Of a DNA stretch of 64,000 nt, positions 1-64,000 are shown in pieces. This DNA is from Escherichia phage vB_EcoM-Ro121c4YLVW. The notes beneath the pieces are model-generated. The model made no database searches. It had not been told where the DNA came from and saw only the letters and a list, made by a program, of their open reading frames with translations. Numbering within the stretch: position 1 is the first letter of the stretch; the number at the start of each line of letters is the position of its first letter. The stretch lies in the sequence record NC_052654.1, one strand, 5' to 3'. A program made the position numbers and the translations under genes.

Positions 1-1
1 A

Positions 2-904
2 GAAAAATATGATGGACGATTCAACCTTGGAGTAGTTTCTATCAATTTACCTCTGATTGCTGCGGAAGCGAGAAGTAAAGGAGAATCTTTCACCGACCTC
101 CTTAATAAACATATGGAGATAGCCTACGATGCTCACATGTTACGTGTAAACCGTATTAGGCATACCAAAGCATCTGAAAACCCTATTCTTTTCATGGAAG
201 GGGCTTTAGCGCGTTTAAATGCCAATGATGAAATTGGTGTTTTGTTTGAAGGTGGCTATGCTTCTATTAGTATTGGTTATGTAGGTCTTGCCGAAGCTTT
301 GGAAATCCTTTATCCAGAGGAAAAAGATAAAAAGGAACTAGGTAAAAACATTCTGCAACATATGAAAGATGTGTGTGCTGTGTTTAAAGAACGATCTAAG
401 TTGGCATTTAGTCTTTATGGAACTCCAGCAGAATCCTTGTGCTATAAATTTGCAACAGCTTTAAATGAAAAATATCCAGGTCTGGTAGAAAGAGACTATC
501 TTACTAATTCTTTTCATCAACCTGTATGGTTGGTAACAAATCCTTTTGAAAAATGGGATTATGAAGCAGGTTTTGCACAGATTAGCAATGGTGGTAACAT
601 AAGTTATGTCGAAACACCAAACTTAAAGAATAACTTAGAAGCTTTGGAGACTTTAGTAGACTACGCTTATGAACATATTCACTATTTTGGTATTAATCAG
701 CCCGTGGATCAATGCTTTAAGTGTGGTTTTCATGGAGAATTTAAGGCAACGGCTAAAGGGTTTGAGTGTCCTAATTGTGGCAACCATGAAGAAGAAACTA
801 TTTCTGTAGTTAGACGTGTATCAGGGTATCTTTCTGCCCCTAATTCACGGCCTTATAACAAAGGTAAAATGCAGGAAGTTTTGCAAAGGGAGAAACATCT
901 TTGA
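2..904 (+). CDS. nrdD: anaerobic ribonucleoside-triphosphate reductase NrdD, C-terminal part (5' end lies outside the window)
   Basis: Frame is open from the window edge (GRFNLGVVSINLP...). C-terminal Cys cluster CFKCG...CPNCG followed by glycyl-radical loop VRRVSGYL; nrdG follows immediately. Confidence 0.9.
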   Translation, partial: EKYDGRFNLGVVSINLPLIAAEARSKGESFTDLLNKHMEIAYDAHMLRVNRIRHTKASENPILFMEGALARLNANDEIGVLFEGGYASISIGYVGLAEALEILYPEEKDKKELGKNILQHMKDVCAVFKERSKLAFSLYGTPAESLCYKFATALNEKYPGLVERDYLTNSFHQPVWLVTNPFEKWDYEAGFAQISNGGNISYVETPNLKNNLEALETLVDYAYEHIHYFGINQPVDQCFKCGFHGEFKATAKGFECPNCGNHEEETISVVRRVSGYLSAPNSRPYNKGKMQEVLQREKHL

Positions 905-1371
905 ATTTTGCAGGATATGAACCTGTAGATCTTATTAATGGTGAGGGAGTTAGGTGCTCCCTCTGGGTTAGTGGTTGTAGCCACGGTTGTCGTGGCTGTT
1001 TTAACCAGAAAGCCTGGTCTTATTCTTATGGGAAACCGTTCACTAACGAAAATGTAGAGCAAGTTTTAAAAGATTTGTCAAGACCGTTTGTAAAAGGTTT
1101 AACAATTTTAGGAGGAGAACCATTAGATCCGCAGAATATTTACAATGTTAAAAACCTTATAGAAAAGGTTAGAGACGTTTATGGGTCAAGCAAAGATATA
1201 ATGGTGTATACAGGATATACTTTTGAGGAAGTGCCTTTGTATATTAAAAATCTTGTTGACATTATTGTAGACGGAAAGTATGAAATAAACAATCCAACCA
1301 CAAAACCTTTCAGAGGGTCAGATAATCAAAGATTATGGACCAAAACGGCGAGTGGTTGGCAATCAGATTAG
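901..1371 (+). CDS. nrdG: anaerobic ribonucleotide reductase activating protein (radical SAM)
   Basis: N-terminus MNFAGYEPVDLINGEGVRCSLWVSGCSHGCRGCFN matches the NrdG pattern with a CxxxCxxC radical-SAM cluster; TTG start overlaps the nrdD stop. Confidence 0.9.
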   Translation: MNFAGYEPVDLINGEGVRCSLWVSGCSHGCRGCFNQKAWSYSYGKPFTNENVEQVLKDLSRPFVKGLTILGGEPLDPQNIYNVKNLIEKVRDVYGSSKDIMVYTGYTFEEVPLYIKNLVDIIVDGKYEINNPTTKPFRGSDNQRLWTKTASGWQSD

Positions 1372-1384
1372 CGTAGGAGGTTTT

Positions 1385-1576
1385 ATGGTTACATATTTTG
1401 CTGTAGGAGATAGGGTAGGGACGGCAGGAGAACTTTTGAAGAACAGTGATCGGGACGTTAAGGACATTCTTGCAACCCTTGTGGATATTTTACAAAGAAA
1501 AGAGTTGCTTTCTGATCGAGATGTTGCTAAATTACTTGATATCGGAGGAGATGAACTTCAAAGACTTCCATTTTAA
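1385..1576 (+). CDS. hypothetical small protein (63 aa)
   Basis: ATG at 1385 preceded by TAGGAGG; the ORF track shows a longer GTG-initiated version from 1352. No recognisable motif. Confidence 0.4.
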   Translation: MVTYFAVGDRVGTAGELLKNSDRDVKDILATLVDILQRKELLSDRDVAKLLDIGGDELQRLPF

Positions 1577-1591
1577 GTGAGGAGATAAGTA

Positions 1592-2197
1592 ATGCAACAT
1601 AGTGTAGTAGTCAACATGCCGAATAGTGGGGATAAATCTTTTGGTGTCCCTGCTAAAAAAGTGTGGAAAGCCCATTTTCATCTTACTTTATCTAACGTTA
1701 GTTCTGAAGAGTTGATGAAAGCAGCTAAGATTATTGGTGCCAAATGCACAACAATTGATTTACATCGGGATACAAAGTCTCAACGTGATCGTATGTTAAC
1801 AAAGTATCAAAGCGATCTCGACACTACTTTAATGTTGCAGTGTGTAGAAAAACTTGAGAATGCAGGTTTCAATGTTGTTCGTTACAAACTGGAACGAATG
1901 TTTAAACATGTTGCCTGTGTTCTTTTCATGGATCTAAGTAAAGAAAATTACGGAGAAGTTCACATTAAGACTTCAGCAAGTGATCCCGAAGTAGAAACAA
2001 ACTTCTTCCGTATTTCTTCTAATGCTGAAGAAATTGATTACCGATTTTATAATGCTCGCTTATATTCCGCAGAAGATAAGTTGCGTTTCAATGAAGCGTA
2101 TGATATGCTCTTGAACAGTGGGATACAGATAAAAGGCTACCACATAGAACAAGTGGTAGTGGACAGTAATCTTAACTTAGACGCATGGTGGGCTTAA
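1592..2197 (+). CDS. hypothetical protein; weak hint of a 2H-phosphoesterase-like H-x-T motif
   Basis: ORF with RBS GAGGAG. Contains HFHLTL (H-x-T-x) and a degenerate second motif VHIKT; assignment is speculative. Confidence 0.5.
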   Translation: MQHSVVVNMPNSGDKSFGVPAKKVWKAHFHLTLSNVSSEELMKAAKIIGAKCTTIDLHRDTKSQRDRMLTKYQSDLDTTLMLQCVEKLENAGFNVVRYKLERMFKHVACVLFMDLSKENYGEVHIKTSASDPEVETNFFRISSNAEEIDYRFYNARLYSAEDKLRFNEAYDMLLNSGIQIKGYHIEQVVVDSNLNLDAWWA

Positions 2198-2198
2198 T

Positions 2199-2855
2199 AT
2201 GACTATTAAACATATCTCTTTTGATGTATGGAACACACTGATCACAGCAAACTCCAATTACGCAGACATGCGAGCCTGGACTATCGCAAAATATGGAGAT
2301 ATTACGGAAGTGGAAGCAAGAGCAGCTTATAAAAAGATCAAAAAGGAACTGGATAATGCAGCACTTCAAGGCAAAGCCGAGTGTGCAGCATACGCTTGGG
2401 AAAGACTTGGTTCTGAACTTGGGATAACGCCTTGGAAGTCTGCAAAGCTTCGTTTCGAGTGTGAACAGTGGTTCCTTAAGTTTCCACCACACGTAGCCGT
2501 GGATCTGCCGATGTACTTGCTGTATCTTTCGGGGCGTTATGATTTGAGTATTAAGAGCAATACCAACTTCATATCAGGGGATATCCTGCGTCGTGCTTGT
2601 AAGTTTGATAGTTGGAATTGTTTTGAGTTCACCCATTTCTCGGATGAAGCTTTACTTTGTAAACCAGATCCGCGATTCTTTGCTCGCACGCTCACGTATT
2701 CTCCGGTCCCTCTGTTAGGGCACGAAGTATTGCACGTAGGCGATAGTGAAGAATATGATGGAAAATGTGTTGACTTAGGATTTAACTTCTGTCATATTAA
2801 GAACCCTAACGACTTACTAGAGAAACTTAAAAGAGGAGAAATTGTAAATGCGTAA
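2199..2855 (+). CDS. HAD-superfamily hydrolase (family IA-like phosphatase)
   Basis: Motif I-like FDVWNTL near the N-terminus, motif III LCKPDPRFF, motif IV HVGDSEEYD. Confidence 0.65.
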   Translation: MTIKHISFDVWNTLITANSNYADMRAWTIAKYGDITEVEARAAYKKIKKELDNAALQGKAECAAYAWERLGSELGITPWKSAKLRFECEQWFLKFPPHVAVDLPMYLLYLSGRYDLSIKSNTNFISGDILRRACKFDSWNCFEFTHFSDEALLCKPDPRFFARTLTYSPVPLLGHEVLHVGDSEEYDGKCVDLGFNFCHIKNPNDLLEKLKRGEIVNA

Positions 2856-3675
2856 TCAAACTCAAATTTTTGCAAATAAATTTGATGACCTGGAAACTGC
2901 TACTTTTGATATCAAAGATTATTCAAAATTGAAATTTGGTAGTAACCAAGCTGCGCGTCGTATGGGTAAAGAATTGGCACTTCAGTTTTTTGCTCAAGTG
3001 GCAATGAAACATATTGGGGAACAATTTGTTATCATCCCTTCTCCTTATAACCATGTGCATAATGCTGCAACAATGATGACAGATCATTTTATTAATTACT
3101 TTAATATGTTGCAAGCACAATATGATCAAGGTCGTTCAGCAGAACTGGATATTATTCATCGTAAAGTTAGCTATATCAACGATTATGGTTTCTTGGATAA
3201 AGCTAGTCGTAAGAAACTTATTGATGGGGATACATTCTACTGCAACAAAGAATTCTGGGGTGATAAGAAGCTTGTGTTCATTGATGATGTAAATATCACC
3301 GGAACTCATGAAGACAAACTGATTGAGATTCTTGATGAAAATCAAGTTAAAAATGATGTTTACTTCTTGTATTTTGCAAAATATGAAGGTAATCAAGCAG
3401 ATACTGAAGCTAAACTGAATTTTAACTACATCAATACACCAGAAGCGTTTGTTAAAATGATTAATGAAGAACGTGATGCACAGTGCCTTGTTCGTCCTAT
3501 TAAGTATCTTATGGGCCAAAATCACGAAGACTTCAAAATCATTCTTAGCCAATTGCCACACTACTATGTAGAGCAACTTTTCTTTGGATGTTTGGGAGAA
3601 GGTTACAACCGAATTTCAAAGTATGCTGAAAACTTTGAATTCTTGGATCGTTACACAAAACAACATATTCTGTAA
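2848..3675 (+). CDS. phosphoribosyltransferase (PRTase) domain protein
   Basis: PRPP-binding signature KKLVFIDDVNITGTHEDK (hydrophobic-DD-x-TGxT); start overlaps the HAD gene stop, suggesting co-translation. Confidence 0.65.
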   Translation: MRNQTQIFANKFDDLETATFDIKDYSKLKFGSNQAARRMGKELALQFFAQVAMKHIGEQFVIIPSPYNHVHNAATMMTDHFINYFNMLQAQYDQGRSAELDIIHRKVSYINDYGFLDKASRKKLIDGDTFYCNKEFWGDKKLVFIDDVNITGTHEDKLIEILDENQVKNDVYFLYFAKYEGNQADTEAKLNFNYINTPEAFVKMINEERDAQCLVRPIKYLMGQNHEDFKIILSQLPHYYVEQLFFGCLGEGYNRISKYAENFEFLDRYTKQHIL

Positions 3676-3688
3676 TAAGGAGCTAAAA

Positions 3689-4162
3689 ATGCTTAAAATG
3701 AAAACAGGTAATCTTATTGATGCCGCTAAAGCAGGAGAAGTAACTGTTATTGCTCATTGTTGCAATTGTATGTGTAATATGGGAGCAGGAATTGCTCCGC
3801 AAATTAAACGAGCATTCCCTTATGCATATGCGGCAGATTTAGACACAATGGCTGGTGATCAAAGTAAGTTAGGTTCTTTTAGTTTAGGGGTGCCAGACGA
3901 ACAATCAGACCCTTTGGTATATAATCTATACGGACAATACCGTTACGGATACAATGCTAAAGGTCGTCAGTTGGACTATGATGCACTTTACGATGCACTA
4001 ATAGCTATGGCTAATGATTTGCTTCTCCGTGACCAAAAATGTAAGATCGGCTTACCTATGATTGGCGCTGGATATGCTGGAGGTAATTGGGCTATCATCC
4101 AAGTGATGATTGAAGAAACTTTAGTAAAAACAGGTCACGATGTGACTATTTATAAACTTTAA
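3689..4162 (+). CDS. macro domain protein, TARG1/OARD1-like (ADP-ribose or O-acetyl-ADP-ribose hydrolase family)
   Basis: VIAHCCNCMCNMGAGIAPQIKRAFP and C-terminal IGLPMIGAGYAGGNWAIIQVMIEETL...VTIYKL parallel the TARG1 pattern (HCISEDCRMGAGIA...PRIGCGLDRLQWENV...ITVYTL) as recalled from memory. ATG 3689 with AAGGAG RBS; the track ORF starts earlier at 3584. Confidence 0.75.
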   Translation: MLKMKTGNLIDAAKAGEVTVIAHCCNCMCNMGAGIAPQIKRAFPYAYAADLDTMAGDQSKLGSFSLGVPDEQSDPLVYNLYGQYRYGYNAKGRQLDYDALYDALIAMANDLLLRDQKCKIGLPMIGAGYAGGNWAIIQVMIEETLVKTGHDVTIYKL

Positions 4163-4174
4163 GAGGAGATTAGT

Positions 4175-4396
4175 ATGGGTGTTTTTGCAGGTATTGTTGC
4201 AGTGGTAAGCTTTTTTGTTATTGCTTTTATGCTTAGTTTGATTCCAGCTTGGTTACTGTTGCTGGCTTACAACTATGTTGCTGAAGTTATGGGTCATGCA
4301 GATATCACTGTCCCAGTAACCTTCTGGACCGTGGTTTGTGTTTCGTTTATTCTGGCGGTATTACGAGGAATCTTTTCCTCTCATTCAACAAAATAA
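4175..4396 (+). CDS. small hydrophobic membrane protein (2-3 TM segments)
   Basis: RBS AGAGGAG; sequence dominated by hydrophobic helices; sits directly upstream of the TerC gene. Confidence 0.5.
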   Translation: MGVFAGIVAVVSFFVIAFMLSLIPAWLLLLAYNYVAEVMGHADITVPVTFWTVVCVSFILAVLRGIFSSHSTK

Positions 4397-4399
4397 GTG

Positions 4400-4428
4400 T
4401 TGACATAGTTCTTAAAAAGAGTAAGATA
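4400..4428 (+). promoter_or_regulatory. sigma70-like promoter candidate (TTGACA, 16-17 nt spacer, TAAGAT/AAGATA)
   Basis: TTGACA at 4400-4405 with a -10-like hexamer at the right spacing, in the intergenic gap upstream of the TerC gene. Confidence 0.45.
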
Positions 4429-4475
4429 TATCACATGAAGCGGGGAATAGTTCCCCGCAAAGAGAGGAGAAAAGA

Positions 4476-5447
4476 ATGCAACTCGGTTTCCCAATTATTG
4501 ATGTAGTTGTTTTAGTTGGTATTTTGGCATTGTCTATTGGTATCGATTTCTTTGGTCATAAAGAGAATAAAGAAATTGGAATTAAATCTGCTTTGCTTTG
4601 GTCTGTTTTTTGGATTGCTTTAGCTTTAGGATATTACGCATTCATTTGGGTAGAGCATGGTAAAGAGTTTGCCGCACTTTTCCTAAGTGGATATGTGTTG
4701 GAAAAGAGTCTTTCTGTAGATAACCTAATGGTGTTCATGGCAATTTTTGCAAGCTTTGGAATTAAGAGCACACATCTCCAACATAAGATTTTACTTTGGG
4801 GTATTGCAGGTGCCATTGTCTTCCGAGGTGTTTTTGTTGCAGCAGGGACAGCTTTGTTTAACCTGCATTGGTCGGTCCAAGTGTTGTTCGGTCTGATTGT
4901 AGCTTGGTCTGCCGTTGCTATTATCAAAGGTGGTGACGAAGAAGATATTGATTACTCTAAACATTGGGCTGTTCGTTTAGTAGGTAAAGTTCTGCCTGTG
5001 CACAACGCACTGGATGGTGAAAAGTTCATTACCATTAAGAATGGTATTAAATATGCAACTCCTGCTCTTCTTTGTGTGTTTGTTATTGAGCTTACAGATA
5101 TTGTGTTCTCTTTTGATTCAGTTCCGGCTGTTATTGGTGTGACACAAGAACCTCTGCTAGTTTATTCTGCAATGCTGATGGCTGTTCTTGGTTTACGTGC
5201 ACTTTTCTTTGTGTTAAGTGTAGCTGTGAAATATCTGGTTCACTTAGAGAAAGCTGTTGCTGTGGTTCTGGTGTTTGTTGGTGCTAAACTTATGTATCAC
5301 CCGTTCGGTGAAACACTTCATGCCAAGTGGTCATTCCTCCCGCATGATATTTCCCCTAACGTAAGTCTGATGATTGTTCTAGGCACATTAGCTCTTGGTG
5401 TTATTGCAAGCTTTATCTTCCCTGAAAAAGAAGAAGCTGCTGTTTAA
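4476..5447 (+). CDS. terC: TerC/Alx-family integral membrane protein
   Basis: Strong resemblance to TerC/Alx signatures: LSGYVLEKSLSVDNLMVF and IKNGIKYATPALLCVFVIELTDIVFSFDSVPAVIGVTQEP; multiple TM helices; RBS GAGAGGAG. Confidence 0.9.
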   Translation: MQLGFPIIDVVVLVGILALSIGIDFFGHKENKEIGIKSALLWSVFWIALALGYYAFIWVEHGKEFAALFLSGYVLEKSLSVDNLMVFMAIFASFGIKSTHLQHKILLWGIAGAIVFRGVFVAAGTALFNLHWSVQVLFGLIVAWSAVAIIKGGDEEDIDYSKHWAVRLVGKVLPVHNALDGEKFITIKNGIKYATPALLCVFVIELTDIVFSFDSVPAVIGVTQEPLLVYSAMLMAVLGLRALFFVLSVAVKYLVHLEKAVAVVLVFVGAKLMYHPFGETLHAKWSFLPHDISPNVSLMIVLGTLALGVIASFIFPEKEEAAV

Positions 5448-5453
5448 TAGATG

Positions 5454-5478
5454 AGCCTCCTTCGGGAGGCTATTTTAT
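5454..5478 (+). terminator. rho-independent terminator after the TerC gene
   Basis: Hairpin AGCCTCC-TTCG-GGAGGCT followed by ATTTTAT. Confidence 0.7.
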
Positions 5479-5489
5479 AGGAGAGACTT

Positions 5490-5840
5490 ATGAGTAATTT
5501 TGATGAAATTCAAAAACTTGTTTGGGATTTACCTGATGATGTTGATTACGTTTCAGATTATCTTTCAAAAGTTTACCCTGGGGTAAGCGTTATGATTGTG
5601 ACCAAAGATCCAATTAATTTGCCTCCTAATGTGGTAGCTTGTTGTGGGAGTGGTTCAGGGGAAGTGGAGCCTGTATCCCGTTGGGAATTAACTAAAGCTG
5701 TTTCAAAACGAAACGGTGAAGTTTTGAATATTGATATCGAGCAAATATGGACTTCTCCAGCAGCTAAATGGAATGATCCGAATGGTTGGGACTTGTTCTT
5801 CTGGGATAATGAAACTGATGATGAGGTATTTTTAAAATGA
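5490..5840 (+). CDS. hypothetical protein
   Basis: ORF with RBS AGGAGAG; no recognisable motif. Confidence 0.5.
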   Translation: MSNFDEIQKLVWDLPDDVDYVSDYLSKVYPGVSVMIVTKDPINLPPNVVACCGSGSGEVEPVSRWELTKAVSKRNGEVLNIDIEQIWTSPAAKWNDPNGWDLFFWDNETDDEVFLK

Positions 5841-6082
5841 AATACTTGTTGGTTGTGTTTGAAAATATTTGTTTTGCAATAGGGTTGTTTGTTGTAATTT
5901 TTGTATTGACAAGCGTAATCAACGGCAGTAAAGTGAGTTTATACCGAGATGGAGAGCAACTTTATTGCTTCTCTGGAGATTTCAAACACAGATGTATTAA
6001 TAGCCAAAACGAGGAAAGCAAATATGAAAAAACTAGCCCTGATTTTAATTGGTTGTATCTTTTTAACAGCTTGCGAGGATGA
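5837..6082 (+). CDS. hypothetical small membrane protein (doubtful)
   Basis: ATG overlaps the previous stop; N-terminal TM helix. It overlaps the better-supported lipoprotein gene by about 59 nt and contains a promoter-like site, so it may be spurious. Confidence 0.3.
   Translation: MKYLLVVFENICFAIGLFVVIFVLTSVINGSKVSLYRDGEQLYCFSGDFKHRCINSQNEESKYEKTSPDFNWLYLFNSLRG
5906..5934 (+). promoter_or_regulatory. possible sigma70-like promoter upstream of the lipoprotein gene
   Basis: TTGACA, 17 nt spacer, TAAAGT; located about 90 nt upstream of the ATG at 6024. Could be a chance match. Confidence 0.3.
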
Positions 6083-6461
6083 AACAAATCCTGCACAATA
6101 CCAACAACCTCCTCAACAATACGCTCAACAAGGATCTGACGGAGATACAACTATTATCAACAATGGTGGCGGTTCTAGTAGTAGCGGTGTTGGTGAGTTT
6201 GCTACAGGTATGTTGTTAGGGCATATGATGAGTGGCGGTAGTAATCGTAGCAGTGGGGATTATAACGATAACAGAACGATTATTAATAAGCATTATAATA
6301 CACCTAAACCGAAAACTAATTTTTATAGTAAGCCTAAACAAGAGATAAAAACTTATGAAAAGCCGAGACAAACTTTTAAAACAAATAGTAGCTATACAAC
6401 TCGTAAATCTTACAATAGCCCTTTAAGTAAAAAGAGTTCATCTCGTAGCAAGCGACGTTAA
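6024..6461 (+). CDS. predicted lipoprotein with low-complexity Gly/Ser-rich and basic C-terminal region
   Basis: MKKLALILIGCIFLTAC: basic N-terminus, hydrophobic core and lipobox L-T-A-C; RBS GAGGAAAG. The track ORF starts further upstream at 5949. Confidence 0.65.
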   Translation: MKKLALILIGCIFLTACEDETNPAQYQQPPQQYAQQGSDGDTTIINNGGGSSSSGVGEFATGMLLGHMMSGGSNRSSGDYNDNRTIINKHYNTPKPKTNFYSKPKQEIKTYEKPRQTFKTNSSYTTRKSYNSPLSKKSSSRSKRR

Positions 6462-6475
6462 TAAGGAGAAAAACA

Positions 6476-7069
6476 ATGACAATTTCTATTCGTACTTCCA
6501 TCGTAGGTGTTAAAAGGTTGCCTAATGCTTTGCAAATCACACGCGCTTTGAGGGATACATTCTCTGCTGTGGACGAGCATAAGATGCTTGATAATCTTTC
6601 AAATTGGCCCTATTTCCATTATTTTAAAAATGAAGATGACGAGTTTATAGACGCTGTTTCTTATGGTTATGATTTCGGTAAGGAGGTTTCTGCTGAAGAA
6701 TTTGTAGCTATGGTGTTCCCAAACGGTTTGCCTACTCGCAGTAAACGTAAAAAAGGACCAAAAAACAAGAAACGTGCTACTAATAAAGCTACCATTTTCT
6801 TTACTGATGGCACACAATATACGATTAAAGATTTTGAAGAGGTATCTTATACAGCAGGTGGGAATCTTTCTTTCTACACCATCAAAAAACAAAACTCTAC
6901 GTTCAGCCATGTTTCTAACATGATTGAAATGTTAGTAGAAGATATTGAAAGCGTAGCTGTGTTAGGTATGCATAAAAGCTTTTTAATTACAAATATTTCA
7001 GATTTCAGTGCACGTTTATCTGGTCCTGATTTTGAAACCACGACCACGCATTTCACTTTTAAGGTGTAA
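6476..7069 (+). CDS. hypothetical protein
   Basis: ORF with strong RBS TAAGGAGA; no recognisable motif. Confidence 0.55.
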   Translation: MTISIRTSIVGVKRLPNALQITRALRDTFSAVDEHKMLDNLSNWPYFHYFKNEDDEFIDAVSYGYDFGKEVSAEEFVAMVFPNGLPTRSKRKKGPKNKKRATNKATIFFTDGTQYTIKDFEEVSYTAGGNLSFYTIKKQNSTFSHVSNMIEMLVEDIESVAVLGMHKSFLITNISDFSARLSGPDFETTTTHFTFKV

Positions 7070-7072
7070 GTT

Positions 7073-7663
7073 ATGTATACCGAGAGAGACTTGCAACTCT
7101 TGTGGTGGGAAGTGATGCAGGAAATAAAAGAAGATTTTCCTGTTTACTACAACATGTTACGTGAAGCAGGATATAAAGCTTGTGTTAGAAACAAAGTGAA
7201 TAACTCTTTCGGTTGGTGCAACTACCGAGATAAAATTGTTGTTGTAAATTGGCACTTGCATAAGAACTCTACAAGAGATATGATCGTGGATACAATGAAG
7301 CACGAAATTGCTCATGCTATTGATGGTTGTATGGGTAAGTTTAGTAGACACGGTGCTCATTGGCAAAAACTGGCAGCAGAGTTAGGGGCTAATCCTAAAG
7401 CCACTTCCAAAGAGCCGTTGAACCACGAATATAAATATGTTCTTGTTCTGGTAGATAGGTTTGCGACAAGATGTGTTAGAGGTTATAATCGTAAACCTAA
7501 TCGCATGTACCCAGGTAAGCAACCTAATATGTGGTTGAAATCAGATAAAGAAGGGACCGAAGGAAAATTATGGTTGTATAAATGGGACGATTGGGTTAAA
7601 GTAGCTAAAGAGTACGGTGTTTCACCATATATAAGAGATGCAGAAGAGGAGAATGAAGAATGA
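7073..7663 (+). CDS. SprT-like zinc metallopeptidase domain protein
   Basis: HExxH motif in MIVDTMKHEIAHAIDGCMGKFSRHGAHW, as in SprT/Spartan-type proteins. Confidence 0.55.
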   Translation: MYTERDLQLLWWEVMQEIKEDFPVYYNMLREAGYKACVRNKVNNSFGWCNYRDKIVVVNWHLHKNSTRDMIVDTMKHEIAHAIDGCMGKFSRHGAHWQKLAAELGANPKATSKEPLNHEYKYVLVLVDRFATRCVRGYNRKPNRMYPGKQPNMWLKSDKEGTEGKLWLYKWDDWVKVAKEYGVSPYIRDAEEENEE

Positions 7664-8772
7664 CAAGTCCATTTTTAAAAGCAGCTACTGGCGGTCAGAA
7701 GAAGCCTGAAATGAGCGTATTTGCTGCAACAACAGATGCAAGTAAATCTGTATTCGCTCCAAGCGTGTTAGATGCCAGTCCTGTTTATGCACCAGCGGCA
7801 CCGCAAGAAGTTCCAGTTTTGCCTTCTATGACCCGACAAGAGATCGAAGAGATTGGGGCAGAGGCAGGAACAACCTTGCGTTCCTTGAATGCCGAGGTAT
7901 TAAAACATCAACGTAGTAATCAAGGCGATCAGATGAGTGAACGACTCACAGCTTTGATTAAACAGGCAAAACAACTTGATCCAAACTCTATTAAACAAAG
8001 CAAGGGTATTACTAAACTCATTAAAAAAGTTATGGGTATGAAAGAAGATCTGTTTGGGGAGTTTGATAATGTTAATAACCGTATTGAAGAGTTGGTAAAA
8101 AACCTTCAAATGGATATTCGCAAAGAAGAAGATTCCTTGGTATATCTTGAAAAGCTACATCAAGCTATTGGACAATATGCTGCAAGTTTGAACCGAGATA
8201 TGCAGCTTCTAACAGCAACCTATGAAAAAGAAGAACAAGCTTTGGCTGCTCTTCCAGAAGATGCAGTAGAACAGCGACAAGTGATCCGAGATACTTTGGA
8301 TCTTCTGGAGATTCGTATTGCAGATTTAAAAGCATTGCGCCTACTGTGTGTCCAAATGGGACCGCGTGTACAAGGTATGCAAAAAGTTTCTGCAAGCTTA
8401 ATGCGATCTGCGCGTAACATAGTAAATAATGTTATTCCTGCTTACTCTGCTAACTTCTCAATGTATATCGAGAGCTTACGTCAAATGAAAGCAGCAGAGA
8501 CGCAGAATAACGTTCTTGATGAATTTAACCTGGCAATTAAACTGGGTAGCGATCTTGCCACACAGAATCAGATAGAAGCAGCAGCACTGGCTAACCGTCA
8601 AGTGTTGGATATTGAAACTCTGCGTCACGATCAGGAAAACTTGGTTAAGATGTTGGAAGAAACTAACCGCATCAATACGGAAGCCCGTGCTGCTCGTGTT
8701 GATTATATTAATGAAGTTCAATCTTTGGAAGACGGGATGGTAGCTGCTGTGAAACGAGGGCTTGGTAAATGA
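7660..8772 (+). CDS. alpha-helical coiled-coil protein; possibly TelA-like (unverified)
   Basis: ATG overlaps the SprT stop (ATGA). 370 aa, Ala/Gln/Leu/Glu-rich helical sequence with a disordered N-terminus. TelA-like call rests only on size, composition and Ter-gene context. Confidence 0.6.
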   Translation: MTSPFLKAATGGQKKPEMSVFAATTDASKSVFAPSVLDASPVYAPAAPQEVPVLPSMTRQEIEEIGAEAGTTLRSLNAEVLKHQRSNQGDQMSERLTALIKQAKQLDPNSIKQSKGITKLIKKVMGMKEDLFGEFDNVNNRIEELVKNLQMDIRKEEDSLVYLEKLHQAIGQYAASLNRDMQLLTATYEKEEQALAALPEDAVEQRQVIRDTLDLLEIRIADLKALRLLCVQMGPRVQGMQKVSASLMRSARNIVNNVIPAYSANFSMYIESLRQMKAAETQNNVLDEFNLAIKLGSDLATQNQIEAAALANRQVLDIETLRHDQENLVKMLEETNRINTEARAARVDYINEVQSLEDGMVAAVKRGLGK

Positions 8773-8966
8773 GAATCCGTATCTATATAATTGATGAGGA
8801 CATTGGTGTCCGTTATGATGACGAAAAACGATTCGCACCAATGGGAGGCATATATCCCCCAAGTGTTCTAGCAGTTTGTCGTGATTGTTATATTTATGAA
8901 GGTTGTCGTAACTTCCGTAAATTCCAACTCCTTGCAGATATTGACTTCAATGAGGAGGAGGAGTAA
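8769..8966 (+). CDS. hypothetical small protein
   Basis: ATG overlaps the previous stop; acidic C-terminus (NEEEE). Confidence 0.35.
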   Translation: MRIRIYIIDEDIGVRYDDEKRFAPMGGIYPPSVLAVCRDCYIYEGCRNFRKFQLLADIDFNEEEE

Positions 8967-9139
8967 TGAAAATATTACGAGTGAATATTGAAACTGCTTG
9001 GTGTGGATGCAATGAGGTTGTGGATATCGAAATTGAAGATGATATGTCTCAAGAGGATATAGAAGATCTTGCCCACGAAACCTTTCAGGACTATTGTAAT
9101 TACGGGTTTCATATTTTAGAGGAGGAAGAAGATGTTTAA
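8966..9139 (+). CDS. hypothetical small acidic protein (57 aa, not in ORF track)
   Basis: ATG preceded by GAGGAGGAGGAG; hand translation MKILRVNIETAWCGCNEVVDIEIEDD...ILEEEEDV. Confidence 0.4.
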   Translation: MKILRVNIETAWCGCNEVVDIEIEDDMSQEDIEDLAHETFQDYCNYGFHILEEEEDV

Positions 9140-9335
9140 CTACGATAACGATCCTAATATTATCCAGTTAACCCGACAAGAACTGATCACAATCATTGAA
9201 GATGCTTTTATTGATGGTTGGAATACACAAGATAATGACTGGGGTGGACCCGAAGCTTTTCTGGAACATCATAAAGCTTATGGAGAATTTTGTGAAACCA
9301 CTGTAGCTCTTGATAATCTGAAGGAGGGTTTGTAA
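9132..9335 (+). CDS. hypothetical small protein
   Basis: ATG with GAGGAGG RBS. Confidence 0.45.
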   Translation: MFNYDNDPNIIQLTRQELITIIEDAFIDGWNTQDNDWGGPEAFLEHHKAYGEFCETTVALDNLKEGL

Positions 9336-9898
9336 TGGGTTGTTTTAGTTTTTTGTGCAAAGAATCGGGCAAAGCTGCCCTTTCTACTTCTTTCGACGGA
9401 TCACCTTGCTACCTCTTTCTTTTGAAAGACGGTGTTGTTATTGAAGAGATGTATGGCAACTATGATAGTTATGGTTGTGTTTTCTCTGGAAAAGAGGATG
9501 AAAATGGCGTTCGTGAACGGTTCGAATGGGCTATGGATTGGGGTAAGGTTTGTGATTTAATGCATTCCTCAAATCCAAGGGACGGTATTGCTATGGTGCT
9601 GGAAGAGTACTTTACAGGTGAAATCCCTACAGAACAATCTGACGGAGATCCTAATCAAGGTTGGGGTGATGGTGAAGAAGATCCAGATTGTTTTTTCAGC
9701 ACAGAAAAGAATAAGTTTAAACGTGTTGACAACCCTTATCACAAAGTGCATAATACTCTCATTGAAACAGAAGATGACAAGATGGAAATTGAAGAAGATG
9801 ATCCTCTTGTAACACTTCCTATAAGTGAGTTACAAAAGATCACTAAGGAAGCTTACGATTTGGGCTTCAAAATTGGTAGAGGAGGTATGCGTGTTTAG
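9335..9898 (+). CDS. hypothetical protein
   Basis: ATG with AAGGAGGG RBS; acidic, no recognisable motif. Confidence 0.55.
   Translation: MGCFSFLCKESGKAALSTSFDGSPCYLFLLKDGVVIEEMYGNYDSYGCVFSGKEDENGVRERFEWAMDWGKVCDLMHSSNPRDGIAMVLEEYFTGEIPTEQSDGDPNQGWGDGEEDPDCFFSTEKNKFKRVDNPYHKVHNTLIETEDDKMEIEEDDPLVTLPISELQKITKEAYDLGFKIGRGGMRV
9726..9754 (+). promoter_or_regulatory. sigma70-like promoter candidate (TTGACA, 17 nt, CATAAT)
   Basis: Located inside the 3' end of the preceding ORF, about 140 nt upstream of the small-protein/vWA gene pair. Confidence 0.4.
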
Positions 9899-10169
9899 AT
9901 TCAATATTCAAGAAGAAAAAAGTCAGGATTTACCTATTGCTTTCGAAGATCTTGACGTAGGGGCCACATTCATGTATTATGATGCCTATGAAGACGCAGG
10001 GTTGGATACCTACCGTAACTTGGTGTTCATTAAAAATTCCACAAACAGTGCGATTTGTATTAATGGATCACTAGCACAACGAGGCTATACTCATTGCATC
10101 CCACCAGATACAAATATGGTGGAAGTAGATTTAGAAGTTACCAATATTACACTTAAGAAGGAGAAATAA
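9891..10169 (+). CDS. small conserved protein, paralog A (pairs with 11191..11460)
   Basis: GTG start after GGAGG. Shares the pattern ...DLDVG(A/D)TF.Y...(F/Y)(E/D)(D/E)(A/N)GLD...LEV.LTVT.ITLKK with the ORF at 11191. Confidence 0.55.
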   Translation: MFRFNIQEEKSQDLPIAFEDLDVGATFMYYDAYEDAGLDTYRNLVFIKNSTNSAICINGSLAQRGYTHCIPPDTNMVEVDLEVTNITLKKEK

Positions 10170-10170
10170 T

Positions 10171-10965
10171 ATGTCCGAGAAAATCAGCCTGAAAAAACGT
10201 CAAGAAAACCTTGCTTTCTCTCTGAAAAAGAATAAGAACCTGAATGAAGGTAAGATTGTTCTTCGTGTAGCATGTGCTCTAGATATTTCTGGTAGTATGC
10301 ATGGTCTATATTCTAGTGGGGTAGTGAGTGATTTTGTAGGTAAACTGCTTCCTTTTGGTATGCTGTTCGACGATAATCAACAAATTGATATGTGGGCCTT
10401 CAATACGAGTTCCCAAGAGCTTACTCCAGCAACAGCAGACGTTTACGATGACTATGTTGGTAAATGTATGCGTAATGTTCGTATCGGAGGTGGAACAAAT
10501 TACGCCCCTGTAATGGCAGATATCTACGATGAGTATTTTGGCACTGTTACCAAATATATTACCACTAAACAAGTGGTACAAGAGGAGGCTCCAAAGAAAG
10601 GCTTCTTTAATCGTCTGCTTGGTAAAACTGAAACAGTGTCTGTAGAGCGTGAAAAAGTTGTAGCTGTATCTGAACCAGGTGCTGACGTTACCCCTGGTGT
10701 TGTATTCTTCCAGACGGATGGTGAGAATGGTGATCCTAGTGCTGTTCGTCGTCTTATTGAAGAGAATAAGAATAAACCTATTTATTGGTTCATGGTTGGC
10801 GTTGGTAATGAGAAGTTTGGCTTCCTGAAAGAACTGGCAAATGCTTATGATAATGTTGGTTTTATTGGCATTAAAGATTTAGACTTGACAGATTCAGAGC
10901 TTTATGACAAACTCTTATCTGAAGAGTTCGGAGAGTGGGTTGTTAAAGTAGGTGCTAAAAAATGA
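10171..10965 (+). CDS. vWA domain protein, TerF/TerY-like
   Basis: MIDAS motif DISGSM, then GGTNY and TDGENGD; N-terminus MSEKISLKK resembles the TerD-family N-terminal motif. Confidence 0.8.
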   Translation: MSEKISLKKRQENLAFSLKKNKNLNEGKIVLRVACALDISGSMHGLYSSGVVSDFVGKLLPFGMLFDDNQQIDMWAFNTSSQELTPATADVYDDYVGKCMRNVRIGGGTNYAPVMADIYDEYFGTVTKYITTKQVVQEEAPKKGFFNRLLGKTETVSVEREKVVAVSEPGADVTPGVVFFQTDGENGDPSAVRRLIEENKNKPIYWFMVGVGNEKFGFLKELANAYDNVGFIGIKDLDLTDSELYDKLLSEEFGEWVVKVGAKK

Positions 10966-11210
10966 TCGACGAGCTTGCCTCTCAAGTCGTAGAAAATTAT
11001 TGGCGCGAGAGAGAAGCTTTCATTATGCGCAGTCTCAAAGAGTATTTCATTGGGACTGTGCGAATGGAAGATATTGTAAGTAGAGTAGAGATTCATGTAT
11101 GGCCCGATTATGAAGAATGGGTTGACAAAGAAAATGAAAATGCTATAATTCTTCGTATATACAAACCGGAGATAACATTAGGAGGAAGAAGTGTTAAACT
11201 TCGAAATTGA
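10962..11210 (+). CDS. hypothetical small protein
   Basis: ATG overlaps the vWA stop; contains an internal promoter-like site. Confidence 0.4.
   Translation: MIDELASQVVENYWREREAFIMRSLKEYFIGTVRMEDIVSRVEIHVWPDYEEWVDKENENAIILRIYKPEITLGGRSVKLRN
11122..11149 (+). promoter_or_regulatory. sigma70-like promoter candidate (TTGACA, 16 nt, TATAAT)
   Basis: Consensus -35 and perfect -10 hexamer, upstream of the paralog B and TerD genes. Confidence 0.5.
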
Positions 11211-11460
11211 TGAGCAAAAAGTAAATAAACGATGCCTTACCATTAAAGATTTGGATGTAGGAGATACTTTCGTCTATGAAAATGCATTTGACGAAAATGG
11301 TTTAGACCTTAGTGAAATCATTGTTTATTTAAAAGTAGATGATGGGGAAAATGATTATTCTGCTGTAGAACTAAACCATCATGCACAATTAGTATCAATC
11401 CAAAACACATCTAAGCTTTTGGAAGTAGAATTGACTGTAACTGGTATTACACTTAAATAA
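11191..11460 (+). CDS. small conserved protein, paralog B (pairs with 9891..10169)
   Basis: GTG start after GGAGGAAG; sequence parallels paralog A. Confidence 0.55.
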   Translation: MLNFEIDEQKVNKRCLTIKDLDVGDTFVYENAFDENGLDLSEIIVYLKVDDGENDYSAVELNHHAQLVSIQNTSKLLEVELTVTGITLK

Positions 11461-11475
11461 TAGAGGAGACAAAAG

Positions 11476-12078
11476 ATGACTGATAAAATTTCCCTGAAAA
11501 AAGGCTCTAGCGAAAAAATTTCCCTGAAGAAAGTTGCTCCGGCTCTGAAAGAACTGCGCCTGGAATTCTCTTGGAAATCTGATTCTAAACTGGATCTGGA
11601 TGTAAGTGCACTGGTTTGTCGTCATAATGCCGCTGGCAATCCTGAAATGCTGTCCGCACGTCATCTGGTTTGCTATGCTAACAAGTTTGATCCTGAACGT
11701 TCTACCTTCGCTGGTGACGATGTTCGTGATGGGACTGGCAGCATGGAGCAGATTGATATTACTCTGGCTAAAATCTCTCCTGATGCACAAGAGATTGCCT
11801 TTGTTCTGACCATTGATGATGATACAGGTCTGAAACGTTTTGGTCATGCTTCTGAAGGTATGCTTAAAATCTTCGACTCCGAGCGTAATGTGGAAATTCT
11901 GGATTTTGACTTCCTGGCTCCTGAAGTAGCTGGCAACACAATCTGCCACGTGGCTTCCCTGGTTCGTGAAGATGGAGAATGGAAGCTGAAAGCATATGGT
12001 GTAGGTAAAGCTGGTCTGGATATTTGCGATGTGGTGATGGCCTTCGGTGGTAAAAAAGAATGGTATGAATGTCCATAA
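11476..12078 (+). CDS. terD: TerD-domain protein
   Basis: Matches recalled TerD signatures: N-terminal ISLKK repeats, DLDVSALVC, GDDVRDGTGSMEQIDITL, IAFVLTIDDD, DGEWKLKAYGVGKAGL. Codon usage is strongly E. coli-optimal (CTG, CGT, GGT). Confidence 0.9.
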   Translation: MTDKISLKKGSSEKISLKKVAPALKELRLEFSWKSDSKLDLDVSALVCRHNAAGNPEMLSARHLVCYANKFDPERSTFAGDDVRDGTGSMEQIDITLAKISPDAQEIAFVLTIDDDTGLKRFGHASEGMLKIFDSERNVEILDFDFLAPEVAGNTICHVASLVREDGEWKLKAYGVGKAGLDICDVVMAFGGKKEWYECP

Positions 12079-12096
12079 TAATTAACAAATGATTTT

Positions 12097-12116
12097 GAGG
12101 GGGAGAAATCCCCCTC
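12097..12116 (+). other. GC-rich stem-loop (GAGGGGGAGAAATCCCCCTC) without a clear U-tract
   Basis: Perfect inverted repeat between the TerD and endolysin genes. Confidence 0.5.
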
Positions 12117-12145
12117 TTGCAATAAAGCCTCTATCGTGTTATACT
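12117..12145 (+). promoter_or_regulatory. sigma70-like promoter candidate (TTGCAA, 17 nt, TATACT)
   Basis: Immediately downstream of the stem-loop and about 30 nt upstream of the endolysin RBS. Confidence 0.5.
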
Positions 12146-12177
12146 AGAAGTTCGTTAACTTAAAAAGGAGGCAAAAT

Positions 12178-12699
12178 TTGCTGATAAAAAACTTTGTAAC
12201 AGTTGCGTTACTATCCTTAACTGCTTTTACATTTACACCTGTTGTGGCGAAAGCCGAAGCTGCAAACGTAAAAACCGCTAAAGTAGTTCACAAATGTACA
12301 AAGCAATATAATGATAAAATTCTATTAGCTTGTGCAATTTACGCAGAAGGTCGCGGTCTGGGTAAAAAAGGAATGAATGCCGTTGGGAATGTGGTAATCA
12401 ACAGAAGAAATGATGCCTACTTCCCTAACACAGTCAAGGGAGTCTTGTTCCAGAAAGGGCAATTCTCATATGCGAAAACTTTTAACGTGACAGAGAAAGA
12501 TAAGTGGCAGGAAGCAAAAGCAATAGCGGAGCGTTTACTTTATTTAGAGAAACATTTTCCTGAATTGCGGTCTGTTTTAGATGTTACTAAAGGTGCTCTA
12601 TACTTCAAGAAACGGAATATAAGGACACACTGGGAGCGTGATATGCGTCTTGTTTATCGAGATAAAGTGCATGGTTTCTATCTACCAAAGGGGAGTTAA
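12178..12699 (+). CDS. cell-wall hydrolase (SleB/Hydrolase_2-like) with N-terminal signal peptide; candidate secreted endolysin
   Basis: TTG start after AAAGGAGG; signal peptide with AKA-EA cleavage-like site; CAIYAEGRGLG...GNVVINRR...FQKGQFSYAKTF resembles SleB-type hydrolases. Confidence 0.7.
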   Translation: MLIKNFVTVALLSLTAFTFTPVVAKAEAANVKTAKVVHKCTKQYNDKILLACAIYAEGRGLGKKGMNAVGNVVINRRNDAYFPNTVKGVLFQKGQFSYAKTFNVTEKDKWQEAKAIAERLLYLEKHFPELRSVLDVTKGALYFKKRNIRTHWERDMRLVYRDKVHGFYLPKGS

Positions 12700-12700
12700 A

Positions 12701-12985
12701 ATGCAAGAAGATAATACTGTTGTTGTAGCAAGTTACCTGGTTGTCGGTCTTACCGAAGAGGACGTATACTACACCCGTAAACATTTGGAAGCATACACTA
12801 CTTTGTTTATGGAAGATGAAAAAGATGTAGATAAATATAGCATTGATATGATCAACGACAGTATTTATCCTTGTATGGTTCTTAAAGTAGATGCTGTGCT
12901 GTGGGAGCGTTTTGCAAGGACTCATGATGCTGTAGAATGCTCCGCAGTAATGTCTCAAAACAACATTTTAGGGGAGATTCACTGA
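12701..12985 (+). CDS. hypothetical protein
   Basis: ATG at 12701 just after the endolysin stop; the track version starts at 12638. Confidence 0.45.
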   Translation: MQEDNTVVVASYLVVGLTEEDVYYTRKHLEAYTTLFMEDEKDVDKYSIDMINDSIYPCMVLKVDAVLWERFARTHDAVECSAVMSQNNILGEIH

Positions 12986-13215
12986 TGGGAGAAGTCATTG
13001 AAGTAAATTTTCGCACTAAACAAAAAGTGCAAAAATATGTTGTTATTAAAAACATTTGCGTTGTCTGCTTCAATACTGTAATATACGATTCACGACGCGG
13101 AGAAAACGAAAATGAACCTTACATTGAAATTTCTAAGAACAAAGGTCAATGTATTTGTAAGAACTGTGCAGTAGCTATTAAGGAGGTTGTAAATGAAAAC
13201 GCTTGGGACCAATGA
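12985..13215 (+). CDS. small zinc-ribbon-like protein
   Basis: CxxC...CxxC spacing (CVVCF...CICKNC); ATG overlaps the previous stop. Confidence 0.45.
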   Translation: MGEVIEVNFRTKQKVQKYVVIKNICVVCFNTVIYDSRRGENENEPYIEISKNKGQCICKNCAVAIKEVVNENAWDQ

Positions 13216-13384
13216 AACTGGCGAGATCTCTCTTCAAGAAGTGACAAACGACAAGCTGATTAAACTACGGGATGTAGCTCGTGACCATCTCCAAGAATCT
13301 TTTAAAGAATATATGGAAGCACGAGATCGTGTCATCCAAATCCAACAAGAAATGATTAAACGTGGGATTGTAGCTGACAGTTAA
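13193..13384 (+). CDS. hypothetical small protein
   Basis: ATG with GGAGG RBS. Confidence 0.4.
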   Translation: MKTLGTNETGEISLQEVTNDKLIKLRDVARDHLQESFKEYMEARDRVIQIQQEMIKRGIVADS

Positions 13385-13400
13385 TATAACGGAGGGGAGA

Positions 13401-13964
13401 ATGATTTATTATATTACTCCCTATCTGACAGGAAATATCGGCAAGGCTATCAATGAAGCTATTGCCGTTCTTCCAGATGATAGTTGGGTGTGCTTAAGAG
13501 ATACCGATACAATGTTCCTCCTGCCTGATCAACCATCTATGCTTGAAGAGCTTGTTATGTCAAACCCGCCTTTTGATGTAATAGGTGCAACTTGTAACAG
13601 GTTAGGTAGTGGTTATCAGCTTTTCTCTAACCAAATTAACGATGATCCAGATATTCTAAACCATATAGAATATGCTAAGATTGCAAGAGAATATCATAAA
13701 GTGAGTGTTGAAGAAGTTCCTTTCGGAACACCTCTGGCAGGTTTCTTTTTGCTTTTTAGAAAATCATTGTGGAATGAAATTCCTTTCGAAGAAAAATCTA
13801 TCCAATTCGACCTAATTTTCTCTCGCACTTTACATGAAAAAGGAAAGAGGTTAGGATTGATGCGGGGAATGTATCTGTTTCACATTTACAGATTAGGTCA
13901 AACAAATCCTCAACGGTCTATACATCATTTATTACACTGTCACGATCACAGTAAAACTATCTAG
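13401..13964 (+). CDS. putative GT-A fold glycosyltransferase
   Basis: N-terminal beta-strand YYITPY followed by D-x-D-like LRDTDTMF; weak. Confidence 0.45.
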   Translation: MIYYITPYLTGNIGKAINEAIAVLPDDSWVCLRDTDTMFLLPDQPSMLEELVMSNPPFDVIGATCNRLGSGYQLFSNQINDDPDILNHIEYAKIAREYHKVSVEEVPFGTPLAGFFLLFRKSLWNEIPFEEKSIQFDLIFSRTLHEKGKRLGLMRGMYLFHIYRLGQTNPQRSIHHLLHCHDHSKTI

Positions 13965-13972
13965 GAGAGAAA

Positions 13973-14656
13973 ATGGAAAATATTAAAATCGGAGTGGGTG
14001 TTATCACTGTAGGTGTCCGTCCACTTAAAGACTATCTTGTAACAGATCCACATGCAGATTTTCGAGTATTCAACGATCCAGATCGTAAAGGTGTAGCTTA
14101 CGCCAGGAATGAACTTATGCACCAGTTTTATGAAGAAGGTTATGATTATTGGTTTATTTTTGACGACGATTGCTACCCAATCATGGAGGGATGGGAAACA
14201 TATTTTGTAGATCAAGCTGTCTCTGGAAGATGGGATTTCTTTGGTATGCCGGAGTATTTCAAAGATAAAGTTGTTGGGAGTAAAGGAGAAGTTATTCTCT
14301 GGGAACTTGCAATGTGTCAATTTGCAATGTATTCTCGTGCCGTTGTTGAGAAGATGGGTTATTTCCGCCCTTACACTCACGGCTATGGTTTTGAAGATGC
14401 TGAATGGGTACACCGTTTGAAAGCTGCTGGTTTGAATCAGGGTATTCAGGCAATACCTTGTCCACTTCGTATCATGGCTTATATCCACCCAGACGATGTT
14501 TTTGGAAACAATCCTATGCCTTTTGCTAATCTGACAAAAGAAGAGAAAGAAGCTGCTATTGGCATTAACTGGGAAGAATATAAAGCGTCTTTAGAAGATA
14601 TTAAAAATGGGAAAATCCGAATTTCTTATGAGGAGGCACTGGCACATGTCAAATAA
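13973..14656 (+). CDS. glycosyltransferase, GT-A fold (family 2-like)
   Basis: DxD motif FIFDDDCYP and downstream GFEDAEW; RBS AGGAGAG. Confidence 0.65.
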   Translation: MENIKIGVGVITVGVRPLKDYLVTDPHADFRVFNDPDRKGVAYARNELMHQFYEEGYDYWFIFDDDCYPIMEGWETYFVDQAVSGRWDFFGMPEYFKDKVVGSKGEVILWELAMCQFAMYSRAVVEKMGYFRPYTHGYGFEDAEWVHRLKAAGLNQGIQAIPCPLRIMAYIHPDDVFGNNPMPFANLTKEEKEAAIGINWEEYKASLEDIKNGKIRISYEEALAHVK

Positions 14657-15593
14657 AAAATGGACTAAACTGAAAATTGATGCAAAACCTCACAGTGGTT
14701 GTGATTATCATCGTATTGTTATACCATTTAACAACAATAATTTTCAGCCTAAGAAAGATGTTGTCGTGTTTAACCGTATTCATTCTAAAGGTGCAGAATA
14801 CGTTTTATCTTTGAAACGTCAAGGTGTTAAGATTGTTGTAGATTTAGATGATTTCTACCAACTTAATCCAGAACATTATTTAGCAAGTCTATACGAGTCA
14901 AACACTCATGCTATTGTAGCTATGGTTAAGCTTGCTGATGTGGTTATTGTGACTACGGAATATTTAGCATATAAGATCCGTCACTTAAATAGGAATGTTG
15001 TTGTGATCCGAAATGCACTTCCTTTTGATAGCGGACAATTCACTTTGTCAAATGATCGTTCATCCGGTACCCCTGTTGTATGGGCTGGCGGTGCTAGTCA
15101 CGAACCAGACTTACGACTAGTCTCTAATACTTTCGATGATGAACTTCTTACTATTGCGGGATATGAAGCATCACAAAGCATCACGGGACAAGAGTGGATT
15201 AAGATTCGCAGAAATTTACCAAATGCCAAATATAAAGCCGCCGTAAAAGATTTAGATAATTACATGAGTGTTTACGAAAGTCATGCTATTGCTATAGCTC
15301 CTTTGGTAGATAATGATTTTAATAATTGTAAAAGTAATCTCAAAATCCTGGAAGCTGGAGCAAAAGGTATTCCGATTGTTTGTTCTAAGGTATTACCTTA
15401 TTTTAACCCTGTAGATGCTCGCGCTGTTGCTTACGCAGAGAATAAAGCAGAATGGCATTACGAAATTGTTAAGCTTCTTCGCAATCCAAACTATCGGGAA
15501 GATCGTGGCTTGTTCTTGGCTGAACATGTTCGAACACATTATAATCTGGCAGATGCAAACGAGTTGCGACGCCAGGTTATTGAAAGTTTGTAG
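14646..15593 (+). CDS. glycosyltransferase, GT-B fold (GT4-like), paralog 1
   Basis: C-terminal KSNLKILEAGAKGIPIVCS resembles the GT-B E-x7-E region; ATG 14646 follows AGGAGG; paralogous to the next gene. Confidence 0.65.
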   Translation: MSNKKWTKLKIDAKPHSGCDYHRIVIPFNNNNFQPKKDVVVFNRIHSKGAEYVLSLKRQGVKIVVDLDDFYQLNPEHYLASLYESNTHAIVAMVKLADVVIVTTEYLAYKIRHLNRNVVVIRNALPFDSGQFTLSNDRSSGTPVVWAGGASHEPDLRLVSNTFDDELLTIAGYEASQSITGQEWIKIRRNLPNAKYKAAVKDLDNYMSVYESHAIAIAPLVDNDFNNCKSNLKILEAGAKGIPIVCSKVLPYFNPVDARAVAYAENKAEWHYEIVKLLRNPNYREDRGLFLAEHVRTHYNLADANELRRQVIESL

Positions 15594-15600
15594 GTGAAGT

Positions 15601-16545
15601 ATGGGACAAATAATTCTTGACAATCGTAACGGAATCAATTATAGTGTCTGCGATTTCCATAGGGTAGTGCTGCCTTACTCAAGGCAGTTCTCTTCACAAC
15701 CTAAACACAACGTTTTCGTTTTTAACGGAGTGCCAACAAAAGGTAAAGAGGGCTTTTTAGCCCTTAAAAACCTGGGCTTTAAAATGGTTATGGATTTGGA
15801 TGACTCTTTAGTTATTCCAAAAGGACACATGTTAGAAGGTATTTTTGAATCAGGTATTCGTGAACATTTAAAATGGTTTTTAGAGCACAGTGATCTTGTT
15901 ACAACTACGACACCTGCCTTGCAAGTTGAACTTTCACAATACAATGATAATGTGCACATAATCCCTAATGGACTTCCTTATGATGAAGGTCAATTTGTGT
16001 TGACCCGTGATCGCTACTCCAAAACTCCATTAGTCTGGGCTGGAAGTGAAACACATAAACAAGATTTGGCTATCTTGCCCGATTTTGGTAAAGATCTTAC
16101 AATATGTGGTTTTCGTAGGGATTCTGAAGTTTTAAGTAGTCGTGAATGGTCTGTAATTAGAGAAAATGTAGCACCAACTAGTGTTTATGAAGGTGTAAGA
16201 CCATATGCCAACTACATGGAATCTTACGATGGTCATCAAATCAGTCTTGCACCATTGGTCGATAACGTGTTTAATAATGCAAAAAGCAATCTTAAAATTC
16301 TTGAGGCAGGTGCTAAGGGTTTACCTTTAATCTGCTCTCCTCGTGAGAATTATCATACGCAAGAGTTTAAAGATTTGTTATTCTTTGCTGAAACACTTTC
16401 CGAGTGGAAAGATATTACGGAATACTTATTAAGTGCTCCCGATGTTTGCATGGAGAAAGGATTAGCATTAGCTAAGTATGTCAGGACTCATTATCACATT
16501 GATGTGTTGAATGAGCGTCGTAGACTTTTATTTGAGGAGCTATAA
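15601..16545 (+). CDS. glycosyltransferase, GT-B fold (GT4-like), paralog 2
   Basis: KSNLKILEAGAKGLPLICS and overall co-linear similarity to 14646..15593. Confidence 0.65.
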   Translation: MGQIILDNRNGINYSVCDFHRVVLPYSRQFSSQPKHNVFVFNGVPTKGKEGFLALKNLGFKMVMDLDDSLVIPKGHMLEGIFESGIREHLKWFLEHSDLVTTTTPALQVELSQYNDNVHIIPNGLPYDEGQFVLTRDRYSKTPLVWAGSETHKQDLAILPDFGKDLTICGFRRDSEVLSSREWSVIRENVAPTSVYEGVRPYANYMESYDGHQISLAPLVDNVFNNAKSNLKILEAGAKGLPLICSPRENYHTQEFKDLLFFAETLSEWKDITEYLLSAPDVCMEKGLALAKYVRTHYHIDVLNERRRLLFEEL

Positions 16546-16823
16546 TGATTAACACTTTTGATTTTGAATACACCACTCGTAACGGGAAAGCCTTGGTTGT
16601 GGAGGTGGATTACTATTATGAAGAACCTAATCCACTTTCTCGTGAAAGCGATTGGGATTACCACGGAGGGCTTTTAATTGACGGTATTCGTTTTTATGAA
16701 GGATCTACAGAAGTTTTTGAAAAAGATTTAAATGTAACTGTAGCAGAAATTGCTTTCCAATTTAGAAAGCACATGGAAGAACTAGAAGCAGAATATATGA
16801 TGGAGACTAACGAACCATTTTAA
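16545..16823 (+). CDS. hypothetical protein
   Basis: ATG overlaps the previous stop; RBS GAGGAG. Confidence 0.45.
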   Translation: MINTFDFEYTTRNGKALVVEVDYYYEEPNPLSRESDWDYHGGLLIDGIRFYEGSTEVFEKDLNVTVAEIAFQFRKHMEELEAEYMMETNEPF

Positions 16824-16835
16824 CAGGAGAACAAA

Positions 16836-18614
16836 GTGTCGCACATTATAACTAAATATGGATTTGATGTTGATCTTAGCAAGGAAGGGCATACAGGTTG
16901 TCCGCGCTGCATGAAAAATGGCAAGGATCGCTCTCGTAATAACCTGATGGTTTATGGATTAGATTCTAATGGAGAGCATAAAGGTGCTAAGTGCTTTGCG
17001 TGTGAATACACTATTCCTAGCGTAGAATGGTTACGAGAAAATGGTGAAGTTTTAGAAGAAGAGGAGGAGATTGTGGGTTCGGAATTTAATAAACAGATTC
17101 ATCGTAAAATTGTTCAAGAAACATCAACCAACCCACGTGGTTATCGAGGCATTAAAGAAAAAGTTTCATCTTTCTATGGTGTTCGTTATGAATACCGTCA
17201 GGAAGGGGATCAGATGGTAGTAGAAAGTTGTTTATATCCGACTACCATCGGTAAAGAATTGGTTGGTTTTAAGCGTCGTATTCATCCTAAAGATTTCAGT
17301 AAACCTATTGGTCAAGTAGGTAAAGATGTAGATCTTTTTGGACAAATTCGTTTTGCAGACCGTTCTCATACTGTGGTAATTACAGGTGGTGAACACGATG
17401 CTCTGGCAGCTTATCAAATGCTGTCTGAAAACTTGGACAACAAATATGAACTTCCAGCAGTAGTTAGTGGCACAACTGGTGAAACCAGTATGTATAAACA
17501 AGTTCAGGCACAATATCCTTTCTTTGAAAAATTTAAGAAGATTATTGTTTGCATGGATAATGACAAAGCAGGTAATGAGGCATTTGAAAATATTGTTAAG
17601 GTGCTACCTCGTAACAAAGTCTACCGTATGCAGATGGATCTTAAGGATGCCAATCAGTATCTGGAAGAAGGTCGTGCAAAGGATTTCGTAAAGGCTTTTT
17701 GGAGTGCTCGTCTATACACCCCAGCAGGTGTTTATGCTTCTAATGTCTTGTATGAAGCTGCATTAGAATGCTTGGAATCCAAGATGATTACCTTGCCTCC
17801 TTTTATGCGTGTTGCTGCAAATATGCTGGGTGGTGGTTTAGTAGAGGAAGAGATTACAGTCATCCTAGCAAAGACCAGTATCGGTAAAACTTTGATGGTG
17901 AACGAGATCACCAAACATATTATTGTTGCGCACCCAGAACATACCCTAGGTATTCTGTCATTGGAAGCAACTTATAAGAAATATTCTCGTAACCTGTTGT
18001 CCTCGTTCCTGCATATTCCTCTACATAGGAAAACACCGGAAGAGAAATTTCAAATCTTGGAAGAGAATAAAGAAAAAATCCTAGATTTTTACGAAAGAGA
18101 AGATGGATCACCACGTTTTTATGTGTGTGATGATCGTGGAGCAGATGTGGAGTCTATCAAAGAAAAAGTTTTGGAGATGATCATCTATTTTGGAGTAACA
18201 ATTCTTGTTATCGACCCTTATTCTGATTTGCTTTCTGGTATGGATGTTCAAGCCCAAGAAGAGTTAGCAACATGGTTGAAGCGTATCATGAAAGAGTATG
18301 CTATAACTATTATCGTCATCTCACACGTTAAGAAATCGGCTAATGGTGGCAATGAACACTTAACAGAGGACGATGCAATGGGTAGTAGTTTCTTGGCTAA
18401 AGGTGCTGGTATTACCTTGGCTTTGGAACGAGATAAAGCCGCTGAAGACCCTGTAGAACGCAATACGACTCATTGCTTTATCCTAAAAAACCGTGAGTTC
18501 TCGGAGACTGGTCCGGCAGGGCAGTTTTACTATGACATTAGAACTGCAACTCTGCATGACAAAGAGCAGTATTTCAACAACCCTGCTAATTTGCCTACGG
18601 ATAGCAACTATTAA
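16836..18614 (+). CDS. bifunctional DNA primase-helicase (T7 gp4-like)
   Basis: N-terminal Zn ribbon CPRC...CFAC; TOPRIM-like VVITGGEHDA...CMDNDKAGNEA; helicase Walker A AKTSIGKT and Walker B-like VLVIDPYSD. Confidence 0.9.
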   Translation: MSHIITKYGFDVDLSKEGHTGCPRCMKNGKDRSRNNLMVYGLDSNGEHKGAKCFACEYTIPSVEWLRENGEVLEEEEEIVGSEFNKQIHRKIVQETSTNPRGYRGIKEKVSSFYGVRYEYRQEGDQMVVESCLYPTTIGKELVGFKRRIHPKDFSKPIGQVGKDVDLFGQIRFADRSHTVVITGGEHDALAAYQMLSENLDNKYELPAVVSGTTGETSMYKQVQAQYPFFEKFKKIIVCMDNDKAGNEAFENIVKVLPRNKVYRMQMDLKDANQYLEEGRAKDFVKAFWSARLYTPAGVYASNVLYEAALECLESKMITLPPFMRVAANMLGGGLVEEEITVILAKTSIGKTLMVNEITKHIIVAHPEHTLGILSLEATYKKYSRNLLSSFLHIPLHRKTPEEKFQILEENKEKILDFYEREDGSPRFYVCDDRGADVESIKEKVLEMIIYFGVTILVIDPYSDLLSGMDVQAQEELATWLKRIMKEYAITIIVISHVKKSANGGNEHLTEDDAMGSSFLAKGAGITLALERDKAAEDPVERNTTHCFILKNREFSETGPAGQFYYDIRTATLHDKEQYFNNPANLPTDSNY

Positions 18615-18634
18615 GGGCTTCGGCCCTTTTATTA
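18613..18634 (+). terminator. rho-independent terminator after the primase-helicase gene
   Basis: AAGGGC-TTCG-GCCCTT followed by TTATT. Confidence 0.75.
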
Positions 18635-18644
18635 AAAATACCTG

Positions 18645-18673
18645 TTGACAACTTTGCGGAAGGGACTTATACT
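18645..18673 (+). promoter_or_regulatory. strong sigma70-like promoter candidate (TTGACA, 17 nt, TATACT)
   Basis: Near-consensus -35 and -10 hexamers in intergenic DNA just upstream of the gene at 18707. Confidence 0.6.
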
Positions 18674-18706
18674 TGTCTCATCAACCAAACAAGAGGAGAA
18701 GTAAAA

Positions 18707-19138
18707 ATGCGTATGACAATCGATTTGAATGCAAAAGTTAAAGCTGCTGGTGCTCTGGGTGCTGGTGTTATTAAACACAAACAAGCGTTGGCATTTGCCA
18801 TCCCACATATGATTGTTGAGGATCATCCTGAAGAGTTTGCTGTAAAAGTTGTTGAGAACAATGTTTCTGTTATTGAACATATCCCAACTGGACGTTCTTA
18901 CCGTGTTGTTTCTTCTAAAGGTTTCCGTTTCGATGTAAGCCCTTCTTTCACAAAAGGTGCTGGTCGTAGTAAAGTGGGTATTCTTTCTTACAAATATTAT
19001 ATCGATAAAGTTGCAGATGGTGTTGCATTCTGTCGTGTAAGTGAAGGTAAAGTAGATATCATCTTTAAAAATACTAAAAACATGGTTATTTCTGATGATG
19101 GTAAAGTTGACCTCACTATTGAGTTCGCTAACAACTAA
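18707..19138 (+). CDS. hypothetical protein, probably highly expressed
   Basis: Strong RBS AGAGGAGAAG; codon usage biased to GGT, CGT, GTT, CTG like the capsid and SSB genes; no recognisable domain. Confidence 0.6.
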   Translation: MRMTIDLNAKVKAAGALGAGVIKHKQALAFAIPHMIVEDHPEEFAVKVVENNVSVIEHIPTGRSYRVVSSKGFRFDVSPSFTKGAGRSKVGILSYKYYIDKVADGVAFCRVSEGKVDIIFKNTKNMVISDDGKVDLTIEFANN

Positions 19139-19147
19139 GGAGGACTA

Positions 19148-19942
19148 TTGAGCAAGTTGAACACACTTGATCAATATTACACTAACCCCGCTTATGCGGG
19201 GTTCTTATGTGATAAGATCAAAGAAATTTTTGGAGAGGAAGCTAACTACGTAGAACCATCTGCGGGAGAAGGAGCTTTCTCTTCTTGTTTTAAAAACATA
19301 ACTTCTTTTGATATTGACCCTAAGTTTGAAGATTGTATTGAGGCAGATTTTTTAGCTCAATCTGTTGAGTCTGTTGGTAGCGTAACTGCTTTTGTCGGTA
19401 ATCCTCCATTTGGAAAAAATGCTAGTCTTGCCATTAAATTCTTTAACCATTGTGCTGAAATGCTGGATAACGAAGGTGGTATTTGTTTTATCTTGCCTCG
19501 CACATTTCAAAAAATCTTTTTTGCACACAAACTAAATCCCCATATGCATCTTCTTTACGAAGAAGAATGTCCAAAAGGATCTTTTATTCTTCATGGAGAA
19601 CCTTGGGATGTTCCTTGTGTATTCCAGGTATGGATTAAACGCAACGAGAAGCGTTCTCCCGTTGTTTTAGGAGAGAATCGACTATTCGTATTAGGTAACA
19701 GTAAAGACTACGATATAGCTGTTAGGAGAGCGGGAGCAAGTGCAGGTAGAGTGTTATCAGAAGAAGATTCTTTATCTGAAGCATCTACCTATTTTTTAAA
19801 AGCCTTGACTTCTGATCTTAAAACGCGTATCATTGAGGCTTACCCGTTACTTAAAGCTGAAGCTAGTAAAACTGCGGGAGTAAGAAGTTTAAGTTTAAAA
19901 GAACTTCAGTGGGTTCTGGAGAACATTAGAAAGGAGGAATAG
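19148..19942 (+). CDS. N6-adenine DNA methyltransferase (orphan; gamma-class motif order)
   Basis: Motif I EPSAGEGAF precedes motif IV GNPPFG; TTG start after AAGGAGG. No restriction endonuclease gene is adjacent. Confidence 0.75.
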   Translation: MSKLNTLDQYYTNPAYAGFLCDKIKEIFGEEANYVEPSAGEGAFSSCFKNITSFDIDPKFEDCIEADFLAQSVESVGSVTAFVGNPPFGKNASLAIKFFNHCAEMLDNEGGICFILPRTFQKIFFAHKLNPHMHLLYEEECPKGSFILHGEPWDVPCVFQVWIKRNEKRSPVVLGENRLFVLGNSKDYDIAVRRAGASAGRVLSEEDSLSEASTYFLKALTSDLKTRIIEAYPLLKAEASKTAGVRSLSLKELQWVLENIRKEE

Positions 19943-22900
19943 TGAGTAAGTTTACATGGGATATTGAAGCAAACGGATTGTTGAATAATGACACTATTGA
20001 TTATTTAGCTAGTCCTTATCGTCTCAAAGACACATTTCAAATGCACTGTATTGTCTTAGAGAACCATGAAACAGGAGAAATAGTAGCTTTCCACGATGGC
20101 CCTAAATACATCTTTGATGGGCGTCCTTATGAAGAGTCAGATGGTAAATACACATATGTTCTTAAAGAGTATGTGGCGCAAGATTACACACATTTTCAAC
20201 TAAAAGATTTCCCAGACTTTATTAATCATGAAGGTTATTTTAAAGATAAGCCTGAATATCTGGTTGAAATGGCTGTGGCTCACAACGGTATCAACTACGA
20301 CTGGTTGGCTACAAAACTGTTTTATGGATTAGATTACAGTGTTAAATATAATACGTGGGGCAAAAATAAGGTAAAACTTATTGACTCCTTGATTTTGAGT
20401 AAAGTGTTAAACCCAGATCGAAAGATTGAGGGCAAATCAGGACATAGCTTGGCAGCACTTTCTCGAAAAGCAGGTGGTGATGTAAAAATAGATTTCCGTA
20501 AAGAGATTCCAGAAGAAGATCGATTTAAGACTTTTGCTGCGGATATGCTTTATTACTGTATCTATGACAACAAAGCCAATACGAGCGTATATAATTACCT
20601 TATGGAAGAATGGGGCGATTATGATAAATGGGAAGGTCCATTTGAACTTGAACAACGTGTAGCAGACATTATTACACGCCAGGAACACCGTGGGTTTGCT
20701 TTTAACATGAAGCAAGCAGAAGAGAACCTTGCTTTTTTGGATGCAGAAATGGAGCGTCTTCGTTTACTCGTTGAGCCTATTTTGCCACCTAAACCAGCAA
20801 CAAAAGGTTATCTTAAGGCTTTTATTCCACCTAAGTTGCAAATTAAAAAGAACTTAGAGCCAACTAACCATATGATCAATTTTGCTAAGAAACATGATGG
20901 TCATTTGGAAGAGAGGGATGGCGATTGGTGGTTAGTTATGTTGGGGAAAGAGTGGAAACTGCCAGTTGCAGCAGATGAGCCTCTATGTGATCCTAACATC
21001 CCTGCAACATTGAACGATACAACCCATATTAAAAACTGGCTCGTAGGATTAGGTTGGGTACCGTCTGAATATAAAGATAAAGACTTGACGCTTAAATCTG
21101 GCACCAAAATTAAAAAGAGCGAGGAAGAACTTCAGAAAGGTATTAGAGCTTACGTTGAGCAAACTCTATCTTCTAATTTTTGTCAGGATCGTTGTGATCA
21201 TCTGGAGTGCACACCGGAAACTTTGGAAAGGAAGATTCAAGAGCGTATAGCAAAAGGTAAAGGTCGCGGTCTTAAAGTATTGACTAACCCATGTTTTACC
21301 AAAGGTCAGGAAAAAGAAATTTGTCCTAACCTGCAAGCTTTGGGTGAGAAATTTCCTTATGCTACACAGATTGTAGAATACTTAACGTATAAGCATCGTA
21401 GGAACTCTATTTTAGGTGGCGGTGCTGATTGGGAAGAAGATGAAGAAGATCAAGAATACGATAAAGGTTTCTTAGCCGCAGTAAGGGCGGATGGGCGTAT
21501 TCCTACACCAGCCGCTACATGTGATGCTGCAACCTCTCGTATGAAACATAGATCTGTAGCTAATATTCCTCGTGTCACATCTTTGTTTGGATGGGAGATG
21601 CGTAACTTGTTTGGTGTAGAAGTTCCTAAATACTTCCAGATCGGTTATGACTTCGACTCTTTGGAAGCAAAGATTGAGTCGCATTACTGTGTGCCGATGG
21701 ATGCTCAAGCTTTGACTCGTAAAGGTTGGGTAGGATATCACGACCTGAAGGAAGGGGATGAGATTTTAGGGTACAATGCTGAAACAGGTATGAAAGAATG
21801 GACTAAAGTAAAAGGTAAGGTCTTCTATAAAAATAGTAAGACGTTTGAGATTAAAGGGAAATCACACACTTACCGTGCAACAGCAGATCACCGTTGGTAT
21901 GTTAATACCCGTAGTAAAGGGAATACTTATGTGCCTAAAGTCAGAACAACTGCCGAGCTTTGCACAGGAGATAATATTATTTGTAATGCTCCATTTAACA
22001 TGGAACAAGATCAGGTAAATAGTTTAACTTCTGTTCAACAAGGTAAATGGGATGTTCCGTGGGTAGAGCGTGTAGTTAATATGTCTCATGCCGAGCGTGT
22101 AGCTTTCTTGGAAGGTTTCTTGATTGCAGATGGTTACTGGCATGAACATAAACAAAAACCTGTTTGGCGTTGGGCGCAGAACCCAGGTGAACTTTTTGAA
22201 GCAGCTTTAACTGCCTCGTACCTGGTGCATGGAGGCAATATCTCTGTAGCTTTCAATACAAAAGAGCAGAAAGTAAAAGTGGCAACATTGACTAACCGCT
22301 CTCACATTCCTGTTCAAAGTTTGACTATTGAAGAGTGGGGTGTAGAGGATGTTTGGTGTCCACAAACAGAACTTGGTACGTGGGTCATGCGTCAGAAAGA
22401 CTGCATTACCATCACAGGAAACTGTTGGCGCTACGAACCGGAGCCTCATGAATACTGTAACGCTCTCTTGTTAGAGAAGCCTAACGATGTTCATACCATG
22501 ATGGCAAAACGTATTACAGATACTATTGGGCGTAAATTTGAACGTAGTCCGGCGAAATCTGTTAAATACGGGATCACTTATGGTGCACAAGCAGACAAGG
22601 TTGCTAAAACAATTGGTAGCGATAAATACACAGGGCAACTGGTGTTCGATGCTTTCTGGGAAGCTGCATTCCCACTGGCGCGTCTTAAAGAACGTTTAAA
22701 CGATTTCTGGGTTAAGACTGGTAAACAGTATGTTTTGGGTATTGACGGTCGTAAGGTTCCTACTCGTTCTGCTCACGCGATTCTTAACTCTCTGTTCCAA
22801 AGTGGTGGGGTTATCTGTGCTAAACGTGCAATGGTTATTTATGACGACATGATCGAAGAAGAAGGGCTAAGTGTTGACTTCTTTAAAGATGACTGGAAGA

Positions 22901-23274
22901 ATAAAGACTTCGTGCAACAAATGATTGCATATCACGATGAAGCCCAGCTTGAAGTTTCTCGTAACCTTGTAGAATTTAAATGGTTTTCACCTGAATCATT
23001 AGGTTGGAAGAAAGTAGACGATCCTGAAGAACAAAAGAAAATTGATAAAGAATGCCTTGCTAAAGTTGAAGAATGGAAACATAATAAGGAAAAAGAGACA
23101 GGGCAAATTTGGGCTAACATTCATGAATCTCCCAAAGGTGGATGGTTTACAGCCTATAGTCGGGCAGGTGAACTTGCTGCTTTAGCTGTTACTAAGGCTG
23201 GAGAATTTTACAATCTTAATGTTCAGCTTACTGCCGGATATGATGTGGGTAACTCCTGGGCGTCCTGTCACTAG
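19942..23274 (+). CDS. family A DNA polymerase with 3'-5' exonuclease domain, interrupted by an intein
   Basis: Exo I motif WDIEANGL; motif A region GYDFDSLEAKIESHY; motif B RSPAKSVKYGITYGA; about 245 extra residues lie between motifs A and B. Confidence 0.9.
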   Translation: MSKFTWDIEANGLLNNDTIDYLASPYRLKDTFQMHCIVLENHETGEIVAFHDGPKYIFDGRPYEESDGKYTYVLKEYVAQDYTHFQLKDFPDFINHEGYFKDKPEYLVEMAVAHNGINYDWLATKLFYGLDYSVKYNTWGKNKVKLIDSLILSKVLNPDRKIEGKSGHSLAALSRKAGGDVKIDFRKEIPEEDRFKTFAADMLYYCIYDNKANTSVYNYLMEEWGDYDKWEGPFELEQRVADIITRQEHRGFAFNMKQAEENLAFLDAEMERLRLLVEPILPPKPATKGYLKAFIPPKLQIKKNLEPTNHMINFAKKHDGHLEERDGDWWLVMLGKEWKLPVAADEPLCDPNIPATLNDTTHIKNWLVGLGWVPSEYKDKDLTLKSGTKIKKSEEELQKGIRAYVEQTLSSNFCQDRCDHLECTPETLERKIQERIAKGKGRGLKVLTNPCFTKGQEKEICPNLQALGEKFPYATQIVEYLTYKHRRNSILGGGADWEEDEEDQEYDKGFLAAVRADGRIPTPAATCDAATSRMKHRSVANIPRVTSLFGWEMRNLFGVEVPKYFQIGYDFDSLEAKIESHYCVPMDAQALTRKGWVGYHDLKEGDEILGYNAETGMKEWTKVKGKVFYKNSKTFEIKGKSHTYRATADHRWYVNTRSKGNTYVPKVRTTAELCTGDNIICNAPFNMEQDQVNSLTSVQQGKWDVPWVERVVNMSHAERVAFLEGFLIADGYWHEHKQKPVWRWAQNPGELFEAALTASYLVHGGNISVAFNTKEQKVKVATLTNRSHIPVQSLTIEEWGVEDVWCPQTELGTWVMRQKDCITITGNCWRYEPEPHEYCNALLLEKPNDVHTMMAKRITDTIGRKFERSPAKSVKYGITYGAQADKVAKTIGSDKYTGQLVFDAFWEAAFPLARLKERLNDFWVKTGKQYVLGIDGRKVPTRSAHAILNSLFQSGGVICAKRAMVIYDDMIEEEGLSVDFFKDDWKNKDFVQQMIAYHDEAQLEVSRNLVEFKWFSPESLGWKKVDDPEEQKKIDKECLAKVEEWKHNKEKETGQIWANIHESPKGGWFTAYSRAGELAALAVTKAGEFYNLNVQLTAGYDVGNSWASCH
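21688..22422 (+). mobile_element. intein (Hint domain with LAGLIDADG-like segment) inside the DNA polymerase gene
   Basis: Starts with Cys (CVPMDA, block A-like), TADH block B-like, LEGFLIADGYW endonuclease-like motif, ends ...ITITGN followed by +1 Cys. Flanking extein resumes in the T7-like GDIHT-equivalent region (NDVHT). Confidence 0.7.
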
Positions 23275-23292
23275 TTAACTCATTGTTTTATA

Positions 23293-23310
23293 AGGGGCTT
23301 CTGCCCCTTT
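23293..23310 (+). terminator. terminator-like hairpin after the DNA polymerase gene
   Basis: AGGGGC-TTCT-GCCCCT followed by a short T run, directly before the next RBS. Confidence 0.45.
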
Positions 23311-23322
23311 ATAGGAGGAGAT

Positions 23323-23514
23323 ATGCATTACGATTTAGATTGTCTTGGTATGCCTTATCTACCAGATGAATTTGAAGGTGAAGAAGAACGTGAATGGGAC
23401 GATGGGGATATCCGTTGTTGGTCTTGTGGTAAAGATATGTCCTATGAACAACATATGCACAATGATGGTTTCTGCATACATTGTTATAATGAAATTGATC
23501 TGGAGGAAGATTAA
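23323..23514 (+). CDS. small acidic Cys-rich (zinc-binding?) protein
   Basis: RBS AGGAGGAG; CWSCGK...CIHCYN; acidic termini. Confidence 0.45.
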   Translation: MHYDLDCLGMPYLPDEFEGEEEREWDDGDIRCWSCGKDMSYEQHMHNDGFCIHCYNEIDLEED

Positions 23515-23681
23515 TGGGAAATGGTATCATGATTTGCTATAAAATTGTGCGTATTGTCGGAGACGAAGTTATCACTCGGTATTTTATGATAGAGTCTCAA
23601 GCCGATGAGGTTTACAATGACTGGCTTGAAAAAGGTGGATACGATTTTGTATCTAAAGAAACTTTCCGTTTAGAAGTATAA
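23514..23681 (+). CDS. hypothetical small protein (55 aa, not in ORF track)
   Basis: ATG overlaps the previous stop (TAATG) after GGAGGAAG; hand translation MGNGIMICYKIVRIVGDEVITRYFMIESQADEVYNDWLEKGGYDFVSKETFRLEV. Confidence 0.35.
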   Translation: MGNGIMICYKIVRIVGDEVITRYFMIESQADEVYNDWLEKGGYDFVSKETFRLEV

Positions 23682-23691
23682 GGAGAAAACA

Positions 23692-23910
23692 ATGCGTAAA
23701 TTAGTGAGCTTTAATGTTTCAATTCTTGTTGATGAACAAAATGAAGATGTTATTAAAGGTCTTGCAAATAAGATTGCAGGTGGAATGACGGAAGCTGAAG
23801 TGTGGGAAGAATGTGCTCGACTTTATGAGGAAGGTGTTATTGAGGTCTTGGGGGATGAGATTAATATGGACGATGTTGTAAAAGTAACTGTGGAGCGTAT
23901 CCATGACTAA
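23692..23910 (+). CDS. hypothetical small protein
   Basis: RBS TAAGGAGAA. Confidence 0.45.
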   Translation: MRKLVSFNVSILVDEQNEDVIKGLANKIAGGMTEAEVWEECARLYEEGVIEVLGDEINMDDVVKVTVERIHD

Positions 23911-24496
23911 ATCAAAACAAATCAATATTGCCAAAGAAATTCTTACCGTATTAAAGATTGCTGATCCTAATTCTGTCTTGGCTGGCGGCGCTGTTCGTGA
24001 TTGGCGTATTCTTGATATTGCTGGACGTGATCTGGATTTTTACACGTCTCTTCCTGCACATCGATCAGAAGAGCAAATACAAGAATTGATTGCATCTGCT
24101 TTGATGGGAACTAATGTTCGTAAATTAGGAAACAAAGAGGCTTCTGACAATTATGAAGGTGTTACTGGTCTTAAACACGTTTTTGAGTTTGAACGTGATG
24201 GTCAGCTTTGCAACCTTATGATTATGGAACCAAGCGTAATGACAACCTTTCTAAATGAGTTTGATCTGTCCATCTGCCAGGCTGCATTTGATGGGAAGGA
24301 TTGTTATTACTCTAAAGATTTTGAAACAACTTTGGAAACAGGGATCTGCTTCTTGCACAAAGATGTTAGAGAAGATGCCAAACACGTTATTAAAATTGCT
24401 ACACGTTTCCCATATCTTCGTTTTGTGAAAGAGGTTAAGGTTCCACGTCCACCTCAAGTAGATACCAGATTGGAAGAAGATGATATTCCTTGGTAA
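23903..24496 (+). CDS. minimal Pol-beta-type nucleotidyltransferase (tRNA-NT/CCA-adding head-domain-like) with acidic SSB-tail-like C-terminus
   Basis: LAGGAVRDWRILDIAGRDLDFYT matches the GGxVRD...DxD NTase signature of CCA-adding enzymes; only 197 aa; C-terminus ...RLEEDDIPW resembles the SSB tail DDDIPF. Confidence 0.65.
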   Translation: MTKSKQINIAKEILTVLKIADPNSVLAGGAVRDWRILDIAGRDLDFYTSLPAHRSEEQIQELIASALMGTNVRKLGNKEASDNYEGVTGLKHVFEFERDGQLCNLMIMEPSVMTTFLNEFDLSICQAAFDGKDCYYSKDFETTLETGICFLHKDVREDAKHVIKIATRFPYLRFVKEVKVPRPPQVDTRLEEDDIPW

Positions 24497-24502
24497 TTAA
24501 AG

Positions 24503-24532
24503 CTTGACAATATTAAACATTTTATGATAGGA
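24503..24532 (+). promoter_or_regulatory. sigma70-like promoter candidate (TTGACA, 18 nt, TAGGAT)
   Basis: Intergenic TTGACA with a weak -10, upstream of the ORF at 24542. Confidence 0.35.
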
Positions 24533-24541
24533 TAGCATTCA

Positions 24542-24934
24542 ATGACTGAACGTTCTAAGATAGCTGTTGAAACTGTTTATGGAAACTACACCAGTTTGAC
24601 ACTAGTTGAGAAAAATGTTGTAGGTCTTGACAACTCTTTTTATTTTCAAATTTTGGTTATTCAAGGTGGAAACAAGAAGCTAACTGCTCGTGTCGAAACA
24701 TCTGAAATAATTGAAACCACTGTTACAAACAAAGAATTCATTTCACTGCAAGATACAATCCGAAACGTTATAGACGAAGAAGGCAAAGCTGCCACAATTA
24801 AACTCGGAGGTTTCCCAGTGCAAATAGTTCATTTTCCTAATGGTGAAATTGGAGTTGGAATAGGTAAAGGTAAATACCTGTTAGAGCAAGATGATATGGA
24901 AAGACTCCGCTCTTTCTGTGCAAAATTAATGTAA
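24542..24934 (+). CDS. hypothetical protein
   Basis: ORF between replication genes; no recognisable motif. Confidence 0.5.
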   Translation: MTERSKIAVETVYGNYTSLTLVEKNVVGLDNSFYFQILVIQGGNKKLTARVETSEIIETTVTNKEFISLQDTIRNVIDEEGKAATIKLGGFPVQIVHFPNGEIGVGIGKGKYLLEQDDMERLRSFCAKLM

Positions 24935-24950
24935 TGTAGAGGAGATAATA

Positions 24951-25838
24951 ATGTCCGTAATTAATACTGAAACTGATCGTAAAGGCAAAACCGTAACTTA
25001 TGCAACTGGTATCGTAGACTACGTTAAACTGGATAAATTCGCTGAACCTAAAACTTTTCATTGGGAAGGAAAAACGATTGTTTCAACTCACCGAGCCTCT
25101 CTTGTTCTGAAAGAGAAAGGTGCTAAACCAGATGAGAAAGGTGTTTGGATTTCTCTTGGTGACATTGAACTGAAAGAAGGTTATGAAAACCTGCAAGTCA
25201 AAGAAGGTGATAATTGGATCACTATTGAAAAAGGTGTAGAAGTAAGTATTGATATTGATCGCGTTGATAATAAAGGCGGTAAAACTTACTACAATACTAA
25301 AAAATCTCGTATTACAGTATTGTCTACCGATGGTGTTCAGAAGTCTAACAAATCTTCTGGTAATAAAGGTTCCAACGATGCTGCTCCTAAGCAGTCCTAT
25401 AAAAAACGTGATACTGTAGGTCTGGAAACTGGTCACGCAGTAAATGGTGCACTGGAACTGATTCGTAATGGTGTTAAAGGCGATGCTTTCGATATCGCTG
25501 GGGTTGTTCAATCTGCAACTGTCACGCTGAAATCTGAAATTGCTGAATCTCGTGGCGTTGATATTAATGATTATGATCTTGGGGCATCTGTTGGTCACGC
25601 TATTCTCAATGCTTGTAAAGACCATACCATTAAGACTGTCTCTGTAGAAGATCTGATTGATTCTGCTCGTAAAGTTCTGGCTCTGTCTGATAAAGTTGCT
25701 GCTGCCATTCGTGGTTCCGCAGAACAGCCTAAGAAAGAAGAGAAGAAAGAAGTTAAGAAACCTGAACCACAACCAGAACCAACTCCAAGTAATCAAGAAG
25801 AACCTCCAATGGACTTCGACGATGATATTCCATTCTGA
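24951..25838 (+). CDS. single-stranded DNA-binding protein
   Basis: Canonical acidic C-terminal tail PPMDFDDDIPF; strong RBS; highly biased (optimal) codon usage. Confidence 0.8.
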   Translation: MSVINTETDRKGKTVTYATGIVDYVKLDKFAEPKTFHWEGKTIVSTHRASLVLKEKGAKPDEKGVWISLGDIELKEGYENLQVKEGDNWITIEKGVEVSIDIDRVDNKGGKTYYNTKKSRITVLSTDGVQKSNKSSGNKGSNDAAPKQSYKKRDTVGLETGHAVNGALELIRNGVKGDAFDIAGVVQSATVTLKSEIAESRGVDINDYDLGASVGHAILNACKDHTIKTVSVEDLIDSARKVLALSDKVAAAIRGSAEQPKKEEKKEVKKPEPQPEPTPSNQEEPPMDFDDDIPF

Positions 25839-25870
25839 TCTTATTGATTTATAAAGAGTTTTTATAAAAG

Positions 25871-25900
25871 AAAAGGGAACCTTTGCGGGTTCCCTTTTTT
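25871..25900. terminator. bidirectional rho-independent terminator between convergent plus-strand and minus-strand modules
   Basis: AAAAGGGAACC-TTTGC-GGGTTCCCTTTTTT with A-tract upstream and T-tract downstream. Confidence 0.8.
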
Positions 25901-25901
25901 A

Positions 25902-28577
25902 TTAGTCGTAATATTTCAAACCTGTAATGAACTTCGATCCCCAATCCGCACTTGCGGCGGTGAACGTCAACATCCAAGTTGTAGCTGTACCAGTGAAGAC
26001 CTCTCGTTGCACAGTACCATCAGTGTGGTAAATGTCCACGCCAGTATGTCCATTCTTAGGAATAGTGAAGGTAACAGCACTGGTAGTGTCTCGTGCATAA
26101 GAACAAACAAATGGTGTCCCCGCCCAAACTGGATTTGTCATATCACCCATCTCAAGCTGTGGAACCCAAGCAATAAGACCTGCCGTACCATCTCCTGCGA
26201 AAGTGTCTGATCCACTTGCATTCAAAGCTATAATCTCATAGGTTATAGATGCTTGTTTGGCAACTGTCACTTTGTGTAGAATTACACGATACCAACCATT
26301 CCCCATATCGATTATGTTTGCATCTGCACCTGTAAATGTTCCAGCTACAAGATCATAAGTCCCTTCGTTAATCTCATCTCCTGAAGTCAATTTGAGTTTC
26401 ACTTTAGTGATCCCATCTGGCTTCAAGAATACGGATGCCGCCCAGTGCTTACCTGCTGTAATATCAGAAGCTGTATTCACTGCTGATAAAATATGTTGTC
26501 CTGAAGTTGTAGAAGGTGTTAACTTGTAAGTGTTAGCCGTAGTTCCAACCGGAGAGTTGATTGTTGATGCTGTGACTGTCAAGTTCGTCTTCAACCACGG
26601 GGAAGCTGTTGTCAAGTTATTGTTGATAAAGATATGTGTACGGTTGGCTGCTACAACACGTCTACCTTGTGGAGTTGTACCAACATATTCTAAAGGTGCT
26701 ACGGGAGCAGAACTCTCTGTAGGTACAAGGATATCTCCAGAAGCCCTGGCATAACGGTTACTCCTATTGACCTTTACATCCGTTGGAATAGTTTCTTGCG
26801 TCAAATCATAGTCCATCACAATCACCACAGCATTCACTGCGAGATAAGAACTATCTTCGGCAGTTACCACACCTTGATAAGTTGCTCTACAACCGATACG
26901 ACAATCACCATCAGCAACCGCTGTAATAACGCCTGTAACGGGGTCAACTGTTGCTACCGTAGGGTCATTAGAGAAATACTCAACAACCATACCAGGTAAG
27001 CTTGCTGCCCCTGTTGGCGTTATTTCTGCTACCATTGTTTGTGTTGTTCCTACTTCCATCGCAGATAAGCTAGGAGTGTAAACGCTCAATGTTGAAGCAT
27101 ATCCTCCAGAGGTATCTGATAAAGTTGTTCCTTCAGCGTTTAAGGCTGTCATACCTGCATCAAAACCACCTTCTGCATGGAAAGTCATTAAACCAGTAGA
27201 TGATATTGTCATGTTTGCAGGGGCAGAAGAAGTGTATTTAATATTGAAAAGTTTACCTCCTTCTGGGCTAACAGAATGTGTCAACTGTTTAGTTCCGCCT
27301 ACAATACAAATTCCTAAAGAATCTGTAGTTAAGCCAGTTGCCAGAATATCACCCGTAATCACGGAGCTTGCTATTGGTGTGAATTTATTATAGTTTAGAC
27401 CACTATTGAACAGATACGAGGCTTTCCCATCTTTCCAAATACCGGAATAATACATATCTCCATTATAAACGAAAAAGGTTCCTTGATAACCTAATTGGTT
27501 AGTAACATCCATATTCAGCGTATGAACGCTTGTGAGCTTGTTTATATCCCAAGAACCCACTCCTTCAGGTTTAACTGGTTTTCCCACCTGGAGTGGATCT
27601 CCGCTCGCAGAATCATACCCCAAACCTAAGTTTGCAGTGTAGTTCTTACCAATAGCCCACAAGGAATTATTGATCCCAACGAAAAAAGAGTGGCGGCTTG
27701 GTGGAAATTTCCATGTTGAAAAACCTGCTGCAAAGGTGTCCAGTTTAGTGTAGGTTGTTTCTGTATTAGACCTAACATACAAGTAGTTTACCGTACCCGT
27801 ACCACCGGAGGTATCTCCTACAACTATTGTCTGGGAAACTGTATTGATGTAATCTTTGACATACACTGTTTCAGTAGCGGATATCTTGGCATTGACAAAA
27901 GCTGTTGTTGTGTTATTATTACCTGCTAAACCTTTACTGGCTCCACAAACACGCAAGGTTCCCACATTGTTGACATAAGAACATTGGTTGTAACCTGCAT
28001 CAAAAGCAACTGCTGCGCTTGTTATCTGACGAGGAGTAGAAACTTCGTTAGTAGTGCTTGCACCTAAACTGCCTACTGTATTTTGACCCGATCCATAAAG
28101 AACACCACTATTCATTAACCAGAGAGTATTGTTATACCCTCCTTTAACCTCTTTAAGATTGGCTAAAGAAATAGTCCCTGTTATTACAGATGGAAAGCTG
28201 GTCCAAGTAGTTACACATGCATCCGTACCACCTGCTGCTATAGATCCTACCAACCCTGCTGTCAATCCTGAATATTGCCATCCCCCACTGTTAGTTTTAA
28301 TAACAAAACAACGATCTGCGGTAAACACATCTGCTACTACAGTAGAAGCTAAGTGGAAATTATTGAATCGTGCACTACGAGTTCCATCTGCAATCTCACC
28401 AAAAAGGTTTGCGCCTTGAGTAAACAATCTACCATCATTAAGCAAAATTGCTAAACTGCTATTAGAATTACCAGCATTATCTGGGTAATCTAAAGTGATT
28501 ACTTTTTTAACAATACCTGCTGGCAGAGGAACGACACCAGTGCTGGTCATAATAGTAAATATTGGAATTGGAAACAT
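25902..28577 (-). CDS. tail fibre / receptor-binding protein (large, Gly/Ser/Thr/Asn-rich)
   Basis: 891 aa, beta-rich low-complexity composition typical of fibres; last gene of the minus-strand tail module; RBS GGAGGG. Confidence 0.65.
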   Translation of the reverse strand: MFPIPIFTIMTSTGVVPLPAGIVKKVITLDYPDNAGNSNSSLAILLNDGRLFTQGANLFGEIADGTRSARFNNFHLASTVVADVFTADRCFVIKTNSGGWQYSGLTAGLVGSIAAGGTDACVTTWTSFPSVITGTISLANLKEVKGGYNNTLWLMNSGVLYGSGQNTVGSLGASTTNEVSTPRQITSAAVAFDAGYNQCSYVNNVGTLRVCGASKGLAGNNNTTTAFVNAKISATETVYVKDYINTVSQTIVVGDTSGGTGTVNYLYVRSNTETTYTKLDTFAAGFSTWKFPPSRHSFFVGINNSLWAIGKNYTANLGLGYDSASGDPLQVGKPVKPEGVGSWDINKLTSVHTLNMDVTNQLGYQGTFFVYNGDMYYSGIWKDGKASYLFNSGLNYNKFTPIASSVITGDILATGLTTDSLGICIVGGTKQLTHSVSPEGGKLFNIKYTSSAPANMTISSTGLMTFHAEGGFDAGMTALNAEGTTLSDTSGGYASTLSVYTPSLSAMEVGTTQTMVAEITPTGAASLPGMVVEYFSNDPTVATVDPVTGVITAVADGDCRIGCRATYQGVVTAEDSSYLAVNAVVIVMDYDLTQETIPTDVKVNRSNRYARASGDILVPTESSAPVAPLEYVGTTPQGRRVVAANRTHIFINNNLTTASPWLKTNLTVTASTINSPVGTTANTYKLTPSTTSGQHILSAVNTASDITAGKHWAASVFLKPDGITKVKLKLTSGDEINEGTYDLVAGTFTGADANIIDMGNGWYRVILHKVTVAKQASITYEIIALNASGSDTFAGDGTAGLIAWVPQLEMGDMTNPVWAGTPFVCSYARDTTSAVTFTIPKNGHTGVDIYHTDGTVQREVFTGTATTWMLTFTAASADWGSKFITGLKYYD

Positions 28578-28589
28578 TTAAACCCTCCA

Positions 28590-28616
28590 TAAAAAGAAAG
28601 CCCCTTTCGGGGCTTC
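28590..28616 (-). terminator. rho-independent terminator (minus strand) after the collagen-like fibre gene
   Basis: Hairpin AGCCCC-TTTC-GGGGCT with a U-tract on the minus strand. Confidence 0.65.
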
Positions 28617-28618
28617 TG

Positions 28619-30643
28619 TTATCGTGTTACAACAACCATGTCCACGATATCACCCACACCAGGATACGTTAATTGCAAAATTGTTACTGCGTTAGCAGTA
28701 GTTGCTATTTCTGTATCATTTAGTGCTCCATAAGACGCATCTAGTGTAACCGTGTGTCCCGTTGTATCTTGAATCAAATAAATCATTGCTGAAAACGCTT
28801 TAGGTTTTGTAGAGCCAGTGACACCAGGCCATGCTCCAACTGTCAGAGCGTCAGTTACTGTAACAACATACATATTGGAAGTTCCAGAAGGAGTCCAAGA
28901 TGCTCCAGAGTTGGCAGTAGTTGTTTCAAGTTCCATGAAACCTGCTGTAACTTTAGTTGGTGTTATAGCTTCCGTAGGATCTGATCCTGATATTTCGATC
29001 CAGTTTCCATCAGACCGACCATACGTCAAGCCGTCTTGAGGGGCTTCTGGTATACTAGGAAGAGTGCCTATAAGCGTCCACGTAGAAGAATCTGTTTTCT
29101 TAAACACTGCTCCAGTGGTAGTATTGAAGGCGTAATCATTGATAACACCGTCTCCTGTGACTGGATTAGTTGTTGCTACAAACCACTGTGCGCCATCCTT
29201 ACCGTTGGTCCCATCAGTACCGTTGGTTCCGTTTGTTCCAGGATCACCCTTATCTCCTTTATCCCCTTTTTCACCTTTGTCGCCTTTAATACTTCCCATG
29301 TCAACAAAAGATGCGGAATTGGTGTCTTGATCGTAGGTATAGATGTAAAGATTACTAGTGTCTTCAGTTAAGTAAGCATCACCATAGTTATTGTAAACAG
29401 GGAGAGCTTCACTGTTCGGAACATGACCTTTAGCTGTAATTGATGTTCCTCCAAGACTGCCAACATTCATCCATTCCGTAGCATCTTGGACCCAAACATA
29501 TAAATCATTATTAATTTTATATGCGTCACCTACTTCTCCAGTAGGAGGAAGTTCAGCTTCACTGTTCAGAACCCCGATAATCTCTAAGCCTGATCCTGTT
29601 GCACCCACTGGTCCTTGTGGACCTAGTTCACCTTGTGGACCTCGCTCTCCTTGATCACCCTTGTCTCCTTTTGGACCTTTAAGTGAGGCAATAAAATCTA
29701 CTTCTGTCCCTTCATTACCAGCATCCAGCCAACTTTGATATGCAGATTTCCCTTCATCTCCATCTGTTCCATCAAGACCGTCTTTACCTGCCTCACCTTG
29801 TGGACCTTGAGGACCAACAATATTACCCATGTTGACCCAAGCTGTCCCATTAGAGACATAAAGATTACCATTGATAGAATAAGCTTGGCTTACGTTTTCA
29901 GAGTTAGGTTGTGGTAAGTTACTTGTAGAAGGTAAATCCCCACGATAATCAAAACCGTTGGCGTTAACACCAGGTGCTCCCTGTGGCCCTGTAGGACCAA
30001 CATCACCTTTATCACCTTTTATAGAGGTAAGAAAGTCATAAACAGATCCTGTATTACCATCTGCCAACCATACCTCATAAGCTGATTTCCCTTCTGGTCC
30101 AAGAGAAGAAATAAGTTTCCAAACAGAACCATCCCAAGCGTAAATCACATCACCTACGATATAACCATCTCCTGCGATGTTACCTGTAGATGGTAGTTCA
30201 CTAGTGCTTGCTAATGATCCCTTAATATTAAGTTGAGCACCAGTATCTCCTTTCAAAGAAGCAAGCCACTGGGCTTCTGTTCCAACAAAACCATTATCAA
30301 GTGCGATCTGATAAGCCGATTTACCAGCTTCAGGTATTGCTTCTGACAAATCATTAATCTGTTGTTGCACTGCCGTAAACTTGGCATTGATAATTGCTAT
30401 ATCATCAGCGGTCCCAACATTTTGCCATGCAAGGGAAGAAATACCACCTGTGGTGGCTGGCGTAGAGTTTGCTGGAACTACTTTAGGAAAAGTTCCTTTC
30501 CATTGGTAATAATTCCCTTCTGCTGCTAACAGCAAAACTTCACGGGAATTACGTAATGTAAAACCTGCCTCAAAGCTGCGACGTTTTCGATAAGTAGCTT
30601 CTACCAGATCGGCTATCGCACTATTAGGTCTTGTTAAATTCAT
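28619..30643 (-). CDS. tail fibre protein with collagen-like G-X-Y repeats
   Basis: Several GXY runs, e.g. GDKGEKGDKGDKGDPGTNGTNGTDGTNGKDG and GPKGDKGDQGERGPQGELGPQGPVGATG. Confidence 0.75.
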   Translation of the reverse strand: MNLTRPNSAIADLVEATYRKRRSFEAGFTLRNSREVLLLAAEGNYYQWKGTFPKVVPANSTPATTGGISSLAWQNVGTADDIAIINAKFTAVQQQINDLSEAIPEAGKSAYQIALDNGFVGTEAQWLASLKGDTGAQLNIKGSLASTSELPSTGNIAGDGYIVGDVIYAWDGSVWKLISSLGPEGKSAYEVWLADGNTGSVYDFLTSIKGDKGDVGPTGPQGAPGVNANGFDYRGDLPSTSNLPQPNSENVSQAYSINGNLYVSNGTAWVNMGNIVGPQGPQGEAGKDGLDGTDGDEGKSAYQSWLDAGNEGTEVDFIASLKGPKGDKGDQGERGPQGELGPQGPVGATGSGLEIIGVLNSEAELPPTGEVGDAYKINNDLYVWVQDATEWMNVGSLGGTSITAKGHVPNSEALPVYNNYGDAYLTEDTSNLYIYTYDQDTNSASFVDMGSIKGDKGEKGDKGDKGDPGTNGTNGTDGTNGKDGAQWFVATTNPVTGDGVINDYAFNTTTGAVFKKTDSSTWTLIGTLPSIPEAPQDGLTYGRSDGNWIEISGSDPTEAITPTKVTAGFMELETTTANSGASWTPSGTSNMYVVTVTDALTVGAWPGVTGSTKPKAFSAMIYLIQDTTGHTVTLDASYGALNDTEIATTANAVTILQLTYPGVGDIVDMVVVTR
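29200..30020 (-). repeat. collagen-like triplet-repeat coding region (interrupted Gly-X-Y blocks)
   Basis: Four GXY blocks in the fibre protein; the nucleotide sequence shows short imperfect triplet periodicity. Confidence 0.6.
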
Positions 30644-30704
30644 TTATCTCTCCTATCATTAGACCATTCTATTGGAAGAAGAGGGGGAATCCCCCTCTAT
30701 TCCA

Positions 30705-33700
30705 TTAGGTTGTTGGCACATCTACTACTGGCGTTGGGCGAATAACCGCAGTATTACCTACAGAAACATTACTGGAATCATTAGGTATGGTTTTAATTCT
30801 AACTCCAGCACTTGTAGGCGTTACAATTGGATCTGCAATGTCTATTTTAACTGGGTTAGTCCACGTATCATTATCTTGATAAGGTGCACGAGTAATAACT
30901 GTGTCCAAATCTGCTCCACCTACGCCAGCACCAGGAATACGGATACGTGTCCCTGCTGACAGAGGGTAATGATACAACCAAGAAGCATTTGTTGCTGTCC
31001 CGTTAGGAGTCAAGTTCTGTGTCAGGAAGGTATCTCCTGCCTGTGTAGCTCGAATACCGAAAGCTGGGATATCTGGAATATATGCCCCACTTGTTGTTAC
31101 AAGGAAGAACGTATTATCCGCCTTGACTATCATATCACCTTTGTCAAACTCTTTCCCTGTTGGGAAATGCATTCCATCAATGTTTCGACTAGGATTAGGT
31201 TCTAAGTAATAAACTTTGCCCGTTGTCCCTACAATAGCTCCAATACCACCTGCGATATTGGTATACATATTAGCTTCAACATTACAGTTGACACGATGAA
31301 TATCCGAGTAACGGCAACGGCTCCACTGTGGACGACCAGTAACCATCGTCTTGCCATCTGGGTAACAGTTCACGTTAACCATTTCAAGAACAGATTTTTC
31401 TCTACGGAAGAATCCATCATAAAATGTCCCTGGACCAGATTCAGGTTGACCAACACAATCGAAGATATTACAGGTGATGTTAGACATTGAAAGCCAAGAA
31501 GCTATACCGAACAACTGCAATGCAGCGCAACGAATATTTTCAAAGCTAACTCTGTTTTCATAACCTGGCCCAGCGGAAACTCCTGCAAAAACACGCCCAG
31601 TTTTGGTGTGAATATTACGAACAGAATAGTTAAAGCATGGGTTTGAAGGTCTACCCTGTGCCGGAACTACCGGATTACCCTCTTCGTCCAGAACTGCGTT
31701 AGTTCCCCACTCCAAATAAATCATACGGATATTACTTGCAAGTGTGCTACCGTCTGTTTTAGGCTCTCCGTAAACACCGTCAATCGTAAAATCTTTACTT
31801 CCATACATTACAACTGCGCCAGTTGCCAAACCTGTCCCAACAGATACAGTCTGGTCTGGATCGCCATGAATGTTTTCGATAGAGATATTACGACCAACTT
31901 CTACGTGGACAATCTGACGACAACGTTTTGCAAAAACGTTACGAATTGTAATATTCTTGCAATATTGATCATCAGGGATTCCGTAACCATATGGTCCTTT
32001 ACCAGCTACACCGATACCGATACCCCAGTTGGACAGAGGAATAGGAGCGTTAGTCCCATCGATATTAGACAGGTAAATATTCTCAATCACACAACCATCG
32101 TCATAATGTTTATTGATGACGTTCAGTTCTATTGCATCACCTTGCATATCCATGAAGGTAAGGTTACGGAAGACACCACGTGTTACTGGTTCCCCTGTTC
32201 CTTGTTGAAGGATGCCATACAACCCGTTTTTAAAAGTACAATTATCAATTTCAAAAGTACCTGATATTGGGTTGCCTTGGAATACCAAGCTACCAACTTG
32301 ACCTGCGCGAGGAGCACCGTCCCACAAACAATCGAACATGCGCACAGCACCACCCCAATACATAACACGAGAGTTACGGAAAGTTGTGCCTTCTACTGTA
32401 GCATTTTGCACACGATAGTCGCGTTGACCACGGAACACACCCCCACGCAAAGTGATACCTTGAATATCAAAAGAGCTTGTCGTGAAAGTCATATCGCAAC
32501 CGTAAGCATCGAGAATCTTGCTTTTCGAAGCTTTTGCTGCTAACAGTGCCGCTTGGAAAGCTGCTTCTGGTGTGGTATATGTTGTTGTGTTGTTAGCAAA
32601 TTCTGACAAGTAGACAACATCGAATAAATCGTTGTATGTTCCACCACGAGGGGTTAACAGTCCTTCTGTATTGGTCAGAACCCATGCATTTGGACCTAAT
32701 CCACCGCTTGTCTCCAATGTATCGGAGGCCAAAATACTTTTTGGTAAACTTCCAGCCCAACGATAACGACCAGCACCACGTCCAATCGTCTGATTTTTAG
32801 CTGTCAGAGTTACGTTATTACCAAAGCTTGTAGGCAAATGAACAAACTGTCCACGTTCAACAGCTAGTGCAGAAAGATCTACAGACCCCCCAGAATAAGT
32901 CATTACTCCAGAAACAGACAAGGATGTTAAAGTTCCTGTGATGTTAGGAGGTAATGTGTAGGAAGACTGTGCTACTGGATCATACAGAGCTTTAATCCCT
33001 GTTAATGATTGACCTGCTGTTGCGTAAGCCACCTCATCATCTAACAAACCATATTTACGAGCAATAGTTTGCAGAGGGACTTTATCCATGCTTTCTGTTA
33101 GTTCTTCCGTTTTTGTTTCTAAACTAACAAGACGGTTCTCTAGATTAGGATCTGTATCTGCTGAAGCTACGATTTTACCAATATAAGCAAAAAGCTTGTT
33201 TGGTAGTCCTGTTGCAGGATCGTGTCCCAAAGGTTCAGATAAGATGATCTTACTATCTTCTATACGGAAAGCTTCCCCCAGAACCTGAATAACACCATTG
33301 ATCGTAACAATAGCACTATCAAAGATGTAAGGAGGACTAATTACTGTTTCATAACCCGTTGCACCAGAGTATACCCACGGGGTGACTTCTGTTGCTAATT
33401 GTTCTGTTTTCAGTCCCCACAATACCCAGTTGTTATCTCCTACTGGAGTCCCTTGCATAGGGATTGGGTTAACCAATGTAGCGTTAGGGGCATAGTAATA
33501 ACCGCTCAATACTCCATTCTGGAAATAACGAAGTTGGTTAAAAACTGTTTCGTTTGTGCCTTGCGCCCAATCCAATGGGCTTTTAAAGAAAAAGTTGTCA
33601 ACAAGGGCTTTTCTCAGGGTTGGTATCAACCCTGATTCTGTTTCAATACTCTCTGTAGCACTTCCATTAATAACATCATGGAGTTGGTTAGATGAGAAAA

Positions 33701-33758
33701 TAACCAGGTCTACGCCCTGTTCGAGAGACGTTGCTGGATATGTTGGGAATGTTGCCAT
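30705..33758 (-). CDS. tailspike protein with predicted right-handed beta-helix (pectate-lyase-like; candidate polysaccharide depolymerase)
   Basis: 1017 aa; repetitive N/G/T/V-rich beta-strand segments (e.g. NCTFKNGLYGILQQG...FRNLTFMDMQGDAIELNVI) typical of parallel beta-helix spikes. Confidence 0.7.
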   Translation of the reverse strand: MATFPTYPATSLEQGVDLVIFSSNQLHDVINGSATESIETESGLIPTLRKALVDNFFFKSPLDWAQGTNETVFNQLRYFQNGVLSGYYYAPNATLVNPIPMQGTPVGDNNWVLWGLKTEQLATEVTPWVYSGATGYETVISPPYIFDSAIVTINGVIQVLGEAFRIEDSKIILSEPLGHDPATGLPNKLFAYIGKIVASADTDPNLENRLVSLETKTEELTESMDKVPLQTIARKYGLLDDEVAYATAGQSLTGIKALYDPVAQSSYTLPPNITGTLTSLSVSGVMTYSGGSVDLSALAVERGQFVHLPTSFGNNVTLTAKNQTIGRGAGRYRWAGSLPKSILASDTLETSGGLGPNAWVLTNTEGLLTPRGGTYNDLFDVVYLSEFANNTTTYTTPEAAFQAALLAAKASKSKILDAYGCDMTFTTSSFDIQGITLRGGVFRGQRDYRVQNATVEGTTFRNSRVMYWGGAVRMFDCLWDGAPRAGQVGSLVFQGNPISGTFEIDNCTFKNGLYGILQQGTGEPVTRGVFRNLTFMDMQGDAIELNVINKHYDDGCVIENIYLSNIDGTNAPIPLSNWGIGIGVAGKGPYGYGIPDDQYCKNITIRNVFAKRCRQIVHVEVGRNISIENIHGDPDQTVSVGTGLATGAVVMYGSKDFTIDGVYGEPKTDGSTLASNIRMIYLEWGTNAVLDEEGNPVVPAQGRPSNPCFNYSVRNIHTKTGRVFAGVSAGPGYENRVSFENIRCAALQLFGIASWLSMSNITCNIFDCVGQPESGPGTFYDGFFRREKSVLEMVNVNCYPDGKTMVTGRPQWSRCRYSDIHRVNCNVEANMYTNIAGGIGAIVGTTGKVYYLEPNPSRNIDGMHFPTGKEFDKGDMIVKADNTFFLVTTSGAYIPDIPAFGIRATQAGDTFLTQNLTPNGTATNASWLYHYPLSAGTRIRIPGAGVGGADLDTVITRAPYQDNDTWTNPVKIDIADPIVTPTSAGVRIKTIPNDSSNVSVGNTAVIRPTPVVDVPTT

Positions 33759-33761
33759 TAA

Positions 33762-34097
33762 TTACCCCTTATTCTGTGTACGTTTAACTATGTCATCTAG
33801 CATCATTTGGATAGTCGCATTCTTGAGGTCCATAATCTTTTCAATTTTTTGCTCAAGGGTGTTATTATTTGCCATTAATGTAGAGTTAATTTGATTTAGC
33901 ATCTGGGTAAGTTCGGCTTTAGTTGCATAAGTTGATTCAACAAAGACCAACTTCTTCTCTAGCTCTCGACTTTTCTCCTCCATTTCCTCAAGATCAGAGC
34001 CGAATTTATCCATTTTTTGTTTGAAAAAGAACCAGATGACTCCGATTAAAGGGATTATTGCATCCTTTGCAAGTCCCCATGCTTCTTGAAATTCCAT
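33762..34097 (-). CDS. membrane-anchored coiled-coil protein
   Basis: N-terminal hydrophobic helix AIIPLIGVIWFFF followed by heptad-like charged sequence. Confidence 0.45.
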   Translation of the reverse strand: MEFQEAWGLAKDAIIPLIGVIWFFFKQKMDKFGSDLEEMEEKSRELEKKLVFVESTYATKAELTQMLNQINSTLMANNNTLEQKIEKIMDLKNATIQMMLDDIVKRTQNKG

Positions 34098-34106
34098 AGT
34101 GATCCC

Positions 34107-34652
34107 TTATTCTGTCGGTAATGTAGGCCAATCTATAGCGTAAGGATAGTCTTTTTGGAGCGGAACACGATTTAGTTTAACTACATAAACTTGAAGATTT
34201 TTAAGATAAGCTAATTCGTCTTCAGTAGCCATTTCTAAATCTTTAGCATACTGTAAAGGTGTTATAAGTGCTACCGCTGTTTCTTGTAAAGAGCGAATTT
34301 TTGCACTAGCTTGTGTCATCAACTCTTCACGGGAATACTCTTTATCCTTAAGAGTTAAGGTTTCTAAATCCAGAACCTTGTTCCTAATATCCTCAAAAGT
34401 ATCTATATTAAAGTCTACTTGTGCTATAGAAAGATCTTCAGGGCAAAGTAGTGTAGGATCAGTATTCCAAAACACAATACGATTTTGATCATCAAAAACG
34501 ACTTTCATTTTATCGTTATTGAATTCTGTGCTACGTAAATCATACCAATCGTAACCTTGATCGCAACGAAGAAAAAGAATGTTCTCTGCTTCTACCAATT
34601 CTTTTAGTTCAGGGTCTTCAGGAATATATTTTTTAAAGTTTGTAAATATCAT
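34107..34652 (-). CDS. tail fibre assembly chaperone (Tfa-like), putative
   Basis: 181 aa gene immediately downstream of a tail fibre gene, the typical Tfa position; call is by position and size. Confidence 0.5.
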   Translation of the reverse strand: MIFTNFKKYIPEDPELKELVEAENILFLRCDQGYDWYDLRSTEFNNDKMKVVFDDQNRIVFWNTDPTLLCPEDLSIAQVDFNIDTFEDIRNKVLDLETLTLKDKEYSREELMTQASAKIRSLQETAVALITPLQYAKDLEMATEDELAYLKNLQVYVVKLNRVPLQKDYPYAIDWPTLPTE

Positions 34653-35714
34653 TTAGCCTCCAATATCGTACCAGTTTCCGTTAACGTTGCGCTGGAGGCG
34701 TTTGAAGTAAACCCCACCGATGTTATCCGCAGAGCTACGTCCTGTTTCCTGTACGATAATACCAGAAAGAACATAACCAGAAGAACAGATATAAGTCCAA
34801 GAAACCTCGTTCCCTGGTGGATAATACACACCTTGGCTAGTATAACGAATATCTCTTACAAAGGTTCCGTTAGCATAGTTGTAGTTATTTGTAATCTGAC
34901 TTTGATGATTACTTTCTACATTGTTTATACGAGAAGAGAGGTTGTTGTTAACATTATTCAAGTTGTTTTGAACACTGTTAATATTCGTCTGCAATGTGTT
35001 CTGAAGGGAAGTCAAACGAGAGTTCAGATAATCTAAACGAACTAAAGCATTTCCGTTAGAAGTATCTTGTCCACTGTTCGATCTTGGATTATCTATTAGA
35101 ACATAACCTGCATCATATAAACGAACACCTGCCGATATACTACCTGTGCTAGGATTTCTACGATAGATGTAAAGCTGACCTCCGCTTTGATACTCGGCAG
35201 AAATCTCACCATTTGTTTGTCCTGCAAAGTTTTTGAAGAACAGTGTTGCAGGATCTGTTGTGGAAGTACCGTTAACATAAACATCGCCACCATAAATAGC
35301 ACCACCCGCATCACGTTTTACCAACACGTTTGGTGTTACTGTTGAACTAGTGGCATCTGTAATGTTTGCCGACAAGTGATTATGACTGTTATCTTGAACC
35401 TGGATAGATAAAGTAACTTCTTTGTTACCGTTCCAAGTAGCCTCACCCGTAGCATCACCTGCCATTGTAATCTTAGTTCCCACTAAAGGCAAGTAGGTAT
35501 TAGGTAAAGTTGGAAGAAAGTCATCCACCAAATAGCGAATCCATAAACCGATATTATTAAGAATCCAGTTCATTTCTTCGCAAGTCATGATTTGACCATA
35601 ATCCATACCAACTGTGCGGATGGTTTCTTTAGGTCTAATTTTGTTTGTGTTTAAAGTTCCTGGGAGCGTTACAGTTTGTGTAGCCCAGTCAGGATAATAT
35701 ATTGGCTTCGCCAT
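34653..35714 (-). CDS. tail fibre protein (gpH-like position)
   Basis: 353 aa, N/S/T/G-rich with a short heptad region (LNSRLTSLQNTLQTNINSVQNNLNNVNNNLSSRINNVE); follows baseplate-like genes. Confidence 0.6.
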   Translation of the reverse strand: MAKPIYYPDWATQTVTLPGTLNTNKIRPKETIRTVGMDYGQIMTCEEMNWILNNIGLWIRYLVDDFLPTLPNTYLPLVGTKITMAGDATGEATWNGNKEVTLSIQVQDNSHNHLSANITDATSSTVTPNVLVKRDAGGAIYGGDVYVNGTSTTDPATLFFKNFAGQTNGEISAEYQSGGQLYIYRRNPSTGSISAGVRLYDAGYVLIDNPRSNSGQDTSNGNALVRLDYLNSRLTSLQNTLQTNINSVQNNLNNVNNNLSSRINNVESNHQSQITNNYNYANGTFVRDIRYTSQGVYYPPGNEVSWTYICSSGYVLSGIIVQETGRSSADNIGGVYFKRLQRNVNGNWYDIGG

Positions 35715-35723
35715 TTAAACTCC

Positions 35724-36353
35724 TTAATCTATTTGCTTGAGAAGCGTACACATGCGTCCTGTTTCATCCCCAGTAGATTCCATGTACAGGGAACCTAAAC
35801 CACCAATACCATGAGGCGGTTTGGTAGCATAATAAGAACTAAAACCAAAAGCTGATCCTGCTTTTGCTCCAAGACGGTAGCTACTAATAATAGGGAAAAC
35901 ACTTAGCAACTGCTCTAAAGCTTGATCAGATTGAAGACACAGGTTGTAGAAAAACACATCAAAGGTTTTATTCAAACCTACGTAAGTATTAAGCGTTTCA
36001 CGCTCTGTTCCTGTGAAACGGGCGAAGATATCAATTATGTCACCACGAGTCCCCGATGAGGCTACGCGGTAAGCCCTGATTTTTAATATTGTTCTATACT
36101 CTTCATCATCAGAGCCATTACGTTCGATCCCCATTTCTTCCCCTAGAATATCTAAGTATTTGCCTGTGGCTGTAGAGATCAAGCGGTGTTTAGCAAGATA
36201 GATCATTGCCTGATCTATCTTTTGCTTTTCACTGGATACGATGTAGAGGAGCTTGACAATGTTAGGAGAAGATTTAAAATCTTCAATCAGAAGGTTTTTA
36301 ACATCTTCATTGATACTGGCCCAAGTTGTTACATGGTCAACACTCACTGCCAT
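35724..36353 (-). CDS. baseplate protein (P2 gpI-like position), putative
   Basis: Directly downstream of the baseplate J-like gene; call by position. Confidence 0.45.
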   Translation of the reverse strand: MAVSVDHVTTWASINEDVKNLLIEDFKSSPNIVKLLYIVSSEKQKIDQAMIYLAKHRLISTATGKYLDILGEEMGIERNGSDDEEYRTILKIRAYRVASSGTRGDIIDIFARFTGTERETLNTYVGLNKTFDVFFYNLCLQSDQALEQLLSVFPIISSYRLGAKAGSAFGFSSYYATKPPHGIGGLGSLYMESTGDETGRMCTLLKQID

Positions 36354-36355
36354 TT

Positions 36356-37843
36356 TTACACTCCATACTCGTAAGAAATGTTATCAAGGTCAAAAGAAGG
36401 GACAACATTATAAGCAGGAACTATATTATTCTCTGTATATTTACTGTCATCCTCAGTATTAAGTTTAACATAAACACGAAGAGAAGTCAAGCGTCCAAAA
36501 GCAAGTGCTGCATAAATAACACCTTTGATTTGATCGTTCGTTACTGAAGAACCTAATTCAAAGTAAGCTTGCAGGTTTTGTAAAGCTTCTACAATGTTTT
36601 GTTTTTCTGTTCCACTTAAAGTTGTTCCGTTGACAGTTTGATAAACAAGTTTTACGGAATACATAGCAGAAGCACCAGGAGAGAAGCGAATAATTTCTTG
36701 TCCTCCATCTTCTGTTGTAACTGTTATGTTAGTTGTTCCGTGTGTCAAAGTGTTGATTGGTTTGGTTTTATAGATAACATTTGCAATTTCTTCTGCACTG
36801 CCACCATAAACTATAGTCTGGAAAGTCATAGCTGGAGCGTGTTCTTGATCATGTAACGTAGGGTTATCATAAATCTTCACCTTAGTGACACCATCTGTAA
36901 GTAACAGAGCTTTCACAATAGCTGCTCGTGTCCCTGCGTTAGCTTCGTCAACGTTGTCATTGAAACGAGAGCGGAATTCTGCATCTGTCTCAACATCTCG
37001 ACCAGGAGAAAATGAATAGAAGTTACCACTGTCAAGATAACCTGTAAAGGTAGAAGATATCCCTGTAATAGACTCCACACCAACAGGATTGTATCCTTTC
37101 TCTGCTGCAACTACCGGAATCTCACTCCATTTGGTTCCAACCGGAACACTAGCATAAAATTTAATAGGAGTTACCAGCCCCACTGGAGTATCACTGGTTA
37201 AAGAAGTAAAACCAATTGATAAGTTACCTGAATCAGAAAATACAAGACTACGATCAGCTTCTGTTAAATTTGCCTTGATAAAAGTTTCAAGATCGGTTAT
37301 AAATGTAGAAGAACCAGGTGCAAGTGTTTTACTGTTTAGTCCTCCATCGACCGCACTTTGTGCATAAAAAGTAATATTCGGAACACCTGTAGCAGTTGCA
37401 TTAGCACGAGAGATTTGATAAGCTGCAATCTTAGCATTCAACATAGTTGGTGTGCTAACATAGTAGTTCATATCACTATCAGAGTTGAAGTAAATATCCG
37501 TGCCTAGCTCATAAGTCCAAGCTGCTTTGTTATTACTCTTAACATATGCATAACCTGTACTTGCTGCTGCACCTGCTCGATAGAAACCGCGTTTAGAAAA
37601 GATTTCATCAAGATAAATACCTTCTGCACCATCCAGTGTTTGAGTATTATAAACACCTTGCATACCTTCCCACAATGTGTAATCTGTGTATGCAATTATT
37701 CTAAACAGTTGTCCGATCACAGTATCTTCCGAAGTGGCTGCATCTGCACCAAATGTGTTTTTTACTGCTGTCATGTAGTTGTTTAAAACATCGTCAAAAG
37801 TCGGGATTACAAATCCCGCATCTGTCAAACCATATTCGTCCAT
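36356..37843 (-). CDS. baseplate wedge protein (gpJ/gp6-like), putative
   Basis: 495 aa; size and gene order (J-like, I-like, fibre, chaperone) resemble the P2-type baseplate-fibre module. Confidence 0.55.
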   Translation of the reverse strand: MDEYGLTDAGFVIPTFDDVLNNYMTAVKNTFGADAATSEDTVIGQLFRIIAYTDYTLWEGMQGVYNTQTLDGAEGIYLDEIFSKRGFYRAGAAASTGYAYVKSNNKAAWTYELGTDIYFNSDSDMNYYVSTPTMLNAKIAAYQISRANATATGVPNITFYAQSAVDGGLNSKTLAPGSSTFITDLETFIKANLTEADRSLVFSDSGNLSIGFTSLTSDTPVGLVTPIKFYASVPVGTKWSEIPVVAAEKGYNPVGVESITGISSTFTGYLDSGNFYSFSPGRDVETDAEFRSRFNDNVDEANAGTRAAIVKALLLTDGVTKVKIYDNPTLHDQEHAPAMTFQTIVYGGSAEEIANVIYKTKPINTLTHGTTNITVTTEDGGQEIIRFSPGASAMYSVKLVYQTVNGTTLSGTEKQNIVEALQNLQAYFELGSSVTNDQIKGVIYAALAFGRLTSLRVYVKLNTEDDSKYTENNIVPAYNVVPSFDLDNISYEYGV

Positions 37844-38085
37844 TAGTCATCCTCTTTGGTAGATTGTGATCTGCCCCAGCGTAAATCAATAAGATTTTTC
37901 ATGAGGCGAGAAGGAGTTATCATGAAAACAAAAGCCCAACCCATCCATTCAGGAATTTCTTTTTCTATTCCTAAAAAGATAAACATGCCTGTCATAACCG
38001 ACATGCCTACAGCGTTCCAGACTTTCGTAGAACTGACTTTATTATCAGGATATGTACAGAACATACCTATTAAAAATTTTCTCAT
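37843..38085 (-). CDS. small membrane protein (2 TM; holin-like)
   Basis: Two hydrophobic segments with a charged C-terminus (KEDD). Confidence 0.4.
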   Translation of the reverse strand: MRKFLIGMFCTYPDNKVSSTKVWNAVGMSVMTGMFIFLGIEKEIPEWMGWAFVFMITPSRLMKNLIDLRWGRSQSTKEDD

Positions 38086-38390
38086 AGTGCGTTCTCATTA
38101 CTTTTTAAATCACAAGATATAGCTAATTCCCCAAGGTCTACAGAACCCGCTGAATGCACAAGTACAGCAGCACTAAGACTAATGGCAGTAGTACCTGGGG
38201 CAATATCAGCAGGTAGGGAATACGCCCTTTGCGTCTCCTTATCATAGATAACCTTATACCCACCCAAATCCACACCAACTGAGAAGTAAACAACCTCAGA
38301 TTGTTTAACTCCAAAGTGACGGGCTACTGCTTGTTTATTGGTTAAGATTCCGGTTGAACCTTTACCACCTTGGGAGAACATTTCGTTCAT
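38082..38390 (-). CDS. hypothetical protein
   Basis: ATG with AAGAGG RBS. Confidence 0.45.
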   Translation of the reverse strand: MNEMFSQGGKGSTGILTNKQAVARHFGVKQSEVVYFSVGVDLGGYKVIYDKETQRAYSLPADIAPGTTAISLSAAVLVHSAGSVDLGELAISCDLKSNENAL

Positions 38391-38414
38391 AACAACCTCT
38401 TTGTTTTTCTAAGT

Positions 38415-38436
38415 AAGCCCCTCTTTGGAGGGGCTT
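38415..38436. other. GC-rich stem-loop in the 250-bp noncoding region
   Basis: AAGCCCCTC-TTTG-GAGGGGCTT; sits just upstream of the RBS of the gene at 38390 on the minus strand; no canonical U-tract. Confidence 0.45.
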
Positions 38437-38615
38437 GCAGTGGTAGTGACAACACTTTGAGTTAGTACGATAGTAACTAAAGACAAGATTAACCCTGCTA
38501 CGATATGTTTTCATCATTTTATCACATGGCGATGACATGCACTTGCAGGACATAGCTTGTGTGGATTGTGCTGAATGCAATTTTGGCCTATTGTCATCAG
38601 TAAGAAAGCATTCAT

Positions 38616-38640
38616 TCCCCCGCCGAAGCGGGGTTTTTGT
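38616..38640. other. GC-rich hairpin (CCCCGCCGAAGCGGGG) with plus-strand T-tract; terminator-like, orientation ambiguous
   Basis: Hairpin followed by TTTTTGTT on the plus strand, directly downstream of a minus-strand spike gene; core resembles the hairpin at 50051-50066. Confidence 0.4.
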
Positions 38641-40928
38641 TATATAACTGAAGTAACAACACCATTGATTGTTGCTTTTATCTGTGCAGTTGGATGAGGT
38701 CTAACATTAATGGTTCCTCTATTGCTTGATGCCCCAATGAATACATCATACCCTGAAGTTGCGTTGAAATCCGAGAACAGGCTAACCGGGCTTGCATTCT
38801 GAGTGGCAGGCACAGCAGATGATGTTCCATAACGCTTCAGGATACCTGGTGTTGCTAAGGATGATGCAGCATCGCGACGGCAAGTAACGTCAAGATCAAA
38901 TGTGTATCCATCAAACCCGTATTGTGTTGAATCCTGATAAAGTTTCATTACTTCTACTGTTGAACCTCCGACAGAAGAGTTATGGTTAAGTCCTGTGAAC
39001 TTCATTCTGGTAAATCGATTGTCCTGCGCAACTGTATCGAATGTCTTTTCAATTTTAAGGCTGCTTAAACCATATACACCGTTCAGAAGTATAGGGTTCT
39101 GAACACGCGTACTCATGCTTATATCAATAGTCGGCGCGTTATACAGGTCAATCCTGTCACCAATGGAACCTGAACGATCTTTGATATTTACGGCAATAGA
39201 AAATGTAGCATCATTATTATCAATTTTTATTGTCGATCTCTTATCTACCTCTATTGTCATAGATGGAGATGACTCTGCTACTGAAGTTCCTGTTATTGTC
39301 AAAGAACGTGGATATTTAGTTACATATATTTTTGCTTCTTCGCTATAGTTTCCCGCCACAAAGGTTGCCTGGCTGTCTCCTATGCGTATTTCACCAGTTT
39401 CAACAGTTGCAGCAATAACAGACGTTCCAATAATCGGAACCTCTACTTTAGTTCCGGAAGGGAAATCAGATGTCATTGCTCGATCAAGAGTAATGACGTT
39501 TCCCGATATTGCTGTAATTCTTCGAGTCTCAACACCGCCAGTCGAGTTTGTAAAAGCAATCTCAAACCAGGTATCAAAACCAGAGGCATCTGCAACAGTA
39601 ACAGTGTTGTCATTGATAGATGCTGGCGATGTTAGTGTGGTGCTCATACCCTCAATAGACAAAGTACATTGGGCTTTGTCACTACTACCAATGTAACCCA
39701 TCAACTTGATGGAGTTATTACGAACTCGAACACCGTATTTAGTAGCCGTCGAGCCGTTTTTTGTTCCCTGTGAGTGTCCATACCAATACATAACAAGATG
39801 TAAAAGATCGTAGTTGCTGATACGGTGATCAATTGATTTATTACGAACAGTAGCATAAGGCGCAGTATAGATAGCTCTGGCTGCTGCGCTGGCACCATTA
39901 TTAGAAATGTTGCCATTTACGGTGAACCCTTCGACGGTTTGGTGCCAGTGGAAACGGTCACGGTTCCTGTCACGCGGATCAATTCCGACATGGTGCAGTG
40001 AAATGTCAGATGACGTTGACATGATTATTGTTGCGTCATTTCCGGCACCGGAAAAAGTAAATCCTCGACGATCAACATCAAGGTTGATTGTATTTGATAG
40101 ATAACTTCCGGAAGGGAATGATAACTTAGATATTATACTGTTAGCCCTTGCAACCCTGTTTGCTTCATCTATAGCAACTGAGTTTTCATCTGCGTCTGCA
40201 CCGCCAAAACCGAATTCATCATACCCCATGCTCTCTCTTACAATTAAGTTGGCATTAAACCCGCCCGCTATTGGGATTGAGTATGTATCATCATTTTGTG
40301 TTGTTGATATTAACCATTCTGACTCAGATCTTATTCCATGTTTGTTTTTATATGTTTTTACAGTCATCCCTTCGCTGAATGTGGCACCATCCCCTGATGG
40401 CAGAATTCCAGATATTAACTCTGAAACGCTATTAAATATTATAGTTGTGTTTTTATTAACCCACAATCTCAAAGAAGCATCGCCAACACTAACCCACGCA
40501 CTAGGACCAACGCCACCAGTTGATGTAGGGGTTGATTTAGGTGGTACATCTTTAGGGAAACCAGACCCCCATGTGTAGCACTGAGCACCCGCTATGTACC
40601 AGACAGCATCAGTTACACTGCCCACTGTAGCCCCTTCTTCAAAACTACCATCAACAAGAGTTAACCCAGCCTCGGCAAGACTACGACGCCACTGTTCACG
40701 ATCATTAAGAAGATTGTTATTCAACTCTTCCTGAACAGTATTACCATTTGAGGATTGTATTAAATCTGCTCCATCTGTATCTTTCAACTGGGTGGCTAAA
40801 ACCACCCCAGTGTCAGTAAGAAAGTTGGAAACTGTGCTTTTAACAGTCTTATCAGGTTGGTCTAAAACCAGGTAATCAGAACCATTAACTTTTGATGTTT
40901 CGGGTAAATTAGTAATTGTAGTTGACAT
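38640..40928 (-). CDS. tailspike / receptor-binding protein
   Basis: 762 aa, beta-rich with N/G/S/T repeats. Confidence 0.6.
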   Translation of the reverse strand: MSTTITNLPETSKVNGSDYLVLDQPDKTVKSTVSNFLTDTGVVLATQLKDTDGADLIQSSNGNTVQEELNNNLLNDREQWRRSLAEAGLTLVDGSFEEGATVGSVTDAVWYIAGAQCYTWGSGFPKDVPPKSTPTSTGGVGPSAWVSVGDASLRLWVNKNTTIIFNSVSELISGILPSGDGATFSEGMTVKTYKNKHGIRSESEWLISTTQNDDTYSIPIAGGFNANLIVRESMGYDEFGFGGADADENSVAIDEANRVARANSIISKLSFPSGSYLSNTINLDVDRRGFTFSGAGNDATIIMSTSSDISLHHVGIDPRDRNRDRFHWHQTVEGFTVNGNISNNGASAAARAIYTAPYATVRNKSIDHRISNYDLLHLVMYWYGHSQGTKNGSTATKYGVRVRNNSIKLMGYIGSSDKAQCTLSIEGMSTTLTSPASINDNTVTVADASGFDTWFEIAFTNSTGGVETRRITAISGNVITLDRAMTSDFPSGTKVEVPIIGTSVIAATVETGEIRIGDSQATFVAGNYSEEAKIYVTKYPRSLTITGTSVAESSPSMTIEVDKRSTIKIDNNDATFSIAVNIKDRSGSIGDRIDLYNAPTIDISMSTRVQNPILLNGVYGLSSLKIEKTFDTVAQDNRFTRMKFTGLNHNSSVGGSTVEVMKLYQDSTQYGFDGYTFDLDVTCRRDAASSLATPGILKRYGTSSAVPATQNASPVSLFSDFNATSGYDVFIGASSNRGTINVRPHPTAQIKATINGVVTSVI

Positions 40929-40936
40929 TTTTACTC

Positions 40937-43090
40937 CTATATATAAAATTTTTGTGTTGTTACTAAATCTTCTCCAGATTTAGTAGCTAATGTAATTCCA
41001 CTTATGGTAGCAATCTCAACATTTGCTTGTTTAAGAGTGATATCTTGCAAATAACAATTCAAAGGCACATTACCCATATAGAAAACTTGGGATTGAGAAT
41101 TAACTACCGTGATGGAATCATGCATTATTTGAGGATAGGCCCATATATATTGTGTAAGCCCATTGAACTTATTGGCGTTCAACACTATATTACCTATAAT
41201 CATTTTCCAAAGATACGTGCGGTAGTTTGATTCAGGATCGAAGCCATACAAAGGTGCAAGAGTAGCATCTGGAACAAAACCCGAAAGATAGTGAATATCA
41301 GAATATTCAAAACCTAATTTTTCATGTGGTATGGTAATTGCATCGAATGCTTTCATCATTTTACCTTCCAGAAGCCAGTCGTAACACTCTGAACAGTAAA
41401 AATCAAAAGTTTCAGGAATGTAGTAATCAGACGGAAAGTTAACTTTCTCCATCAAACCGTTGCCAATAATTGACGGTAAGAACGGAAGCAATGTTACTTT
41501 AGCCCCTGGATAAGTTGCTCTGGTGTCTGTTGCAAACTTTGTAACTCTTAACCCTAGTTTACGAGACAAAAATGCATAGTATTCGTCAAATGGTGTTCCT
41601 GTTTTATAATTATCTATTGTTCCTGCATCTTGTGCAAATAAGCCTGTTTCTGTATTGAATGCCAGTTTGGTAGTGTAATCATATATACAAGGCATTTTAC
41701 TTGCTGTATTATACCACCACCAAGGTTCACCAATTTGAATGACGACTGGAATATTGTTAGCTTGAGAAATAGATGCTATTTTGTTAATAACATTTTGCAA
41801 ATATTCCATGCCTTCGTCAATAGTTGGAGACAACACGTAACTAGGAGGCTTATACCCTGTTGCTGCAAGAGCATCGTTCCAATCATGCTGGACCCATTCA
41901 ACAGGACAAACTGTGCTCATCAACTCAAAACTTAAAGAGTTCATTATTGTGTAACCCTTCTCGTTCGCTATAGAATGGAAACTATTTAGCCAAGCTTCTG
42001 TAGCTGGATTCAGGAAGACAGATCTATTTAAAGCCCAAGATGTTCCGTTCCATGAGAACTCATAATAGTGAGACATTCCGTTGTAATGGTTAATCATTCC
42101 ACGATAACCTAGTGCATATGTATTATAAATAACTCTCTCTGGAGTCAGGTTATACATATCATCATAAGATGTGCACATGCGAATATCATGTTCAGGCTGG
42201 ACAAGGTTGCTGACTTTCATCATACTGTAACCAGAAGTAGGTTCAAGAAGAGTGAAAGTAAACCAAGCCTCTTGACTGGCAATAGGTACAATCTCTTCTA
42301 TTTCTTCATACCTTGCTGTAATCAAAGAGAAGAAAATATTATCTACAGCACTCATATCCAAAGGAATATCATTATTAGGGCCAGAAAAGATATTACCAAA
42401 ATCTAACTTTATTGTGGCTGTTTTACCATCTTCTGAAATATCTGAAGCGTAGAATCCTAAACTGACATAATGAACACTTTTATCCAGGAGAGTTACAGTC
42501 AAAGTCGGCACCAAAGGTTCTTCTTTAAAACCTGGCATGTTTTGACTAATTTCCATTTTAAACCAAAGTTTCTCTGAACTTAAATCTGTGTGAGGCAAAT
42601 ACCCAACACCTTTATGGTCATATTTGTCAACTGTGCTCCAAATAACCCCTGCCAAACCTGCTGTTGTTCTGTTTACAAATCTTGCAGTAAAAGAGTCTCC
42701 ATGAGATACAATAGAACAACTTTCCGTTGCTTGAGAATCTATTGTCCAATACATAGGAGAGAACATTTTAACGTCTTTTGTAGTCCAAGTTATTGGAGTA
42801 GTATTTTCTTGGATAGTAGTTATAATACAATTGATGGTTGTTTCAACCATCATGTTATTTTGACTAATCCCTGAAACTTGGAGGGAGAAGTTAAGATCTA
42901 TTGAGTTCTTTGGTCGTTCAAATACTTCAACCACAATAGTAGCAGAATCAGCATCATCAGGGAACACAAGTGTTCCCGATTTTGCAATATAATCTCTACC
43001 AGCGACTGCTGTTCCGTCAACAGTCGTGTAGTTAAATGAACTCGCATTTACTCTCTTGTCTCGCGTGACAGTAAATATAGCTTGTTTCAT
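40937..43090 (-). CDS. tailspike / receptor-binding protein with N-terminal Calx-beta-like segment
   Basis: 717 aa; N-terminal DGTAVAGRDYIAKSGTLVF...TIVVEV resembles Calx-beta-type beta-sandwich motifs. Confidence 0.55.
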   Translation of the reverse strand: MKQAIFTVTRDKRVNASSFNYTTVDGTAVAGRDYIAKSGTLVFPDDADSATIVVEVFERPKNSIDLNFSLQVSGISQNNMMVETTINCIITTIQENTTPITWTTKDVKMFSPMYWTIDSQATESCSIVSHGDSFTARFVNRTTAGLAGVIWSTVDKYDHKGVGYLPHTDLSSEKLWFKMEISQNMPGFKEEPLVPTLTVTLLDKSVHYVSLGFYASDISEDGKTATIKLDFGNIFSGPNNDIPLDMSAVDNIFFSLITARYEEIEEIVPIASQEAWFTFTLLEPTSGYSMMKVSNLVQPEHDIRMCTSYDDMYNLTPERVIYNTYALGYRGMINHYNGMSHYYEFSWNGTSWALNRSVFLNPATEAWLNSFHSIANEKGYTIMNSLSFELMSTVCPVEWVQHDWNDALAATGYKPPSYVLSPTIDEGMEYLQNVINKIASISQANNIPVVIQIGEPWWWYNTASKMPCIYDYTTKLAFNTETGLFAQDAGTIDNYKTGTPFDEYYAFLSRKLGLRVTKFATDTRATYPGAKVTLLPFLPSIIGNGLMEKVNFPSDYYIPETFDFYCSECYDWLLEGKMMKAFDAITIPHEKLGFEYSDIHYLSGFVPDATLAPLYGFDPESNYRTYLWKMIIGNIVLNANKFNGLTQYIWAYPQIMHDSITVVNSQSQVFYMGNVPLNCYLQDITLKQANVEIATISGITLATKSGEDLVTTQKFYI

Positions 43091-43098
43091 TTTACCCC

Positions 43099-45975
43099 TT
43101 ACTCGGTAACGTCCACACTAATGTTTGCCATTGTCAAAACAGTAAGTGCAGGAATATTGCTCGAATCCAAAACAGGTAATGCATTTTGGGGATTAAGTTT
43201 TTTGTATAAAGCATACAACCCAAAACCACGTAACAACTCTCCAGCGTGGAAGCCAAAGAAGACTCCGTTATCACTGTCTGGTCTAGGAGCAGCACTCCAA
43301 CAACCATTCATAACGTGATTAGGACCAAGAACAATATAGTTTTCCTGAATAAGTTCAAAACAGCGGTCTGCTACTATTTTAATGTTAGGAATTTCTGAAT
43401 CATATCCAGCCATCCCCATTATAGCACATCCCGCCATAAAGAGCGCAGACATGTGACTTGTAAAATCATCTACAGGCGCAGCCACTTCTCCATTGGGATA
43501 AAATATTGTTGGTGTTCTTCCTTCGTTGTTATCTTGGAACCACTTCAGATAGTTGATCCAGTTTTTACAAACTGTTAAAAGTTTTTCAGGAACTTCTGCT
43601 CCTCGTTGTTTCAGTTCGTATACTGTATGACACGCACAGAAGAATGCTCGTGCTTCATAACCATCCCAAGCTTTATCGTTCCAATGATACATTGTGAACT
43701 CATTCTTGTTTCCGTATTTATGAGCATCCCAACGATCCCAAACATAAGCTTGTGCCATTGGCCCAGGCATCACAGGGGCAAACTTATTATAAAACCACAT
43801 TTGTGAATCATATAAAAAGTCTATACTGTTGTTCATACGAACCCAGTCAATATCTCTCCCTTTAAAACAATATAAGGATGGGTATTGATAACCTGGGTAA
43901 GGAATACCACGCCAACCGTCATATAATGCTGTGTTAGGATCACTAATATTGGAAAATGGAATGATTCCTGGAGTATAATTCAAACTGTCAAGTTTATAGT
44001 CCAGTATTGTACAATCTCCAAGTTTTGCTGTATAAGGATTTTCAGATGAAACTGTAACCCTGAAATACATTGTGTAATCATCGCCAGCGGCTGAAGAATA
44101 CAAAGATGGGATATCGTTAACGCAATAAAAGTCGATTGCCCCTGTCAAGCCATTTGCAGGTTCAGAATCCAATGCAATGTTGATCTGATCAACAGTAGTC
44201 AGGTTTATTGACGAAGGTTTTGTCTCTGTGTCATTGTGATTAGGTTGCCAAGTGCTTAATTTGAAATCAGCAGGACTTAAAGCTTTAGTAACCCATGCAG
44301 AATTTGTTTTTTCTAACATGGCCCACCATCTCCAACCTGCGGAATCCGTAATAGTGATGTTAAAATCATCTGCGTATGAACGATATGTAATAGATTTTAA
44401 ATTGGCTGTTTTAGTTGGTGTTAACCAAAACCCAACAGTAAAACCACCATCTGAATCCATATTAGCAGAAACTATCTGATCACTATTTGTCCCAGCAATA
44501 CCAGTTGCATATTTATATTGTATCACAGTATTGCTTCCCCAGTCAACAATAATTCTGGGTTCAGCAATAATATATACACCACCTCCAGGAGGTTCGGTGC
44601 GCATAAAACTAGATAAAGGTATATCCATCTTAGTCATATTAGCTGCACCAAGAGGTAAGCCACAACGATATGTCACTGTGTCTGTTTCACTCTTAGTTTT
44701 GCTTAATTCTAGCTCTGGACGGAAAAGAACACCTTCCCCTGCATCATCTACACCTTGAAACTCAATACGCAGTTTTGAATTCTGATCTACTCTGAACCAA
44801 ACTGCCTGTTGTTCTAGAGTTGTTTGTGCTGAAACATCTTGGCGAATTACTGTGTATCCTAATTCGTCACGAGAATATTTAGGTATTGCTGTAGATGGGT
44901 ATGAGTAATCATACGAGATACCATCTGTAAAAGGAATTATTGCTGTCGTAGATCTACGGAAGAATTTATCAAACATATCGATGTTTGAGTAGTCTTGACA
45001 CAACAATAAAGAAGATTGCCAGCAAAGCCAGTATTTTCTCTCTCCTGTGATCTGATACATCAAGTAGTTTGCATCACACCACCACGTTTCAGCATCGGAA
45101 GCATTATCTTGATAGCCTAACTCTACCGGAACGTTTACAGGACGGTTATGCCACATCTCATTACGCTTAAGCAGATATCCACCGTGTTCTACAGGATTGC
45201 ATGTAGCGTAGTTGAATTTATAGTCCCCGTTCACAGAAGCATTTTTAAGTTGCACTGTTCCATATTCTGCAAAGCTATGACCAGTAGATAAAATGTTACC
45301 ATCCCAATCAACTTTACGTCCTAGACGGTCTATAATCCATTCAACGTCCCACTGATCTCCATATTCTTTCCAGTTGGTTGAACCATCTGGGTTAGTTGCA
45401 TAAACTGTTGCGTTAACGGAGTTCCAACCAAGATTGCCATTGAAAGCAAACCAAGCTTTATCTAAGTATTCCCCCCAATGCGGTGCACCTTTAGGAATAA
45501 CAGTCCTTCCGTTAATCCAAGTCATCATGCTACCTTTGAACCCGCCGTGCGTAGGATACCCATCATCTGTGAGAGGGTAATGTGCTAAACGTGGTTCTTT
45601 ACCATTGATGATCCAGTTGGGACGATATTTAGCTGGAGGATCAGGAATAGGTTGGCCCCCGAAGAAGTGATCTATGTAGGCTTGCCAATACTTCTCGGCA
45701 GATTCAAGATATTTTTTATCCCCTGTAGCCAAATATGTATAAGCAAAACCAGTGATAAGCACAGATTGACCTTCGGTAGTAGCGTCACCGTTTGGTTGCC
45801 CTTCCTGCGCTGTCCAGTTAATAAAGTGTCTGTTGTTCGCCAATACGTTTTGTGGGTTGATAATGTAATGCTGAACCGTAGGATCTATGGTAAGCCCAGT
45901 ATTTCTTTCCAAAAACTGAACCAACCCTTCAATCAACTGAAACGTGTTGTCAATATTGTGCTTAACTTTTGACAT
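43099..45975 (-). CDS. tailspike-like protein with possible glycoside hydrolase domain
   Basis: 958 aa; aromatic-rich N-terminal half (many W/Y/H) suggesting a carbohydrate-active domain; no firm family assignment. Confidence 0.55.
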   Translation of the reverse strand: MSKVKHNIDNTFQLIEGLVQFLERNTGLTIDPTVQHYIINPQNVLANNRHFINWTAQEGQPNGDATTEGQSVLITGFAYTYLATGDKKYLESAEKYWQAYIDHFFGGQPIPDPPAKYRPNWIINGKEPRLAHYPLTDDGYPTHGGFKGSMMTWINGRTVIPKGAPHWGEYLDKAWFAFNGNLGWNSVNATVYATNPDGSTNWKEYGDQWDVEWIIDRLGRKVDWDGNILSTGHSFAEYGTVQLKNASVNGDYKFNYATCNPVEHGGYLLKRNEMWHNRPVNVPVELGYQDNASDAETWWCDANYLMYQITGERKYWLCWQSSLLLCQDYSNIDMFDKFFRRSTTAIIPFTDGISYDYSYPSTAIPKYSRDELGYTVIRQDVSAQTTLEQQAVWFRVDQNSKLRIEFQGVDDAGEGVLFRPELELSKTKSETDTVTYRCGLPLGAANMTKMDIPLSSFMRTEPPGGGVYIIAEPRIIVDWGSNTVIQYKYATGIAGTNSDQIVSANMDSDGGFTVGFWLTPTKTANLKSITYRSYADDFNITITDSAGWRWWAMLEKTNSAWVTKALSPADFKLSTWQPNHNDTETKPSSINLTTVDQINIALDSEPANGLTGAIDFYCVNDIPSLYSSAAGDDYTMYFRVTVSSENPYTAKLGDCTILDYKLDSLNYTPGIIPFSNISDPNTALYDGWRGIPYPGYQYPSLYCFKGRDIDWVRMNNSIDFLYDSQMWFYNKFAPVMPGPMAQAYVWDRWDAHKYGNKNEFTMYHWNDKAWDGYEARAFFCACHTVYELKQRGAEVPEKLLTVCKNWINYLKWFQDNNEGRTPTIFYPNGEVAAPVDDFTSHMSALFMAGCAIMGMAGYDSEIPNIKIVADRCFELIQENYIVLGPNHVMNGCWSAAPRPDSDNGVFFGFHAGELLRGFGLYALYKKLNPQNALPVLDSSNIPALTVLTMANISVDVTE

Positions 45976-46448
45976 TAAATAACTCCTGCTAAAACTAAGC
46001 TACCTGTCCAAGTTGCTCCATTATCATAACTGATAAACTCAAAAGTGTCTGTTGCACCTTGACGATAACTCAAAACTGGGGAACGACCAAAACTCCATTT
46101 TACAGAAGAAGGCCATACGACTTTATTTGCACCACTTCCTTGACGCAAAGCTAAAGTAAAGTTTAAAACTGCATTTGTTGCTACTGGAATATTAGTAAAA
46201 CTAATTGTGCACGTTGCAGAAGATAAAGTTGCTGAAAAATATTCTGCCGAACTAATATCTAATGCCAGGGTGCTAGTTACTGTTCCCCGTGCATTCAGAC
46301 GGTTTCTAGTTACCCCTGCACCACTCAACAACACTTTCAAAGAAGTTTTCTTTGTTATTCCAGCCTGATCTGTTACAAAGAAATCTGTATCAGACACAGA
46401 GGTTGTTTGTGTAAGATCAGAAATTTTGATCGTAGTTAAATCTGCCAT
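45975..46448 (-). CDS. tail/baseplate structural protein, putative
   Basis: ATG overlaps neighbouring gene; position within tail module. Confidence 0.45.
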   Translation of the reverse strand: MADLTTIKISDLTQTTSVSDTDFFVTDQAGITKKTSLKVLLSGAGVTRNRLNARGTVTSTLALDISSAEYFSATLSSATCTISFTNIPVATNAVLNFTLALRQGSGANKVVWPSSVKWSFGRSPVLSYRQGATDTFEFISYDNGATWTGSLVLAGVI

Positions 46449-47074
46449 TACTCTTCTACTCCTGTCATAGCTGTTATACCGAAATTATTGTTTGTAGCTA
46501 ATGCATCACCTTTTTCGTTAACCATGATTCTTTCCACTGCTGACTCTGTAGACCATTCATTCCACCAAGTAGAGTAGGTATCACGTGGCAAACCAACAAA
46601 GTTGATAAAGCGATAAAGTCTATTCGAATTCTCAACAATACTGTAAGCTTCACAAATGATCGCTGCATTGTCTTCACCAGCTTCAGGGTAAATAAACTCT
46701 TCAGAAGGTTGAGTATTGAATATAGATGTTACTGTATCTGCTCCTACTGTTACCATAACTGTCATTGAGTAATAACGTTGATCCATATCATAAGCAGATT
46801 TATAACTGTTTATTGTATCTATGTAAACGTTTTTGGCAATCTCTGCTAAAAATATTCTGTCTACAATATCTTTCTTTCTAGCAACACCAATAATCTCTTG
46901 TAAGTAAGGAACACCGAAGTTAGTATTTAAAAACCACTCCCCACGATACGTGTTCAGAGTTATCCCAAGAGTTTGTGCTGCAATTTCTGTTCTGGTTGTA
47001 GTGAGGACCAAATCCCCATCATCCATGATGAGGTCGTTGTTTGGCCCAAGTTTTAAGTCAAAAGGGATTCCCAT
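46448..47074 (-). CDS. baseplate protein, putative
   Basis: Translationally coupled within the baseplate block. Confidence 0.45.
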   Translation of the reverse strand: MGIPFDLKLGPNNDLIMDDGDLVLTTTRTEIAAQTLGITLNTYRGEWFLNTNFGVPYLQEIIGVARKKDIVDRIFLAEIAKNVYIDTINSYKSAYDMDQRYYSMTVMVTVGADTVTSIFNTQPSEEFIYPEAGEDNAAIICEAYSIVENSNRLYRFINFVGLPRDTYSTWWNEWSTESAVERIMVNEKGDALATNNNFGITAMTGVEE

Positions 47075-47075
47075 G

Positions 47076-47810
47076 TTAGGCTCCTGTTGGTTTTAAGGAC
47101 TCGGCACTTGAGTTACCGCTCTGAATGTTACGAACCGTGTGCGTGTGAGTATGGAATCCGATGCCATTACCATCTGTCATCAAACCGTTCTGATCTATTT
47201 TAAGACCATTGATATCTGCCACGCCGCCTTTGAAAGTTAAATTACCACCTTTTAGATCCAAAGTCCCTATGCCATCTGTAATAGTAATACCGGAGGTAGT
47301 AATATCTATTTTCATCCCTTGACTATTCCATATTGAAATATTACCTGTAGGGTCGAAAGAAGCGTACGTGTTTTTGTTATTAGAAATAACTACCTTTTCA
47401 GAATCTACAGCTTCTGTTGAATCTGTTCCTGTAGCTATTTTGGGAATAAAACAAATAGGGTATAATCCACAAGGCTGCATAAAAGTGGATGATGAAGAGG
47501 TTTCTCCACTAGTTTGCAGTGCATTAGAAGGATCTCTTTCAGAAAATATAACAGTTCCTAAATCGCCAGCTTTAATAGGGAATGAGATTCTTCCTGTCCC
47601 ACCCCCATTAACCATAAAAGGAACATCTTCAAAAGTAGGATAATCTATTTCATCTTCACTAGATCGTGTGTTTTTAACAATAGATTCTAAAGTGACAGTT
47701 TTAGCACCATAATTAACGCCAGTCACACGGACTGGCAGGGCTGTATGGACTTCTGCTAATTGTTCTGTCATTAAGCCACGCATTGCTGTGACAAAATTCA
47801 ATGCATCCAT
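47076..47810 (-). CDS. baseplate central spike protein (gpV/gp5-like) with His-rich apex motif
   Basis: C-terminal GIGFHTHTHTV resembles the HxH metal-binding apex of contractile-tail spikes; repetitive beta-strand sequence. Confidence 0.5.
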   Translation of the reverse strand: MDALNFVTAMRGLMTEQLAEVHTALPVRVTGVNYGAKTVTLESIVKNTRSSEDEIDYPTFEDVPFMVNGGGTGRISFPIKAGDLGTVIFSERDPSNALQTSGETSSSSTFMQPCGLYPICFIPKIATGTDSTEAVDSEKVVISNNKNTYASFDPTGNISIWNSQGMKIDITTSGITITDGIGTLDLKGGNLTFKGGVADINGLKIDQNGLMTDGNGIGFHTHTHTVRNIQSGNSSAESLKPTGA

Positions 47811-48820
47811 TATTTCTCCTTAGTCATTATTTCAGACACGGATACACATTCCACTTCAGTAACCCACTCTTTACCTTCTTTATCTCCGTTGTGAGAAACA
47901 GAAACTACTTTAAATGGACCATCATAATCTCGGCTTTTTAACCAGATTGTTTTTTCTGGTAATATTGCACCATTCATTTGGCATTTGAATTTAACACCAT
48001 CTGTAGGTTTCTTTGCCTTCTTAGAGGACTTGGTAACTTTTTTAGTAGGTTTTATATCGTTGTGGAATGGTTCTGGACTTCCTATCAGACCAGTTTCAGG
48101 GCTAATATAGGCGCTACGTGCACTAGACATTTGTGAACGAGGAGTGACATAAACAGATCCATCTTGTATTGACACATTGTGATCAATACTTTTACAAATA
48201 TGTTCTAGGTAATGTGAAGTGTTTCCACACATAGCTGTTGCTGAGGATAAGGTTTGATCATTATCTACGTGTATATTACCTTCTGTAGTTCCTAAATCCT
48301 TTACCAAATCTGTCACAACACGTTTGATTTTAGTTCCTTTTGGATAACTGCGGCTTGTTCTTGCTTCTGCAATGTTAATACCGCCATCCAAACAGTGTAA
48401 AGTGGTTTTCCTGTCTACCGAGTCAAAAGTGTCACTAACCCACTGGATAGTTCCTTTGAAGACCATAACCAACTCTTCACCTTCGTATCCTACCGCTAAA
48501 GCAACAGCCAAGTTATTTCGGATACCACGGTTTATATAGTTAACAGTATCATCCGAAAGGTTATAAACTACAATCTCTGCTTGGTTAGGATCTTTGTTAT
48601 TATCTTTCTTAATACTGAAGGTTATTTGATGGTCTTGCAACAAATACAAATTAGAAGAGGATTTTTCTGTTGTTCCTAACTTGGTATCCAAATCTACTGT
48701 AGATTTAAATGCCGAGTTCTTAGTTCTCTTCTGTATTGTGTTTGTGGCAGAACCAATTAATAATTTGTATGCCCTGTTTAAATTAGGGGCAGGAGCTTTT
48801 GTATACTCTCTTTCTGCCAT
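47810..48820 (-). CDS. baseplate hub / tail protein, putative
   Basis: 336 aa ORF coupled to the spike gene. Confidence 0.45.
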   Translation of the reverse strand: MAEREYTKAPAPNLNRAYKLLIGSATNTIQKRTKNSAFKSTVDLDTKLGTTEKSSSNLYLLQDHQITFSIKKDNNKDPNQAEIVVYNLSDDTVNYINRGIRNNLAVALAVGYEGEELVMVFKGTIQWVSDTFDSVDRKTTLHCLDGGINIAEARTSRSYPKGTKIKRVVTDLVKDLGTTEGNIHVDNDQTLSSATAMCGNTSHYLEHICKSIDHNVSIQDGSVYVTPRSQMSSARSAYISPETGLIGSPEPFHNDIKPTKKVTKSSKKAKKPTDGVKFKCQMNGAILPEKTIWLKSRDYDGPFKVVSVSHNGDKEGKEWVTEVECVSVSEIMTKEK

Positions 48821-48829
48821 ATTATCTCC

Positions 48830-49243
48830 TTACGCCTGATTAGGTTTGTTATCAATATAAACCAATACAAAACGTTTATCTCGACCTGTAGTTGTATACC
48901 CAGGACGACCATTAATCTTAACTGTATCTACTATATACAATTGACCATCTGGCACACTTTCAAGATATTTATAAGGTTTAAGAAGATCTAAACCATTTGT
49001 AACTTTGAAACTTATACTTGGATCATCTCCAGATAATCCTATCTGACATTGCCAAGACTCGTCCCTCGTGTTCCACCTTAAACGAATGTCATAATCAACT
49101 CCATCCAATGTAACTGTATATGTTTGATCAGGGTACTCTTCAGTTTTCAGATACCATGCAAAATAAGTAGAATGGTCCTCCAGATAAACTGCACTGTAGC
49201 CAGTATTACTTGTAGACCTTGTTGTTTTAGAATAAGTTGTCAC
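48830..49243 (-). CDS. tail structural protein, putative
   Basis: ORF in the tail module. Confidence 0.45.
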   Translation of the reverse strand: MTTYSKTTRSTSNTGYSAVYLEDHSTYFAWYLKTEEYPDQTYTVTLDGVDYDIRLRWNTRDESWQCQIGLSGDDPSISFKVTNGLDLLKPYKYLESVPDGQLYIVDTVKINGRPGYTTTGRDKRFVLVYIDNKPNQA

Positions 49244-49245
49244 TA

Positions 49246-49947
49246 TTAACCTCCGTTGTTTGTTGGGGTATTAGTAGCTTCAGCAGTTCTTACTGTAATA
49301 TCTGACTTAGGACCATTAGAAGCGACTTGACCTTTCACATCACCACCAGTTGACTTATTTGGTGCTGTTTTTACAGCAATAGCATTAGTAGTGGCCTTAG
49401 AGACTAGACGAATTTGTTCGAACTCTAAATCAAATTGCATAGCAAATTCAGATTTATAATCATAAGAGTAGCCTTTCAGAATAACATTTTCAAAAGTCCT
49501 GTGTTCTGTCAAAAGAACTATTGGTTGTCTTGACTCAAATATTTGATCTAGATATTCTATTGCTTGAGAAATCCTTGCCCCATTTACACCTGCACTGTAT
49601 AATTGATCTCGCATAAGCCGAATTGGTGTTTCGGTAATTATACCTGAAAGTTTAAATCTGTTGTTTTTTATTTGAACGTGGTCACTTACATCCGATCCTG
49701 ATTCTACTGGAAAACTTGTAACATCTGCCTCACGAGTTACACCTACTTCAGGGACCGAATCGAAAGTAATTGCTTTAAAGTTTTGAATGTATTGATCACT
49801 TGAACTATTATAAACACTTGCTAAAATGCAGAAACCATTATCACCCTTTACAGTAGATGCCGAGGTATTTTTATTCTCGGTAGAGTTGATTTCCTGTTCT
49901 GCCTTATAGACGGCTCTCACCGACTGTTGTGGAGTCATTGCTGCCAT
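49246..49947 (-). CDS. tail structural protein, putative
   Basis: ORF downstream of the tape measure gene; preceded by its own promoter-like site. Confidence 0.45.
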   Translation of the reverse strand: MAAMTPQQSVRAVYKAEQEINSTENKNTSASTVKGDNGFCILASVYNSSSDQYIQNFKAITFDSVPEVGVTREADVTSFPVESGSDVSDHVQIKNNRFKLSGIITETPIRLMRDQLYSAGVNGARISQAIEYLDQIFESRQPIVLLTEHRTFENVILKGYSYDYKSEFAMQFDLEFEQIRLVSKATTNAIAVKTAPNKSTGGDVKGQVASNGPKSDITVRTAEATNTPTNNGG

Positions 49948-49977
49948 GATAACCTCGTAGTAATGATAATGCCAAAA

Positions 49978-49996
49978 GGAAGATGCAAGATCTTCC
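49978..49996 (-). other. 5'-UTR stem-loop (GGAAGAT-loop-ATCTTCC) followed by UUUU
   Basis: Perfect 7-bp inverted repeat between the promoter-like site at 50007-50036 and the start codon at 49947. Confidence 0.4.
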
Positions 49997-50006
49997 CATA
50001 TTGATT

Positions 50007-50036
50007 ATTGTAACACATATAGAAACTTCGTGTCAA
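50007..50036 (-). promoter_or_regulatory. sigma70-like promoter candidate on minus strand (TTGACA, 18 nt, TACAAT)
   Basis: Reverse complement of 50031-50036 is TTGACA; reverse complement of 50007-50012 is TACAAT. Confidence 0.45.
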
Positions 50037-50042
50037 GGGAAA

Positions 50043-50066
50043 CGAAAAAACCCCGCCGAAGCGAGG
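50043..50066 (-). terminator. terminator hairpin after the tape measure gene
   Basis: Minus strand reads CCTCGCTTCGGCGGGG then TTTTTTCG; A/T runs on both sides, so it may act bidirectionally. Confidence 0.55.
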
Positions 50067-50073
50067 TATTTTA

Positions 50074-52062
50074 TTAACCACCAGTGTTAGATTGTCCACT
50101 TAGAGTTGAAAGAGACAAACGTTGGAAAATGCTATTTCCGCTATTTTGAATTCTTGCATCAAGAATATTTCCAAACTCTGAAGAAGGGCTGATCGTAACT
50201 TTGATAAGATCACTTGGTATTGCTACCGTATTCTCAACAACAGGTTGATTACGAGCCAAACTTACGTTAGGTGTATAGGCTGATTCACGTAAATCTTCAA
50301 GAGGATTACCAAATCCAAAAGCACGTGTCCTTGTTTGTTCTCCTCTCCACATACGACCAATGTCTTGTGTATCAATACCTGTTAAATTGTACAACCAATC
50401 TGCTACAGGATTGCTGTCTCCACTTTGCGTTGCCTCGTATGCTTTTTGTGCCATAGATTTATTAGGATCTGTGTTGTCTCCGAATGTATCTGGGAATGTT
50501 TCTTTAAGCCAATTGGTAAAAGATCCGAAACCATCTCCCAACTCTTTAGCAAAACCTCCTAATTGAACTGTTGTCTTACCGAGTTCTTCACCTAAATCTT
50601 TGGCAAACTGATCTAGCACTTTAACGTTATCCAACCAAGAATCATCTTTAGGTAAGGCTTTCACAAAACCCTCTAAGAAGTGGTTCTGCATACCTTGACC
50701 TACAAGCTGAACTGTTGCAGCAAAACGAGTAAACTCTTTAGAAGCATCTATTTGTTCTTGAGTTAATGTTGCACCTGTTCTTTGAAGCATTTTCAATACT
50801 TCATTATACCCTTCGCCGTTTTTACTAAACATACGTTGGTAGTGCATAAGGTCATCACCAAGGTTTTCAAGAAGTCGCCCGATTTGAGCAGAGTTCATAC
50901 CTCGACGCTCACCTTCATTAACAGTAGCCTGAATAAAAGCTAAAGGATCGTTCTGTAAAGGTTTAAGCTGTTCTGGATTCCATCCAAACAAGTTCATAAT
51001 GTCATTTATGCCATTATCACCGCCTTTCCACTTCCCTTCTTTTTCATTCCACTTTGCAGCTAAAACGGTATTACCAAGACGTTCACGAACGTCTTTAATA
51101 TTATCTATTGATTTAATAATATTTGCAGAGTCTACACCGTTCTGTTCACCCCAAGCCGTCATTGCCAAAATAGCGTTGGCGTTTGTCTGAACGTTTTCAG
51201 CACCACGGCTTACAAGTTTAATTCTTTCGTTAGTATTCATCAACGTGTTACCAACTACAGAACCACCTGCAAACAGACCAGCACCTATCAAAGAGGATGC
51301 AATCATACGTGGATTAAGACCTGCTGCACCTTCTTTTAATTGTCCGTATCTACGATCACGATCACGTTTCTGTTGAGCTAATTCACGCTTACGGTTGCGT
51401 TCTATATCTCTAAGTTCACGATTTCGCATACGTATACGCATTTTAGCTTCTGCTTCTAGCTCTCTACGAATACGGCGACGACCGCGAACCTCGTCTTCTA
51501 TTTCAGCATTCTTTTCACGATGAGATCTGCGTAAAGCATCCAACTGGTGAGCAAGAGCTTGGTTCATACGTTGAAGAGTTATTTCACCCTTTTTGTATTG
51601 CTCTACAGCTTTACCCATAACGTCCCTAGCTTCTTGCATAGCGCCAGGACTGGCTTTACTAAATGCTCTTGCTCTGTAGTTAAAGTTCTGCAAACGAAGA
51701 TTACCTAAATCTTCCCTACGTGCTGCTGCTTTAGCTTCGCGTTCAGCAGCTTTACGAGCTTTTTCTTCTTCTCTTCCTTGCGGGGTTTTAGGAGTTCTAG
51801 GTCTACCAGATCCTCCTACAGGAGCACCCGCTCCAGCGGGAGTAGGTGCTCGCATAGGTTTTTGACTTTGAGTTTGAGCTTTCTTAAGTTCACGCTCAAT
51901 CTCTTTCATTTGTTGTCTAAACTTGGTCATGTTCATAGTGGGTTGCATTTTATTTGCAAACTTCTGAACACTCAACACGGCATCTTTTGCTTCCTTGAGA
52001 CTGTTCTTGTCCACCTTAAACGTAACCACGTTACTAATTTTGGAGGCGTTAATTTCTAACAA
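50074..52062 (-). CDS. tail tape measure protein
   Basis: 662 aa, long Arg/Glu/Lys/Ala-rich coiled-coil region, Gly-rich hydrophobic segment (IASSLIGAGLFAGG); downstream of tube and chaperone genes. Confidence 0.8.
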   Translation of the reverse strand: MLEINASKISNVVTFKVDKNSLKEAKDAVLSVQKFANKMQPTMNMTKFRQQMKEIERELKKAQTQSQKPMRAPTPAGAGAPVGGSGRPRTPKTPQGREEEKARKAAEREAKAAARREDLGNLRLQNFNYRARAFSKASPGAMQEARDVMGKAVEQYKKGEITLQRMNQALAHQLDALRRSHREKNAEIEDEVRGRRRIRRELEAEAKMRIRMRNRELRDIERNRKRELAQQKRDRDRRYGQLKEGAAGLNPRMIASSLIGAGLFAGGSVVGNTLMNTNERIKLVSRGAENVQTNANAILAMTAWGEQNGVDSANIIKSIDNIKDVRERLGNTVLAAKWNEKEGKWKGGDNGINDIMNLFGWNPEQLKPLQNDPLAFIQATVNEGERRGMNSAQIGRLLENLGDDLMHYQRMFSKNGEGYNEVLKMLQRTGATLTQEQIDASKEFTRFAATVQLVGQGMQNHFLEGFVKALPKDDSWLDNVKVLDQFAKDLGEELGKTTVQLGGFAKELGDGFGSFTNWLKETFPDTFGDNTDPNKSMAQKAYEATQSGDSNPVADWLYNLTGIDTQDIGRMWRGEQTRTRAFGFGNPLEDLRESAYTPNVSLARNQPVVENTVAIPSDLIKVTISPSSEFGNILDARIQNSGNSIFQRLSLSTLSGQSNTGG

Positions 52063-52082
52063 AGTATGTTCCTCGTGTTGGA

Positions 52083-52442
52083 TTAAACAAGTTTCTTAAA
52101 CAAATCTGACATTTTATTTGTCTGGTTTTGATGTTTTCTCTTTATTGAAGTGTCTTTAACATACATGGCTTCAACATACTCTTCGTATGTTAAATACTCA
52201 TATAGTTTTAAAAGATAATCTACACCGTAGTTATCCAATGTTTTCAGTGTTTCCGAGGTATCTTTAACGACTTTGCAAAGAATAACCTCATACCACTTCA
52301 AAGTAAGGGTTTTCGTTGCTGTGTCGATAGCATGTTCAATCGCAGGTGTTAATTTGCTGCTAAACTCGTCATCGCCTGAAGCTGTGTGAACAGTTTTCCG
52401 AAACCTCGTTTGAAAAAAGGGCCGTAGTTTACCTCCAGAACT
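52083..52442 (-). other. -1 frame extension ORF of the tail assembly chaperone (programmed frameshift product, C-terminal part)
   Basis: The -1 frame is open from 52442 to the stop at 52083 and overlaps the 3' end of the chaperone ORF; slippery heptamer U UUU UUC at 52418..52412 on the minus strand. Confidence 0.6.
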
Positions 52443-52831
52443 TTAGCAGTAAGATCTAACACTAGTTCTGGGTGAGCCATAAATAATTCATCAAAATTTT
52501 CTGCAACGTTATAACCGTCTTGCGTATAAACCTCATCTAAAATTTTACGCAAAAAGACAGTTAAATTCTTTTCTTCCAAACCTGCAAAAAGTTGGATCAG
52601 TGCCATAGCAATACGTGACTCAAGGTCTTCGTCTGCCGACATTGTTGCTGTGCTATACATAGTCATAGGAACAACCAGAACACTACCCAATTCTGGAATC
52701 CTGTCAAACACTTTAGATGGACTCCACTTCATAATACGGAAAGTAACAGATCTGTTTCCATCTAACGGAATCTCAACTACTTCTTCTGGTCGAGCATATT
52801 TTTGAATTGTGTTATCTTGTTCTTGTGACAT
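52349..52831 (-). CDS. tail assembly chaperone (gpG-like), zero-frame product
   Basis: 160 aa acidic protein between tube and tape measure genes; contains the slippery site about 25 codons before its stop. Confidence 0.6.
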   Translation of the reverse strand: MSQEQDNTIQKYARPEEVVEIPLDGNRSVTFRIMKWSPSKVFDRIPELGSVLVVPMTMYSTATMSADEDLESRIAMALIQLFAGLEEKNLTVFLRKILDEVYTQDGYNVAENFDELFMAHPELVLDLTAKVLEVNYGPFFKRGFGKLFTQLQAMTSLAAN

Positions 52832-52845
52832 ATTTTCCTCTCTAA

Positions 52846-52870
52846 TGATAAAAAGGGCATTTCTGCCCTT
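52846..52870 (-). terminator. rho-independent terminator (minus strand) after the tail tube gene
   Basis: GGGCA-TTTC-TGCCC hairpin with a U-tract on the minus strand. Confidence 0.6.
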
Positions 52871-52876
52871 TATTTA

Positions 52877-53356
52877 TTATTGAATTGTCAGAGCAGAGAT
52901 TGAGTTAAGGGTGCTCAAACCTACACCAACTTCATTACGCAGAAGGCTTGCATCTTTAAGACCAATAACCCATTGGTTCTCTGTAATCATTTCGCCAATA
53001 GTATCTTCAGGCTGACTTTGAATCCATCCAATCGTGCTAATGTAATAGCCACGTGGGTCTTCCAAGTAAACACTGAATGCTACTTGACGAGTAGAATACA
53101 TTGTTTGTGCATATGTTGCAAGTACTTCGTTAGCTGGAGATGTGCGTTGCAAAGACATTGTGAGTGTTCCCAAACGGTTACGACTCAAAGCTAGTGAAAC
53201 GTCGCCATCAGTCCCTGAATAAGGGTTGATAATATCGTTAGATTTAGCAATAACGATTTTAGTATCAGCCGCAAAACCCCACGGTTCCCAACCACCTAAT
53301 GAAAGGATAACTTGAGATGGGTCGTAGGCCATTACGCCAGTAAGCATTTTATCCAT
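52877..53356 (-). CDS. tail tube protein, putative
   Basis: 159 aa gene immediately downstream of the sheath gene; strong RBS. Confidence 0.6.
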   Translation of the reverse strand: MDKMLTGVMAYDPSQVILSLGGWEPWGFAADTKIVIAKSNDIINPYSGTDGDVSLALSRNRLGTLTMSLQRTSPANEVLATYAQTMYSTRQVAFSVYLEDPRGYYISTIGWIQSQPEDTIGEMITENQWVIGLKDASLLRNEVGVGLSTLNSISALTIQ

Positions 53357-53381
53357 TATAGATCCTCTTTATTTTGATAAC

Positions 53382-53397
53382 GGGGGCTTAACCCCCG
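53382..53397. other. GC hairpin (GGGGGCTTAACCCCC) between sheath and tube genes
   Basis: Perfect inverted repeat; no clear U-tract in either orientation. Confidence 0.35.
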
Positions 53398-53402
53398 CCG
53401 TA

Positions 53403-54776
53403 TTAGTTTGCAGTACGGTTAGTCAGGACGTTGACCTGAACTTTAACGTAATGGAAGAAGCCAGCGTAAACATATTCAATCTTCATCCCATCAACCAGAC
53501 GAGCATTGATTTGCGCATCAGTCATATCGGCACGAGAAGGAATATAAACAATAGGTTTCAGATCGACACGCAAACCAGTCTCTTCAGAAGTAACAACTTC
53601 ATTAGCGATGGAACCGTTGAGGATACCTACTTGGATCGGGTTAGCCAGAACAGCTTGTCGAATCAAAGCCAGACCGTTTGAAGTAGCACGAACACCACCA
53701 CCCAGCATAGACTGTTGTTTAAACAGTGTAAACAGTGATTCTTCTGTGCGAGCTTTAAACCACAAAGCATGAACAACATAGTCAACAAAGAAACCGCTAA
53801 CCATCAATCCGTCACGATAGAACAGAGTTCCATGCTCTTTACGATAGATGTTACCGTTCTGTTGAACAATATTGTTTTCCGAAGTCTGATCCAGTTTCTC
53901 GATCTCTACACCTACCAGTGTTTTACCGTGAAGAGTAGTCAAACCAGGTTGACGAGAACAGATTGCACCAACAACTGCTGCTTCTGGGAATACAGAATCT
54001 GCATCGGTCATCCACAAAGCAAAGCAAGTGTTATTATAACCGAGGTCATTCAGTCGTTCCAGAACGTTGTCTTCTGCTTTCGTTTTAATTCCAGGTTCAG
54101 AGCTAGAGAAGAAGTAAACTTTATCATTCTCTTCTACCCATGCAGCCAAAGCTAGAACATCTTCTGTTTCATGGGAATCTGAAAGGGTCCAGAACCAGCT
54201 ACTATCAATATCATGCAGAGCAGCAATATCTTCCGTAATAGCATTAGCATAGACAGTTTCTTGAGTGAAACCTGTGCTGTCAATAGAACCAAACTTACCT
54301 TCTACTGGAGTGAAAGTCATTGCAGCGCCGTTGTTAGCTACTGTAAACAGTGGGCCATAAACAAGATCTGCATTGATCATTTCAGTCAGACCAACTACAA
54401 TCTCTTGTGCAGTTGCAGTGTCATCAGCAATGAATTTAAATTCTTTTTTCTTGGTACCATTTTTGATGGTAATTGTGTAAGTTGCACTATCTTCTACGAT
54501 TGGAGTTAGAGTAAAGTTTGTAACTTCACGCTTACCAACCATGACTTGATCTGGTGGGAACAAACCGTTAAACAGTTTGACTGCCATAATATACGCTGGA
54601 TCATTTAATCCATAACCTGCTTCCAAAAGTGCATCGGAAGAAGAGTAATATTGAATCGCTTCGCCAGTTACGTTCTGACCTGTAAGGATCAGAGGAATAT
54701 CGAACTGGGTTTCACGAATTGATGTAGCACCATACAGTAAAGTTACGGTTGCTACCTTTTCACGAAAAGTTGCCAT
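53403..54776 (-). CDS. tail sheath protein
   Basis: 457 aa; position upstream of tube, chaperone and tape measure; optimal-codon bias; sheath call by size and order. Confidence 0.7.
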   Translation of the reverse strand: MATFREKVATVTLLYGATSIRETQFDIPLILTGQNVTGEAIQYYSSSDALLEAGYGLNDPAYIMAVKLFNGLFPPDQVMVGKREVTNFTLTPIVEDSATYTITIKNGTKKKEFKFIADDTATAQEIVVGLTEMINADLVYGPLFTVANNGAAMTFTPVEGKFGSIDSTGFTQETVYANAITEDIAALHDIDSSWFWTLSDSHETEDVLALAAWVEENDKVYFFSSSEPGIKTKAEDNVLERLNDLGYNNTCFALWMTDADSVFPEAAVVGAICSRQPGLTTLHGKTLVGVEIEKLDQTSENNIVQQNGNIYRKEHGTLFYRDGLMVSGFFVDYVVHALWFKARTEESLFTLFKQQSMLGGGVRATSNGLALIRQAVLANPIQVGILNGSIANEVVTSEETGLRVDLKPIVYIPSRADMTDAQINARLVDGMKIEYVYAGFFHYVKVQVNVLTNRTAN

Positions 54777-54810
54777 TTATGCTCCTGTTAGAAACTTAAT
54801 TCCAATGAGT

Positions 54811-55470
54811 TTATTCGGTAGGGTTGTTAAATAATGATCCATTTTGATTAACTGACGAGTATTCGCCTGGAACCAAAGTAATTGCATAAACCCTGTTTAG
54901 AATTAAATCTAAAGGGATAGGATCATTGTAACTATCTCTGAATGAACGGATGTGCATGTTGATTGCTTCTATTGGTGTAGTAGCAATATCTTCAATACTC
55001 ATACGAGTGTTGAACGTCATAACCATACGCGCTCTTAATTCAGTCTTATCTCCGTCTACAATCGTATTGGCTTGAGCTATATTAGAGGCTCCTAAAAAAC
55101 CAAGACCTTTAGAATAGAGATGTTTGTATTTTAATTCCTCTGCACCACGGAGAGCAGCCAGAACATAGCTCATCAAAGTGGTAGGTCTTCCACGATAGGC
55201 TACAAGTTCAATCTCGTAGGTATTATCCATCTCGTAGGAATACATATCATTTTGAATAGAGCTTCGGTAAGACCAACCTCCAGAATCGCTGGAAGTGATA
55301 ATACGTAGTGCTAGGTAAGGAGTATCCGGTTTAATGAATGGCTTATCCATAACATAGACTGGCAACCCCACTAATTCTTGAAGGAAGCCACCTATATTTA
55401 AGTAGATGGCATTTTCGTATGCTTCTATTTGTTGGTAAATATTAGCCAAAGTTTCCTCCTTCTGTTCCAT
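54811..55470 (-). CDS. head-tail joining / tail completion protein, putative
   Basis: ATG with AGGAGGAA RBS; sits between capsid and sheath genes. Confidence 0.45.
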   Translation of the reverse strand: MEQKEETLANIYQQIEAYENAIYLNIGGFLQELVGLPVYVMDKPFIKPDTPYLALRIITSSDSGGWSYRSSIQNDMYSYEMDNTYEIELVAYRGRPTTLMSYVLAALRGAEELKYKHLYSKGLGFLGASNIAQANTIVDGDKTELRARMVMTFNTRMSIEDIATTPIEAINMHIRSFRDSYNDPIPLDLILNRVYAITLVPGEYSSVNQNGSLFNNPTE

Positions 55471-55891
55471 AAGACCAGGAGTTGTTTTGATCGTCTAATA
55501 TTGCAACACAGTGATGATGGACTAAGAAAGATGTTCTGGTCCAATCTTTAAGGGAATAAACAGAATACCATTTACCATCTATCAATATCTGATCTGATAA
55601 CTGTTCTGTTCCTTGTTGTAACCCCTTCATTTCTGTTTTAGTCCAGAAACTATATTGAGCCTTAGATCTGTAACCTTCAGGTAGTGCATTCAGTGTTTTA
55701 CCAGATATCGGTTGTAAGCTTGCCGCTTCAATAGTAAATGGTTCATATTCTACACTACTGTCTAAGTTAGCAATAACTGAATCAACTGCCTCTTTGTAGA
55801 TTCGTCTACGACCTTGGTATTCAGTTAGATCAAGGAGAGTAAATTGATCTAGTAACACTTGTATCTCCTTTTTAGTATACATCAAAAACAA
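55442..55891 (-). CDS. head-tail connector protein, putative
   Basis: ORF in the neck module. Confidence 0.45.
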   Translation of the reverse strand: MFLMYTKKEIQVLLDQFTLLDLTEYQGRRRIYKEAVDSVIANLDSSVEYEPFTIEAASLQPISGKTLNALPEGYRSKAQYSFWTKTEMKGLQQGTEQLSDQILIDGKWYSVYSLKDWTRTSFLVHHHCVAILDDQNNSWSYGTEGGNFG

Positions 55892-55903
55892 AGTTTATGC
55901 AAG

Positions 55904-56392
55904 TTATTTTTTAGACTTGCTTTTTGTGATTTTTGTTTCGATTGCATTTATCATGTGTGCCGTATCTATTAAGATATGATTAGAATAGTTGCCTTTATCT
56001 TGTCGTATCTTAATTGTCACAGGAGATAAAGGACGATAACGTTGCATTGCAATCGCTTGAGCTATTCCTTCTCTAGAGGCTCTCGCTATAGGCTCAAAAA
56101 CAGCTAACCCGACATTATTCATTAAGTAATTTGCAAACACCTGCTTCATCTTTTTAGCGATATTGTTCTGTGAGATAACAGCGCCATCTGTTATAAAAGG
56201 GCGAGCAGGTATGTTATTTGTTTCATTACCATATTGTTGAATAGCTGCTATTGCAGGAATAGTGAGATCTGATTCAGGATGCCTTTTGTTTGTTAAAAAA
56301 CCAGCTTCGATTTGAACTTGTTCAAGGTCCATCATCTTTTTGATAATGGTTTCCCAATCCGTATCATCACCTGGTAAGATCTCACTTTCCAT
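55904..56392 (-). CDS. head-tail connector protein, putative
   Basis: ORF in the neck module. Confidence 0.45.
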   Translation of the reverse strand: MESEILPGDDTDWETIIKKMMDLEQVQIEAGFLTNKRHPESDLTIPAIAAIQQYGNETNNIPARPFITDGAVISQNNIAKKMKQVFANYLMNNVGLAVFEPIARASREGIAQAIAMQRYRPLSPVTIKIRQDKGNYSNHILIDTAHMINAIETKITKSKSKK

Positions 56393-56940
56393 TATTTGTC
56401 CCTACGATAAAAAGAAACAGGTCCATAATTTCGCAAATAATTAACGTTGCGTGTATTACGATCAACACTTGCAACATTACCAAGACCATTTACAGAGTTA
56501 GGATCACTGTTTACTCGATCAATCTCACGAGCATCAACACCACCAATAAGAACTTTACTGGTTGCTCCTCGTCCTGCCGTGCACCCAGGAATGACCATAA
56601 GACCATTTAAATAGTTATGATAGATATCTTCCCACGGAGATTTATAAGTGACTTGACCGTTGTTAAATTTAACTTCAACTTCGACTTCACCCATCTTTTC
56701 TCTGCGGGACATAGCTCCTCCTGTTTGAGTACTGTTGTTAAGAACATCGTTGTTCCATAAATACTCTAAAACAGAAATCAAGCTGTTCCACAATACTGCA
56801 CACTTATCCTTATCTTCATTCCCTATAATATCAATCCAAGTTTGGATGATCTGAATCAGCATCGCATCTGGCAATACTTCTTGAGAAGGGTTATAAACAA
56901 GAATTCGGATCAGTGGTGCCAACTCTACCGCATTCAGCAT
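56392..56940 (-). CDS. head-tail connector / head completion protein, putative
   Basis: ORF in the neck module, coupled to the downstream gene. Confidence 0.45.
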   Translation of the reverse strand: MLNAVELAPLIRILVYNPSQEVLPDAMLIQIIQTWIDIIGNEDKDKCAVLWNSLISVLEYLWNNDVLNNSTQTGGAMSRREKMGEVEVEVKFNNGQVTYKSPWEDIYHNYLNGLMVIPGCTAGRGATSKVLIGGVDAREIDRVNSDPNSVNGLGNVASVDRNTRNVNYLRNYGPVSFYRRDK

Positions 56941-56949
56941 AAGCCCACC

Positions 56950-57294
56950 TTATTTTTTACGAAGGGAACGTTTTTTAGCTGGAGTGTCTACCGCTTCTAC
57001 TTTTAAAACTTCTTCTTTGATTTTTACAGGTGCATAGTCTTCGTAACTTACAAGATAGTAACCCATGTGTTCTTCACTTGCAAAAGGATGCACAAGAATA
57101 CCTGTTTCTTCTCTCAAACGCGTGAGGAAGTGAATGAAGTTTCCACCTAATGCAATACGACCATCTTTCAGATAGAAAGACATTGGTGGCGCAGATACTA
57201 ATGTTTTATCAGCATCAATCAGTGGTGAAAGCGATTCGAAATCACGAATCATTTCGTGATAACTAAAGTAACGTTTCAATTCTGGGTTTGACAT
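56950..57294 (-). CDS. hypothetical neck/head protein
   Basis: ATG at 57294 with GAGGAG RBS; the track ORF begins at a GTG at 57348 that would overlap the terminator hairpin. Confidence 0.45.
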   Translation of the reverse strand: MSNPELKRYFSYHEMIRDFESLSPLIDADKTLVSAPPMSFYLKDGRIALGGNFIHFLTRLREETGILVHPFASEEHMGYYLVSYEDYAPVKIKEEVLKVEAVDTPAKKRSLRKK

Positions 57295-57325
57295 ATCAAT
57301 CTCCTCGTTGTAAACTCTTATTGTA

Positions 57326-57358
57326 AACAGAAAAGGCTCGCCCATCACGGACGAGCCT
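57326..57358 (-). terminator. terminator-like hairpin (minus strand) after the major capsid gene
   Basis: Minus strand reads AGGCTCG-loop-CGAGCCT followed by TTTTCTGTTTAC. Confidence 0.5.
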
Positions 57359-57378
57359 CTAATCTTAACAGAGTTCTA

Positions 57379-58380
57379 TTAAGCCGTAGTCAGTTTAACT
57401 ACCAGTTCTGGACGGGTGTTAACTGCGAGCAGCGAGAATTCAGACTGAAGCTGAATAGTGCGGTGCTGGCTGATCATGAAGGTATACAGTTCACGAGCCT
57501 GGGTGTTAGCCAGTTCTGGAGTATCCGCAGGAGCGTAGTGCGCCTGGAACATACCTTCGATACCCATAGGCAGAACATATGCTTCACCAGCAGGGATGTT
57601 ACCGTGGATATCTTCAATGTAAGTTACACCATTCCATTCAAACACCTGAACATCCATGTTACCGCTAAGGCGGTCACGCAGAAGGTTAGGAGTTCCCTGG
57701 AAATACTGATATGCCTGGCGAACAAATGGAGAGTTAACCAGAGATGCGAAAAATTCACGAGAACACAGAGCTACGATACGAGTAGCGGTAGAGCCATCTT
57801 GTTTAGTATCGATGATGTAAGCACGAGCTTCTTGCTCGATAGTGGCTGCTGGAGAAACAGTGGTAGAAGCAAAGTCTACAGCAACAGATTTCTGGGTAGC
57901 ATTCCACTCGGTATACCAGTTGTATGCAGAGTTAGCTGCACCACCTACGCCGTTATAGGCACGACCCATAACTGCTTCTGCAAAGATTTTCTCTTTGGTT
58001 TTTGCTACGTCACGCAGAATCTGGGACATATAGCGGTTAACAACTTCAGCGTCTGTGCGCAGAGAGTCATTGATTCCTGCCATTGCAAAGCTACGGAAAG
58101 ATTGAATATCTTGAGCTTTGATGTTTTTATCCAGAGGGAAGAACGGAATGCGGAACGCTTTCAGTTCTGGATTTTTCATGGTCAGGAAGTTACGCTCACC
58201 ACCACGCTCACGAGCGGAGATCAGAGCATCTTCAGCTTTTTCTTTACCGATTTCAATAGCGGTAGTTGAATGATAGTCAACACTGAACAGATTCAGGCTG
58301 GCAATCAGTGTATCAGGGGAATCCTGAAGTTCGATCATAGGGCTGAAATCTACAACCTGATCTAAAATTACTGCTGGCAT
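57379..58380 (-). CDS. major capsid protein (lambda gpE-like family suggested)
   Basis: 333 aa; strongest optimal-codon bias in the window; ANTQARELYTF resembles a lambda E-type motif from memory; flanked by decoration and scaffold-like genes. Confidence 0.7.
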   Translation of the reverse strand: MPAVILDQVVDFSPMIELQDSPDTLIASLNLFSVDYHSTTAIEIGKEKAEDALISARERGGERNFLTMKNPELKAFRIPFFPLDKNIKAQDIQSFRSFAMAGINDSLRTDAEVVNRYMSQILRDVAKTKEKIFAEAVMGRAYNGVGGAANSAYNWYTEWNATQKSVAVDFASTTVSPAATIEQEARAYIIDTKQDGSTATRIVALCSREFFASLVNSPFVRQAYQYFQGTPNLLRDRLSGNMDVQVFEWNGVTYIEDIHGNIPAGEAYVLPMGIEGMFQAHYAPADTPELANTQARELYTFMISQHRTIQLQSEFSLLAVNTRPELVVKLTTA

Positions 58381-58401
58381 TATATTAATCTCCTATTAAA
58401 A

Positions 58402-58800
58402 TTAAGAAGTGAAAACGACTTTTTCGGTCAGTTTCAGATCATGTGTTTCCAGTGCTGCTACGCCAGCGTCATCTACCAGGGAGCCATCTTTGTAGTATAC
58501 TGCAAAGCGGTTCAGAGTAAGATCACGTACGCCAACAACTGCGGTGAAAGTGTCACCTACTGCTACATCGTCAATACCGAACAGAGCATCAGTCCAAATC
58601 AGAACTTTAGCAGCATCGGCAGCTTCAGCTTTAGCAGCTTCAGTGTTGTCAGCTTTCAGGATAGAACCAATTTTCATGGTTGCTGTTTTAACCAGGTTAA
58701 CTTCACGTACACAGTGTCCAAGGTCAGAGCTAAACACTCCACCCAGAACCAGGTGTCCGAATTCCTGGCGAGAGTTAGATAAAGTAATTCCTTTAGCCAT
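58402..58800 (-). CDS. head decoration protein (gpD-like), putative
   Basis: 132 aa gene immediately upstream of the capsid gene; high-expression codon usage; RBS AGGAGAT. Confidence 0.55.
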   Translation of the reverse strand: MAKGITLSNSRQEFGHLVLGGVFSSDLGHCVREVNLVKTATMKIGSILKADNTEAAKAEAADAAKVLIWTDALFGIDDVAVGDTFTAVVGVRDLTLNRFAVYYKDGSLVDDAGVAALETHDLKLTEKVVFTS

Positions 58801-58819
58801 TTAATTTAATCTCCTAAGA

Positions 58820-59935
58820 TTATTGTTTCTGGGCTTTTTTAAGTTCAGCAGCTTTCTGACTAATCAGTTCAGAAGAAGATTTAGCTACAGGTTGAGTATT
58901 GATCACATCAACACCACGTTCTGTTCCAAATTCTTTCTTAACTGCGTCCACTTCTGCACGTGCTTTTTCGAATGCTTTGACGATAGTTTCAGCGATATCT
59001 TTATTGTCTACCAGATATTTAACGAGAGCTTCAACTTTGTCTTCTTCTACGAAAGAATAGGATTTAACAACAGTTGTATATTCTTCTTCGATACGAGCTT
59101 GTTCAGCTTTACGAAGTTCTTCTGCTTCCTGTTCTGCCTTAGCGATTTTTTCCTGTGCTTCAAGTTCTGCGGCTGCACGTGCATCTGCGGCTGCTTTTTC
59201 TACAGCTTCAGCGATCTGTGCTTTCATCAGTTCTTGGAATTCAGCAGATTTCAGGAATTCTTCTTTGTTGATATTTTCCAAAGGGGTTTCTCCTTTATTG
59301 ATTCCAGTTGTGTTTGCAGATTTATCACCTGCGGGGTTAGCCTCTGCATCCACAGAGTTTGTATTAGCTTTAGCGTGAGCTTTCACTAAATAATCTTTAA
59401 CTTGACTTTGTTTCAAGGAACTCTTAACGAGATTACTCAAAGCATCGTCTAAAACGTCCTCAAAGAAATCAATGGAGATCATTACATCACCATCAACAAC
59501 TTGATAATCAGTAACACGAACAACAGGTTTAGCAACCTCTTCAACTTCAACATTCAGTCCGTCAACTTTAAAGCCAACAGAGAACATACCGTTATCTGAA
59601 CAGAAAATTGCAACGTTCGCATCGAAGTCAGCATCAATAACGTAAACCCAATCCCAACCAGCTTCAAATTTTTCACGCACTTTTTCAGAAATGCGATCCA
59701 TCACTTGTTGAATATAGCTTTTACGTAACTCTGTAACATCTTCTCCCATTTTAGTGAGAGCTTCTAACTTTTCAAAAGTTATGTCTGGAGATCCGTCTGA
59801 CTTAAATAAAAGGGGGGTATTGTAACCAGATGCCGCTCCACCTTGAAAATCAAAAGTGTAAGCAATATGAGCACCTAGTGACTCTTCCGTAGCTTTTCCA
59901 GAAAAGTCTACGTTAGTTAAATATGTATTTGCCAC
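58820..59935 (-). CDS. scaffolding protein, putative
   Basis: 371 aa with long Ala/Glu/Lys-rich coiled-coil C-terminal half; between portal and capsid genes. Confidence 0.55.
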   Translation of the reverse strand: MANTYLTNVDFSGKATEESLGAHIAYTFDFQGGAASGYNTPLLFKSDGSPDITFEKLEALTKMGEDVTELRKSYIQQVMDRISEKVREKFEAGWDWVYVIDADFDANVAIFCSDNGMFSVGFKVDGLNVEVEEVAKPVVRVTDYQVVDGDVMISIDFFEDVLDDALSNLVKSSLKQSQVKDYLVKAHAKANTNSVDAEANPAGDKSANTTGINKGETPLENINKEEFLKSAEFQELMKAQIAEAVEKAAADARAAAELEAQEKIAKAEQEAEELRKAEQARIEEEYTTVVKSYSFVEEDKVEALVKYLVDNKDIAETIVKAFEKARAEVDAVKKEFGTERGVDVINTQPVAKSSSELISQKAAELKKAQKQ

Positions 59936-59937
59936 GA

Positions 59938-60417
59938 TTAGTCCTTCTTGACTTTAACGCCCATTGCGCCTATACTCAAACCTTTAAGAACGCCGTCTTT
60001 ACGAGCTTGATATAATTCAGGGTCGTTGAATTGGATTTTAACGAGGGGAGTTCCTTCCACAACGAGTTCGTCACCAATGTAACAATCGACTTCATTTACC
60101 CAAGCTTTAATTGGAGAAAACTTATCGGTGTTCTTCATGTGACCAAGATTACCACTAATATTGGTAATATTCTCATTGAAGTTGTCAACCATCTTCCTGA
60201 TTTCCAAATCAGACATGCGCTCTCCGTGGAGATCGTCTTCTTCAGGTGGACAATACAAGACCTCAATAACCTGCATCTTTTCTTCATCAAATTTATTTTG
60301 TTTGACTAGAGTTTCAGGTTTTTGAGATGGTATAGAATCTTGTTGGGATTCAGAATTCTCTTTAAAACCAGCGAAGGTTTTGAAGAGTTCCCACAGTGTA
60401 TCTTTATTGAGTTCCAT
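59938..60417 (-). CDS. head morphogenesis protein (possibly prohead protease), putative
   Basis: 159 aa ORF between portal and scaffold; RBS AAGAGG. Confidence 0.4.
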   Translation of the reverse strand: MELNKDTLWELFKTFAGFKENSESQQDSIPSQKPETLVKQNKFDEEKMQVIEVLYCPPEEDDLHGERMSDLEIRKMVDNFNENITNISGNLGHMKNTDKFSPIKAWVNEVDCYIGDELVVEGTPLVKIQFNDPELYQARKDGVLKGLSIGAMGVKVKKD

Positions 60418-60453
60418 TTGAAACCTCTTAAAAACAGATATCCCATAAATCTT

Positions 60454-60482
60454 AGTCTACAGGATATTTGTTGTTTTGTCAA
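60454..60482 (-). promoter_or_regulatory. sigma70-like promoter candidate on minus strand (TTGACA, 17 nt, TAGACT) with A/T-rich upstream element
   Basis: Intergenic, between the portal stop and the downstream head gene. Confidence 0.45.
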
Positions 60483-60510
60483 TAGAAAAATTAAAAAATA
60501 TTAAATATTT

Positions 60511-62076
60511 TTAATTCGACAGGTTTTGTGCTGAAGGATCTAAAGCAGAAACAGTATCAGATGTTCCAGTTCCCGCTGTAGCTAAACCATCTCCTGATCG
60601 TGAAGTTTTATCAGGCATATAGTTATCCATGAATTCAAAGAATTTCTCTTTATTGGCAACAATATCGTCAGGGATGCGATATTCAAAACCAATTTTTTCA
60701 AGGAACTCGTTAATAACTTCTGGGGTTAAAGGTATTGCACCAGAGGCTACCAACTGCTGAATAGCTTTAGCATTTACTTCAATATCAGGATCACCCATTT
60801 CACCACTGACAAACTTAGGCATATCTTCATCAGAAAGGAAGATATTGTTTAGTCGTAGTGTTTGAGGGATCAGTTGAGAGTTTATAGCTTCTACAACAAT
60901 ATCTACATCTCGCTCAATAAAATGAGACAATAGTGTTTGTTTGTTGTCAGAAAGCGCAAAACTTCCTGCATCACCATCACCCATAATCAACACACCCGCA
61001 CCAAAGCGGTTATAAATATCTAGCTTGCGTTGTTTGATTAGTGCTTGAGTGTCAAACTGTTTACCCGTGCCATCAACACCTTGGAATACAAGATCGTATT
61101 GACGCATCACTGTGCCTTCATAAACGTCTGAAGGCAATACCATGTAGGCTTGCTCACCAGAGTGCAGGTTAGCGATGTTGGCTTGGAGAACTCGAAGAGA
61201 TTGTGCTTCATCCCCAGCAGGATCTAAAGATGCCCTGTTTAGAATGTCACTTGGAACCTTAAGAACTGGCATACCGCCTAAATCTTTAGATACCCCAATA
61301 ACCTCAAATTCCTGAATAAGAGATTTTTCACGCCAGCTACGATATACAGCTAAAAGCGGACTAACTCCTAGTGGGTTATTCTCTGTAATGTTACTACCAA
61401 CAAATAAAACTTTACTGAAAGGAATTTCTTTAATACCAGTTTCTAAAGTTGTATTACCTGGAGCTAACATCGTATTGGTGATATTCTGGTTAACAGATAG
61501 AATAGAACGTCCGTCTGCCGAATATGTAAAAGGTTGAGCCATGTGAAGAGTGTCTTGTGGTCTAAAAGCCAGTTTGGTCAATCGCCAATACCCAAAGTAA
61601 GGACTTTTAGGATCTTCATCCAACTCATAAACTTTCTCTGCGAATGCAAAACCATATTGCTTATATGTCAAAAGTGATCTAACATATTGACGTAGAGGGG
61701 CTTGCATATTGCGTAACATGTAATCAATAAACTTAGCAGCTTTTCTTGACTTTGCCGAGTTTACATTGTATTTTATCTTGAAATCAAAGAATGCTCTATC
61801 TACAAAGATATATGTAGCGTCAAGAGCAGTAGCTACATCAGGGTCTTCACCCATCTCTTTAAAAGTGCGAATACATTCTGGGAAACGAGTCTCATAAGGT
61901 TGCATGAAATTCGTAAATGCTTTGATTGAGTTTAATCCGATCGTTCCTATTTCAGGTGACAGGAGTAACGTTTTCTCTTTCTCTGCCTCTTTTGTTGGAG
62001 AGAGAGCAGCTTTATTTGCAGCACCTTTGTCCCAGTATTCTGACTTTTTAGTGTACGTTCTTTTTCCTGTTGACAC
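60511..62076 (-). CDS. portal protein
   Basis: 521 aa gene immediately downstream of the terminase large subunit; GTG start with GGAGG RBS. Confidence 0.7.
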   Translation of the reverse strand: MSTGKRTYTKKSEYWDKGAANKAALSPTKEAEKEKTLLLSPEIGTIGLNSIKAFTNFMQPYETRFPECIRTFKEMGEDPDVATALDATYIFVDRAFFDFKIKYNVNSAKSRKAAKFIDYMLRNMQAPLRQYVRSLLTYKQYGFAFAEKVYELDEDPKSPYFGYWRLTKLAFRPQDTLHMAQPFTYSADGRSILSVNQNITNTMLAPGNTTLETGIKEIPFSKVLFVGSNITENNPLGVSPLLAVYRSWREKSLIQEFEVIGVSKDLGGMPVLKVPSDILNRASLDPAGDEAQSLRVLQANIANLHSGEQAYMVLPSDVYEGTVMRQYDLVFQGVDGTGKQFDTQALIKQRKLDIYNRFGAGVLIMGDGDAGSFALSDNKQTLLSHFIERDVDIVVEAINSQLIPQTLRLNNIFLSDEDMPKFVSGEMGDPDIEVNAKAIQQLVASGAIPLTPEVINEFLEKIGFEYRIPDDIVANKEKFFEFMDNYMPDKTSRSGDGLATAGTGTSDTVSALDPSAQNLSN

Positions 62077-62145
62077 TTGTTCCTCCAGTCAGGTATAAAA
62101 TCGTTAAGGCAAGGCTGTATTATATACAACCTCACCTATCTAGTT

Positions 62146-62174
62146 ATAATACACTTTAAAGTGACTTTTGTCAA
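62146..62174 (-). promoter_or_regulatory. sigma70-like promoter candidate on minus strand (TTGACA, 17 nt, TATTAT)
   Basis: In the terminase-portal intergenic region. Confidence 0.45.
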
Positions 62175-62177
62175 CAA

Positions 62178-63947
62178 TTATCTTTTACGGACACTATACG
62201 GTTGGTGAAATCCGCTGTTCATTCTACTGTATCCTGTAGGAGCATTTGTTGTTGCAGGGATAGCTACTGCTTTGAAAGTATTCTCTTTTGACAGAGTATT
62301 GAAACAAGAAGCAGCAGCATCGGGAATGTCATCTTTAATAGTGGCTGTAGATCTTTCACCATTGAAAGATTCCAATTCTTTATAAAAGTGGGTTAAAGTT
62401 TCCACATTAGGGAAAGAATCTTCAACAATATAAACAAAACCGTTTTGACACGCACTACTAAAAGGCATAAAACGCTGAAGCTTTTTCTTGTTGCCTGGCA
62501 TAGCATCTGGTTTAACAACAAAACCCTCTAGAATAAGTTTCTTTGCAGACTCTGTATATTCTATTGTCCCAGCACCAGATGGGTCTTTAGGAAGAACTAC
62601 TGTAACTTCTGGTCCATCAATCTTACATTGATTTAGAATCAGGTTATCCCTTTCCCCAGGTAATCTTCGAAACCTTCCGAAAATTTTACTTTTCTCATCC
62701 ACAGCATCATAATCATAGTCACCAAAGATGTAGATATTACCATCTTGGTCTTTACCCATTTTGACAGATGTTGTATAGTCTGGATAACGATAAGTTTCTG
62801 TAGGAACTGAAACAGCTTTATCCCATGCTCGCATTAGTTTAAGATTATTAGGAACATCTTTATAAGATATCTTATGCAACCATTCACGTTGGAAGAAAGA
62901 CTCTTTCTGTATACGTGCAAACCAACAGCCGTCCAAGAGTTGTGCTCTTTTGATTGCTGTTTGTGATTTAAGCTGTGCTAAATAATTAGGGTTAAGCCTA
63001 ATCAATTCTGGGTTATCAAATATTGTCCCACCGATAAATACGAAAGTTTGTGGTTCAATAACAACTGTCTCCCCTGTATTAGGGTTTTCCATGAAACAGT
63101 TTTCTGGATATTTTTCTTTCAGTTCTTCAGGTGTGTCAGCAAAAACAGGTTCATCGTTAACAATGATGAAATATTTTTGTTTACCACACATATCTTCTCT
63201 AGGATAACCGCCCTCATCGAGATAAGGTAGTACCCAATTCAAAACCCAACTATCTGCATCGGGGTTACATGTGCACAACATGAAGCTTGTTTCTGATTCT
63301 GAACGCATACGTCCCAGAAGATAGAGCATTTCATACTGTGTGAAGTGGGTTAACTCGTCAAAACCTACCATTGAATACTGTGTACCCTGATGGTTTGTTT
63401 CTGCGGTTACGTTATCGTTTTCCAAATGGTCAAATTTGAGGGTTCCGCCGCCAGTGGCTTCAAAAATGATATCCATTGTACTTTCTTTTACGTGTGGTTG
63501 TAAAGGAAGATACAAACGTTTTGCTTCTGTAAACAGACCACCTGGTTTACGGTGAGCAGTGGTGTTCTTACGGAAAAGTATTCCACCAAACAAAGGGTCT
63601 TTGTAGGCGTATTTTAAAGCTTTCAGCAATAGCAGACGAGACTTGCCGCTATTCCCAGTAACGAAGCAGTGATCGCCACGTCTAAAGACAATATAGCTGC
63701 TTGGAGTCTCAAAACAATATTTCTTATCATCTGTTGAAATAACCTCGTGTATTTTTAAGTAAGTGCTCTTTTTACCAGGTATGTTAAAAGGAACACGTTT
63801 ACCGAATGGATTTTCTACATAACCTTGCAGGGGTTTTCCTATTTGCTGTAATGCAATAAGATCTCCTACAAGAATCTCGAAATGTTTCTTTGATTTCTTT
63901 TTCTTATAGAATACAAAACGGTGTTCCATACTAAGTTCTTGGAACAA
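62178..63947 (-). CDS. terminase large subunit
   Basis: Walker A-like VTGNSGKSR, Walker B MVGFDELTH, CTCNP motif, C-terminal nuclease motif LPKDPSGAG. Start uncertain (TTG 63947 or ATG 63929); upstream in-frame stop at 63963-63965. Confidence 0.85.
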   Translation of the reverse strand: MFQELSMEHRFVFYKKKKSKKHFEILVGDLIALQQIGKPLQGYVENPFGKRVPFNIPGKKSTYLKIHEVISTDDKKYCFETPSSYIVFRRGDHCFVTGNSGKSRLLLLKALKYAYKDPLFGGILFRKNTTAHRKPGGLFTEAKRLYLPLQPHVKESTMDIIFEATGGGTLKFDHLENDNVTAETNHQGTQYSMVGFDELTHFTQYEMLYLLGRMRSESETSFMLCTCNPDADSWVLNWVLPYLDEGGYPREDMCGKQKYFIIVNDEPVFADTPEELKEKYPENCFMENPNTGETVVIEPQTFVFIGGTIFDNPELIRLNPNYLAQLKSQTAIKRAQLLDGCWFARIQKESFFQREWLHKISYKDVPNNLKLMRAWDKAVSVPTETYRYPDYTTSVKMGKDQDGNIYIFGDYDYDAVDEKSKIFGRFRRLPGERDNLILNQCKIDGPEVTVVLPKDPSGAGTIEYTESAKKLILEGFVVKPDAMPGNKKKLQRFMPFSSACQNGFVYIVEDSFPNVETLTHFYKELESFNGERSTATIKDDIPDAAASCFNTLSKENTFKAVAIPATTNAPTGYSRMNSGFHQPYSVRKR

Positions 63948-64000
63948 TCCTACACCATTTGTTATTCTGTATAGATTATCTCCATTTAAATCGTATTCTA

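What the first reader, a model, noticed from the sequence alone, without database searches (positions are those of the whole stretch)
18613..19138. Unknown 143-aa protein behind a terminator-insulated near-consensus promoter with high-expression codon bias
A terminator, a TTGACA-17-TATACT promoter, a strong RBS and optimal codons all predict an abundant protein. I see no recognisable domain in it. Abundant early or middle phage proteins of unknown function are frequent anti-defence or host-takeover factors.
Basis: seen in the sequence. Interest (0 to 1): 0.5.

Follow-up and report, generated by a model that had tools for sequence, protein, structure and literature searches.

The report
Nuclease-dead restriction enzyme relic in phage
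The "unknown" abundant phage protein is a restriction-enzyme relative that has lost every canonical cutting residue but still travels with its matching DNA methylase, and phages carrying it have removed most or all copies of the site GTAC from their own DNA, which suggests that it grips rather than cuts unmethylated (host) DNA.

Summary
ORF 18707-19138 lies behind a UUCG hairpin, a TTGACA-17-TATACT promoter and an AAGAGGAGA ribosome-binding site. Its CAI is 0.51 against a window median of 0.26 (4th of 75 genes, alongside capsid and sheath).

"No recognisable domain" does not hold. A confident AlphaFold model (pLDDT 89) has a restriction-endonuclease (PD-(D/E)xK) fold. The protein is homologous (hhalign 96%, E 3e-9) to ~160-aa bacterial proteins that carry a canonical E..D..(E/D)xK motif and overlap the 3' end of a Type II gamma-class N6-adenine methyltransferase. 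The next gene (19148-19942) belongs to that methyltransferase family.

In all 32 phage-type sequences the four catalytic positions are replaced (E->P, D->hydrophobic, E->K/R, K->hydrophobic), while a shared PS..G.GR loop stays invariant. The gene pair is adjacent in about 12 phage lineages.

GTAC, the likely target, is the most depleted palindrome here (O/E 0.28). It is absent (0 of 33-50 expected) in two lineages that kept the small protein but have no methylase in the DNA held. It is not notably depleted (O/E 0.75-0.95) in E. coli, T4, T5, T7 and sister phages without the gene.

Best reading: a methylation-sensitive GTAC-binding pseudo-nuclease aimed at non-self DNA. Binding, specificity and abundance are inferred, not shown.

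The parts
18613..18633 (+). Hairpin AAGGGC-UUCG-GCCCUU plus a U-rich tail. It is a terminator-like element at the end of the primase-helicase gene and insulates the cassette from upstream transcription.
   Evidence: -9.3 kcal/mol, z -2.0. The equivalent position is annotated as a terminator in Schickermooser. Not called by the consensus scan.
18645..18673 (+). Sigma-70-type promoter TTGACA-17-TATACT (11 of 12 matches).
   Evidence: Such sites are enriched in the window (10 against 2.7 expected). Promoter-like sites occupy the same position in 05F01 and L005.
18691..18699 (+). Strong Shine-Dalgarno sequence AAGAGGAGA, 7 nt before the ATG.
   Evidence: The identical AAGAGGAGA is present upstream of the homologues in L011 and L005.
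18707..19138 (+). 143-aa protein (15.6 kDa, pI 9.2): a restriction-endonuclease-fold protein lacking all four canonical catalytic residues, with an invariant PSxTKGxGR loop (residues 79-87). It corresponds to phAPEC8_00189 and belongs to phrog_9938.
19185..19202 (+). 7-bp GC-rich hairpin ACCCCGC-UUAU-GCGGGGU followed by UCUUAU, inside codons 13-19 of the methyltransferase. Candidate attenuator or 3' end of the small-gene transcript.
   Evidence: the 41-nt stretch folds at -16.8 kcal/mol, z -4.6, 0 of 200 shuffles as stable; a hairpin of different sequence lies at the same place in 05F01, and canonical terminators lie there in the methylase-less L005 and L106.
19148..19942 (+). 264-aa gamma-class N6-adenine DNA methyltransferase (TTG start behind AAGGAGG, CAI 0.26). 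It is the cognate modification partner, probably specific for GTAC.
   Evidence: PADLOC MTase_II PDLC03255, E 1e-35, near full length. Motifs X (DQYYTNP), I (VEPSAGEGAF) and IV (GNPPFG) are conserved (I and IV essentially invariant, X absent from one N-terminally shorter sequence). The profile hits M.TaqI at E 0.008. Adjacent to the small gene across lineages.

Best explanation
The 143-aa protein descends from the endonuclease subunit of a Type II restriction-modification system, and the downstream gene is that system's methyltransferase.

Shown:
- It has the restriction-endonuclease fold.
- It is homologous to bacterial proteins that carry an intact E..D..(E/D)xK site and sit next to the same methyltransferase family.
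- In every phage copy all four catalytic positions are replaced, while a shared loop (PS..G.GR) is kept.
- It is under purifying selection.
- In Stephanstirmvirinae it forms its own promoter-to-terminator cassette with capsid-level codon bias.
- Phages carrying it avoid GTAC, completely so where no methylase is found.

Inferred:
- The protein still recognises unmethylated GTAC but no longer cuts by the canonical metal-dependent route. Swapping the acidic residues for Lys/Arg should tighten binding to the DNA backbone.
- It therefore acts as a stoichiometric, methylation-sensitive DNA binder.
- Phage DNA escapes it through GTm6AC methylation by the partner enzyme, through loss of sites, or both.
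- The host chromosome, with about 12,900 GTAC sites, becomes coated. That would obstruct host replication and transcription, or mark host DNA for other factors.
- The need to saturate thousands of sites would explain the very high predicted expression, and the hairpin inside the methylase gene would keep the methylase low.

For: 2. Homology to a canonical nuclease family. hmmsearch E 2.5e-8 to 2e-3 against ORFs that overlap the 3' end of MTase homologues in bacterial genomes. hhalign 96.1%, E 3.3e-9 over 100 columns.

3. Active site replaced. Position 33 is P in 32/32 phage sequences and E in 17/17 bacterial ones. Position 55 has no acidic residue in phages and D in 17/17. Position 66 is K/R in 31/31 and E/D in 17/17. 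Position 68 has no K/R in phages and K/R in 17/17. S80, G84 and R87 are invariant in both groups.

4. Linkage. The MTase homologue (36-58% identity) lies immediately beside the small gene in Phapecoctavirus, 05F01, Vequintavirus (order reversed, 38-nt overlap), a Vibrio phage and eight metagenomic lineages.

5. Selection. dN/dS is 0.10 for the small gene and 0.09 for the MTase.

6. GTAC. One bacterial MTase relative is paired with an R.PabI-family protein, and R.PabI/R.HpyAXII act on GTAC with a gamma-class adenine MTase partner (PMC2588503). In the window GTAC O/E is 0.28, z -10.3, the lowest of 16 palindromes. A synonymous-codon shuffle expects 203 +/- 11 sites against 56 observed. rV5 0.55 (rank 1), 05F01 0.21, Vibrio phage 0.06, L012 0.17. 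Lineages with no MTase in the DNA held: 0 of 48, 50 and 39 expected (L005-7) and 0 of 33 (L106). Controls: E. coli 0.90, T4 0.75, T5 0.84, T7 0.95, KP2025 0.86, and outra 0.78 over 136 kb with neither gene.

7. Expression design. CAI is 0.51 here, 0.53 in L005 and 0.39 in 05F01, against 0.19-0.26 for the MTases. Hairpins or terminators follow the gene directly.

8. The gene is kept, highly codon-adapted, in stretches without a single GTAC. Its target is therefore probably not the phage's own DNA.

9. Precedent. Hydrolysis-defective EcoRI(E111Q) is a standard laboratory protein roadblock on DNA (PMC4742970 and PMC6978380, seen as search hits and not read in detail).
Against: - No binding, cleavage, methylation or expression data exist. 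GTAC specificity rests on one partner-swap case and on site statistics.
- Total loss of GTAC in the methylase-less lineages is what an active cutter would also produce. A non-canonical chemistry cannot be excluded: phage-specific invariant K83 and K/R66, and the precedent of R.PabI, a GTAC 'restriction enzyme' that I recall, from my own knowledge, to be a DNA glycosylase.
- In rV5-like phages the gene has ordinary codon bias (CAI 0.27) and overlaps the MTase, so the stoichiometric-coating argument applies only to Stephanstirmvirinae.
- 'Methylase-less' is established only for 11-12 kb of each contig.
- The bacterial '~160-aa endonuclease' family is itself uncharacterised.
- The model's conserved loop (residues 82-86) has pLDDT below 50.
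Confidence: 0.5

Rival explanations
1. It is still an active GTAC-specific enzyme (endonuclease, nickase or glycosylase/lyase) that uses a non-canonical active site. With its methyltransferase it forms a working phage-borne restriction-modification system that destroys host or competitor DNA. Lineages that lost the methylase survive by having no GTAC sites.
For: - Complete absence of GTAC where no methylase is found (0 of 33-50 expected) fits lethal cleavage most simply.
- R-M-like gene pairing is conserved.
- K83 and K/R66 are invariant only in the phage-type proteins.
- Active-site migration is known in PD-(D/E)xK enzymes, and R.PabI shows that GTAC 'restriction' can use non-nuclease chemistry (own knowledge; the family's GTAC specificity is in PMC2588503).
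Against: - All four catalytic positions are replaced in 32 of 32 sequences, including a charge reversal (E->K/R) and D->hydrophobic.
- No acidic residue is invariant anywhere in the phage family: E38 is E/D in 27 of 32, position 50 in 24 of 32, and position 58 is D, H, N or G. A metal-dependent site is therefore unlikely.
- S80, G84 and R87 are equally invariant in the canonical bacterial family, so they do not form a new catalytic centre.
- Capsid-level expression signals suit a stoichiometric binder better than an enzyme.
Confidence: 0.25
2. It is an anti-restriction factor. It would either occlude the phage's own GTAC sites or poison a host GTAC endonuclease of the same family by forming inactive heterodimers. 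GTAC avoidance and the methylase would then be parallel defences against host GTAC restriction.
For: - Methylase, site avoidance and the dead subunit occur in the same phages.
Against: - Stretches with zero GTAC still keep the gene at CAI 0.53 under purifying selection, although nothing is left there to protect.
- Sister phages on E. coli or Klebsiella hosts that lack all three features are not notably depleted in GTAC (O/E 0.78 and 0.86), so host GTAC restriction is not a general pressure.
- The canonical bacterial family was found in Dehalococcoidia, alphaproteobacterial and other MAGs, not in enterobacteria.
- These phage groups are reported as exceptionally RM-sensitive (PMC8594841).
Confidence: 0.1
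3. It is an accessory subunit or regulator of the methyltransferase (specificity, activation or expression control), or a replication-module DNA-binding protein whose adjacency to the methylase is historical.
For: - Tight adjacency or overlap with the MTase.
- Position between primase-helicase and DNA polymerase in Stephanstirmvirinae.
Against: - The gene is retained without the methylase in two lineages.
- In bacteria the same MTase family works with several unrelated partner families, so it does not need this one.
- A regulator does not need capsid-level expression.
- In Vequintavirus and the Vibrio phage the pair lies outside the replication module.
- This reading does not explain GTAC avoidance.
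Confidence: 0.1

Closest known systems
Type II restriction endonucleases of the PD-(D/E)xK superfamily (small ones such as NhoI, PvuII and MspI; homing endonuclease I-Ssp6803I; archaeal Hjc)
   Different: None of the E, D, (D/E)xK catalytic residues is present in any phage member. There is no detectable sequence similarity to any solved enzyme.
Uncharacterised bacterial ~160-aa putative endonuclease family found here (L021, L035, L065, L074; P0030-P0047), encoded just downstream of and overlapping the same MTase family
   Same: True homologues (hhalign 96%, E 3e-9), sharing the invariant P-S-x3-G-x-G-R loop and the same methyltransferase partner.
   Different: The bacterial proteins keep E..D..(E/D)xK in 17 of 17 sequences and the phage proteins in 0 of 32. 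The phage proteins gain invariant P33, K/R66 and K83.
PabI / HpyAXII GTAC restriction-modification systems
   Same: A gamma-class, M.TaqI-like adenine methyltransferase is paired with a small GTAC-specific partner (PMC2588503). An R.PabI-family protein sits next to one bacterial relative of the phage MTase (L055). GTAC is the site avoided by the phages.
   Different: R.PabI has a 'half-pipe' fold (PMC2588503), not PD-(D/E)xK. The specificity of the phage MTase is inferred, not measured.
Engineered hydrolysis-defective restriction enzymes used as DNA roadblocks, for example EcoRI(E111Q)
   Same: A restriction enzyme with its catalytic acidic residue neutralised binds its site tightly without cutting and blocks translocating machines (use as a roadblock: PMC4742970 and PMC6978380, search hits). 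That cognate methylation prevents binding is my own knowledge.
   Different: Those are laboratory point mutants. This would be a natural, anciently fixed, highly expressed version used by a virus. Its binding has not been demonstrated.
Nuclease-dead PD-(D/E)xK paralogues (ERCC1, Eme1, and the tRNA-splicing endonuclease structural subunits Sen15 and Sen54)
   Different: Those act as partners of an active paralogue. No active paralogue was found in the window or in the related loci searched with the family HMM.

Membership tests
PD-(D/E)xK restriction-endonuclease-like superfamily | Alpha-beta-beta-beta-alpha-beta core fold | tested here: met
PD-(D/E)xK restriction-endonuclease-like superfamily | Catalytic signature: helix Glu, Asp at beta-2, (D/E)xK at beta-3 | tested here: not met
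   At the columns holding E, D, E/D and K/R in 17 of 17 bacterial homologues, the 32 phage sequences have P, a hydrophobic residue, K/R and a hydrophobic residue. No alternative acidic residue is invariant.
Type II restriction-modification system | Endonuclease-family gene adjacent to a methyltransferase gene of matching family | tested here: met
   Adjacent or overlapping in about 12 phage lineages and in bacterial loci. The MTase matches PADLOC MTase_II at E 1e-35.
Type II restriction-modification system | Methyltransferase with intact catalytic motifs (SAM-binding motif I, NPPY/F motif IV) | tested here: met
   Motifs I (xEPSAGxG) and IV (GNPPFG) are essentially invariant in 8 diverse sequences; motif X (DxYYT) is present in 7, the eighth being N-terminally shorter. 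dN/dS 0.09. Enzymatic activity was not tested.
Type II restriction-modification system | Endonucleolytic cleavage of unmethylated recognition sites | not testable with these tools
   The sequence argues against canonical catalysis, but only biochemistry can decide.
Type II restriction-modification system | Defined recognition sequence shared by R and M | tested here: inconclusive
   GTAC is inferred from an R.PabI-family partner of one MTase relative (PMC2588503) and from GTAC-specific depletion that tracks the gene. There is no direct methylome or binding data.
phrog_9938 (phage protein family of unknown function) | Full-length match to the family profile | tested here: met
   E 2e-62, residues 1-138 on profile positions 1-152 of 152.
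DNA-mimic anti-restriction proteins (Ocr/ArdA type) | Small, strongly acidic protein that mimics DNA | tested here: not met
   pI 9.2, with 20 K+R against 16 D+E. The fold is nuclease-like.
Pfam DUF6998 (PF22522) | Score above the gathering threshold | tested here: not met
   Only sub-threshold hits (14-17 bits against a cutoff of 27) for two bacterial homologues, and none for the phage protein.

The most novel reading that the evidence does not exclude
Lytic phages of at least two unrelated subfamilies, plus marine and Vibrio phages, carry a domesticated 'pseudo-restriction' module. It consists of a nuclease-dead restriction enzyme made in large amounts that clamps onto every unmethylated GTAC in the host chromosome (about 13,000 sites in E. 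coli), which would shut down or mark host DNA without cutting it. The phage tells self from non-self by GTm6AC methylation, by purging GTAC from its genome, or both. This would be a natural counterpart of the laboratory EcoRI(E111Q) roadblock and a new way for a virus to take over its host.
Probability: 0.4. Interest if true: 0.85.

Novelty: new variant of a known kind. Interest (0 to 1): 0.78.

Why it matters
- It assigns an ancestry, a fold, a partner and a probable DNA target to a protein annotated as hypothetical in every annotated relative examined (64 Phapecoctavirus-type records; about 120 Vequintavirus records carry the homologue, often unannotated or merged with the MTase). Both groups are used in phage therapy.
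- If the mechanism holds, it shows that restriction-modification modules can be turned by viruses into non-destructive readers of self versus non-self DNA.
- It would explain an extreme, lineage-specific oligonucleotide bias (GTAC removed entirely) by pressure from the phage's own protein rather than from host enzymes.
- It could provide a compact, naturally optimised, methylation-sensitive 4-bp DNA binder for use as a tool.
- The hypothesis can be tested directly with one purified 15.6-kDa protein and one methylome run.

Tried and rejected
- Direct family searches of the protein (Pfam, NCBIfam, PADLOC, PDB sequences and PDB profile) found nothing.
- The first AlphaFold run, with 6 close sequences, was unusable (pLDDT 46). 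Only the 24-sequence alignment worked.
- Foldseek against the PDB gave no significant hit, and afdb50 was not available.
- P0014, a 690-aa repeat protein from the exhaustive search, was judged spurious. P0011 looks frameshifted.
- My first comparison with the Vibrio phage's annotated 'DNA methyltransferase' was negative because it was the wrong gene. The real homologue is the 'hypothetical protein' directly downstream.
- The 112-aa, 116-aa, 131-aa and 105-aa genes that occupy the neighbouring slot in L005, L106, outra and KP2025 were not hit by the small-protein or MTase HMMs (for L005).
- The search for related loci failed on the full family alignment because it is too divergent. A sub-alignment worked.
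- An active restriction enzyme with a migrated acidic residue was considered. E38, position 50, position 58 and D76 are each variable.
- A substrate relationship, with a HemK-like protein methylase modifying the K/R loop, was considered and dropped. The MTase matches DNA Type II models over its full length, and the small protein persists without it.
- Codon usage or amino-acid content as the cause of GTAC depletion was rejected by the synonymous shuffle.
- Host-driven GTAC avoidance was rejected by the E. coli, T4, T5, T7, outra and KP2025 controls.
- Literature searches found no transcriptome, infected-cell proteome or methylome for these phages that mentions this gene.
Full report
**Origin of the window.** The window is a phAPEC8-like Phapecoctavirus (Stephanstirmvirinae), about 99% identical to phages ESCO37, REC and Mt1B1_P17. 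The flagged ORF corresponds to phAPEC8_00189. It is "hypothetical protein" in every annotated record among the 64 that carry it. It lies between a T7-type primase-helicase (16836-18614) and a methyltransferase-like gene (19148-19942). That gene is followed by a family A DNA polymerase (19942-23274).

**Checking the observation.**
- Upstream hairpin: a 6-bp stem with a UUCG loop (18613-18628, -9.3 kcal/mol) starts within the primase-helicase stop codon and is followed by UUAUU. The stringent terminator scan did not call it. The same position is annotated as a terminator in Schickermooser.
- Promoter: TTGACA-17-TATACT at 18645-18673 matches 11 of 12 positions. Sites that good are enriched in the window (10 observed against 2.7 +/- 1.6 expected). 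This one is intergenic and 34 nt from the start codon.
- Ribosome-binding site: AAGAGGAGA, 7 nt before the ATG.
- Codon bias: CAI is 0.513 against a median of 0.259, ranking 4th of 75 genes. The other top genes are head decoration, major head, a TerD-like protein, an SSB-like protein and tail sheath. The CAI weights came from memory, so the rank is the robust statement.
- A further, stronger hairpin (19185-19202; the 41-nt stretch has z -4.6) lies just inside the next gene.

**The neighbour is a conserved partner.** The 264-aa downstream protein matches PADLOC "Type II methyltransferase" models over nearly its full length (E 1e-35). It has the gamma-class motifs X, I and IV, conserved across the family, and its profile weakly hits M.TaqI. 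A homologue (36-58% identity) lies directly beside the small gene in these lineages:
- Phapecoctavirus
- Klebsiella phage 05F01, where the annotation truncates it
- rV5-like Vequintavirus, with the order reversed and a 38-nt overlap
- Vibrio phage IBT_VpB-34
- eight metagenomic lineages

Two Stephanstirmvirinae-like lineages (L005-7 and L106) have the small gene but no methylase in the 11-12 kb held.

**The ancestry.** The methyltransferase family is widespread in bacterial genomes (79 loci). There it is followed, usually with a 3-19 nt overlap, by interchangeable partner families: one of about 215 aa, one of about 350 aa, one R.PabI-family protein, and one of about 160 aa. This is the usual pattern for R-M systems. 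The ~160-aa family is homologous to the phage protein (hmmsearch E down to 2.5e-8; hhalign 96.1%, E 3.3e-9). It carries a canonical helix-Glu, Asp, (E/D)xK signature in 17 of 17 sequences.

In 32 of 32 non-redundant phage sequences those four columns are Pro, a hydrophobic residue, Lys/Arg and a hydrophobic residue. S80, G84 and R87 of the PS..G.GR loop are invariant in both groups. The local alignment is unambiguous: GKRYEVKCL in the bacterial proteins against GKRYKVVCS in the phage proteins. No acidic residue is invariant in the phage family. The phage gene is not decaying: dN/dS is 0.10 at dS 0.92, and the substituted positions P33 and K/R66 are themselves strictly conserved.

**The likely target, GTAC.** One MTase relative is paired with an R.PabI-family protein. 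R.PabI and R.HpyAXII act on GTAC, with a gamma-class adenine methylase as partner (PMC2588503). I therefore took GTAC as the candidate site.

| Sequence | Small gene | MTase | GTAC observed / expected | O/E |
|---|---|---|---|---|
| This window | yes, CAI 0.51 | yes | 56 / 202 | 0.28 (z -10.3, lowest of 16 palindromes) |
| rV5, 40 kb | yes, CAI 0.27 in the rV5-like locus L004 | yes | 71 / 130 | 0.55 (lowest of 16) |
| Klebsiella 05F01 | yes, CAI 0.39 | yes | 5 / 24 | 0.21 |
| Vibrio IBT_VpB-34 | yes | yes | 2 / 34 | 0.06 |
| IMG/VR L012 | yes | yes | 12 / 70 | 0.17 |
| L005, L006, L007 | yes, CAI 0.53 | none in the DNA held | 0 / 48, 50, 39 | 0.00 |
| L106 | yes | none in the DNA held | 0 / 33 | 0.00 |
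| E. coli K-12, 50 kb | no | no | 139 / 155 | 0.90 |
| T4, T5, T7 | no | no | – | 0.75, 0.84, 0.95 |
| KP2025, 42 kb | no | no | 152 / 176 | 0.86 |
| outra, 136 of 145 kb | no | no | 399 / 510 | 0.78 |

A synonymous-codon shuffle within genes expects 203 +/- 11 GTAC sites against 56 observed. The depletion is even along the window. It therefore follows the gene rather than the host. It is stronger where the small protein has strong expression signals, and complete where no methylase is found.

**Expression architecture.** In Stephanstirmvirinae the gene has its own promoter-like site, the same AAGAGGAGA ribosome-binding site and high CAI (0.51, 0.53, 0.39), while the methylase has low CAI (0.26, 0.19). 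Directly after the gene the methylase-less lineages have textbook intrinsic terminators. This window and 05F01 have hairpins of different sequence at the same place, inside the methylase ORF. That suggests most transcripts end there and the methylase is made by read-through. In rV5-like phages the gene has ordinary CAI (0.27) and overlaps the methylase. High abundance is thus a lineage-specific addition to an older, already nuclease-dead protein.

**Mechanism.** The best-supported reading is a pseudo-nuclease that still reads unmethylated GTAC but binds rather than cuts. Replacing acidic residues with Lys/Arg should strengthen contacts with the DNA backbone (inference). The phage's own DNA escapes by methylation, by site loss, or both. 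The gene is retained and highly codon-adapted in stretches with no GTAC at all. Its target is therefore probably non-self DNA. The E. coli chromosome has about 12,900 GTAC sites (extrapolated from 50 kb), a number that could justify capsid-level expression. Engineered EcoRI(E111Q) is the laboratory precedent for such a roadblock (search hits).

The main rival is that the protein remains active through a non-canonical chemistry. That would explain the total purge of GTAC even more simply, and only biochemistry can separate the two. Anti-restriction and methylase-cofactor roles are disfavoured for three reasons. The gene persists where there is neither a site to protect nor a methylase. Related phages lacking the gene are not notably depleted in GTAC. 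These phage groups are reported to be exceptionally RM-sensitive (PMC8594841).

**Limits.**
- All functional statements are inferred from sequence.
- GTAC specificity is indirect.
- "Methylase-less" is known only for partial contigs.
- The bacterial reference family is uncharacterised.
- The conserved loop is poorly modelled (pLDDT below 50 at residues 82-86).
- I could not inspect model coordinates.
- I found no paper describing this family, the pairing or the GTAC bias, but the literature library is incomplete.

Noticed in passing
window 19942-23274: The DNA polymerase is 1110 aa here but 865 aa in phage Schickermooser. tblastn splits it into residues 1-583 and 828-1110, so this phage (and L019) carries an in-frame insertion of about 245 aa, intein-like by position, in the polymerase gene. 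Pfam reported no Hint domain.
   Followed up: partly
window 19185-19202: A GC-rich hairpin followed by a U-rich tail lies inside codons 13-19 of the methyltransferase (z -4.6). A hairpin of different sequence lies at the same position in Klebsiella phage 05F01. This may be an intragenic attenuator that sets the ratio of small protein to methylase.
   Followed up: partly
window, whole (for example CTGCAG, CAGCTG, GGATCC, CCATGG): Four 6-bp palindromes (the PstI, PvuII, BamHI and NcoI sites) are completely absent from 64 kb, where 9-16 of each are expected. This is restriction-site avoidance unrelated to GTAC.
   Followed up: no
window 11122-11149 and 11476-12078: A perfect 12 of 12 sigma-70 consensus (TTGACA-16-TATAAT) lies upstream of a TerD-like gene that has the third-highest CAI in the window (0.55). 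Related phages carry TelA, vWA-TerF-like and TerD genes in this region.
   Followed up: no
window 24951-25838: A 295-aa protein with CAI 0.49 whose C-terminus matches a single-strand DNA-binding protein phrog. It is probably the phage SSB and is annotated as such in Klebsiella phage KP2025.
   Followed up: no
window 14607-15593 and 15601-16545: Two adjacent paralogous proteins of about 320 aa with weak glycosyltransferase similarity (RfaB/Glyco_trans_1_2 in relatives) lie upstream of the primase-helicase. They may relate to the putative DNA or sugar modification machinery mentioned for related phages (PMC8594841).
   Followed up: no
L100, L110, L111 (Escherichia phage outra, Justusliebigvirus): This sister phage lacks the GTAC module. 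Its most depleted palindrome is CATG (z -8.1 in 42 kb), and it encodes a cytosine methyltransferase elsewhere. This may be a parallel, different site-avoidance story.
   Followed up: no
L011 5419-6192 (Klebsiella phage 05F01) and L010 5459-6142 (Vibrio phage IBT_VpB-34): Annotation problems in public records. The 05F01 methyltransferase is called 200 aa, but tblastn shows an uninterrupted match to residues 1-258 of the window's methylase, starting right after the small gene. The Vibrio phage homologue is labelled hypothetical while an unrelated gene nearby carries the methyltransferase label.
   Followed up: yes
L020 (JAEZZU010000159.1, 'MAG: Proteobacteria bacterium') and P0018 ('Escherichia coli O79:H4'): Phage sequence appears to be filed under bacterial names. 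A contig 99% identical to this Phapecoctavirus sits in a bacterial MAG. The rV5-type homologue is deposited as an E. coli protein on a 1.8-kb contig.
   Followed up: no

What the first reader, a model, noticed from the sequence alone, without database searches (positions are those of the whole stretch)
19148..19942. Orphan N6-adenine DNA methyltransferase between primase-helicase and polymerase
Motif I (EPSAGEGAF) and motif IV (NPPF) are present and no cognate endonuclease is nearby. This likely self-methylates the phage genome for anti-restriction or replication control.
Basis: partly seen in the sequence, partly recalled or inferred. Interest (0 to 1): 0.4.

Follow-up and report, generated by a model that had tools for sequence, protein, structure and literature searches.

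The report
Phage adenine methylase with nuclease-like partner
The gene is a real DNA adenine methyltransferase already labelled as such in public phage genomes, but it is not truly alone: the small unannotated gene beside it is a diverged relative of restriction enzymes, so the pair looks like a remodelled restriction-modification cassette carried by a lytic E. coli phage.

Summary
The ORF, both motifs and its position were confirmed. The window is a phAPEC8/ESCO5-type coliphage (Phapecoctavirus), and GenBank already labels this gene "putative DNA N6-adenine methyltransferase".

That label had a thin basis: Pfam is sub-threshold, NCBIfam gives nothing, and the nearest solved sequences are the rRNA enzymes Ta1320/METTL5. 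Three results here support a DNA substrate:
- The high-confidence model aligns almost full-length with M.TaqI, M.BseCI, MmeI and CamA.
- REBASE-derived type II methyltransferase models match at E=1e-35.
- In bacteria, phages and giant-virus MAGs, homologues sit beside genes of two recognised type II restriction-enzyme families.

"Orphan" is only partly right. The 143-aa ORF just upstream (18707-19138, "hypothetical" everywhere) is predicted to have a restriction-endonuclease fold and is distantly homologous to one of those partner families. It stays adjacent to the methyltransferase in five phage groups with otherwise different neighbours. Its canonical catalytic residues are replaced, so activity is unresolved.

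Broad anti-restriction is unlikely: rV5-like relatives carrying the cassette are highly RM-sensitive, and the window avoids several restriction sites. The target sequence and the role in replication control remain untested.

The parts
18645..18673 (+). Sigma-70-like promoter (TTGACA-17 nt-TATACT, 11 of 12 matches) in the 93-nt gap after the primase/helicase. It is the likely start of the transcription unit 143-aa ORF, methyltransferase, DNA polymerase.
   Evidence: This is a consensus match only. The overall number of promoter-like sites in the region is not above shuffled expectation.
18707..19138 (+). 143-aa ORF, annotated 'hypothetical protein' / phrog_9938. It is a predicted PD-(D/E)xK restriction-endonuclease-fold protein and the conserved partner of the methyltransferase. 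The canonical catalytic positions are replaced (P33, N52, Y65-R66-V67-V68). The family-specific conserved residues are D76, P79, S80, T82, K83, G84, G86 and R87.
   Evidence: - The AF2 model has pLDDT 83 and pTM 0.79.
- The ORF is adjacent to the MTase in five phage groups.
- Homology to the REase family PDLC03550 rests on the iterated HMM, hhalign E=8.2e-5, and an intermediate sequence, P0215, hit at library-wide E=5.4e-4.
19139..19144 (+). Shine-Dalgarno sequence GGAGGA serving the methyltransferase start codon.
   Evidence: Read directly from the sequence.
19148..19942 (+). Methyltransferase ORF, 264 aa. It is a gamma-class SAM-dependent N6-adenine DNA methyltransferase of the compact 'Mtase_EDM2'-type family. 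It is the orthologue of ESCO5 gp218.
19166..19183 (+). N-terminal conserved motif LDQYYT (aa 7-12; D8 and T12 invariant). It occupies the position of motif X, which precedes motif I in gamma-class amino-methyltransferases.
   Evidence: The alignment is. The equivalence to motif X is my inference from the known gamma-class motif order.
19253..19279 (+). Motif I, EPSAGEGAF (aa 36-44), the SAM-binding glycine loop.
   Evidence: It aligns with motif I of Ta1320, METTL5 and M.TaqI.
19400..19411 (+). Motif IV, NPPF (aa 85-88), the catalytic pocket for the target amino group.
19643..19939 (+). C-terminal ~100-aa domain (aa 166-264) with family-wide conserved R193-R194-x-G196...G200 and T-A-G244-V-R-S247. 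It is the candidate target-recognition module.
   Evidence: - Conservation is shown.
- DNA MTases (M.BseCI, MmeI, M.TaqI, CamA) align over 222-249 residues, whereas RNA MTases align over only ~150.
- Its function is inferred.
19942..23274 (+). Family A DNA polymerase (context). Its GTG start overlaps the methyltransferase stop codon, which suggests translational coupling.

Best explanation
ORF 19148-19942 encodes an active, sequence-specific, SAM-dependent DNA adenine-N6 methyltransferase of the gamma class (motif I before NPPF, small C-terminal recognition domain).

It descends from type II restriction-modification cassettes. In this phage lineage it is still inherited as a two-gene unit with a diverged restriction-endonuclease-fold protein (18707-19138). 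[quoted passage not shown]

During replication the enzyme flips a target adenine into the NPPF pocket and methylates one short recognition sequence on phage DNA. This protects the phage from the particular restriction-enzyme families that pair with this methyltransferase family in bacteria and in other viruses. The protection is narrow, not broad.

Shown here: the fold, the motifs, the family membership, the linkage to REase genes, and co-inheritance of the cassette.
Inferred: catalytic activity, DNA as the in vivo substrate, the protective role, and everything about the partner's activity.
For: Methyltransferase identity:
- The motifs are invariant across 69 homologues.
- The AF2 model is high confidence (pLDDT 94.4).
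- The top Foldseek hits are M.TaqI, M.BseCI and CamA.
- The PADLOC type II MTase model PDLC03255 matches at E=1.1e-35 over aa 21-254.

Linkage to restriction enzymes:
- Homologues are patchy in cellular genomes: 280 stretches in 185,579 species genomes.
- They lie next to an REase_II (PDLC03460) gene in 23 of 78 cellular and 16 of 80 viral loci.
- Others lie next to an REase_II (PDLC03550) family.
- The RM-linked enzymes are collinear with the phage enzyme, including the C-terminal motifs.

Cassette inheritance and expression:
- Cassette members form an exclusive MTase clade and stay adjacent in different genomic contexts.
- A promoter and overlapping or tightly spaced genes support co-expression.
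Against: - No methylation data exist for any Phapecoctavirus.
- The Pfam family carried by homologues, Mtase_EDM2, is named after a plant protein linked in the literature to RNA m6A (PMC10871907).
- rV5-like relatives with the orthologous cassette are very RM-sensitive.
- The window avoids GTAC and several 6-mer sites, so any protection must be narrow.
- The recognition sequence could not be inferred.
Confidence: 0.62

Rival explanations
1. The cassette is a complete, active restriction-modification system carried by the phage. The 143-aa protein is a working endonuclease with a remodelled active site (for example E37/D38, E56, K/R66 or D76, K83). It cuts unmethylated host or competitor-phage DNA while the methyltransferase protects the phage genome.
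For: - The partner has an REase fold and is homologous to a recognised type II REase family.
- Adjacency is strict: 33 hits in 33 loci, 32 of them within 18 nt of the MTase gene.
- The pair is co-inherited.
- The subfamily keeps its own invariant residues (D76, P79, T82, K83, G84, R87) and conserved acidic residues at the end of helix alpha-1 and of the second strand.
- Active-site rearrangement is known within the PD-(D/E)xK superfamily (established knowledge).
Against: - All canonical positions are replaced in every member of the subfamily: E to P/Y, and (D/E)-x-K to (K/R)-V-(V/W/T).
- The window copy has R where the subfamily has K66.
- No PADLOC REase model matches it.
- There is no report of host DNA degradation in this phage group (none found).
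Confidence: 0.18
2. The methyltransferase is functionally solitary. The 143-aa protein is a catalytically dead nuclease retained for a non-nucleolytic role, such as site-specific DNA binding that regulates or targets the methyltransferase, or shielding or decoying of the cognate restriction enzyme.
For: - The canonical catalytic residues are lost, yet the protein is strongly conserved: at least 99% identical in 61 Phapecoctavirus records, and retained at 23-30% identity across distant phages.
- The conserved PS..G.GR loop is shared with the active-looking sister family.
Against: There is no direct evidence for DNA binding or for interaction with the methyltransferase. No precedent was located in the searched literature.
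Confidence: 0.3
3. The enzyme methylates RNA (rRNA, tRNA or phage/host transcripts) at adenine N6, like METTL5/Ta1320 or as proposed for plant EDM2, rather than DNA.
For: - The best PDB sequence matches are Ta1320 and METTL5.
- JGI names some homologues 'predicted RNA methylase'.
- Homologues carry PF26055 Mtase_EDM2, and EDM2 is linked to an m6A RNA pathway in rice (PMC10871907).
Against: - RNA MTases align only with the Rossmann core.
- The distribution is patchy and typical of mobile elements, not of housekeeping genes.
- Homologues are repeatedly and tightly linked to two type II REase families in several orientations.
- REBASE-derived type II MTase models match almost the full length.
Confidence: 0.06
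4. The methylation serves replication or gene-expression control (a Dam/CcrM-like epigenetic role) rather than defence evasion.
For: In this genus the gene lies between the primase/helicase and the polymerase and is translationally coupled to the polymerase.
Against: - In rV5-like phages and three other phage groups the cassette lies away from replication genes.
- The family's ancestry is in R-M cassettes.
- There is no evidence of clustered target sites, because the motif is unknown.
Confidence: 0.1

Closest known systems
M.TaqI / M.BseCI / CamA (gamma-class type II DNA adenine-N6 methyltransferases)
   Same: - Both have the class I SAM-methyltransferase fold, with motif I (E-P-x-x-G-x-G-x-F) ahead of N-P-P-(Y/F).
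- These are the top Foldseek hits.
- Members of the query's family are paired with restriction enzymes.
   Different: - The query is only 264 aa, versus 421-580 aa.
- Its C-terminal domain is ~100 aa, versus a ~180-aa TRD in M.TaqI.
- Sequence similarity is marginal (E=0.33).
- Pfam Eco57I/N6_Mtase models are below threshold.
METTL5 / Ta1320 / PH1948 (rRNA m6A methyltransferases)
   Same: - They share the NPPF catalytic motif and the N-terminal helix motif.
   Different: - They align with the ~150-aa core only.
- They have no C-terminal domain.
- They are housekeeping genes with a TRMT112 partner, whereas the query's family is patchy, virus-rich and linked to REases.
Plant EDM2 methyltransferase-like (ELP) domain, Pfam PF26055 Mtase_EDM2
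   Same: Many homologues at 40-53% identity carry this Pfam family.
   Different: - EDM2 is a large nuclear PHD-finger chromatin regulator (PMC7529245).
- The model is absent from the local Pfam copy, so the window protein itself could not be scored.
Virus-encoded type II R-M systems (for example chlorovirus R.Cvi/M.Cvi pairs; from my own knowledge)
   Same: Many viral loci, including giant-virus MAGs, carry this methyltransferase family next to an REase gene with canonical motifs.
   Different: In the window's lineage the nuclease-like partner has lost the canonical catalytic residues. No nuclease activity is known.
Phage orphan DNA methyltransferases (T4/T2/P1 Dam and similar; reviewed by Murphy et al. 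2013, cited in PMC12210895)
   Same: Both are carried by lytic phages, with no active-looking REase, and have a presumed role in self-protection.
   Different: - Dam-type enzymes are alpha-class (DPPY, Pfam MethyltransfD12), and no such match is found here.
- The query retains a nuclease-derived neighbour.

Membership tests
Gamma-class type II DNA N6-adenine methyltransferase | Class I SAM-dependent methyltransferase (Rossmann) fold | tested here: met
   [not shown]
Gamma-class type II DNA N6-adenine methyltransferase | Motif order: SAM-binding motif I upstream of catalytic (N/D)PP(Y/F), with the recognition domain C-terminal | tested here: met
   EPSAGEGAF is at aa 36-44, NPPF at aa 85-88, and a conserved C-terminal domain at aa 166-264.
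Gamma-class type II DNA N6-adenine methyltransferase | Significant match to curated or REBASE-derived type II MTase models | tested here: met
   PADLOC MTase_II PDLC03255 matches at 1.1e-35 (aa 21-254 against 15-250 of 269), and PDLC03256 at 7e-28. However, Pfam Eco57I scores only 15.6 bits against a cutoff of 25.3, and NCBIfam gives nothing.
Gamma-class type II DNA N6-adenine methyltransferase | Family members genetically linked to a cognate restriction endonuclease | tested here: met
   23 of 78 cellular and 16 of 80 viral loci have an adjacent PDLC03460-type REase. A further 19 viral loci have a PDLC03550-type REase.
Gamma-class type II DNA N6-adenine methyltransferase | Demonstrated m6A formation at a defined DNA sequence | not testable with these tools
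   No methylome or biochemical data were found.
Orphan (solitary) phage methyltransferase | No restriction-endonuclease gene adjacent or nearby | tested here: inconclusive
   No REase model matches any of 30 window ORFs. However, the adjacent 143-aa ORF has an REase fold and REase-family homology while lacking the canonical catalytic residues.
Complete type II restriction-modification system | Partner protein with the PD-(D/E)xK fold | tested here: met
   [not shown]
Complete type II restriction-modification system | Partner retains the catalytic E...D...(D/E)xK residues | tested here: not met
   The window subfamily has P/Y, N/D/G and (K/R)-V-(V/W/T) at positions where 13-15 of 16 sister-group sequences have E, D and (D/E)-x-K.
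METTL5/Ta1320-type rRNA m6A methyltransferase | Core fold and NPPF motif | tested here: met
METTL5/Ta1320-type rRNA m6A methyltransferase | Single-domain ~200-aa architecture and housekeeping (near-universal, vertically inherited) distribution | tested here: not met
   The query has an extra conserved C-terminal domain. Only 280 stretches were found in 185,579 species genomes, and the family is abundant in viral contigs.
Pfam PF26055 Mtase_EDM2 | Score above the family's gathering threshold | not testable with these tools
   The model is not in the local Pfam copy: homologues that carry it as a precomputed annotation gave no such hit locally. The window protein's own cluster shows no precomputed Pfam family (P0001).
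Dam-type (alpha-class) methyltransferase, Pfam MethyltransfD12 | DPPY motif and a match to PF02086 | tested here: not met
   There is no such Pfam hit at E<=0.1, and the motif is NPPF in gamma order.

The most novel reading that the evidence does not exclude
rV5-like, phAPEC8-like and several uncultured lytic phages carry a domesticated restriction-modification cassette. Its nuclease gene has been remodelled rather than lost, and the 143-aa protein is a functional partner of the methyltransferase. There are two possible forms:
- It is an endonuclease with a migrated active site. The phage would then wield its own R-M system against host or rival-phage DNA.
- It is a catalytically dead, site-specific DNA binder that shields or decoys the cognate restriction enzyme until methylation is complete. 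That would be an anti-restriction mechanism not described so far.
Probability: 0.3. Interest if true: 0.65.

Novelty: new variant of a known kind. Interest (0 to 1): 0.45.

Why it matters
The methyltransferase alone is ordinary and already annotated. Three things are new.
- The annotation now has a real basis. Linkage to restriction enzymes shows a DNA substrate, even though the nearest solved relatives are rRNA enzymes.
- A "hypothetical protein" conserved in widely used coliphage groups (rV5-like phages, which are in the BASEL collection, and phAPEC8-like therapy candidates) turns out to be a restriction-enzyme relative locked to the methyltransferase.
- The compact methyltransferase family links two unnamed type II REase families, giant-virus genomes and the plant EDM2 domain.

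If the partner is active or acts as a shield, it would bear on host range and on phage-phage competition in therapy-relevant phages. The system is directly testable with standard cloning and methylome sequencing.

Tried and rejected
Searches that gave nothing useful:
- Pfam and NCBIfam gave no usable assignment for the methyltransferase. Pfam Eco57I was sub-threshold and NCBIfam returned nothing.
- A single-sequence PDB search was uninformative.
- I tried to name the partner restriction enzymes, and hence the recognition site, through NCBIfam, Pfam, PDB sequence profiles and PLSDB plasmids. None returned a result.
- I searched for 'PF26055' in the literature and found nothing. The family name came from the look-up of encoding contigs instead.
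- Literature searches for methylome or restriction data on Phapecoctavirus, Stephanstirmvirinae and rV5 found no experimental data. The rV5 genome paper mentions neither methylation nor restriction.

Hypotheses tested and rejected:
- The 143-aa family is not detectably related to the ~210-aa A2-type REase family (hhalign probability 0.1%).
- I considered non-specific adenine methylation. This is unlikely because rV5-like relatives remain sensitive to EcoRI and EcoRV. It is an inference for relatives, not for this phage.

Limits of the analyses:
- Palindrome statistics show which sites are avoided but cannot identify the methylated site.
- A third ~220-aa neighbour family in 7 viral loci matched no REase model and was not pursued.

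Full report
**What is at the coordinates**

Window 19148-19942 (+) is a 264-aa ORF. It has a TTG start 3 nt after a GGAGGA Shine-Dalgarno sequence, and its TAG stop overlaps the GTG start of the next gene. Upstream are a T7-gp4-type primase/helicase (16836-18614) and a 143-aa ORF (18707-19138). Downstream is a family A DNA polymerase (19942-23274).

The window is 98-99% identical to phAPEC8/ESCO5-type E. coli myophages of about 150 kb (genus Phapecoctavirus, Stephanstirmvirinae). In many of those records the gene is already annotated "putative DNA N6-adenine methyltransferase". In others it is "hypothetical protein".

**How well founded that label is**

Standard evidence is thin.
- Pfam gives only a sub-threshold Eco57I match (15.6 bits against a cutoff of 25.3).
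- NCBIfam gives nothing.
- The best PHROG (5172, E=7e-110) has unknown function.
- A profile of 69 homologues finds the archaeal Ta1320 protein (E=6.9e-5) and human METTL5, an rRNA m6A methyltransferase (E=0.002), ahead of M.TaqI (E=0.33).
- JGI calls some homologues "predicted RNA methylase".
- Homologues carry Pfam PF26055, which is Mtase_EDM2. This is the methyltransferase-like domain of a plant chromatin regulator (PMC7529245) that has been linked to an RNA m6A pathway in rice (PMC10871907).

DNA versus RNA was therefore an open question.

**Evidence that it is a DNA methyltransferase**

- Conservation. The family is strongly conserved, with invariant D8, T12, E36-P37-x-A39-G40-x-G42, D55, N85-P86-P87-x-G89, and C-terminal R194, G196, G200, G244 and S247.
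- Family models. REBASE-derived PADLOC models for type II methyltransferases match almost the full length (PDLC03255, E=1.1e-35, aa 21-254).
- Distribution. It is patchy, with 280 stretches in 185,579 species genomes, but the family is abundant in viral contigs, including giant-virus MAGs (454 stretches). That pattern does not fit a housekeeping RNA enzyme.
- Gene neighbourhood, which is the decisive evidence. A ~200-225-aa gene lies immediately next to the methyltransferase in 23 of 78 cellular loci and 16 of 80 viral loci, across Campylobacterota, Alpha- and Gammaproteobacteria and Verrucomicrobiota. All 13 tested members match the PADLOC type II restriction-enzyme model PDLC03460 (best E=5e-15).
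- The RM-linked methyltransferases are collinear with the phage enzyme over the whole length and keep its C-terminal motifs.

**The neighbour changes the "orphan" reading**

The 143-aa ORF 9 nt upstream (phrog_9938, "hypothetical protein" in every record) has a homologue directly upstream of the methyltransferase in an unrelated phage contig (E=2e-11).

Adjacency:
- The pair is adjacent in five phage groups: this genus, rV5-like phages (gene order swapped), and three uncultured groups.
- In the other four groups no primase/helicase or polymerase lies within 5 kb.

Fold and family:
- An iterated HMM over every six-frame ORF of about 160 methyltransferase loci finds 33 family members in 33 loci. 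Of these, 32 lie within 18 nt of the methyltransferase gene. The arrangements are upstream co-directional, downstream co-directional and convergent.
- The larger sister group (150-163 aa, in phages and giant-virus MAGs) matches the ~160-aa PADLOC type II REase model PDLC03550 (E=7e-6 to 7.5e-13).

Independent support for the homology:
- hhalign between the two groups gives E=8.2e-5, probability 61%, over 112 columns.
- An exhaustive search of 1.84 billion proteins with the window-type profile finds only 29 clusters. One of them, P0215, scores a library-wide E=5.4e-4. It has the canonical helix Glu and an E-x-K strand together with a hybrid loop.
- Methyltransferases with the window-type partner form an exclusive clade, so the cassette is inherited as a unit.

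**Is the partner an active nuclease?**

This is unresolved.
- In the sister group, 13-15 of 16 sequences carry the canonical set: helix E, strand D, strand Y-(D/E)-x-K.
- All members of the window subfamily have P or Y, N/D/G, and Y-(K/R)-V-(V/W/T) at those positions. The window copy has P33, N52 and Y65-R66-V67-V68.
- Both groups share an invariant P79-S80...G84-x-G86-R87 loop and F120.
- The subfamily has its own conserved D76, T82 and K83. It also keeps acidic residues at the end of helix alpha-1 (E37/D38) and of the second strand (E56).
- This fits either a dead nuclease kept for another role or a re-wired active site.
- No REase model hits the protein directly, and none hits any other non-structural ORF of the window.

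**Biological role**

- A strong sigma-70-like promoter (11 of 12 matches) lies in the gap before the 143-aa ORF. The three genes are tightly packed, so they are probably co-expressed with the polymerase.
- Broad anti-restriction is unlikely. [quoted passage not shown] BASEL's rV5-like phages carry the 52-54%-identical methyltransferase.
- A 2026 preprint notes that Phapecoctavirus itself is not in BASEL, so this inference comes from relatives.
- The window shows strong site avoidance. GTAC occurs 56 times against 204 expected. CTGCAG, CAGCTG, GGATCC and CCATGG are absent although 9-16 copies of each are expected. A phage that relies on avoidance in this way is unlikely to carry a blanket modification.
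- The most economical reading is narrow protection of one specific site, against the REase families that partner this methyltransferase family.
- Nothing supports a role in replication control beyond gene position in this one genus.

**Verdict**

As a gene it is already known. The new element is that it forms a conserved cassette with a diverged restriction-endonuclease homologue, which qualifies "orphan" and gives a concrete, testable question.

My confidence that the enzyme is a DNA m6A methyltransferase is about 0.8. My confidence in the full best explanation is about 0.6.

Noticed in passing
window 21688-22422 (+), inside the DNA polymerase ORF: There is a 245-aa intein-like insert just after polymerase motif A (…DFDSLEAKIESHY|C…). 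It starts with Cys, ends …ITGN|C, and contains a LAGLIDADG-like 'FLEGFLIADGY'. PDB matches to VMA and RecA inteins are only weak (E=0.05-0.2), and there is no Pfam hit. It is present at >=90% identity in 33 phage records. Other Phapecoctavirus genomes (nieznany, nepoznato) carry a 32%-identical insert at the same place.
   Followed up: partly
window 13401-16545 (+): Four consecutive genes annotated as glycosyltransferases in ESCO5 (gp211-214) lie directly upstream of the primase/helicase. Their substrate (DNA, host surface or other) is unknown.
   Followed up: no
whole window (1-64000): Restriction-site avoidance is marked. GTAC has O/E 0.27 (z=-10.4), GGCC 0.45, CCGG 0.49 and CTAG 0.55. CTGCAG, CAGCTG, GGATCC and CCATGG are absent although 9-16 copies of each are expected. 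GATC, TGCA, AGCT, TTAA and ATAT are not avoided.
   Followed up: partly
window 113-25835 (+), exact ORFs not identified: Among 30 non-structural ORFs, PADLOC reports one AbiEi-like hit (4.7e-13), one DarG-like macrodomain hit (4.3e-10) and one mad8-like hit (2.8e-5). These are possible counter-defence or toxin-antitoxin-related genes.
   Followed up: no
L002 4701-9404 (Poseidonibacter ostreae WFKJ01000010.1): The bacterial M-R pair of this family sits directly after a type I HsdM/HsdS pair and among IS elements. This looks like a small defence island.
   Followed up: partly
Viral loci L105, L109, L111, L115, L120-L125, L130, L133 and others (IMG/VR 'GVMAG' contigs): The methyltransferase family, often with a canonical-motif REase partner, is common in giant-virus metagenome-assembled genomes. 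Homologues also carry the Pfam family named after plant EDM2. This hints at a virus-eukaryote connection for this domain.
   Followed up: partly
L119 1217-1879, L135 5808-6491, L145, L154, L159, L162: A third recurring neighbour family (~190-265 aa) lies next to the methyltransferase in 7 viral loci. It matches no REase model and is unexplained.
   Followed up: partly
L087 79-2075 (Logan ERR13719026 contig): Another phage that carries the same cassette also encodes a Dam-type (MethyltransfD12) and a C5-cytosine (DNA_methylase) methyltransferase a few kb upstream. So some carriers stack several methyltransferases.
   Followed up: no

What the first reader, a model, noticed from the sequence alone, without database searches (positions are those of the whole stretch)
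21688..22422. Intein with LAGLIDADG-like motif inserted next to motif A of the DNA polymerase
The polymerase has about 245 extra residues between motif A (DFDSLEAKIESHY) and the T7-like motif B region. The insert starts with Cys, has a T-x-x-H block B, a LEGFLIADGYW endonuclease-like motif and ends with Asn followed by Cys. An intein at the catalytic core is a selfish element whose splicing is required for replication.
Basis: partly seen in the sequence, partly recalled or inferred. Interest (0 to 1): 0.6.

Follow-up and report, generated by a model that had tools for sequence, protein, structure and literature searches.

The report
Intein inside a phage DNA polymerase
The 245 extra residues in this coliphage DNA polymerase are a genuine, recently mobile intein that almost certainly must splice itself out for the polymerase to work; the same intein is already annotated in a few related phage genomes, so the call is correct but not new.

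Summary
Confirmed. Window 21688-22422 (+) encodes a 245-aa in-frame insert (Cys1 ... Gly-Asn, followed by Cys) in the 1110-aa T7-like family A polymerase (19942-23274) of a Phapecoctavirus-type coliphage. It sits 12 residues after the motif A catalytic Asp. Sister phages (ESCO13, tuntematon, alia) carry the same gene lacking exactly these 735 nt. An AlphaFold model (pLDDT 93.7) matches only inteins and Hint domains in the PDB. The central 85-105 residues form one LAGLIDADG half-domain, not the usual two. The intein is far less diverged than its host gene and under strong purifying selection (dN/dS 0.03). It occurs with and without each of two flank haplotypes, so it has moved recently. GenBank already annotates a 97% identical copy as an intein (phages PaulScherrer and SD2), so the basic finding is known. 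Less obvious: it belongs to a very large phage intein family (2,328 representative clusters) that falls below Pfam thresholds and occupies several polymerase motifs. That family combines an invariant Cys1 with the Trp-Cys-Thr triplet and spacing of class 3 inteins and a penultimate Gly. Whether Cys1 or the block F Cys starts splicing, and whether a half-LAGLIDADG domain can cut DNA, are open.

The parts
19942..23274 (+). Intein-containing family A (T7-like) DNA polymerase precursor. It has 1110 aa (127.6 kDa) and a GTG start that overlaps the TAG stop of the upstream methyltransferase gene.
   Evidence: Pfam DNA_pol_A is above threshold. PHROG 17 (DNA polymerase) scores E 3e-106. The best PDB relative is T7 DNA polymerase (E 1.7e-19).
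19942..21687 (+). N-extein, residues 1-582. It holds the 3'-5' exonuclease region and the polymerase domain up to the helix after motif A.
21649..21687 (+). Motif A region DFDSLEAKIESHY. D570 is the catalytic Asp (T7 D475) and E575 corresponds to T7 E480. The N-terminal splice junction follows Y582.
21688..22422 (+). Intein, 245 aa (28.0 kDa), from Cys1 to Asn245.
   Evidence: An exact 735-nt presence/absence polymorphism is seen. The AlphaFold model has pLDDT 93.7 and pTM 0.90.
21688..21729 (+). Splicing block A, CVPMDAQALTRKGW. Cys1 is invariant in the family.
   Evidence: Cys1 in 137/137 representatives.
21880..21897 (+). Splicing block B core, T65-A-D-H68-R-W70 (B:7 Thr, B:10 His, B:12 Trp).
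   Evidence: hhalign places these residues on S62/H65/W67 of the class 3 prototype MP-Be intein.
22045..22302 (+). Central inserted domain (about residues 120-205): a single LAGLIDADG half-domain with alpha-beta-beta-alpha-beta-beta topology.
22108..22134 (+). The only LAGLIDADG motif, LEGFLIADG, with D148-G149 at the helix end.
   Evidence: D148 is kept in 91 and G149 in 92 of 93 aligned family members.
22351..22395 (+). Splicing block F, VWCPQTELGTWVMRQ. Cys224 (22357-22359) is at position F:4, where class 1 inteins usually have Asp.
   Evidence: The Cys-to-terminal-Asn spacing is 21, as in the MP-Be, Msm and Mle class 3 inteins.
22405..22422 (+). Splicing block G, ITITGN (G:5 Thr243, G:6 Gly244, G:7 Asn245).
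22423..22425 (+). Cys+1, the first C-extein residue and the splice-junction nucleophile. It is also present in intein-free alleles.
22423..23274 (+). C-extein (283 aa plus stop), with motif B (22543-22584) and motif C YHDE (22930-22941).

Best explanation
The insert is a bifunctional-type intein in the essential replicative DNA polymerase of a Stephanstirmvirinae (phAPEC8/phi92-like) coliphage.

Proposed splicing (inferred). The polymerase is translated as a 127.6-kDa precursor. The Hint domain, made of intein residues 1-~100 and ~206-245, folds around the two junctions. A thioester forms at the Tyr582-Cys1 bond. The N-extein is passed to Cys+1. Asn245 cyclises to release the 28-kDa intein. 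An S-to-N shift then leaves a seamless 865-aa (99.7-kDa) polymerase reading ...IESHY-CWRYE... This is exactly the sequence that intein-free sister phages encode.

Proposed mobility (inferred). The element has recently moved into, or been lost from, otherwise near-identical polymerase alleles in two phage genera. The most likely route is homing during co-infection. The central single LAGLIDADG half-domain is the candidate nuclease, and it would have to act as a dimer.

What is shown: the anatomy, the fold, the precise presence/absence, the conservation, and the population-genetic signature of transfer. What is inferred: splicing chemistry, which Cys initiates it, and endonuclease activity.
For: - Exact in-frame 735-nt presence/absence exists between near-identical genes. 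Window, ESCO5 and anhysbys carry the insert; ESCO13, tuntematon, ESCO37 and phAPEC8_ev052 lack it. PaulScherrer carries it and alia lacks it, with exteins 98.8% identical.
- The AlphaFold model has pLDDT 93.7. Every Foldseek PDB hit at E<=1e-3 is an intein, Hint or BIL domain.
- Splice-site residues are invariant in an index-free sample of 137 representatives that are at most 50% identical to each other. Cys1 is 137/137, terminal Asn 137/137, and +1 is always Ser, Cys or Thr (50/49/38). Block B Thr and His are 95/95.
- Relatives exist as mini-inteins that lack only the central domain.
- The central domain is a LAGLIDADG fold with a conserved Asp-Gly and a conserved Gln164.
- Between window and PaulScherrer, dS is 0.47 in the intein but saturated in the exteins. 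Intein dN/dS is 0.03 and the central domain 0.04. Within Phapecoctavirus, extein dS is 0.11-0.26 against 0-0.03 for the intein.
- Two synonymous flank haplotypes differ at -3, -6, -9 and +9 nt from the junctions. Each occurs both with and without the intein.
- About 33 independently isolated lytic phages keep the ORF intact.
- GenBank MZ501100 annotates the 97% identical copy as an intein (BASEL paper PMC8594841).
Against: - No experiment is available. Splicing has not been shown for this intein.
- Pfam Intein_splicing and LAGLIDADG_3 hits are below threshold. There are no NCBIfam or PHROG hits for the insert.
- The penultimate His that normally helps Asn cyclisation is Gly. F:4 is Cys rather than Asp.
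- The endonuclease domain is only half of the usual two-motif intein nuclease. The target site shows no palindromy that would suit a homodimer.
- Transfer between phages could be by ordinary recombination during co-infection, without a nuclease.
Confidence: 0.9

Rival explanations
1. It is the same intein, but it splices by the class 3 route. The block F Cys224, not Cys1, attacks the Tyr582-Cys1 peptide bond and forms a block F branched thioester. The N-extein is then passed to Cys+1, followed by Asn245 cyclisation.
For: - The Trp-Cys-Thr triplet is present at B:12, F:4 and G:5 (W70, C224, T243). Its ungapped register matches the class 3 prototype recovered from phage Bethlehem gp11: Cys to Thr is 19 residues and Cys to Asn is 21. 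The same spacing is reported for the Msm, Mle and Mch DnaB inteins (PMC5222942, PMC7664689).
- The triplet is near-invariant in the family: C 131/137, T 136/137, W 112/137.
- The best PDB sequence match of the family profile is the class 3 AceL NrdHF intein (E 1.2e-5). That intein is also Foldseek rank 3.
- About two thirds of the family has Ser or Thr at +1, as class 3 inteins do.
Against: - Class 3 is defined by the absence of a position 1 nucleophile (PMC2807308, PMC7891396). Here Cys1 is invariant in 137/137 divergent members, which argues that it is needed.
- Class 1 inteins with Cys at F:4 are known (PMC3196547).
- Grafting the Trp-Cys-Thr triplet onto a class 1 intein does not by itself give class 3 splicing (PMC7664689).
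- No coordinates were available to measure Cys224 geometry.
Confidence: 0.3
2. The splicing domain works, but the half-LAGLIDADG domain is a dead remnant. The intein no longer homes. It persists because imprecise loss would kill the polymerase, and it spreads only by ordinary homologous recombination between co-infecting phages.
For: - There is only one LAGLIDADG motif and one alpha-beta-beta-alpha-beta-beta unit, whereas the related nieznany-type intein has two motifs.
- There is no palindromic symmetry at the insertion site.
- The flanks of the site are a recombination-rich mosaic anyway.
Against: - The central domain has dN/dS 0.04.
- Asp148-Gly149 and Gln164 are kept in more than 95% of members at 25-50% identity. 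The single-motif architecture is the norm across hundreds of clusters and many host genes, which is unlike decay.
- All four combinations of intein presence with flank variants 3 nt from the junction exist. That fits repeated site-specific insertion better than random crossover.
Confidence: 0.3
3. The insert is a tolerated, non-splicing domain insertion in the polymerase (an accessory domain), not an intein.
For: No splicing data exist. Family A polymerases do tolerate insertions, for example the T7 thioredoxin-binding loop (general knowledge).
Against: - The fold is Hint, and all splice-junction residues are invariant.
- The same module sits at unrelated positions in unrelated proteins, always flanked by Cys1 and ...GN|S/C/T.
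- It interrupts the helix directly after the catalytic Asp.
- Sister phages do without it.
Confidence: 0.03
4. The 735 nt are a group I or group II intron or another RNA-level element.
For: Phage polymerase genes can carry introns (general knowledge).
Against: - The reading frame is continuous with no stop.
- No Rfam family matches 21300-22800 at E<=1.
- The protein-level fold and selection point to a translated element.
Confidence: 0.01

Closest known systems
The polymerase intein annotated in Escherichia phage PaulScherrer (Bas60, GenBank MZ501100, 'intein-containing DNA polymerase precursor') and in phage SD2 (PQ821640). The same element is unannotated in phi92, ESCO5, ZCKP1 and about 30 other records.
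   Same: It has the same insertion site and the same 245-aa length. Amino-acid identity is 97.1% to PaulScherrer and phi92 and 98.8-100% to Phapecoctavirus copies.
   Different: It sits in a different genus background; exteins are only about 84% identical in protein to PaulScherrer, with saturated dS. The PaulScherrer record places the intein one codon too far 3' (V...C instead of C...N).
Classical class 1 LAGLIDADG inteins such as PI-SceI (Sce VMA), PI-PfuI and the TliVMA intein (PDB 1vde, 1dq3, 7qsu)
   Same: It has a Hint fold with a nuclease domain inserted between blocks B and F. It has Cys1, block B Thr and His, a terminal Asn and Cys+1. These are the best structural matches.
   Different: It has only one LAGLIDADG half-domain (about 85-105 aa) instead of a pseudo-dimeric two-motif nuclease. 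It has no separate DNA-recognition region. F:4 is Cys, not Asp, and the penultimate residue is Gly, not His.
Class 3 inteins (prototype mycobacteriophage Bethlehem 'DnaB'/TerL intein; Msm/Mch DnaB-1; AceL NrdHF)
   Same: It has the Trp(B:12)-Cys(F:4)-Thr(G:5) triplet in identical register. It is of phage origin. Ser or Thr at +1 predominates in the family.
   Different: It retains an invariant Cys1, which the class definition excludes. The penultimate residue is Gly where the prototype has His. The window copy has Cys+1.
Homodimeric single-motif LAGLIDADG endonucleases (I-CreI, I-CeuI, I-MsoI)
   Different: It is embedded in an intein rather than free-standing. It is shorter and lacks the C-terminal helices. 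No palindromic target is evident. Dimerisation is untested.
The second Stephanstirmvirinae polymerase intein (phages nieznany, nepoznato, ukendt, AV126, phiWec187)
   Same: It is in the same intein family (31.7% identity; CVP...TLTGN|C) and the same host gene.
   Different: It has 324 aa with two LAGLIDADG motifs. It is inserted in motif B (KSVKYG|...|CTYGAQ), not next to motif A. Those phages have Thr instead of Cys at the window's site.

Membership tests
Intein (Hint-domain protein-splicing element) | In-frame insertion that is precisely absent from orthologous genes | tested here: met
   ESCO13, tuntematon, ESCO37, phAPEC8_ev052 and alia lack exactly 735 nt (245 codons).
Intein (Hint-domain protein-splicing element) | Nucleophile at position 1, block B Thr-x-x-His, C-terminal Asn, and Ser/Thr/Cys at +1 | tested here: met
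   C1, T65/H68, N245 and C+1 are present in the window. They are invariant in 96 and 137 family members.
Intein (Hint-domain protein-splicing element) | Hint fold | tested here: met
   The AlphaFold model has pLDDT 93.7. Foldseek PDB hits are exclusively inteins, hedgehog or BIL domains; the best is 7qsu (E 5e-8, TM 0.70).
Intein (Hint-domain protein-splicing element) | Reaches the curated Pfam score for Intein_splicing (PF14890) or Hint (PF01079) | tested here: not met
   The score is 17.5 bits against a cut-off of 35.8. Relatives are also sub-threshold. This reflects a limit of the models, not a defining biological feature.
Intein (Hint-domain protein-splicing element) | Autocatalytic excision with extein ligation | not testable with these tools
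   This needs expression with a size check, or mass spectrometry.
Class 1 inteins | Cys/Ser at position 1 with B:7 Thr and B:10 His | tested here: met
Class 1 inteins | Usual assisting residues: Asp at F:4 and His at G:6 (common but not obligatory) | tested here: not met
   F:4 is Cys224 and G:6 is Gly244, and both are invariant in the family. A phage class 1 intein with penultimate Gly splices well (PMC5050341).
Class 3 inteins | Trp-Cys-Thr triplet at B:12, F:4 and G:5 | tested here: met
   W70, C224 and T243 are in the same register as MP-Be W67, C320 and T339.
Class 3 inteins | No Cys/Ser/Thr nucleophile at intein position 1 | tested here: not met
   Cys1 is present in the window and in 137/137 relatives. 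Definitions are in PMC2807308 and PMC7891396.
Class 3 inteins | Block F Cys is the obligate initiating nucleophile (block F branched intermediate) | not testable with these tools
   This needs C1A and C224A mutants.
LAGLIDADG homing endonucleases | LAGLIDADG helix with a terminal acidic residue, and the alpha-beta-beta-alpha-beta-beta core fold | tested here: met
LAGLIDADG homing endonucleases | Two-fold (pseudo)symmetric pair of half-domains in one chain, as in all characterised intein nucleases | tested here: not met
   There is one motif and one half-domain only. Pfam LAGLIDADG_3 scores E 0.15.
LAGLIDADG homing endonucleases | Site-specific cleavage of the intein-free allele | not testable with these tools
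   Only indirect evidence exists: purifying selection and the transfer signature.

The most novel reading that the evidence does not exclude
This intein is one member of a very large, essentially uncatalogued phage intein lineage that keeps an invariant Cys1 together with the class 3 Trp-Cys-Thr triplet and a penultimate Gly. It could be the long-postulated phage-borne, class 1-like progenitor or sister state of class 3 inteins, or it could use both cysteines. Its nuclease may be a single LAGLIDADG half-domain that works by intein dimerisation, an arrangement not described for inteins as far as I could find.
Probability: 0.25. Interest if true: 0.6.

Novelty: already known. Interest (0 to 1): 0.3.

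Why it matters
For the genome itself, it matters for correct annotation. Most of the roughly 33 public records carrying this element call the gene simply 'DNA polymerase I' or 'hypothetical protein'. The one curated record is off by a codon. A 2024 paper still states that no inteins are reported in coliphages (PMC11162368).

Biologically, the replicative polymerase of these therapeutic-candidate phages depends on a protein-splicing step. Redox conditions or cysteine-reactive compounds could therefore modulate it.

For intein biology, easily grown E. coli phages with natural intein-plus and intein-minus pairs (ESCO5/ESCO13, PaulScherrer/alia) offer a convenient system. Three things could be tested with them:
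- homing in phage crosses;
- which of two conserved cysteines initiates splicing in an intein with both the Trp-Cys-Thr triplet and Cys1;
- whether a half-LAGLIDADG domain is an active nuclease.

Tried and rejected
- Sequence-only classification gave weak results. Pfam hits for the insert were sub-threshold, and NCBIfam and PHROGs gave nothing. PDB phmmer hits were E 0.05-0.6. A family profile and structure prediction were needed.
- I tried to align blocks F and G to solved class 3 inteins by sequence: a short C-terminal query, a mini-intein relative, and the A4 profile. Only N-terminal blocks aligned. I recovered the class 3 prototype from phage Bethlehem instead and compared registers directly.
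- Model coordinates are not exposed, so Cys224-to-junction distances could not be measured.
- A palindromy scan of the homing site for a homodimer target gave nothing above background (best 6/11).
- The group I intron or other RNA explanation had no Rfam hit.
- The 'DNA polymerase, part I' annotations in phages alia and muut suggested a split gene. The gene is whole, and the name was merely transferred.
- A search for more inteins of this family in the window found only this one.
- Tori & Perler 2011, on class 3 inteins with N-terminal Ser or Cys, could not be read. What it found about such inteins is therefore not used as evidence.
Full report
**What is there**

The window ORF 19942..23274 (+) encodes a 1110-aa protein. 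Pfam DNA_pol_A is above threshold. PHROG 17 'DNA polymerase' scores E 3e-106. T7 DNA polymerase is the closest solved relative (E 1.7e-19).

By nucleotide similarity, the window comes from a phAPEC8/phi92-like coliphage (Stephanstirmvirinae, Phapecoctavirus). The gene is 98-99% identical to those of TSP7_1, vB_EcoM_REC, AV125 and ESCO5. The insert is 100% identical in protein to Phapecoctavirus 536P1.

Bases 21688-22422 translate to 245 residues, CVPMD...TITGN, and the next codon is Cys. In the T7 alignment, window D570 and E575 fall on T7 D475 and E480 (motif A). The insert lies between the equivalents of T7 F487 and M488, that is, 12 residues after the catalytic Asp. Motif B (RSPAKSVKYGITYG) and motif C (YHDE) follow in the C-extein.

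**It is an insertion, and a precise one**

Megablast separates the related phages into two groups. One group matches the whole 3333-nt gene. The other matches 78% of it in two pieces spanning 2598 nt, which is 3333 minus 735.

Protein and DNA alignments show that ESCO13, phAPEC8_ev052, tuntematon and ESCO37 read ...IESHY|CWRYEPE..., with exactly the 245 codons missing and nothing else changed. The same holds in the sister genus Justusliebigvirus. PaulScherrer has the insert and alia does not, and their exteins are 98.8% identical in DNA.

Cys+1 is a native polymerase residue. It is present in all intein-free Stephanstirmvirinae alleles examined except the nieznany type, which has Thr. It is also present in the distant Pseudomonas phage PAK_P4.

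About 33 of roughly 125-130 Stephanstirmvirinae records carry this insert.

**It is a Hint-fold intein**

On sequence alone the insert is marginal:
- Pfam Intein_splicing scores 17.5 bits against a 35.8 cut-off, and LAGLIDADG_3 scores E 0.15.
- NCBIfam and PHROGs give nothing.
- PDB phmmer hits to the VMA and RecA inteins are E 0.05-0.2.

A profile search found 257 relatives. With a 96-sequence alignment, AlphaFold gave a confident model (pLDDT 93.7, pTM 0.90). All 38 Foldseek PDB hits at E<=1e-3 are inteins, hedgehog or bacterial intein-like domains. They are led by the TliVMA intein (E 5e-8, TM 0.70), a class 3 split intein, PI-SceI and PI-PfuI.

An index-free HMMER scan of 1.84 billion cluster representatives found 2,328 relatives at E<=1e-3 and 840 at E<=1e-10. 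In 137 full-length representatives that are at most 50% identical to each other:
- position 1 is Cys in 137;
- the last residue is Asn in 137;
- the +1 residue is Ser, Cys or Thr in all (50/49/38).

Block B Thr65 and His68 are invariant. Three relatives (P0005, P0008, P0009) are mini-inteins that lack only the central segment. This is the classical sign of a nuclease domain inserted into a Hint domain.

No RNA family matches the region, and the frame is open throughout. An intron is therefore excluded.

**The central domain**

DSSP on the model shows helix 134-148 (ending LIADG), two strands, helix 168-180 and two strands. Modelled alone, residues 100-210 reach pLDDT 82.5.

There is only one such unit and one motif. 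The related 324-aa intein of phage nieznany has two motifs (FLGWLLSDGYY and FLEAFWMADGH). The window's motif aligns with the second of them.

The single-motif form is the norm in the family, with a median intein length of 253 aa. Asp148-Gly149 and Gln164 are kept in more than 95% of members.

A one-motif LAGLIDADG enzyme has to dimerise to cut both strands (established for I-CreI-type enzymes; general knowledge). I found no palindromic symmetry at the insertion site. Nuclease activity is therefore plausible but unproven.

**Evidence of recent mobility and of selection**

Between the window and PaulScherrer, extein synonymous divergence is saturated, while the intein has dS 0.47. Intein dN/dS is 0.03 and the central domain 0.04.

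Within Phapecoctavirus, extein dS is 0.11-0.26 but intein dS is 0-0.03. The intein is therefore younger than the genes it sits in, and both of its domains are under strong purifying selection.

The 200-300 nt around the site exist as two synonymous haplotypes that differ at -3, -6, -9 and +9 nt from the junctions. Both haplotypes occur with the intein (window and ESCO5 versus anhysbys and ECO340P2) and without it (ESCO13 and phAPEC8_ev052 versus tuntematon and ESCO37).

Having all four combinations within 3 nt of the junction is what repeated site-specific insertion (homing) predicts. Fine-scale recombination cannot be excluded.

**Splicing chemistry: an unexpected detail**

The family has an invariant block F, V-W-C-P-x-T-E-x-G-T-W-V-M-x-Q, and an invariant block G, (I/V)-T-I-T-G-N.

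Counting back from the terminal Asn, Thr243 is G:5 and Cys224 lies 21 residues upstream. Trp70 is two residues after the block B His. These are the positions of the Trp-Cys-Thr triplet that defines class 3 inteins (PMC2807308, PMC7891396, PMC5050341).

To check the register, I recovered the class 3 prototype from phage Bethlehem. It is the 341-aa intein in gp11, with S62, H65, W67, C320, F330, T339, H340 and N341, as published.
- The C-terminal 22 residues align without gaps. C224 matches C320, M234 matches F330, T243 matches T339 and N245 matches N341.
- hhalign places T65/H68/W70 on S62/H65/W67.
- The family profile's best PDB sequence match is the class 3 AceL NrdHF intein (E 1.2e-5).

However, class 3 is defined by the lack of a position 1 nucleophile, and here Cys1 is invariant. 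Tori et al. noted that 3 of 37 inteins with the triplet have Ser1 or Cys1. The follow-up paper could not be read.

I therefore do not file the intein as class 3. The safest statement is that it is class 1 by signature but carries a class 3 type triplet and a penultimate Gly. A penultimate Gly is compatible with efficient splicing in a mycobacteriophage intein (PMC5050341). Which cysteine initiates splicing is an open, testable question.

**Context of the family**

The same intein type occupies several conserved family A polymerase motifs in metagenomic phages:
- the window's site, in distant T7-like polymerases (DASGLExR..HY|...|T(Y/W)(K/R)YDNG; P0125, P0132, P0134);
- motif B (AKxxxYA|...|TLYGAG);
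- the TGRxxH|...|SPNxxQ motif.

It also sits in a small 'KFDVYP|SAYANGWA' phage protein at three adjacent positions. In cultured phages it is found in Gordonia tape-measure, portal and TerL genes, Vibrio phage NrdA, and the polymerases of Pseudomonas KIL and Acinetobacter phages.

Sixteen Stephanstirmvirinae records carry the different, two-motif intein in motif B instead.

**Is it new?**

No, not for the basic call.
- GenBank MZ501100 (phage PaulScherrer, BASEL collection) annotates 'intein-containing DNA polymerase precursor' with mature-peptide features. The BASEL paper says inteins were identified by comparative annotation (PMC8594841).
- Phage SD2 is annotated likewise and mentioned in one sentence of its paper (PMC11841896).
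- I found no experimental or comparative description of this intein. One 2024 paper states that no inteins are reported in coliphages (PMC11162368).

The Trp-Cys-Thr-plus-Cys1 signature, the half-LAGLIDADG domain, and the size and multi-site spread of the family are, as far as my searches go, undescribed. They rest on sequence and predicted structure only.

**Verdict**

I am about 0.9 confident that this is a functional, splicing intein. I am about 0.6-0.7 confident that its spread is nuclease-driven, and about 0.3 that splicing starts at the block F Cys. Interest is modest because the element is already annotated in relatives. The mechanistic oddities give it some specialist value.

Noticed in passing
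L003:3001-3975 (phage nieznany MN850598; also nepoznato, ukendt, AV126, phiWec187): A second, different intein of the same family sits in motif B of the same polymerase (KSVKYG|...|CTYGAQ). It has 324 aa, two LAGLIDADG motifs and 31.7% identity to the window intein. These phages have Thr instead of Cys at the window's insertion site and strongly diverged DNA around it.
   Followed up: partly
L001:3004-3738 (phage PaulScherrer MZ501100 annotation): The curated mat_peptide 'intein' is shifted one codon 3' of the canonical boundaries (V...C instead of C...N). Both junction residues are Cys, so comparison with an intein-free allele cannot fix the boundary.
   Followed up: yes
Proteins P0002-P0122 and P0210-P0258 (metagenomic): Most relatives of this intein sit in a small, highly conserved phage protein motif ...KFDVYP|SAYANGWA..., at three neighbouring positions (YP|SAY, SAY|SN, SAYA|SG). 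These proteins often also carry DUF5872, DUF6321 or DUF5661 regions. The function of that host protein is unknown.
   Followed up: partly
Records MG065639, MG065645, MG065650, MG065656 and MG065689 ('Campylobacter phage' A150, A145, B15, C3, A110a): Roughly 146-150 kb records labelled as Campylobacter jejuni phages carry Stephanstirmvirinae polymerase genes nearly identical to those of E. coli phages. The host label looks doubtful.
   Followed up: no
window 21649-21687 and 22423-22700, compared with L004, L006, L008, L009: The polymerase gene is 97-99% identical among Phapecoctavirus phages. An exception is a patch from about 45 nt upstream to about 220 nt downstream of the intein site, where two purely synonymous haplotypes differ by 12-15%. 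This is a local mosaic independent of intein presence.
   Followed up: partly
window 19940-19944: The polymerase GTG start shares its first base with the last base of the TAG stop of the upstream N6-adenine methyltransferase gene (GAATAGTGAGT). This suggests translational coupling.
   Followed up: no
window 1-64000: ARAGORN found no tRNA or tmRNA genes anywhere in the 64-kb window, and there is no second intein of this family.
   Followed up: yes
L012:2423-5002 (phage alia) and phage muut: The product name 'putative DNA polymerase, part I' suggests a split gene. The gene is in fact complete (859 aa, intein-free), and the name was copied from a Pseudomonas phage homologue.
   Followed up: yes
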